From the human T2T-CHM13v2.0 reference genome, Homo sapiens: DNA of 64,000 bases. Within the stretch, counting starts at the first letter, position 1. Every line of letters begins with the position of its first letter. A program made the position numbers and the translations under genes. Shown piece by piece: positions 1 to 64,000 of this stretch. The notes beneath the pieces are model-generated. The model was not told the DNA's origin, did not search any database, and saw only the letters and a program-made list of their open reading frames with translations. The stretch lies in NCBI RefSeq assembly GCF_009914755.1, contig NC_060936.1; one strand, 5' to 3'.

Positions 1-186
<186 letters not shown>

Positions 187-384
187 TCAGGAGGCTGAGG
201 CAGGAGAATCGCTTGAACCTGGGAGGCGGAAGTTGCAATGAGCCGAAATGGTGCCACTGGACTCCAGCCTGGGTGATAGAGAATCCATGTCAAAAAAGAA
301 AGAAGGAAGGAAGGAAGGAAGGAAGGAAGGAAGGAAACAAAGAAAGAAAGGGAAAAGAAAAGCCAAAACTGCAATTACTTGTGC

Positions 385-2951
<2,567 letters not shown>

Positions 2952-3319
2952 TCAGAGAAATAGAAAGTAGAAACGTGCTTCCTAGGAGTTAGGGGTTTGG
3001 GGAAATGGAGAGATATTGGTCAAAGTGTGCAAACTTGCAGTTATAAGATGAATACATTCTGGAGAGCTAATGTGCTACACAGGGATTACAGTTAACAACT
3101 TGTTCTATACTTGAAATTTGCTAAGAGAGGCCTTAAGTATTCTTATCATAAAAAAGGTAACTGTGTGAGATGATGGATATGTTAATCAGCTTGATAGAAA
3201 CAGTCGTTTCACAATGTACTTCAAAACGTCAACAGTGTACACCTTGACTGTATAACATTTTGTCAATTACACCTCAATAAAGCTGAAAAACATACGTAAT
3301 AAAATAAAAATAAAGACAT

Positions 3320-4140
3320 CTTATTTACTATATGTTGTTGATTCATTAACATTGAACTCATGGCCAACTGCACTATTGCTCATGCCCAAACAAAGCTTAT
3401 CTAATACATATTTTCTCTTTAAAGCATGTCACAGACTTCTCGCACTTAGGAACACTATATAGGACTCTAGTACTGGGCTTGGGGATCATTTTAAACAGCA
3501 AAGTCACCAATAAAGGCACTCTCTCAGCCCACATCTTTCTCCTGTGTTGGATGCTTCTTGCCCTCGAACATCAGACTCTAAGTTTTTCAGCTTTGGGACT
3601 TGGGCTGGCTCTCCTTGCTCCTCAGCTTGCAGACAGCCTATTGTGGGACCTGTGATCATTTAAGTTAATACTTAATAAACTCATATATATTTATATAATA
3701 AACTAATATACATATAAACTCATATGATAATATGAATTCATTCGTTTTGTTATATATTATTACATTAGTTTGTTAAACTCATATGAGTGTATTATATAAA
3801 CTCATATATAATACTCATAAACTCATATATATATGAGATATATATATGTATCCTATTAGTTCTGTCCCTCTAGAGAACCCTGACTAATACAGGCACAAAA
3901 ATGAAAAAAAGTATCACCCCTAATAAACCACGAAAAAGACACAAAGACACAGACATAAGTAAGAAGCCAGTTTCCCCTTGTTCACTCTCAGCTGGGAATG
4001 TGCCCACTGACAGACACAAATTTTTTGCTGCTCTGCACATTTTCATGAATGACCTTGAGTATTAATTTTGGAGTTACAATCTTAACAAGCACGCATATTT
4101 GCAAATGCAGTATCCATGAATAATGAGAATTGACTGTACA
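3320..4140. mobile_element. Tigger-type DNA transposon (MER6-like) interrupted by an MLT2-like LTR with (TA)n (~3525-3890)
   Basis: End motif gaataatgagaattgactgta; MLT2 motif ttctgtccctctagagaaccctgactaataca. Confidence 0.6.
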
Positions 4141-6362
4141 TGTAACTAGCCCCAGAGTTCTAATCTGTCATCTGGGTTTTGGATACAGTATCTTCTTCTT
4201 TTTTTTGAGACAGAGTCTTCCTCTGTTGCCCACCTCAGCTCACTGCAACCTCCACTTCCTGGGTTCAAGTGATTCTCGTGCCTCAGCCTCCTGAGTAGCT
4301 GGGATTACAGATGCATGCCACCATGCCCGGCTAATTTTTGTATTTTTAGTAGAGTCAGGGTTTCAACATGTTGTTCAGGCTGGTCTGTCTGCCTCGGCCT
4401 CCCAAAGTGCTGGGATTACAGGCATAAGCCACTGTCCCCAGACTGGATACCTTATCTTATCATGCCATTAGGGCCAATTGTCATATTATCTCCAGGCAAA
4501 AGTGATCAAGCATCAAATGTGCACTCTTACATTCCAACTATGGAGTGATAACCAGACTGTTAGTCTGCACAGGCTGTAATATCTCTGATATTACAAGCTC
4601 TGAAGGCAACTGAGCATGGCAATTCTGGCCATGGTCTACAACAGCATAATAGAGATCATCTGGCTCAAAATTTAAATTTAGCTCCTATACTGTAATCACC
4701 TTGAGAGCAAAAATCCCTTTGTGTCCATCAAGACTTATTACTCAAGGCCTTGTATGGTGTCTAACAGACCAATTGTTTTAGTATAATATGACCATGACTG
4801 CAGAAGGCTTACTGTACCTCCTTTCATGGGTAATAGGTGTCCCATTTAATAGAATTATTCAAAACCTTAATAGGCACACTTCAAACTGAAATTCCACGAA
4901 CTCTGGCAGCTACGTGAAAAAAGTTTTAAATGACGTGGAAAGAAGACCACTGTTACTTCTCAAGTCATGCCATTCCTAACAGTTCACTTACTTCCCATGA
5001 GCCCCAGATTCCACAGTTGCTTGGCTTGTAAGGCCATTTATTTCCTGAAAACAATTTTCTTTTCTGAGAAGATACATTAGCTTCAATGCAATTTGTTATG
5101 GAATCATACTAAAAACAGGATAGATTCTGATTCCAAATTGTTGTTAATGAATTAAAAAGCTGAGGATTTCCTTGTATCTTTGAGTGACATTCTTCTTCAA
5201 GTCTCATCACCATCTTTATGTCTCTTTGCAAGATGTAGTAAATTATTTGGGAAAGTTTTGGATCAGAGAAAGTTGTTCTCAGGCTCATGTCATTTTCTTT
5301 TCTGTTTAGAAATTCATGAAAGACATTTTAAGAAACAGAATGAGAGCTATTCTTGGAATCATGGAATTTTAAAGCAGGAACATAAATTTTGACATGATTT
5401 TTATATAATATATTACATAATTATATAATTACTATTAACCTTATTTTATTTATTAATTTATTGATCAAGACTCAAAGAAGTTTTCAGCATGGTTCAAACT
5501 GTGGAGTGATGACCTATTGAGTCATTAGCAGCTAGTGAAAGCCTTTTAGCTGTTGGTGACCATTAATAAAAAATAACTACAAAGCATTACAAAAGAAAAT
5601 AGAGTACGTCACATATAATCCTGGTAACTACAGTTTTATAAAACTTTTATTTGTACTTTATGAAAGTGTATGTGTGTGCCATACACATGTATGTGTGCAT
5701 TTGTGTGTATGCACTGGGCCATGCTATTTCTTACTTTGGGCTGTCTCAGTCAAAAAAGTACAAAAATCACTGATCTAAATGAATTACTGATAACCCAAAG
5801 GAAATAAATAGTGTATTAGGAAATTGAACACAGGTTGCCTACTCCACATTTGGTACAATTTGTTCTGTACCAAAATTCAGAAAGATATGATAAAACTGTA
5901 ATTTAAGGGATTTGGTATATTAGATTTATGAAGTCAAAATAGAGAAAACACTATAAAGTACAATAATCAAAATGATTCCATATTTCCAATAATTTTATAA
6001 ATTATTAGTTTGAGTGTAGATTGAAGTATAAATTGGCAGCTCTTATCAAAATTTAATTATGCATACCTTTTGCCCAAAAGTTCTATTTCCAAGTACACTT
6101 TAAGAGATATGCTAATATGTAAGCATATATCCACAAGGATGCTTATTGCAGTATTTATTAAGCAAGGCAATAAAGGGAAGAAAAAGGAGACTCATGCAGT
6201 ATCCATCAATAGGTGTCACTGTGGGACAACACAAAAATTGAAATTAGGCGTTAAGGTTTCATTCTGTAATAATCAATATTTTTGTTAGAACTCGGTTGAG
6301 GCCGGGTGCAGTGGCTCACGCCTGTAATCCCAGCACTTTGACAGGCCAAGGCAGGTGGATCA

Positions 6363-6578
<216 letters not shown>

Positions 6579-7574
6579 TCAAAAAAAAAAAAAAAGAAGA
6601 AGAATTCGGTTGATAAAATATATGAATTAACTCTTTTGTGTATGCTTGTATCATTCTCTTACCAAAAAGACTTTGTGCAGACATGCCTATCTTAACCAGA
6701 CCCATTTATGTATAACCTTGAACTGTGAAGGCCAGGATCTGTAGATAAAAGGATGTATAAAATTAAGTTATTCCAAGTATTTAAATAGAACTCTGTTTTC
6801 TGTTGGCCACAGTGATCTATTTTACATGTAGGAATTTCTGCCACACAATATAAAATTGTTCAGGTATATATACTACCTTGCCTCAAAAAAATCCAAATTG
6901 ACACAGATATATAATTTAAACCGTGATTTCAAAACTCAGACTATCACATGGTAAATATGAGTAGATGCTGAGGAAGAACAGGTGCTATATTTTTATAGCA
7001 TCCATATGTTTTTTAGCCAACAGATACAACAGATATCTAAATCTAGAAACTTTTTTCTCCATGACTTCCCCAGGGTAAATAAGTATACAAGGAGTAATGG
7101 CAGATGAAAATGTCCTCCTCTAATTTTCTTTTTACTTTCCTAGTAGCATTTTGTCTTGACTACTAAAAGAATATATCTTCTAAATTTTTTTTTCTTTTTT
7201 AGTTTTTAATGACTGCCTTCCACAAGGAGCTGCCTCAAATACTGAAAGCTTGGTTTTTCCTCCAACTCTGAGCTTTGTTGATTCCTAGGGCCAGTGATTC
7301 CTGAAACGAACCTATTGCAGAGAGGGGCCTATTAAGTTTGATACTTAATCCTAGCATTAAAGTTACATAGGAAATATAGTTAGAGTTATATAAGGAATAA
7401 TTCCCTATAACTTTTCTCTATCTCCCAAGAAAATAAAACAAGCCATATATAGTAAGTGTTCTCATTTCTCTACGTTAGCTTCACCTGCATCTGTAGTTGA
7501 AACAGTCTGGGCCTTTGAAACTTACAATCATTATAAAGATTTACATAATAAATAAGCCAGAGACAACTTTTTTT

Positions 7575-8040
7575 TACTCTCAGTCTTTAACTTAAAAGGT
7601 TGTTATTTAGCTTCACAAGGATATTATAATATAGATATTGATCAATTTTCAAAACGTTTTGATGGTACTAATTCAAGTACATTGTACTTGAAATTTGATT
7701 CACAAATTTCTGAGCATTGCCCATAGTATAAACCTGGCTGGGTATATATATTGAAGTTTCTTGATTTAAACGTATGAAAATTGTGTCAGTTTTTAAGCTT
7801 AATGAAGGTATGGCTCATGAGTATAATATATCTTCAAATGAGATTAACACACAAATTGACTTTTCTATGGTCATTGACCTTGATTAGTTATGCTTCTCTG
7901 GCTTTTGGTCAGCTGTGGAAATTATATAAGGGTTGCAGTTTAGGTCTTCATAGTTTTTGTATTCATAACTTCAGTAATATTGATGGCCTATGTTTTTTAG
8001 ACTCAAAGAAGGATTTTAATAATTGATAATTTATTAATTT
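7575..8040 (-). pseudogene. NUMT: 3' half of MT-CO2 plus tRNA-Lys
   Basis: Reverse complement encodes degenerate ...MGHQ.YWSYEY...[19 protein letters not shown]...[12 protein letters not shown]...VLELVP...; tRNA-Lys core aaccttttaagttaaaga at ~7580-7605. Confidence 0.85.
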
Positions 8041-8067
8041 TAATAATATAATAATATTCATCCAATA

Positions 8068-8752
8068 CATTAGTTAGCGGCTAAATATCTTAACCAACTG
8101 GCTTTACTCTACTTTTCCCTCCCTGGAAAAAAAAATGCAGAAGTGCCCCCCTACCGCTGCAGAATTGAAGCTGCTCCTTTAACTTTGCAAATTCAGTGTG
8201 AAATTTCACCTCAGGACTTGGTGAAAAGAGGTTTAATCTCTGTCTTTAGATTTATAGACTAATGCTCACTCAGCCATTTTTACCTTGCTTCTCCCTATGT
8301 TCATTAATCGTTGATTATTCTCAACAAACCACAAAAACACTGACACATTATAATTTGGTGCCTAAGCCAGAATAGTGGGGACTGCCTTCCATCTTCTTTT
8401 TGTTTTTTTGTTTTTGTAGCTTGTGGGCTTTTTAAAATTTTTATTGTTATTTGAAGTTCTAGGGTACATGTGCAGGACATGTCCATACCAAATTGGGTCA
8501 GCCAGAAGCTATGTATTAGGAGATGATCAAATCTGTAATGTTATCATTGCTGCCTATATATTTGCAATAATTTTTTATGGTTTTACCTATTCTAATCAAT
8601 GGTTTCAGTAATTTATTAATTCCATTAATAATTGGGGCTCCAGATAAAGTATTCCCAGAAATACAGAATAGGTTTCTGACTTCTGCCCCTATCATTCCTC
8701 CTCTTGCAATAGTCTAAGCTGCTGCTAAACAGGGTGACCAGTCTACCCACCT
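8068..8752 (+). pseudogene. NUMT: part of tRNA-Asn, OL, tRNA-Cys, tRNA-Tyr and MT-CO1 codons ~1-130 (interrupted by a short L1 3' fragment at ~8390-8480)
   Basis: ATG at 8297 begins MFINRWLFSTNHK; later LGQP...LGDDQI.NVI, LMIGAPD and GW..YPP remnants; tRNA-Tyr/Cys look-alikes at 8146-8284. Confidence 0.9.
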
Positions 8753-8766
8753 GTTTGGGGCTTTGC

Positions 8767-9455
8767 CACAGTCTGAGCTGTCAAAGTGTCTGTCAAAATC
8801 TTAGGTTTATATGTATTTTGGAGTTGAGGTCAATTACTCACATATGTGGTCTGATGAGGTGTGACATAACACTCTTGCAGGGAGGGGGAATTACATTTTC
8901 CTATCACATCAAAATATACGTTACTCAAGTAGCAAACTATGGAAGTGGAATCATTTTAAAGCTTTAAAACAGCACTTTTAGCTGGAAATTTAGCCCAGGC
9001 AGGAGCTTCTGTAGATCAAACCATTTTCTCATTACACTTAGCAAATATTTCATCAATGTTAGATGCTACTAATTTTAACAGTTATTAATATTCAACCACA
9101 AACTATATCCAACATCAAAAATTGATATTTATTTGATCTGTATTAATTACAGCTGTGCTCTTGCTACTTTCTCTTCTAGTTTTAGCGCTGGCATTACTAC
9201 ACCTGTGCTATTCACAAACATAACCTTAATACTACTATGTTTGATCCCACAAAAAGAGGACACTTAATTTTATATCAATGTTTTTTTCTAATTTTTTCTC
9301 TTACAGAAGTTTATATTCTTATTTTATTCAGATTTAGAAGAGTTTCACATGTTGTAACATATTCAGGAAAAAAGAATTATTCAGTTACATAGGAATAGTC
9401 TAAAACATAATATCTATTGGTTCCCTAAGATTCACTGTATACACCTGATATGGCT
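8767..9455. repeat. ~690-bp inverted duplicate of 34884-35561
   Basis: Continuous reverse-complement similarity, including the non-mitochondrial 8767-8975 segment. Confidence 0.9.
8975..9442 (+). pseudogene. NUMT: MT-CO1 codons ~131-288 (copy 1)
   Basis: [22 protein letters not shown]...WSVLITAVLLLLSL...NLNTT.FDP...EVYILI...SGK remnants. Confidence 0.9.
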
Positions 9456-9462
9456 TATACAC

Positions 9463-9809
9463 GATTGAAAAGGCAAGCCATAGGCTGGGAGAAAATAATT
9501 GCACATCAAATATTTAATAATAAGTTTGTATCTAGAATACATAAAGAACTCTCATAACTCAATTTTAAAGAGTAAACAATAGGCAAAAAGATTTGAACAG
9601 ACACTTCCCCAGGGAAGATAGTCACATGGAAAATAATCACCTGAAATTAACACCATTAGTCATTAGAGAAATGCAAATTAAACCCACAATCAAATACCAA
9701 TACACAATGATTAGAATAGCTAAAATAAAAAGACTTTACAATACCACATATTGGCAAGGAGGAAGAATAACTAAAAATTTCTTATTGTTTAAATGCAAAA
9801 TGGTACCAT
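9463..9809. repeat. ~345-bp inverted duplicate of 14405-14747 (old L1M segment)
   Basis: ORFs 9593+ and 14621- share idiosyncratic residues (IRIAKIKRLYNTTYWQGG..TKNFLLFKC). Confidence 0.88.
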
Positions 9810-10480
9810 CATTTGGAAAACAATTTGGTGGTTTCTTACAAAGTTAAACATAAATGTACCACATAACTTAGAGACCCCAATCCTACATATTACCAAAATG
9901 AAATGTTTACACAAAAACCTGTACAAGATTGTTTATAGCGGCCTTATATGTAACTACCCAAACCAGAAGAACCCAAATGTCTCTCAACTAGTTAATGGAT
10001 TAACAAGTTGCAGAACATCCAAACAATGAAACACTACTCCACAATAAAAAAGAAGAACTACCTATACATGCTACAACAAGGATGAATCTCAAATGCACTG
10101 TGCTAAGTGAATGAAGCAAGACACAAAAGTTTCCATACTGTATGAATTCACTGAATGACATTCTGGAAAAGACAAAACTATAGGAATAGAAAGCATAGGG
10201 TTTGGCAAAGGAGAAGTTAATCACAAAAGGACGGAGGGAAATTTTTTGTTGTAATTTAACTGTTCTGTATATTAATTATGGCAGTGGTTACATGACTATA
10301 TCCCTTTGTCAACACTTGCAGAACTAATACACTAAAAGGATATATTTTGCTGTATTATACTTTAATATAAAGTACATAAAAAGATAAAGCAATAAACTTT
10401 TCAGAAGAAAACAGAGAACATCTTCATGACATTGGAGTAAGTGGTTTTCTTAAATAGTATACAATTACCAGAGGAAATAA

Positions 10481-10831
<351 letters not shown>

Positions 10832-11195
10832 TAAAAAGCACTACTAAAAAAGCTTTAAAGGTATCTCTCGTAAGGGGAGAAGTTTTGCAATTCAGATGTC
10901 TATGAAGGGCTTATATGCAGAATATATAAATGATTCCTACAGGTAATAAAAAAAGATAAACAACTTAGAAAAAATTGGGCAAGATACTTGAACAGATATG
11001 TCACAAAAAGTGATTTTCCAATAACCAAAGAGCATTTGAAAATTGCTCAATTTCATTAATCATCAAAGAAAACTCAAATGTTATATAACTACATCCCACT
11101 ATAATGGCTAAAATGAAAAATACCTGAAAATTCCAAGTGTCAGTGAGGATGTGGAGCAAATAGATTTCTCAGGCTTGAGGGAGTATAACTAATAC

Positions 11196-11650
11196 TGAGA
11201 GGTGAAACCAGCTGGACATCCTGGGTGAGTAGGGATTTGGAGAACTTTTCTGTCTTACAAGAGGATTGTAAAATGCACCAATCAGCACTCTGTAGCTAGG
11301 ATTGTAAAACGCACCAATCGGCGCTCTGTAGCTAGGATTGTAAAACGCACCAATCAGCGCTCTGTAGCTAGCTAGAGGTTTGTAAAATGAACCAATCAGC
11401 AGGACATGGGTGGGGACAAATAAGGAAATAAAAGCTGGCCACCCCCCGCCAGCAGTGGCAACCTGCTTGGGTCCCCTTCCGATGCTGTGGAAACTTCGTT
11501 CTTTCGCTCTTCACAATAAATCTTGCTGCTGCTCACTCTTTGGGTCCATGCCACCTTTAAGAGATGTAACATTTACCGTGAAGGTCTGTGGCTTCATTCT
11601 TGAGGTCAGCGAGACCACGAACCCACCAGAAGGAACCAATTCCATACACA
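11196..11650 (+). mobile_element. Short LTR12-family (ERV9) solo LTR
   Basis: TGAGAGGTGAAACCAGCTGG start, tandem CACCAATC (NF-Y) repeats, ...ACACA end, imperfect 4-bp TSD atac/agac. Confidence 0.85.
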
Positions 11651-12794
11651 AGACATCAAAAGACATGTACAAAATAGCCATAACAGTTTTATTTATAATA
11701 GCGCCAAACTAGAAAACACCAGCAGTAAAGTGAATAAATGAAATGTGGTCTATTCACACAATGGAGTGCAATATAGTAATGAGAATGAAAAAACTACAAC
11801 CACAGCCAACAATATTATACATGGATCTCACAAACAATATATAAAATAAAAAATCCAACAGAGAGGATTATATCCTTTATAATTCTATTTATATGGATTT
11901 CCAAAGTACACTGGAAACGGTATTGTTAGATGTTTACCTACTGGTTATGTGATGGAGGATGGTAACTGAAAGAATGTACAAATGGGATTGGGGGTGTCAG
12001 CAATGTTTTTTCTTGACCTGGATGACAATTACATGAGTGTGTTCAATCTATGAAAGGTGTAGAAAAGAACAATGTAATTGTATGGTTTTTCGTATGCACT
12101 CAAACTTCAAAAACAACTTCAAAGTGTACTAAAAATTCTACTGAAGAAACTAGAAAAATAGGTTTAAGTAACCTAGAATGTGAGAAATATTTCAGTGTCT
12201 GAATGGATCCCACCTCCCCTTCAATTTTACTTTCAAGGCATTTCCCTTTCCGAAGTTGAGCAGCAGCTAAAATTCTTTCATGCCCTTGGTAGAAAATGTA
12301 AGGCTTCAGGCTCTGTGGAATCCTCACAGAGATAATTGATGCAACATTGTCATTTCTCTGGGTTAATGAGAGTTTATTATTTTCAGAAGGCTCTGGGGCA
12401 AGGATGAAGCATAGTGAATTGTAAAGTAACTGTGACTCACAGGGAGAGGGAGAACCCTGCTCCCTGTGAGCATGGCTTGTTCCTTCTGCTTCAACCCATC
12501 TGAAGAGGATTGTCGCAGATTGGATTTTTCAGAAGCAGATGCTAAAACAAAGTGGCATTTATTCCTAAAAAATAAATGTTTTTAGGAATTAACACCTTGG
12601 AAAGAAAGCAGAGTCGGGGAATGATGAGACAACAAAATGTGATACGAGAAGAATTTGAACTGTGATCCAGGCACAACAGAGACCAAGCTGAGTATCTGGA
12701 CCGAACTGAGGGTCAGGCTGCTATTTCTCATGGCCCAATAACAAGATGATAATGTACTGGGGAGGAAGAGAGTTTTTATCTCTGTAACCAATTA

Positions 12795-13243
12795 TAAGGA
12801 AAAGGCCCAGAAATTTTCGCCAGACCAACTCAAAATTACAAAGTTTTCCAGAGTTCATAGACCTTCTAAGCTATATGTCTACATGTAAATGTGCATTCAT
12901 CTAAAGACATAAGTGATTAACTTCTTTTAATCTATAACTAAGGTCTGAGTCCTGATGACCTTCCTCTGGAGCCTCAGTAAATTTGCTTAATCTAAATGAG
13001 TCTAGATGCTGGGGTGATTACCCTTATCTTGTCTCCTGCTAAATCACAAAGGTTTGGGGAGTTCCTTCAGACTTCCAATAGACATGTTTAATCATGCTTT
13101 AAGGTTCGGGAAAGGCCTAGGCAAAACTCTTGCTGGGCTTTTGTTACATTCCAACCTGTGTATAAGAGCACTGGCTTTTAATAGTTAACCACTCTGAAAC
13201 AGTTGTTATGGAGGCCTGCATTAGTGAGACCTGGCCTGCCACA
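12795..13243 (-). mobile_element. ERV1-class solo LTR (subfamily not assigned)
   Basis: Reverse complement starts TGTGGCAGGCCAGGTCTCACTAA; LTR-like size and composition. Confidence 0.6.
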
Positions 13244-13258
13244 AAGCCATCTTGGTAG

Positions 13259-13483
<225 letters not shown>

Positions 13484-13861
13484 TAGTAGAGACAGTGTTT
13501 TGCCATGTTGGCCAGGCTGGTCTCGAACTCCTGACCTCAGGTGATCCATCCACCTCAGCCTCCCAGAGTGCTGGGATTACAGGCATGCCTAGCCATAAAT
13601 TGTTCTGATGATGTATTTCTGGTTTATGGAAAGGAAAAAAAAATTACAGGAGCCACAGAGATCACAGTAAGTATGATGGCGGGGGGAAAGAGCTACTCTT
13701 CGCACCATCAGAAGTATAATTCAAGGCAATAACTGTCTCATTTTCTGCCCTCAGAGCTGTGTTTGCTACTTAAAATATCTGTGAACCAATGAAAATTTCA
13801 AATGAGCAGCAGGATGTAAAGCAAATGAGAAATTTAAGCTGTGCTCCCAGAAGGCAATTAT

Positions 13862-14404
13862 TATTAAATATATGTACCACAGCATTATCATCATCATACA
13901 CATGAAATCAATTATCACCCTAAGCAACCACAATTTCAGTTACCTTATTTTCCTTAGGAAGTCTACCATCACTTACCAGATTTTTACCTAAATGAATTAT
14001 TATTCATGTCAAAGAACAATAGTTTATTATACCAACATTTGTAGCTATCATAGCTTTACTTAGTTTATATTTTTATGTCTGACTGATTTACTCTACACCA
14101 CTTAAAATATTGCCAACAACCAACAACATAAAAACAAAATGCCAGGTGAAGAATACAAACAAAATAGCCTTTCTATCTCCACTTAGGATATTATCAATCT
14201 TTTCTTTCCCCCTTGCACGAATATTTTTAGCATTGGATCAGGAATTTAGGTTAGCCAGAACAACAACCCTCAAAGTCTTAAGCAAGTATATCATACTTAA
14301 TTCCTGAAAAATAAGGACTGTAAAACTTTATCCCACATTAATTGAATGAAAATTAAACACTTTTATTAAGCTAAAACCTCATTAGGCTAGTAGGCTCCAG
14401 CCCC
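13862..14404 (+). pseudogene. NUMT: MT-ND2 3' part, tRNA-Trp (~14240-14306), tRNA-Ala (~14312-14381) and part of tRNA-Asn
   Basis: SLGSLPSLT.FLPKWIII...PTFVAIMALLSLYF...PTTNNMKTK remnants; aggaatttaggtta...cttaattcctg and taaggactg...ttaagctaa tRNA signatures. Confidence 0.85.
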
Positions 14405-15672
14405 ATGGTACCACTCTGCATTTAAACAATAAGAAATTTTTAGTTACTCCTCCTCCTTGCCAGTATGTGGTATTGTAAAGTCTTTTTATTTTAGCTATTC
14501 TAATCATTGTGTATTGGTATTTGGTTGTGGTTTTAATTTGCATTTCTCTAATGACTAGTGATGTTAATTTCAGGTGCCTATTTTCTATCTGAGTATCTTC
14601 CCTGGGGAAGTATCTGTTCAAATCTTTTTGCCTATTGTTTACTCTTTAAAATTGAGTTATGAGAGTTCTTTATGTATTCTAGATACAAACTTATTAACTA
14701 TATGATGTGCAATTATTTTCTTCCAGACTATGGCTAGCCTTCCAATCTTTTAATGGTCTTTTGAAGAAGTAAAGTTTTTAATTTTCATAATATCTACCTT
14801 ATTAGTTTGTCCTTTGGTGTTGGTCTTATGTCCAAGAACTCTTTGCTTACCCAAGGTGACAAAGATTTTTCTTTTAAATTTTCTTCTTCCTAGTGTTGGT
14901 GATGAGAAATTGGAAGTCAATATAATTGTATTTCCTTTGAGTATTATGTGTTTTTCCACTCTGAAGTTTAGATGAAGATTTATGTTTTAGCTAAATCCTG
15001 AAAATTTCTCATTTATTGTTGTTATAATTATTATTGATTGTACTCTACTCCATTTAATATTTCTATAACTTGGATGCATATTGAAATTTCTGTATATGTA
15101 TCCTCCGTATCTCTTTTATATTCTTTGTCATTATTCCCCTTTTACTGTATTTTGGGAGAATTACTTATTTAGGTCTCTCGGGTCAAAATTTTTCTGGCAT
15201 TATCCATTCTGTTCTTCACCTACTATCTTAAGGATTTTCTTTCTATTTTCATAGGGCAAACTTTTATTTTTATAATCTATGGCTTTTAAAATTAATAAAA
15301 TATCGTTTAGTCTCTCTTTGAATATATTACTTATACTTCTTTTCTATATCTTCTCTGTTTTTTAAAACATGTTTCCTTGAGTGTAAAGTATTTCATTTGT
15401 TGTACTTACTGTTTTCATGGTCTTGCAAACCAAAAATGAAGATTTCTTCCTTCTCAGGGGAATCAAGGAAGAAGCCTCTCACTCAATTATGAGCCCCCAA
15501 AGCTGAAATTCTATTTAAGCCATTCCCTGAATTTTCTACATGAGAAAACAAATTATTTTCATGTGCCATATCACTACCAAAAATAAATATTAAATACAGT
15601 TCCATTATGTACATGGTGTGTTAGTGCTCTTCAACATTTAATAATCTACTACTACTGTACATAATCATATGA

Positions 15673-16162
<490 letters not shown>

Positions 16163-16207
16163 GTCCCGCTTCCTCTTTGCTGCACGCGCTCTCGTTGCCT
16201 GGCAACG

Positions 16208-16452
16208 GGAGGCGACGCCCGGATTGAGAGAGAGTAGGTGGGTGCATTGGGTGAGCGCCCACGACAGAGGCCGTTTTGACCGTTGGGCCTTGTCAGTTCC
16301 TTAGGACTCGCCTGGGTCTCCAGTCAGTGGCCGGAGGCGACTCCCGGATTGAGCCTAAGTGCGTGCGTTGGGTGCGCGCCCACCACAGAGGTGGTTTTGA
16401 CGGTTGGGCCGTGTGAGTTGCTAGGACTCACCTGGGTCTCCAGTCAGTGCCG
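16208..16452. repeat. Two diverged tandem copies of a ~120-bp GC-rich unit (16208-16332, 16333-16452)
   Basis: Both copies run GGAGGCGAC.CCCGGATTGAG...TTGGG...AGGACTC.CCTGGGTCTCCAGTCAGTG. Confidence 0.9.
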
Positions 16453-16456
16453 GGCT

Positions 16457-17011
16457 GCCGCCCCTGCCGCCGCCGCCGCCGCCCCTGCCGCCGCCGCCCC
16501 TGCCGCCGCCCCTGCCGCCGCCGCCGCCGCCCCTGCCGCCGCCGCCCCTGCCGCCGCCGCCCCTGCCGCCGCCGCCGCCGCCCCTGCCGCCGCCGCCGCC
16601 GCCGCCCCTGCCGCCGCCGCCGCCGCCGCCGCCGCCGCCCCTGCCGCCGCCGCCGCCGCCGCCGCCCCTGCCGCCGCCGCCGCCGCCGCCGCCCCTGCCG
16701 CCGCCGCCGCCGCCGCCGCCCCTGCCGCCGCCGCCGCCGCCGCCGCCCCTGCCGCCGCCGCCGCCGCCGCCGCCCCTGCCGCCGCCGCCGCCGCCGCCGC
16801 CCCTGCCGCCGCCGCCGCCGCCGCCGCCCCTGCCGCCGCCGCCGCCGCCGCCGCCCCTGCCGCCGCCGCCGCCGCCGCCGCCCCTGCCGCCGCCGCCGCC
16901 GCCGCCGCCCCTGCCGCCGCCGCCGCCGCCGCCGCCCCTGCCGCCGCCGCCGCCGCCGCCGCCCCTGCCGCCGCCGCCGCCGCCGCCGCCCCTGCCGCCG
17001 CCGCCGCCGCC
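16457..17011. repeat. Long interrupted GCC/CGG trinucleotide repeat: 185 triplets (162 GCC + 23 CCT)
   Basis: GCC runs of 2,6,4,3,6,4,4,6,7,10, then 13 runs of 8, then 6, each separated by CCT; counted by hand. Confidence 0.97.
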
Positions 17012-17127
17012 GCTCCTCTAGCGCTCCTCTAGCGCTCCTCTGTGGAGAGCGCCGCGGGCACCTGCAAGACGGGGGGGCGCCCCTTCCACAAACCCGAGTA
17101 GGAAAACCAACCTAAGGGCTCCAGGTG

Positions 17128-17295
17128 GAGCGTTGCCAGATACAATACAGTAACGCATGCGCAGTCAACTTTGAATTTCAGATAAACGAGTTACTTTTGA
17201 GTACAAATATAGTATCATACAAAGTTATTCGTTGGTTATCTGAAATTCAGGGTTACCTGGGAGTGCTGTGTTTATTTGCTGAGTCTGGCACCCCG
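17128..17295. mobile_element. MER53-like palindromic hAT MITE
   Basis: GTTGCCAGATA...TTTGAATTTCAGATAAAC...GTTATCTGAAATTCA...TCTGGCACCC, with internal inverted symmetry as I recall the MER53 consensus. Confidence 0.75.
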
Positions 17296-17486
17296 GCCCG
17301 GGCCGCCTCCCTGTCCACTCTGGCTGGGTCTCCCAGGCATGGGCAAGGGACCTCCTTCTACCTCCTGTGGCAACTTCTTCAGGCTGGAGGCAGCTGTCTC
17401 TGTGGAAAGGGGCTTTCGTATGTTGAGCCAAGATGCCTATTGGTGTATGTGAAAAATAACACTACTAGGCCGGGCACGGTGGCTCA

Positions 17487-17795
<309 letters not shown>

Positions 17796-18926
17796 TTAAA
17801 ACAGGAAAGTTGGGTTATTCTCGTCGTTCATGGACAGGAAACAAGTGCTCAGGGAGATGACAAGCCTTGCACACTTCCCACTGATATGCTCAGAATTCCC
17901 ACACAGAACCTTGACTTGGCCCAACCCTTAGGCCGGAAGTTTTCCCGTTAGAGATAATGGTCCCCTTCTCATATTCATCTTTCCGGAGCATCAGGAGGAG
18001 GCTGTTCCCGTTTTTATGTTATTTCACTTCAAGTGACGTTGAGATGTCTATGCAGTATTTTTGTCTTTGGAGTATATCATACTGAAGAAATACAGTGAAG
18101 ATACTGTGTTCCAAAGTCAGATGTAATAATGCTTTCCTCTATGTGGTTGAGACAGCAATGCCAACTCAATAGGGAATTAGGCTTATTTGTGCCATTTAGT
18201 TTTCAGTTTTAATGACTGTATTTACATATACATGCATGCACCTTTCTCTGCTGCTTTGTATTCCTTTCCCCAGTACAAAAGATGGCATACTGTGTGCAAT
18301 TTCTGCACCTTGCTTTCTTCACTTCACTCTGTGTCCTTGAGTTCACACCCTACTTTACAGAGCTTCCGCATTCTCTTGTATATCTGCACAATAATCCATT
18401 GTGTTGCTCTGCCTCATTAGTCCTGAATTTGATGAATATTCAAATGGAGCTCCAGTTTTACTATTGTAAATAACGGTGCAAATAACCATGTGCATCTGCC
18501 ATTTCATATTTTTGCAAGCATATCTTTGAGATAGGATCCAAGAAGTGAGATTGGTGGTCAAAGGATAAACACGTGATTTTGTAGATTTTGCCAAATTCTC
18601 CTCCATAGGGGTTATATCATTTTGTTCTTTCACGGCTACCATATGACACAAGAGCAGTACTGGAGCCTATGAACCTCAGGATGTCAATGTTTCTGAAATT
18701 TTATGCAAATATTAGGTATATTTGTCCAGGGATAGGTCTAGATGCATTGGCATTCTGTCCTCTATAACTGCCGTGCTCATTCCTGTATCAGGGCCCTTCC
18801 TCATACCTGGAAGGCTCTTCTCTTCTTTGCCTTGTTTTCTGTTATTTCAGTAAATTTAAACTGAGCTCAAATGTCACCCCTCAGAAAAGCTTTAATTCAC
18901 TTCCCTGACTTGTTCAGATCTCCTTT

Positions 18927-21580
<2,654 letters not shown>

Positions 21581-22668
21581 ACAGCCCTCATTCAACTCTT
21601 CAGCTACGTAACTTCTACTAGTGACCTAATTCTTTGAGATGTCATTCCCTGCAGGAGGGCATCCTTGCTCTTCCAAGTCTAAGTTAAGAGGCATTATTTG
21701 GTTTTCTTACCTCGTCTTAGGCCTTAACAACACTGCCTGTTTATTTGCTTTTAATATCTACTCATATGTAAATGTAACCTCTTCATAATAGGAAATATGT
21801 CTAATTTGCTTCCTAATTTATACCCCAGGCTGGCACATTGTAAGTGTGGAATAACTATTTGGGGAATAAATTCTTACATGGAAACATAACTGTTGCCCCT
21901 GTGTGATATATGTACTTTCAATATACTGGCATATTATCTACAGAAATATTAGAAGCTAAAGAAAATTAGAAGCTAAGAGAAAATTCTTAAAATCCCATAT
22001 TCCCATTTAGGATATTGATTGTGATCTTATAAGCCAAGTTAGACTTAGATGACATGGAAAAGGACATATGTAGGACCTAATCGCCTTTTTTCTTTTGTAG
22101 CTTGAAAATGACAGCCTTGGTTTATTTTTATTTTTTACTGATCCATAATAGTTGTGCATATTTATAGAGCACATGTAATATTCTGATACGGGCATGTAGT
22201 ATATAATCATCTAATCAAAGTAATTGCGATATCCATTAGCTCAAACATCATGTCATTTTCAGGGACATGGCTGGAGCTAGAGACCATTATTCTTAGCAAA
22301 CTAATGCAGGAACAGAAAACCAAATACCATGTGTTCTCACTTATAAGTGGGAGCTAATGATGAAAACACATGTATACATAGAAAGGAACAACACACACTG
22401 AGGCCTGTTGGAGGGTGAAGGGTAGGAGGAGAGAGAGGATCAGGAAAAATAACAATGGGTACTAGGCTTAATATCTGGGTGATGAAATGATCTGTACAGC
22501 AAACCCCCATGACACAAGTTTACCCATGTAACAAACATGCACATGTACCCCTGAACTAAAAAGTTAAAAAAATTTGCTGAGCACGGTGGCACACGCCTGT
22601 AATCCCAGCACTTTGGGAGGCCAAGGCGGGTGGATCACGAGGTCAGGAGATCGAGACCATCCTGGCTA

Positions 22669-22869
<201 letters not shown>

Positions 22870-23780
22870 TTAAAAATTTTTAAAAAAAGAAAGTCTATAG
22901 GGCCCAGACTTACCCAACATCTTTATACTTTATTGCACTGTGGCCCTATTAGACTTTCCTGTGAGTTGGATCCTGTCCAACTTCCCAAACAGATGCTGAT
23001 ACTTTGTGGGTTGTGTAGTTACTGATAATTCGTCATCATCTTCTCATAACTGAAAGCTCATGGAGAAATTTTGCCATCTAGTTTTGCTATAAATGGGTTT
23101 TGTTCATTGCTCCTTGGTTTTGCTGCCCTAGATGGAGATTTTTAAAGTGCACTGTACTAAAACCACCTACCTAGAATCTTCCCCATCTTCATTCTTAAAA
23201 CACTTTTCTCTCCACTTGGCTTCTGGGATAAAAGTTTTCTGATTTATCTTTTATCTTATTGGCTACTGCTACTCAGCCAACTTTGCTGTTTCTTCGTCTT
23301 TGTCTTGATCTCCAGATGTTGGTAAATCCTGTGGATTGGTCTTCAATTTTCTTATGTCCACAATTCATATTCACATGTCTAAGTAAGGTCAACCATTCCT
23401 GTGACTTTAAGACAATGCATATGTAAAGCCCATTTTTTTAATCCCCAGATTTTACCTTTTCTATCAAATTCAGACATGAATAACTGTCCACTTGTATGTC
23501 TAATAAACATTTTAAAAGTTAACATAATTAAATGGAACTCTTGACTTCACTTTCAAACCACTCCTAGCCCTGTGTTCCTCATTTCAGTTAAGTGACAGTA
23601 TCATTCATCTGGTTGTTCTTGCTAAAAATGTAAAAGTCATGAGTTTTCCCTTTGTAGCATACATTTATTCCATCAACAAATCCTGTCAACTAAACCTTTA
23701 ATATATATCCCAAATCTTACTACTTCTCACCACTTGTATCTTTATTTCAGTAGAGATAATAGTCATATTTCCTAGTATGG

Positions 23781-24830
<1,050 letters not shown>

Positions 24831-25624
24831 CTAGATATCTGCTGTATTTCTAACTGGACTTCCTTACTTCACTTTTGCCCCACTATATCTGTTTTCCATA
24901 CAGCAGGCAACCAGTTCTTGTTAATACATAATAAATCCTGCACTACCACAAATTTCTAAAATCCAGTTTACTCAAAAGAAAATCCAAATTTCTTTCCATG
25001 ACCTATACTTCCCTACATAATCTTACCCTTGCTTGTCTCCCTGGCCCTATTTCCTACATTTTCTCACCTCATTTATTCCACTCTAACCACATTTTTTATT
25101 CCTTAAAAAATGCCAAATTTGTTTTGTTCCAATTTCAAATGCCTGCACCTTCTTCCATCTGCTTGAAATAAACTTTCTCCAGATTTTCACATGACCTGCT
25201 CATTTACTTTATTACCAGTATCCGCCCAGGTGCAGTGGCTCATGCCTGTAATCCTAGCACTTCGGGAGGCCGAGGTGGGCAGATCACAAGGTCAGGCGTG
25301 CGGGACCAGCCTGGCCAATATGGTGAAACCCCGTCTCTACTAAAAATACAAAAATTAGCCAGGCATGATGGCACGTGCCTATAATCCCAGCTACTCAGTA
25401 GGCTGAGGCAGGAGAATCGCTTGAACCCCAGAGGCAGAGGTTGCAGTGAGCCAAGATCAAGTCACTGCACTCCACTCCGGATGACAAAGAAAGACTCCAT
25501 CTCAAAAAAAAAAGAAAATTACCAGTATCCTTGGCAAGTCCATCTACAATAGGATTCACTGCTTCCAACACTCTCTAGCCTTTTACTTTGCTTTACTTTG
25601 ACTTAACTTTCATTTTACTTTGCT

Positions 25625-25886
25625 TTACTACAACAATATCTATCATGAAGGTTGATATCAAATGATAATTTAGCTGATACAATTTTTGTTGAGCCTCCAA
25701 CTGTGAATGAGAAAATAAAGCCTAAAGTTCATAGTACAGCTAATGACCATTAGATATTTTCTCTGTGAAAGTTTGCTAATCAGCTGAATAATTTTTCTCC
25801 TATAGGAATAGCAATAATTATAGTGGCTCATATAAAATATGCTCATGTATTAACATCCATCTCTACTGTAAATATATAATGAGCTT
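25625..25886 (-). pseudogene. NUMT: MT-CO1 codons ~289-375
   Basis: Reverse complement gives AHYMFTVEMDVNT.AYF..ATMIIAIP...FSWLA...WTLGFIFSFTVGG...HD; directly continues copy 2 across the MST insertion. Confidence 0.88.
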
Positions 25887-27897
25887 TGTGTTAGTCTGCT
25901 TGCATTACTATAAAAGAATACCTGAGGCTGGGTAATCTATAAAGAAAAGGGGTTAAGTTGACTCATAGTTCTACAGGCTGTGCATGAAGCATAGTGCCAG
26001 CATCTGCTTCTGATGAGGGCTTCAGGAAGCTTACAATCATGGTGGAAGGCAAAGGGGCGACAGTGTGCCACATGGTGAGAGTAGGAGCAAGCGAGATGCC
26101 AGACTCTTAAACAACAAGCTCTTGTGTGAACGAACAGTGAGAACTCATTACTTCAGGAGGGATCTACCCACATGACCCAAACACCTCCAAATAATACAGG
26201 AATTATTAAGAAATAACTTTTAGGCCGCTAGAAAGGGTAAAGGTTCTCAGTGGAAATTTTCCTGTAATAAGAAGCAACCCCCAAACCATTTCTTTTCTAA
26301 CAGAAAGGCAGCTTGAAAAACCAGGCCGGCAAGCTTTGATATGCAAATGCTGGCGATTAGAAACTGGGTCCACCCAACATGGCCAACAGGAAGAGTGCCA
26401 CCCTCTCCTCCTCATCACTACATGTGCCAAGTGTCATGATTGCCTCCAGATAACATGGATATCATGGTGACCTGCATTTGCATATTAAAGGAGTAAGGTA
26501 GGAGTGCCAGGTTTTTCACGGGCTATGTGAATGACACGCCTGGTCAAACCAATCTCCTGGGCCCTATGCAAATTAGACACCTCCTCCTCCAGCCTCCTGC
26601 TATAACAAACTACTCTGCCACACACGGGGTTTCTCTCTGGGAGCCCCCCTCCCTCTGTCCCTGTACTGGGAAGCTTCTTCCTTCTTTCTTGCTTATTAAA
26701 CTCTCCACTCCTTAAAACCACTCTACATGTGTCCATGTCGCTTTATCTAAAACGATGTTAGACCAAGGACCCTGCTGTTCTTCCATTCATCAGAGCAGTT
26801 ATCATTTTGGTTGCATTGACCGGGAATTCATTCATCGGAGTGGTGACTATAGAGCGAGCCCCAACCTCAAATCTCTCCTTCAATTTCAAGGCTCTCTTCT
26901 TACTATCCTGTTGCAAAATTTTCCTTCTTTCTCTATCCACGGTCTCTTACTCTCTCTCTGTGAAAAGTGCAGGGAGTTTTACAGTTCAGTGAAACAGGTC
27001 TGCTAGGAAAGATGGCAAACGCAGCAGGCAGTAACTCAACAAGCCCGCTCTCTGTGGCTGCGCTGGTGAGCATATAGTATTTCTAAGCCAACAGCGCCAC
27101 CTAGTGGAAGTAGAAATCCTCTTCAGGGGCCACATTTTTTACGGTAACACTGAACTTCCTTTTGCACCACCAGAAATCAGGCTCTAACCTACTTCTGTGA
27201 ACCGGAAAGTTCTGCCTTCAGCAATTAGAAGTAATATGTCCTCGACCGGGCATGGTGGCTTACGCCTGTAATCCCAACACTTTGGGAGGCCAAAGCGGGT
27301 GGATCACGAGGTCAGGAGTTCGAGACCAGCCTGGCCAATATGGTGAAACCCCGTCTCTACTAAAAACACAAAAATTAGCTGGGCGTGGTGGTGCACACCT
27401 GCGGTCCCAGCTGCTCAGGAGGCTGAGGCTATTGAATTGCTTAAAACGGGGAAGCAGAGGTTGCAGTGAGCTGAGATTACGTCACTGCACTCCAGCCTGG
27501 GTGACAGTGAGACTCTGTCTCAAAAAGAAGTAATATGTCTGCTGCCACATTTTAGTCTTGATATTGTCCCATAAGCAGGAAAATGGCCATTCTGTTCCTA
27601 CGCTCTTTTAAGACATCTAATCTGTTTCCTGTTAAAATGGTATAATTAGTAGGGAGATTTTAAGTTCAGAAGTTAACCAGAACCATTTTTCTGAGGGTAA
27701 ATGGTTTGGCACGGGCCATAATAGCAGGCAGTCTAGCACATTGCCTCTGTTAAAGGAGCCTTGACCAAAAACAACACAGTCTCTCCAAAGATCAATTTTT
27801 CAGGGAGCCAGGTAGATCACATAGGCTTAGGAAGTCAAAGGGAATCACACAAGGCAGATAAGCTAAGGTTGCGTGGGTAAAGTGTGGTTAATCCCAT

Positions 27898-29269
27898 TGA
27901 GAGGTGACAGCGTGCTAGCAGTCCTCACAGCTCTCGCTCACTCTCGGCGCCTCCTCTGCCTGGGCTCCCACTTTGGCGGCACTTGAGGAGCCCTTCAGCC
28001 CACCGCTGCACTGTGGGAGCCCCTTGCTGGGCTGGCCAAGGCCGCAGCCCGCTCCCTCAGCTTGCAGGGAGGTGTGGAGGGAGACGCGCGAGCGGGAACC
28101 GGGGCTGCGCGCGGCGCTTGCGGGCCAGCTGGAGTTCCGGGGGGGCGTGGGCTTGGCGGCCCCGCACTCGGAGCAGCCGGCCGGCCCTGCCGGCCCGGGG
28201 CAGTGAGGGGCTTAGCACCCGGGCCAGCGGCTGCGGAGGGTGTACTGGGTCCCCCAGCAGTGCCAGCCCACCGGCGCTGCGCTCGATTTCTCACCGGGCC
28301 TTAGCTGCCTTCCCGCGGGGCAGGCCTTGGGACTGCAGCCCGCCATGCCTGAGCCTTCCCCCGCCTCCGTGGGTTCCTGTGCAGCCGGAGCCTCCCCGAC
28401 GAGCGCCGCCCCCTGCTCCACGGCGCCCAGTCCCATCGACCGCCCACGGGCTGAGGAGTGCAAGCGCATGGCGCGGGACTGCAGCGCCGGTGCAGGATCC
28501 ACTGGGTGAAGCCAGCTGGGCTCCTGAGTCTGGTGAGGACGTGGAGAATTTATGTTTAGCTCAGGGATTGCAAATACACCAATGGACACTCTGTATCTAG
28601 CTCAAGGTTTGTAAACACACCAATCAGCACCCTGTGTCTAGCTCAGGGTTGTGAGCGCGCCAATCGACACTCTGTATCTAGCTGCTCTGGTGGGGCCTTG
28701 GAGAACCTTTGTGTGGATACTCTGTATCTAACTAATCTGATGGGGAGGAGGAGAACCTTTGTACCTAGCTCAGGGATTGTAAACGCACCAATCAGCGCCC
28801 TGTCAAAACAGACCACTCGCCTCTACCAATCAGCAGGATGTGGTTGGGGGGGGGGGGGGGGGGGCCAGATAAGAGAATAAAAGCAGGCTGCCCGAGTTGG
28901 TAGTAGTAACCCGCTCGGGTGTCTCTCTGCTTTGGTGGGGCTTTGTTCTTTCGCTCTTGGGGGTCCATACTACTTTTGTGAATTACAGCACTCACCACGA
29001 AAGCTTGCGAGACCACGAGCCTACCGGGAGGAACGAACAACTCCCGACGCGCTGCCTTAAGAGCTGTAACAGTGACCGCAAAGGTCTGCAGCTTTACTCC
29101 TGAGCCCGCCAGACCATGAACCCACCAGAAAGAAAAAACTGAACACACCTGCACATCAAAAGGAACAAACTCCAGACGCGCCACCTTAAGAGCTGTAACA
29201 CTCACCGTGAGAGTCTGCGGCTTCATTTTTGAAGTCAGTGAGACCAAGAACCCACCCATTCCGGACACA
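27898..29269 (+). mobile_element. LTR12C-type solo LTR inserted in the provirus
   Basis: TGAGAGGTGACAGCGTGCT start, CCGGACACA end, perfect CCAT TSD, CpG-rich U3 with CCAAT repeats. Confidence 0.93.
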
Positions 29270-30377
29270 CCATCACTTAGTTCATCCGCTCCCATGGCTT
29301 GGGGGACCATGCTTACAATCGTGGGTGGCACATTTAACAGGGTCCCAGGAACCAGGGAAGGAAAACAGGACACTCCACTGTGTTATTCTCCGTCGGGGGT
29401 CATAGGGAATCAAAGTAGATTAAAAGGACACTTTTATTGCTTTTCTTTCTAGATGGGTAACAGATTATCTTCAGTTTGTGCCCCTCTGGCGTGCACTCTG
29501 AAACACTGAAACTTTCTTAGCCTCAGGACATTAAAGAGAAGAGCAACTCATTTTATTTTGCACAAGGGCATGGTATTTTTACTGAAACTTTGCAAGCAGT
29601 GTAAGATCAACCCAGCTCATTTAGGAATCATATCAGGCACGCTCACTGAAAATAATTCCCCAAAATTAGAAAAGCAACTTCCAGAGGAGCCATCTGAAGA
29701 TCCCCCTTCTTTGGGGGCCCCTTCAAGTTCCCTTCTCGTTACAGCCCCTTAGGCCTGTAATAAAGGGAGACTTAGCCAATTTTCTCACAACCCTGATAGG
29801 TATATAAAAGCTTTCCAGGCTGGGCGCAGTGGCTCACGCCTGTAATCCCAACACTTTGGGAGGCTGAGGCGGGCAGATCACGAGGTCAAGAGATTGAGAC
29901 CATCCTGGTCAACATGGTGAAACCCCGTCTCTACTAAAAATACAAAAATTAGTTGGGCGTTGTGGCATGTGCCTGTAATCTCAGCTACTCGGGAGGCTGA
30001 GGCAGGAGAATCGCTTGCACCCAGGATGTGGAGGTTGCAGTGAGCCAAGATCACGGCACTGAACTCCAGCCTAGCAATAGAGTGAGACTCCGTCTCAAAA
30101 AAAAAGCTTTCCAAAATTTAACTCAGGTATTTCACCTCAGATGGAAGGATGTTATGTTGCTCCTAAGTCAGACCCTCACTGCAGCTGAAAAGCAGGCAGC
30201 TCTGATTTCAGAGATTAGCAACATATCTCCTATAATACACCAAAAGGGAAGAAAGCAGATAAGGAAAGAGAAGAAATAGCAGAAATGCCATTCCCAATTG
30301 GGAGGAAAGCAGTTTCCCTTGACAACCCTAATTGGGACCCCAATAACTCAGGAGATGAAAAGGAAGCTCTTTTTTAA

Positions 30378-31016
30378 GTGTGCATTAGAGAGCCTACGGA
30401 AAACCAGGGCCAAACCTCTCAATTACTCGAAACTGTCCATGATAAACAGCCAGATGAGAATCTTGTAGCCTTTATGGAAAGGCTGAGAGAGGCACTAACA
30501 GAACACCCCTCCTTATCCCCTGATTCAGTCGAGGGACAGCTCATCCTAAAGGACAAGTTTATTAGACAGGCAGCTGCCAATATTAAAAGGAAACTACACA
30601 AGCAAGCTATAGGACCAGATAGCACCTTAGAGAACTTCCTGAAAGTGGCCACTTTGGTCTTTTGTAATAGGAACCAGGAGGAGGCCCAAAAGAAAGAGAC
30701 AATGGTCAGAAGGACAGAGACTCTAGCAGCAGCTTTGCAGGCTTCCAAAGTCCAGGATCCCGGAGGTGCATCTGCTAGTTGCTATCAGTGTGGCAGGCCA
30801 GAGCATGTTAAGAAAGAATGCCCATACAGCAAGACAAAGCCACCTCAACCCTCTCCAGCCTGTGGCAGAGACAACAGGAGATGGAACTGCCCCCAGAGGT
30901 GGAGGTCACTGGGTTCAGAACCAGTCTTACTGATGATCCAGCAGAACTGGATCCCGGGGCTCAAACTCCAGCTCCAGCGGCTCAAACTGCCATTACAGCA
31001 CAGGAGCTCTGAGTGA
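30378..31016 (+). pseudogene. ERV gag remnant (capsid MHR and nucleocapsid CCHC knuckle)
   Basis: PDENLVAFMERLREAL...EGQLILKDKFI.QAA..IKRKL.K; CYQCGRPEHVKKECP. Confidence 0.85.
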
Positions 31017-31329
31017 TTCTGGAAATTAAAAGAAGGAAAGTAGACCTCTTTCTAAACACTCAGCCAGTCTCTCTTTTTTCTCCTCTCTAATCCAGGCCTC
31101 CCCTCTTCCCATAGCACAACCAGAAGGGGCATCTCAGGAAAAACTCTACTCCAGTATTTTTCTCAACCTTAGTTGACACGTGCTTCCAAGCCATTATCAT
31201 GACAGCTCGCTAATCAGAAAAGCCTCCAAGTTAACCCTAGGAAATAATTTAACTGTTTACACCCCACATAATGTGGCAGGATTACTGTCCTCTAGGGGGA
31301 GCTCTTAGCCAACAAACCGCCAGTAAAGC

Positions 31330-32510
<1,181 letters not shown>

Positions 32511-32970
32511 CCACATTCAAGTCAAAGCCTGAACAGCTGAGGGATCAACCTCTGACAGCCCAGAGGCACGTCCTGAATATCAATGTGGAGAAATAGAAGA
32601 TCTTAAACTGAAAATCATAAAAGATAAGTAACTGAGTGAGGGCTACTCCTACCTCATCGGGTACTTTTTATTATTTCTGCCTTTCCTCTCAAAATCTGCC
32701 ACCAAATATTAAAATTCCTTTTAAGGCATATTTGCAGCGAGATTTAATTATACATGGGATTGCATTTGTAACTTTGTAGATCCCCAAAGGGAAATGTTAT
32801 ATCTAGGCAAGTAAAGATTTAAACGAAAATTATTTACTATGCCACTCTTGTGGGAAATGTTATAGTTACACCACTATTTGCGATGGAACTATACACCGTG
32901 GCACCCACAATGCGGAATTTTGGTTGTAAAATTCTAATTGTTATAATATTTTGCCTGATTATCTTCCTTA

Positions 32971-33379
<409 letters not shown>

Positions 33380-34892
33380 TTACTATCATTAAGTTTGATA
33401 TGACTTTTTACTGAAAGTTGGTAATAGGATGCATTCTAAACTATTAAAAGAAGTTTATAAAGAAAGATTTTATATAAGGAAGGATTGTGTATGGTAAATT
33501 CTTGTCCTAAAAGGAAATGACTGGTTGTATACAGGAAGGATGTTTAGGACAAGTCAGAGAGTTTGAGTATGTTGTAAGAGGGTCTGTGAAAGTCACAAAA
33601 GAATTTACTAATTAAAGGAAAAGAATTGCCAAGATTAATGCTAAAGTTATTTTAGCCACCCAATATCATATTTCTCCCAATCATATTGCAACTCACAAAA
33701 ATGGCCTATGCCAAAAATTATTCTCTAATGGGAAGTCAAGGGGAAAATGTATGCTTTTCTCAAGGAAAATGTATGCTTTTCTCAAGGAAAATGTTACTTT
33801 TATATAAAGTCTCTGGTAATGTACAACGGCATCTAGTGGACGAAAACCGGTATTGCAACCCTTTGGTGTAACTAACAGATTTCAAACTCAGTTATGGTCT
33901 ACAGAATTCCCTCTAATGGTGGTCATCTTAATACTCATACTCTAACCCTATATTTTAAATCTTCTTGTAAAATTTATCTCTTTTCACCTAGAAGCAATCA
34001 AACTCCAAACAACGCTGCGAGCAGAGCCACCCATGGACACACCATTCTTCCTAGAACACTTAGATCAACCTCAGGAGGAGGACCAACTGCTGTCCCTCAC
34101 GTGACGAGCCTTTTCAACAGGAAGTAGCCAGAAAGAATTGTCGTCCAACACCCCTTAACAGCAGTTAGGTTTACTTCTCTTGAGGCAGGGAATAATACAG
34201 GAGTTATTAGGAAATAATTGTTAGGCCACTAGAAAGGGTAAAAGTTCTCAGTGGAAATTTTCCTGTCATGAGAAGCAACCCCCAAACCATTTCTTTTCTA
34301 ACAGGCAGCTTGAAAAACCAGGCCGGCAAGTTTGATATGCAAATGCCAGTGATTAGAAACTAGGTCCACCCAACATGGCCAACATGGCAATTCCCACCCT
34401 CTTCTCATTGTCACCACATGTGCCAAGTGTCATAGCCACCTCCAGATAACTCACACATGCTCAGGACATCTTGGTGGCCTGCATTTGGATATTAAAGGGC
34501 TAAGGTGGGAGTGCCAGGGTTTTTTGTGGTCTACGTGAATGACACACCTGGTCAAACCAATCCCTTGGGCCCTATGCAAATCAGACACCTCCTCCTCCAG
34601 CTTCCTAATATAACCAACTACTTCCGTACCACACACGAGGTTTCTCCCTTGGAGCCTCACTCCCTCTGTCTCTGTACAGGAGAGCTTCTTCCTTCTTTCC
34701 TGCCTATTAAACTCTCTACTCCTTAAAACCACTCAAGGTGTTTCCGTGTTGTTTTATCTAAATCAGCAGGAGACCAAAGACCCTGGTGTTCCTCCATTCA
34801 TCAGAGCCATATCGCCATTAGGATCCACCTCCAACATTGGGAATCACATTTCACCATGACATTTGGAGGGAACAAATATCCAAACCGTATCA

Positions 34893-35342
34893 GGCTTATA
34901 CAGTGAATCTTAAGAAACCAATAGATATCATGGTTTAGACTATTCCTATTAACCGAATATGTTACATGTGAAACTCTTCTACATCTGAGTAAAATAACAA
35001 CATAAACTTCTGCAAGAGAAAGAATCAGAATACAACATTGATATAAAATTGAGTCTCCTTGTGGGATAAAACAGCAGTATTAAGGTTATGTTTTTGAATA
35101 GCACAGGTATAGTAATATCAATGCTAAAACTGGAAGAGAAAGTAGCAAAAGCACAGCTGTAATTAATGCAGATCAAATAAATGATGATTTTTGACATTGA
35201 GATATAATTTGTGGTTGTATATTAATAATTGTTGTGATAAAATTAGTAGCACCTAACATTGATGAAATACCTGCTAAGTGTAATGAGAAAATGGTTTGAT
35301 CTACAGAGGCTCCTCCCTGGGCTAAATTTCCTGCTAAAAGTG
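34893..35342 (-). pseudogene. NUMT: MT-CO1 codons ~131-288 (copy 2, inverted)
   Basis: Reverse-complement match to 8975-9442. Confidence 0.88.
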
Positions 35343-35770
35343 CTGTTTTAAAGCTTTAAAATGATTCTACTTCCATAGTTTGCTACTTGAGTGATACATG
35401 TATTGCTGTGATAAGAACATAGATTGTAATTCCCCTTCCCTGCAAGAGTAGTATGTCACACCTCATCAGACCACACATGTGAGTAATTGACCTCAACTAC
35501 TAGACTCCAAAATACATATAAACCCAAGATTTTGACTGACACTTTGACAGCTCAGACTGTGACCTTAGTTAGTTACACAGAAGGCATTTTTATGGTGGAC
35601 CTTGCCCCCTGATCTGTGCTTGCAGCTTGATCTTTCAAGCTGTTTCTTTGTTAGAAAGGAATTCTACCAAGGACATGTCCTAGCTATCTGCCTAACTGGT
35701 ACTTTTCACTCTCCTCTCATTCGTAAATTTATTATTTATTTATTTATTTATTTATGGGTTTTTTTTTTGA

Positions 35771-35875
<105 letters not shown>

Positions 35876-36051
35876 TGAGTAGCTGGGATTACGGGCGTGC
35901 ACCACCACGCCCAGCTAATTTTTGTATTTTTAGTAGAGACCGCGTTTCACCATGTTGGCCAGGCTGGTCTCGAACTCCTGACCTCAAGTGATCTGCCCTC
36001 CTCGACCTCCCAAAGTGCTAGGATTACAGGCATGAGTCACCGCACCCAGCC

Positions 36052-36228
36052 TCATTAGTAGATTTAATATTATTATAAAGGAGTTATAAATTAGAATTGC
36101 TGTTACTCAGCTTATATGAGTAATTGATGAGTAGGCTAAGAGTTTTTTGTAATTGTGTCTGATTTAGCCCTTCTCATCCTCCTACTAAAAATGATAATAT
36201 AGCGGTGGTTAATATTATGTTTAGGTTT
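36052..36228 (-). pseudogene. NUMT: MT-ND2 middle part
   Basis: Reverse complement gives LSFLVGGWEGLNQTQLQK.LAYSSITHMSWVTAILIYN. Confidence 0.85.
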
Positions 36229-36800
36229 GAGAAAGAAAATGAACATTTTATCTGAGGAATGTGAGCTCCTTTAAATTATCAAGCCCAGAGGAATATTTAA
36301 AATGTGACAGCAGGCTGGACGCAGTGGCTCACGCCTGTAATCCCAGCACTTTGGGAGGCCAAGGCGGGCGGACCATGAGGTCAGGAGATCGAGACCAGCC
36401 TGGCTAACACGGTGAAACCCCGTCTGTACTAAAAATACAAAAAATTAGCCGGGCGTGGTGGCGGGCGCCTGTAGTCCCAGCTACTCGGGAGACTGAGGCA
36501 GGAGAATGGCCTGAACCTGGGAGGCGGAGCTTGCAGTGAGCCGGACATTGTGCCACTGCACTCCAGCGTGGGCGACAGAGTGAGACTCTGTCTCAAAAAA
36601 AAAAAAAATAAAAATAAAAAAACTTAAAAAAAAAATGTGACAGCAATCACATCTCACTCTCTGCTTGAGCTAATTACCTCTTAAAGCCCCTTGCAACATG
36701 GGCTCTAGACTGACACTAAGCAGCCACAAAATGCCCTGTGCTGGACACCATGTATAGCCAATCACTAACCAATATTATTTCTGTAAACCAATGAGAATTC
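36229..36800 (+). mobile_element. Truncated ERV1 LTR (MER57-like) with an inserted AluY (~36313-36633)
   Basis: ttttatctgaggaatgtgagctcctttaaattatca...gtaaaccaatgagaattcct; TSD aaaatgtgacagca around the Alu. Confidence 0.55.
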
Positions 36801-37049
36801 CTATCAAACAACTTCCGCAGGCAAGTCATGCAATGTCTCTGCAGGTCTCCGAAGCTCTCATGGAGATGGTAGCTCCTCTCTGCATCTGGTCATCCAGTCC
36901 TCTATAAATCACCTGTGAATCTCATGATATTCTAATTAAGAAACAAATAATAATAGATGTTACTACTTTGTCTTTTGTTTCCCTCTATCTGTGTCTTCAG
37001 AAATTGATTCCATGTAATTATTTGTCTGAAAACAGAGAAAGCCCCTACA

Positions 37050-37715
37050 GGGAAAATCCAAGATGGCTTCCAGTGATTTTCATGTCCTGAGTTTCAAATC
37101 CTTGTGTATGAGTCCCCTCTTACTCTGAATCATGGCTGGCCTGTGTAACAAATAGAATACTGCAAAAGAAATAGGGTGTGATTCCAAGATGAAGTCATCA
37201 AAGTCGTGGAAATTTCCACCTTGGTCTCTCTTCGATCACTCGCTCTGGGCCAGGTATGGTGGCTCACACTGGTAATCCCAGCACTTTGGTAGGCCGAGGC
37301 TGGTGGATCACTTGAGTCTAGGACTTTGAGACCAGCCTGGGCAACACAGCAAAACTCCATCTCTACAGGAAATTTTTCAAAAGGTAAATTAATCTGTAGG
37401 AAGCCAACTGCCATGTCCTGAGGTTATTTAAGCAACCCTGTGGAGAGGCCTGTGTGGCAAGAAACTGAAACCTTCTACCAGCCACTAGCACAAACTTGCC
37501 AGCCATCTGAGCCTGCCACCTGGGAAGCACATTCTCCAGCCTCAGTCAAGCCCTCAAATGATTGCAGCGCTGGCTGCCATCTTGACTACAACCTCGTGGG
37601 GGACCTGAGACAGGAACACACAGATAAGCTGCTTCTAAATTCCTTACCCACAGAAACTGCCAGAGGTAATACATATTTATTGTTGGTTTAAGCTACAGAG
37701 TTTTGGGGTACCTTG
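37050..37715 (+). mobile_element. MLT1-type MaLR LTR overlapping the APOBEC1 3' end in antisense
   Basis: cctcagtcaagccctcaaatga...cccacagaaactg...tttaagctacagagttttggggta MLT1 3' signature. Confidence 0.75.
37676..37681 (-). terminator. AATAAA polyadenylation signal of APOBEC1
   Basis: Plus-strand tttatt, ~125 nt after the stop codon; first AATAAA in the 3' UTR. Confidence 0.75.
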
Positions 37716-37804
37716 TGAACATTTCTAGATTCTAAATGGCATTCACTCTTTAGTGGGTCATCATTGCTTGTTCTTGAATCAGTACACACACGGAATCATC
37801 CTAT

Positions 37805-54158
<16,354 letters not shown>

Positions 54159-54189
54159 GGTGCTCTGTCTCTGGACTTCCTCCTCTGGA

Positions 54190-54400
54190 GTCATAAGTTG
54201 TGCTGATTGTTCCTGGACTTTGTTGCTTCAGGTGTGCCCACTGCCACCTGCTTGGGCAGAGGATGACTCATTCCCGCATCTCAGGCAGTTATGGGAATCT
54301 GAGCTGTCTGTACAAACAGGGGGCCGACTGAGAGGGACATTATCGTGGGGATTTGCATCTTTAGTGATGAGAAAGCCTATGATGCAAATGACATGAATTT
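54190..54400 (-). promoter_or_regulatory. APOBEC1 proximal promoter with HNF4 (CAAAGTCCA, 54214-54222), AP-1 (TGACTCA, 54264-54270) and two octamer motifs (54351-54358, 54382-54389)
   Basis: Exact motif matches in unique sequence immediately upstream of exon 1; binding is inferred. Confidence 0.6.
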
Positions 54401-54489
54401 TGTAGGGTGGATCACTGGGTACCAAATTCCAAAGTTCTTCAATGACATCTGAATTTGGTAAACTTTCTCTTTCTTTAAATAAAGATTAA

Positions 54490-54799
<310 letters not shown>

Positions 54800-55216
54800 T
54801 GAACTCTTGACCTCAGGTGATCCACCCGCCTCGTCCTCCCAAAGTGCTGGGATTACAGGCATGAGCCACCGTGCCTAGCCTAGGATGCATCATTCTTTAA
54901 TGGAGAGATGAGAGGAAAAATAAAGTTAAGAGAGACTTAATCTGTAACTATAGCTTGAAAATTTTTATGTTATCTGGTGAGCACACTGTGGCCTTGGCTT
55001 TCAGCTGTTATTCACCTATTTCCAACTTCCTCTCATTTTGCTCTCTGTCCTACATCCGTGTTGGAGAGGGGAGGGGAGCTATTAGATACAAAATGAGAAG
55101 GACCTTGGCCTCTGAGTCAGCTAATTTGTGTACAGGTCTTTGGTGCTCTCTTCATCCTTGAATCTAAGATTAAGTGTGTGGCCAAGTCCACTTCTGCCCT
55201 TTTTTTTTTTTTTTGA

Positions 55217-55519
<303 letters not shown>

Positions 55520-56234
55520 TGAAAAAGTAAATGCCATACTTCCCTATGCCATTGCTCTCTGTTGCCTGAACCCTGGGTCAAGTTCAAGCCAAAAATTCCT
55601 CTGAGTCTCAGCACTTACTCCTAGAATTGAGGTCACTTTTTCAAGGCCTAAGTCTCCCTCTAGTGTCTCAAATCTAGAACTCCTGAACTTTGAATCTCAA
55701 GGCCCCATGAACCTGAAACCCGAATCCTACATACAAGACTTTACTTAGTTATGAAAGTCAACCTGGAGCCTCCATGAGATAAAGCAGGTGTTTCGACAGG
55801 GGCAGACCAGTGTTTTGAAGAAGGGGCAGAAATCCCACATCATCAATAAAGGCCCTTCAGAGACCAAGTTTTTCTAAGTTAGGTAAGAGTAGAATCATTG
55901 TAGAATAAAAGTAGGTTAGGCCAGGCGCAGTGGCTCGCGCCTGTAATCCCAGCACTATGAGAGGCAGAGATGGGAGGATCACCTGAGGTCAGGAGTTCAA
56001 GACCACCCTGGCCAACATGGCAAAACCCAGTCTCCTAAAAATATAAAAGTCAGCTGGGTGTGGTGGCAGGTGACTGTAATCCCAGCTTCTCGGAAGGCTG
56101 AGGCATGAGAATTGCTCGAACCCAGGAGGGAAGTTTGCAGTTAGCCGAGATCTCACCATTGCACTGCAGCCTGGGCAACAGAGTGAGACTACGTCTAAAA
56201 AAAAAAAGAAAAAAAAAAAAAAGGTAAGATAATA

Positions 56235-56695
56235 GCCATCAACGATATCCATGTCCTGATCCCTGGAATCTGTTAAACATATGAACTTAAGTGCCAAAAG
56301 GGTCTTTGTCGTTAATTAAAAATCTTGAGATGAGAAGACAATCCTGGATTATGCAGGTGGGCACAGTCTAATCACAGGGTCCTTATAAGAGGGAGGTAGA
56401 AGAGTCAGAGTCAGGATGCGAAATGGAGATATGAGGATGAGAGCAGAATTCTGCTTGCTGGCTCAAAGGGAGCCACGATTCAAGGAATGAGGAAAGCCTG
56501 TAGAAGCTGGAAAAGGCAAGGAATGGATTCTCCCCCAGAGCCTCCAGAAGAAATGCTACCCTGATGACACCTTGATGTCAGCTTAGTGAGACCTGTTTTG
56601 TACTTCAGACCTCCAGAACTATAAAACAATGTGTGTCGTTTTATACCATTAAGTCTGTGGCAATTTCATGAAGCGGCAATAGGAAACTGATATGG
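56235..56695 (+). mobile_element. MLT1 (C/D-like) MaLR LTR
   Basis: gaagctggaaaaggcaaggaatggattctcccccagagcctccagaag...gcaataggaaactgata. Confidence 0.8.
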
Positions 56696-56941
56696 TAGGA
56701 CATGCTCCCAGGAAGTAAACATGCAGCAGCCAAGAGGGTGCAAAACTTGGGTTTGTTTTCTACTAGAATGCCTATTGAGCGCTTCGTCCATGTTCTGTTT
56801 TGTTTAAGAAAACTTGGAACTATGACATATGACAGACTATCATGTGGTTAATTATTTGTAAGTGAGGTCAAAGATAATCAAGGATGAAATGTAGCTATTC
56901 AGTTTAAGTCTGTCCTGCACCTGAAAATTTATGAATTTTGA

Positions 56942-57340
<399 letters not shown>

Positions 57341-58661
57341 TAGCAGCTATCCTCCTACTCCTAGTCCCAGGCAAATACTGCTCTTTCTGTCTCTATAGTT
57401 TAGTTTTGACTATTATAGAACTTCATACAAATGGAATCATGCATTGTGCACACTTTTGTGTGTTCTTTTGCTCAGCTTTTCCTTTTTTTTTTTTTGAGAC
57501 AGGGTCTCACTATACAACTTTTTGTATTTTTAGTAGAGACGGGGTTTCACCATGTTGGCCAGGCTGTTCTTCAGCTTTTCTATAAAATCGGTCTACATGA
57601 TTAGGTGTATTGGTGGTTAATTTTCATTGCTGAATAGTATTCCATTGCATAGGTATGCTACGATTTGTATATTCTTCTGTCGATGTGATGTACTTTGGGT
57701 TATTTCCAATTTTAGGCTTTCATGAATAAAGCTGCTGTGAACATTTGTATACAATTCTTTGTGTAAACATGTCTCTTTTTCTTCCTCTTGGGTAAATACC
57801 CAAGAGTGAAATTGCTGGATCAAATAGGTAAATGCACATTTAACTCTTTTTTAAAAAATTGATTTTATTTTTTATAGGGACAGGGTCTCACTATATTGCC
57901 CAAGTTGGTCTTGAACTCCTGGGTTTGAGAAATCCTCCTGCCTTGGCCTCCCCAAAGTTCTGGGATTACAGGTGTGAGCCACTACACCCAGCTACATTTA
58001 ACTGAAGAAAATGCCAAATTGTTGTTACCAGTTTACATTTTCATCAGGTGTATAAGAGAGCCCCAATTGTTATACAACCTCATCAGTACTTAGTAATGTC
58101 AGCCCTGTTAGTTACAATCATACTTGTGAGTGTGTGGTAGTATCTCATTGTGATTTTAATTTGCATTAAAATTAAATGCAATGAACATCTTTTCATGTAC
58201 TTATTAGTTATTTATATATCTTTTTTCTGAAACTTGTTCAAATTTTTTGTCTTCCCTCCCTACCTCGCCCACCTCCCACCCACCCTGGAGACAAAATTTT
58301 GCTCTTGTTGCCCAGGTTGGAGTACAATGGCCCCATCTTGGCTCACTGCAACCTCCTCCTCCCGGGTTCAGGTGATTCTCTTGTCACAGTCTCCCGAGTA
58401 GCTGGGATTACAGGCGTGTGCCACCATGCCTGGCTGATTTTTGCATTTTTAGTAGAGATGGGGTTTCATCATGTTGGTCAGGCTGGTCTCAAACTCCTGA
58501 CCTCAGGTGATCCACCTGCCCCAGCCTCCCAAAGTGCTGGGATTACCAGGTGTGAGCCACCACACCTGGCCTTGTCCATTTTTTAATTGGGTTCTTTGTC
58601 TCATTACTGAGTTGTAAGAGTTTTTTACGTATTGTGGATACAAGCTTTGTCATATCTGTAT

Positions 58662-59339
<678 letters not shown>

Positions 59340-59575
59340 TATATATTTCCCTTAGTCTCTGGTTTGCTTTTTATTTTCCTTAATGGTGTCTTTTGAAGAG
59401 CAGAAGTTTAATGAAGTTTTAGTAAAGTTCAGTTTATATCGATTGGATTACTTTTTATGGTTAGTGCTTTTTGTCTATGAAATCATTGTCTACTCAAAAG
59501 GCACAAAGCTATTCTCCTATATTTTCTTCTGGTACTTATATATTTTTAGTTTTAGCTTTTACAATAAACCTATGA

Positions 59576-59869
<294 letters not shown>

Positions 59870-59937
59870 TGATCCACCCTCCATGGCCTCCAAAAGTGCT
59901 GAGATTACAGGCATGAGCCACTGCACCTGGCCAGTAT

Positions 59938-59939
<2 letters not shown>

Positions 59940-59971
<32 letters not shown>

Positions 59972-60249
59972 AGACGGAGTCTCGCTGTCGCCCAGGCTGG
60001 AGTGCAGTGGCGCAATCTCGGCTCACTGCAGGCTCCGCCTCCTGGGGTTCACGCCATTCTCCTGCCTCAGCCTCCCGAGTAGCTAGGACTACAGGCGCCC
60101 GCCACCTCGCCCGGCTAATTTTTTGTATTTTTAGTAGAGACGGGGTTTCACCGTGTTAGCCAGGATGGTCTCGATCTCCTGACCTCGTGATCCGCCCGCC
60201 TCGGCCTCCCAAAGTGCTGGGATTACAGGCGTGAGCCACCGCGCCCGGC
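59940..60249 (-). mobile_element. Young AluY-lineage element
   Basis: CpG-rich body, pure 31-nt A tail, long TSD acctggccagtattct. Confidence 0.85.
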
Positions 60250-60437
60250 ACCTGGCCAGTATTCTTTTCTGTACATATGAATATCTGCATTATTTTTCCC
60301 TCATATGGATATTTAGTTTTATAGCATCATTTGTTTTAAAAAATATATACTTTTCTGACCAAGCACCATGGCTCACGCTTGTAATCCTAACACTTTGGGA
60401 AACCGAGGCGGACAGACCACTTAAGGTCAGGAGTTCA

Positions 60438-61162
<725 letters not shown>

Positions 61163-61653
61163 TCAAAAAAATAAAATACAAAAATTAACCAGGCGTGGTG
61201 GCAGGTGCCTGTAATTCCAGCTACTCGGGAGGCTGAAGCAGAGAATCTCTTCAATCTGGGGGGCGGGGGTTGCAGTGAGCCAAGATCTAGCCACTTCACT
61301 CCAGCCTGGGTGAAAGAGCAAAACTCAGTCTCAAAAAATAAAAAATACAAAAAATACAAAATCAATTGGCAGCTAGGCGCAATGGCTTAGGCCTGCAATC
61401 CCAGCACTTTGGGAGGCCGAGGTAGGTGGATCACTTGAGGTCCAGAGTTCGAGACCAGCATGGCCAACACGGTGAAACTACATTTCTACTAAAAATACAA
61501 AAATTAGCTGGGTGTGGTGGTGCGCACCTGTAATCCCAGCTATTCAGGAGGCTAAGGCAGGAGAATCGCTTGAATCCAGAGGGTGGAGGTTGCAGTAAGC
61601 CAAGATCGTTCCACTACACTCCAGCCTGGGTGACAGAGTGCAACTCCATCTCA

Positions 61654-62052
<399 letters not shown>

Positions 62053-62100
62053 CTATATGTCCATTATTATGTTTACACCACATTGTTATGATTATCATAA

Positions 62101-62325
<225 letters not shown>

Positions 62326-63377
62326 TAGCCAGGACGGTCTCAATCTCGTGACCTCGTGATCCGCCCGCCTCGGCCTCCCAAAGTGCTGGGATTACAGGCG
62401 TGAGCCTCCGCGCCCGGCCAGTAAGTTTTTTTTTTTTAAGATGGAGTTTCTTGTCACCCAGGCTGGAGTGCAACGGCGTGATCTCGGCTCCCTGCAACCT
62501 CAGCCCCCCCAGGTTCAAGTGATTCTCCTGCCTCAGCCTGCCGAGTAGCTGTGATTACAGGCGCCCACCACCACGCCTGGCTAATTTTTTGTATTTTTAG
62601 TAGAGACAGGGTTTCACCATGTTGGTCAGGCTATTCTTGATCTCCTGACCTCAGATGATCCACCCACCTCAGCCTCCCAAAGTGCTGGAATTACAGGTGT
62701 GAGCCACCCGCACCCGGCCACTCTTATTTCACTTAACATAGTATCCTCAAGATTCATCCACGTTGTAGCATGTGACAGGATTTGTTTCTTTTTAAAGCCT
62801 GAATAATATTCATTATACGTGTATATCACATTTTGTTTTTTCATTCGTCAATGACATTTGTATTGCTTCTACCTTTTGGCTATTGTGAATTGTGGCGCTA
62901 TGAACATAGGTGTGCAAAGATCTCTCTGAGATCCCTCTAAGTTTTTTGTTTTCTTTTTTATTTGTTTTTTTTTTTAAGTGAGATAAGGTCTCTGTTGCCC
63001 AGGCTAGAGTGCAGTGAAACAATCACAGCTCACTGCATCCTGAACTCTTGGGCTCAAGCAACCTGTCTGCCTCAGCCTCTCAAGTAGCTGTGAATACAGG
63101 TACTTGCCACCATGCTCAGCTAATTTTTTTATTTTTTATAGAGACTAGGTCTCACTATGTTGCCCTGGCAGGTCTCAAATTCCTGGGCTCAAGCAATCCT
63201 CCCTCTTCAGCCTCCCAAAATGCTGGAATTACGGGTATGAGAAACTGCACTCGGCTTCCTCAGGGTAGTTCAAGCTACTAGGAACTGAAACAGGAGGATT
63301 GCTTGAACCCAGGAGGTCAAGGCTGAAGTGAGTTATGATCACACCACCGGTACTTTAGCCAAGGCAACAGAGTGATT

Positions 63378-63720
63378 CCTGTTTTATGTTTATTTCAATG
63401 GCAAGAACATCATTGACATTAAATGTCAACTCGGGAATTTTGAGGAGGTGAGAGCCTCCTGTGTAGGAATACTTCTCTTTCTTATCTCTACTATTTGGTT
63501 TGCCATGCATATGCTTATGGATTTTTAGTTTGGGTTGCAAAAAATACCCACTTGGTGTCCTAGTGTATTGTATATATGTGTGTGTTTGTGTGTGTGTGTA
63601 AATAGCTATTTAACAGAGGAAAAAGGGAAACAATAATACTTGTAACATAAACATCTGAATTATGTATTTGGCATCTCAGCCAGAATCATTTGAACCAACT
63701 GCATTTTGTACTAAGTCACT
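63378..63720 (+). repeat. Direct duplicate of APOBEC1 intron-1 segment 45101-45446
   Basis: Near-identical unique sequence from cctgttttatgtttatttcaatggca to gtactaagt.act. Confidence 0.93.
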
Positions 63721-64000
63721 GGGATTACAGGTGTAAGCCACTGCGCCCGACCTAAATTTTCAATCAATATGTGCCAAGTGATTATTATTTAAAAATATTA
63801 GCTTGAGAAGAGTTCTCAGACTCAATTTTATTGTCATGAGCCTCTTACAGTGAGGTCTCACAGACTTCCTTTTTCCTTCATGCCACTGACTCTGAGACCA
63901 TCTGGCACTATGACACCTCCGTTGGGTAATCAAGCCATAAACCAAAATCTTTAGTCTCCAGTTCCTGTACTGCCTTTCTCAAAATGCAGCCTGAGTCTGA
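63719..64000 (-). repeat. Inverted duplicate of intron-1 segment ~46691-46956 (runs off the window end)
   Basis: ORFs 46746-46931(+) and 63760-63945(-) are near-identical. Confidence 0.93.

What the first reader, a model, noticed from the sequence alone, without database searches (positions are those of the whole stretch)
16457..17011. 185-triplet interrupted CCG/CGG repeat with a recently amplified 27-bp higher-order unit in an orphan CpG island
Seen: 555 bp of GCC broken by 23 CCT. The left part has irregular runs (2,6,4,3,6,4,4,6,7,10); the right part is 13 perfect [CCT(GCC)8] units. This polarity suggests recent expansion of the 27-mer rather than of pure triplets. On the minus strand each interruption reads GGC-AGG-GGC, which differs from the FMR1 CGG-AGG-CGG type and creates a GGGG run and a GGGGCGG Sp/KLF core 23 times. 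Established: CGG tracts of this size in CpG islands underlie folate-sensitive fragile sites, methylation silencing and FXTAS/NIID/OPDM-type disorders. Inference: this is a length-polymorphic CGG locus, possibly an expanded allele, that could act as a methylation switch or fragile site near APOBEC1. No coding gene explains it.
Basis: partly seen in the sequence, partly recalled or inferred. Interest (0 to 1): 0.9.

Follow-up and report, generated by a model that had tools for sequence, protein, structure and literature searches.

The report
Long CGG repeat in dead promoter
This is a real, already catalogued CGG repeat that is long in healthy people and sits in a broken copy of the start of the DYDC2/DYDC1 genes; the DNA beside it is among the most variably methylated in humans, and repeat length or haplotype likely helps set that methylation, which is untested.

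Summary
The locus is catalogued (GRCh38 chr12:7628698-7628789, 92 bp). In 270 healthy HiFi genomes its median is 334 bp and its longest allele 666 bp, so the 555-bp CHM13 allele is long but within the healthy range, not a rare expansion. Published mismatch rates (0.09-0.10) imply long alleles stay interrupted, so growth is by interrupted blocks. The longest pure run is 10, and the fragile-site review searched names no 12p13 site. The island is not truly orphan. It is a rearranged copy of the DYDC1/DYDC2 head-to-head promoter (chr10), with X-box, splice donor and 62 bp of DYDC2 coding exon. A second copy lies at chr12:8.548 Mb. Both relatives carry only a short CCT-rich motif at the repeat site, so the CCT interruptions are likely relics of the seed. 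Array CpGs 6 and 201 bp left of the tract are published hypervariable CpGs (beta 0.57 versus 0.81-0.84 by ancestry). Each interruption also creates a ZFP57 hexamer (24 in all). Length versus methylation is untested. Verdict: known kind, likely benign, with an origin and an epigenetic lead I did not find in print.

The parts
16457..17011 (.). Interrupted GCC/CGG tract, 185 triplets; CHM13 chr12:7,642,457-7,643,011; GRCh38 catalogue locus 12:7628698-7628789
16457..16639 (.). Left, irregular block (runs 2,6,4,3,6,4,4,6,7,10); holds an exact 48-nt block duplication (16463-16510 = 16511-16558)
16640..16990 (.). 13 perfect 27-nt units CCT(GCC)8; self-register mismatch 0 at shifts 27 and 54, about 0.15 at every other multiple of 3 tested
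16456..16998 (+). 24 TGCCGC hexamers (ZFP57 motif): one made by each of the 23 interruptions plus one at the left edge; only 2 more in the rest of the window
   Evidence: motif as written in PMC8120134
17011..17041 (.). 11-bp unit x2.8, CTC-rich, at the right edge of the tract
16208..16456 (.). Tandem duplication of about 125 bp (copies about 85% identical); single copy in both paralogs
16194..16206 (.). X-box-like palindrome (RFX site; motif recalled), identical in all three copies
16426..16434 (-). Perfect 9/9 splice-donor consensus 22 nt past the tract on the minus strand; homologous to the donor at chr10:81,225,696 that faces the DYDC2 coding exon
15722..15783 (-). 62-bp piece of the DYDC2 Dpy-30 coding exon (60 of 62 identical to chr10:81,231,541-81,231,602), ATG at 15778, homology ends after about 19 codons; absent beside the 8.548 Mb copy
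16182..18929 (.). Duplicated DYDC1/DYDC2 promoter and intron fragment, homologous to chr10:81,224,116-81,225,879 (75-84% in the long pieces) and, over 16086-18528, to chr12:8,546,810-8,548,486 (78-93% by blastn)
15247..15550 (.). AT-rich flank piece that reappears as an insertion inside the 8.548 Mb copy (88%); suggests that copy was made from this locus
16167..16452 (.). Array CpGs: VMR start hg19 7781004 = 16167, cg10578777 = 16256, cg25828445 = 16451
17128..17292 (.). Small inverted-repeat element (MER53-like; name and approximate ends recalled, not tested); full length in both chr12 copies, internally deleted on chr10

Best explanation
The tract is a common, length-variable CGG repeat inside a broken copy of the DYDC2/DYDC1 5' end; it likely grew from a short CCT-rich seed by slippage of interrupted blocks, and it likely acts as a benign, cis-influenced, variably methylated island rather than a disease or fragile site. 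Shown: the sequence, the two paralogs, the CCT-rich state of both paralogs, the healthy length range and the published hypervariable methylation of the left flank. Inferred history: an old duplication (about 18% divergence) put the DYDC promoter on 12p13, and a later one (about 6%) copied it to 8.548 Mb while the site was still CCT-rich. GCC runs then arose beside the CCT seed. Inferred mechanism: slipped strands realign without mismatch only at whole-block offsets, so blocks that include a CCT are copied and pure runs stay short. The island has kept its CpGs, which suggests low germline methylation. In blood it is mostly methylated, at a level likely set early in development and biased by haplotype, of which repeat length is the most obvious candidate.
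For: Paralogs and ancestral state: (both relatives have a short CCT-rich motif and no GCC run). Gene identity: Dpy-30 exons face away from each other at chr10:81,221,581 (-) and 81,231,546 (+) around the homologous island, and 62 bp of the + exon is in the window; the names DYDC1/DYDC2 are recalled. Divergence: 34 of 545 columns differ between the chr12 copies, 18% versus chr10. Length: median 334 bp, longest 666 bp, mismatch rate 0.099 on average and 0.09 in the longest; CHM13 is 0.084 and pure-triplet growth would give 0.033 and 0.017. Register: zero mismatch only at shifts 27 and 54. CpG o/e 0.77, 0.81 and 0.80 in the three copies. Methylation: 2 of 3 probes searched are in the 4143-CpG hypervariable list; beta 0.57 vs 0.84 and 0.57 vs 0.81 in naive CD4 T cells by ancestry; listed as a VMR-overlapping region.
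Against: No dataset I could read joins repeat length to methylation. The one STR-methylation study searched has no row for it, but its main table was cut, one file was unreadable and its genotyper is limited to alleles shorter than a read. The hypervariable-CpG paper says mQTLs explain a median of only 4% of variance across that set, which argues against strong cis control in general. Germline methylation was not observed; it is inferred from CpG retention. No ape or monkey sequence was available, so dating and the seed model rest on two paralogs. The left flank differs between the chr12 copies by 14-16%, far more than the distal 6%, which the simple history does not explain. The population length data are from one population, in EBV-transformed B cells.
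Confidence: 0.6

Rival explanations
1. Methylation of the flank varies for reasons unrelated to repeat length: chance in the early embryo, linked SNPs, or nearby LTR-type elements. The repeat is a passenger.
For: Hypervariable CpGs as a set are 'influenced but not determined' by genotype, median 4% of variance from mQTLs, and are enriched near ERV1/ERVK. The window has CCAAT-rich tandem-repeat segments at 11150-11700 and 27880-28760 (LTR12-like by recall). The region turns up in unrelated exposure studies, as noisy loci do.
Against: An ancestry difference of 0.24-0.27 in beta at two probes 195 bp apart points to a heritable cis factor. The nearest large variant is the tract, 6 bp from one probe.
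Confidence: 0.3
2. ZFP57 lock: each interruption adds a TGCCGC site, so longer alleles carry more sites; once methylated they would bind ZFP57-TRIM28 and resist erasure in the embryo, giving a length-tuned metastable epiallele.
For: 24 hexamers in the tract versus 2 in the other 63 kb; a pure GCC run contains none. Interruptions scale with length. Human metastable epialleles are enriched near ZFP57 sites, and the mouse IG-DMR tandem repeat with five such motifs is needed to keep its methylation (passages).
Against: Clusters of three hexamers are common: 528 matches genome-wide versus 427 for the reversed control, including a long array on chr6. ZNF445 rather than ZFP57 may dominate in human embryos. 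No binding data were seen. The model needs methylation in a gamete, which sits badly with CpG retention.
Confidence: 0.12
3. The island is still a promoter in testis or ciliated cells, making an unannotated minus-strand RNA whose first exon holds the CGG tract and which could splice to the DYDC2 exon remnant.
For: Intact X-box-like palindrome, perfect donor 22 nt past the tract, and an ATG-bearing exon piece about 650 bp further on the same strand. In the left flank the 8.548 Mb copy has lost more G/C than this one (8 vs 0 strong-to-weak changes against the chr10 outgroup; small numbers).
Against: No RefSeq model here (annotation given) and listed as intergenic in two catalogues. The original acceptor of the exon piece is not retained. 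The polyGly and polyAla frames on the minus strand have a stop a few codons before the tract, so an FMRpolyG-type product is not expected.
Confidence: 0.15
4. An FMR1-type folate-sensitive fragile site or disease locus; CHM13 carries a premutation-like allele.
For: 185 triplets in a CpG island. Nominal p = 0.0346 for length deviation in autism probands versus siblings.
Against: Healthy median about 111 triplets and longest about 222; longest pure run 10; no 12p13 site in the review's text; no intact gene at the island. The autism signal is absent from the table of regions surviving correction, comes from short reads on alleles longer than a read, and the authors' code drops this locus from plots.
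Confidence: 0.04
5. The 13 perfect units are an assembly or polishing artefact.
For: Perfect homogeneity in 96% GC sequence; raw reads were not available to me.
Against: Independent HiFi data show alleles up to 666 bp with a similar interruption density (versus 0.084 here).
Confidence: 0.03

Closest known systems
This locus in published catalogues (Annear 2022, PMC9808627, ID 12.7628698 / 12.7781294; Ichikawa 2023, PMC10502081, TR 1435113)
   Same: Same place, CCG unit, intergenic, long and variable.
   Different: The rows I saw treat it as a plain (GCC)n or CCG unit. They give no block structure, origin or methylation link.
Folate-sensitive fragile-site CGG repeats (FMR1, AFF2, DIP2B, XYLT1)
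   Same: CGG tract in a CpG island, in what was a first exon upstream of a splice donor; interruptions spaced like FMR1's AGG blocks (recalled).
   Different: Here long alleles are the norm, stay interrupted about every 7-8 triplets, use a two-base interruption and belong to no intact gene. Methylation is common and variable rather than rare and expansion-triggered.
Hypervariable CpGs / metastable epialleles (Derakhshan 2022, PMC9749461; Kessler 2018, PMC6040841)
   Same: Two flank probes are on the hypervariable list; intermediate, person-specific methylation.
   Different: Neither paper's passages mention tandem repeats (0 hits for the term). I did not see whether this region is on the metastable-epiallele list itself.
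DYDC1/DYDC2 head-to-head promoter, chr10 (names recalled)
   Same: X-box-like palindrome, donor, intron fragment and start of the DYDC2 coding exon.
   Different: Most of the 5.8-kb intron and all further coding sequence are missing in the 74 kb compared; chr10 has no GCC tract.
Mouse IG-DMR tandem repeat with ZFP57 motifs (PMC8120134)
   Same: Tandem array of TGCCGC sites in a region of variable methylation.
   Different: That one is an imprinting control region with shown binding; nothing of the kind is shown here.

Membership tests
Folate-sensitive fragile-site CGG locus | CGG/CCG tract in a CpG island | tested here: met
Folate-sensitive fragile-site CGG locus | Long uninterrupted run in the long allele | tested here: not met
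   longest pure run 10; longest published allele has mismatch rate 0.09
Folate-sensitive fragile-site CGG locus | Long alleles rare, normal alleles short | tested here: not met
   healthy median 334 bp, longest 666 bp in 270 people
Folate-sensitive fragile-site CGG locus | Cytogenetic break at the band under folate stress | not testable with these tools
   '12p13' has 0 hits in the main text of PMC9714581; no experiment possible
Folate-sensitive fragile-site CGG locus | Methylation follows expansion on the same allele | not testable with these tools
   no phased length and 5mC data found (inconclusive)
Hypervariable CpG / variably methylated region | Top-variance methylation across tissues and ancestries | tested here: met
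   cg10578777 and cg25828445 in Table S5 of PMC9749461, cg14906510 not; positions map to CpGs 16256 and 16451
Metastable epiallele | Systemic variation not fixed by genotype, set in the early embryo | not tested
   shown for the hypervariable set as a whole, not for this locus; the metastable-epiallele table was not read
Unprocessed gene fragment (duplicated pseudogene) of DYDC2/DYDC1 | Homology to promoter, exon and intron sequence of a parent gene, with a broken coding part | tested here: met
Processed pseudogene | Exon-exon junctions without introns, poly(A) tail | tested here: not met
   intron sequence is retained and the donor is not joined to the coding exon
ZFP57-maintained methylated region | Clustered TGCCGC motifs | tested here: met
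   24 motifs; such clusters are common genome-wide
ZFP57-maintained methylated region | Methyl-dependent ZFP57/TRIM28 binding; gametic methylation | not testable with these tools
   no data seen

The most novel reading that the evidence does not exclude
A repeat born inside a dead duplicated promoter works as a length-tuned epigenetic lock: every block it adds carries the ancestral CCT, every CCT creates a ZFP57 site, and so allele length sets the odds that the island stays methylated through early development. That would give one of the most variable human methylation sites a hidden genetic cause that SNP arrays and short reads cannot see, and a common natural allelic series of long but harmless CGG tracts for testing how interruptions prevent fragility.
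Probability: 0.12. Interest if true: 0.75.

Novelty: new member of a known kind. Interest (0 to 1): 0.38.

Why it matters
It removes a false alarm: a 185-triplet CGG allele here is within the healthy range. It shows, from two paralogs in the same genome, how a CGG tract can be born from a CCT-rich seed in a copied promoter. It offers a cheap test case for a standing question, whether hidden long repeats explain hypervariable CpGs that SNPs do not. It also warns that the recurrent EWAS hit at hg19 chr12:7,781,004-7,781,431 (assigned to NIFKP3 or left intergenic) may track repeat alleles rather than exposures.

Tried and rejected
Coding function: no ATG upstream of the tract midpoint in any of six open stretches. 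Canonical G-quadruplex: 0 matches with G3 tracts and loops up to 12; G4Hunter mean 1.37 against 1.0 for pure CGG by arithmetic (the 'pure' slice in that script included an interruption, so its 1.33 is not a valid control). Folding: the G-rich strand folds far better than shuffles (z -11), the C-rich strand worse (z +4); expected for CGG and not discriminating. Promoter-motif scan found single NRF1-, CHR- and MYB-like words; not pursued, chance level not tested. Further DYDC exons: none found in the window or 10 kb upstream against 40 kb of chr10. Lectin search to place the 8.548 Mb copy gave no 12p13 hit among 35; the APOBEC search placed a deaminase gene (AICDA, name recalled) 40 kb away. The pattern had a run length the tract lacks and found nothing. 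Literature: the coordinate search returned only number coincidences in the 40 of 200 papers listed; searches listed no paper about this locus, its DYDC origin or a ZFP57 link (titles and abstract starts only). Annear 2021's five supplements have no row under the terms tried. The single supplement of PMC13142565 has none. Garg 2020's main text does not name it, but its Table S10 was closed. The Jadhav GC-rich repeat study could not be read. One probe id I recalled (cg20815832) was in 0 of the 6 papers returned.

Full report
Observation. Window 16457-17011 holds 162 GCC and 23 CCT, with GCC runs 2,6,4,3,6,4,4,6,7,10, thirteen of 8 and a last 6. The perfect 27-mers span 16640-16990, the longest pure run is 10, and 13 equal runs in a row arose with p = 1e-5 in 200,000 permutations. 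A two-interruption pattern matched 22 times in CHM13, all within this tract. The left part is not random either: 16463-16510 is repeated exactly at 16511-16558. The island does not depend on the repeat; the flanks alone have GC 0.62 and CpG o/e 0.77.

The locus is catalogued, and the allele is within the healthy range. Annear et al. 2022 (PMC9808627; passages, supplement searches and one supplement part seen, file 1 unreadable) list it as 12:7628698-7628789, 92 bp in GRCh38, intergenic between CD163 and APOBEC1; their code drops hg19 ID 12.7781294 from several plots. It has nominal p = 0.0346 for length deviation in autism probands and is not in their corrected table. Ichikawa et al. 2023 (PMC10502081; passages and one supplement row seen) give chr12:7628695-7628789, unit CCG, median 334 bp, longest 666 bp, mismatch rate 0.099 on average and 0.09 in the longest, for 270 healthy Japanese HiFi genomes from EBV-transformed B cells. 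The column is headed 'Median TR length in hg38'; I read it as the sample median because the listed span is only 95 bp and the text defines the table by longest minus median. CHM13 scores 0.084 on the same measure; pure-triplet growth from a five-interruption core (taken from CHM13's first 92 bp as a proxy) would give 0.033 and 0.017. So long alleles stay interrupted about every 7 triplets. A model of the CHM13 left block plus 27-mers predicts 0.090 at 344 bp and 0.082 at 668 bp, slightly below the published rates, so other alleles likely use shorter blocks. Within the right block, self-register mismatch is 0 at shifts 27 and 54 and about 0.15 at the other 17 of 19 shifts tested, which fits slippage by whole blocks (inference).

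Origin. Both flanks have a paralog at chr12:8,546,810-8,548,486, minus strand, and an older one at chr10:81,224,116-81,225,879. The chr10 island lies between two Dpy-30 exons that point away from each other; I recall this pair as DYDC1 and DYDC2. The window also holds 62 bp of the DYDC2 coding exon at 15722-15783 (60 of 62 identical), an X-box-like palindrome at 16194-16206 and a perfect minus-strand donor at 16434-16426 that matches the chr10 donor. No other DYDC exon was found. Intron sequence is kept, so this is a rearranged genomic copy, not a processed one. At the repeat site both relatives have only a short CCT-rich motif and no GCC run. By parsimony the GCC tract arose in this copy, and its CCT interruptions are likely relics of that seed. 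The chr12 copies differ at 34 of 545 distal columns (6%), and this copy differs from chr10 by 18% there. With a recalled human-macaque neutral divergence of 6-7%, that suggests roughly 25-30 million years and about three times older. The 8.548 Mb copy contains a 304-bp piece of this locus's own flank as an insertion and lacks the exon piece, so it was likely made from this one. Unexplained: the left flank differs by 14-16% between the chr12 copies, and the two 125-bp tandem copies differ by 15% from each other.

Methylation. With the catalogue start anchored at 16457, hg19 7781004, 7781093 and 7781288 land on CpGs at 16167, 16256 and 16451; 4 of 601 offsets do this, and offset 0 is one. cg10578777 and cg25828445 are among 4143 hypervariable CpGs; cg14906510 is not (Derakhshan 2022, PMC9749461; passages and two supplement rows). 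In naive CD4 T cells their mean beta is 0.57 versus 0.84 and 0.57 versus 0.81 in African-American versus European-American donors (PMC4659164, passages). The region appears as a VMR-overlapping DMR in a DHA trial (PMC5096291, passages), a COVID meta-EWAS (PMC13263947, one passage) and a 20-patient bariatric study (PMC10572880, passages). So it is usually methylated in blood and varies between people. Against a strong cis cause, mQTLs explain a median 4% of variance in that set. Martin-Trujillo 2023 (PMC10069470; passages and supplement search) has no row for the locus, but the table was cut and the method cannot type alleles longer than a read. Probe cross-hybridisation to the 8.548 Mb copy (83-85% identical there) was not excluded by me.

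Mechanism. Most likely (0.6): a copied promoter kept its CpGs, a CCT-rich seed gave rise to GCC runs, block slippage lengthens the tract while keeping pure runs short, and somatic methylation varies with haplotype and likely length, without harm. The boldest reading (0.12): each interruption makes the hexamer TGCCGC, 24 here against 2 in the rest of the window, the ZFP57 motif (PMC8120134, passages). Metastable epialleles are enriched near ZFP57 sites (PMC6040841, passages), so length could tune how well methylation survives in the embryo. Against it, triple clusters of the hexamer are common (528 matches versus 427 for the control), ZNF445 may matter more in humans, and I saw no binding data. 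Other rivals are a passenger repeat (0.3), a residual promoter in testis or ciliated cells (0.15), a fragile or disease site (0.04) and an artefact (0.03); they are not all exclusive.

Comparison and novelty. It resembles fragile-site CGG loci in unit, island and former first-exon position, but fails two defining tests (long pure run; rarity of long alleles), and the review searched (PMC9714581, passages) has no '12p13'. It is a published hypervariable-CpG site and a catalogued polymorphic CGG repeat. I did not find the DYDC origin, the CCT seed, the block structure or the ZFP57 motifs in print in searches (listings only), nor in Annear 2021 (PMC7844047; passages and five supplements), PMC13142565 (passages, one supplement) or Garg 2020 (bioRxiv 10.1101/2020.03.25.007864; passages and section 21; supplements closed). 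Subscription papers and several supplements were not visible. Verdict: real, a known kind, likely benign; interest 0.38, mainly for a direct and cheap test of length against methylation.

Noticed in passing
G000:C12:8,546,810-8,548,486 (L002, L014): Second copy of the DYDC promoter fragment, about 40 kb from a deaminase gene (AICDA, name recalled), while this copy is 20.6 kb from APOBEC1. It keeps the X-box-like site and the donor, has CpG o/e 0.81 and only a CCT-rich motif. A natural no-repeat control for methylation.
   Followed up: partly
window 16086-16456: Left flank is 14-16% diverged from the 8.548 Mb copy, against 2-7% right of the repeat; could be local hypermutation or an older, chimeric tandem duplication.
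   Followed up: partly
window 17011-17059: If hg19 7781431 is a CpG, it maps 11 bp short of the CpG at 17070, which would fit one fewer 11-bp unit in the older reference.
   Followed up: no
window 27880-29269 and 11150-11700: CCAAT-rich segments with 36- and 41-bp tandem units (LTR12-like by recall). The one at 27898-28714 is a second CpG island, overlaps an annotated silencer and is 81% identical to an element in the DYDC2 intron on chr10; probably independent insertions.
   Followed up: partly
G000:C6:2,959,649-2,960,739 and beyond: A 31-bp tandem array with one TGCCGC per unit, at least 35 units, seen.
   Followed up: no
L019 about 5500-5950 (chr10:81,226,000-81,226,450): The chr10 parent island has its own degenerate C-rich tandem repeat just beyond the duplicated part.
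   Followed up: no
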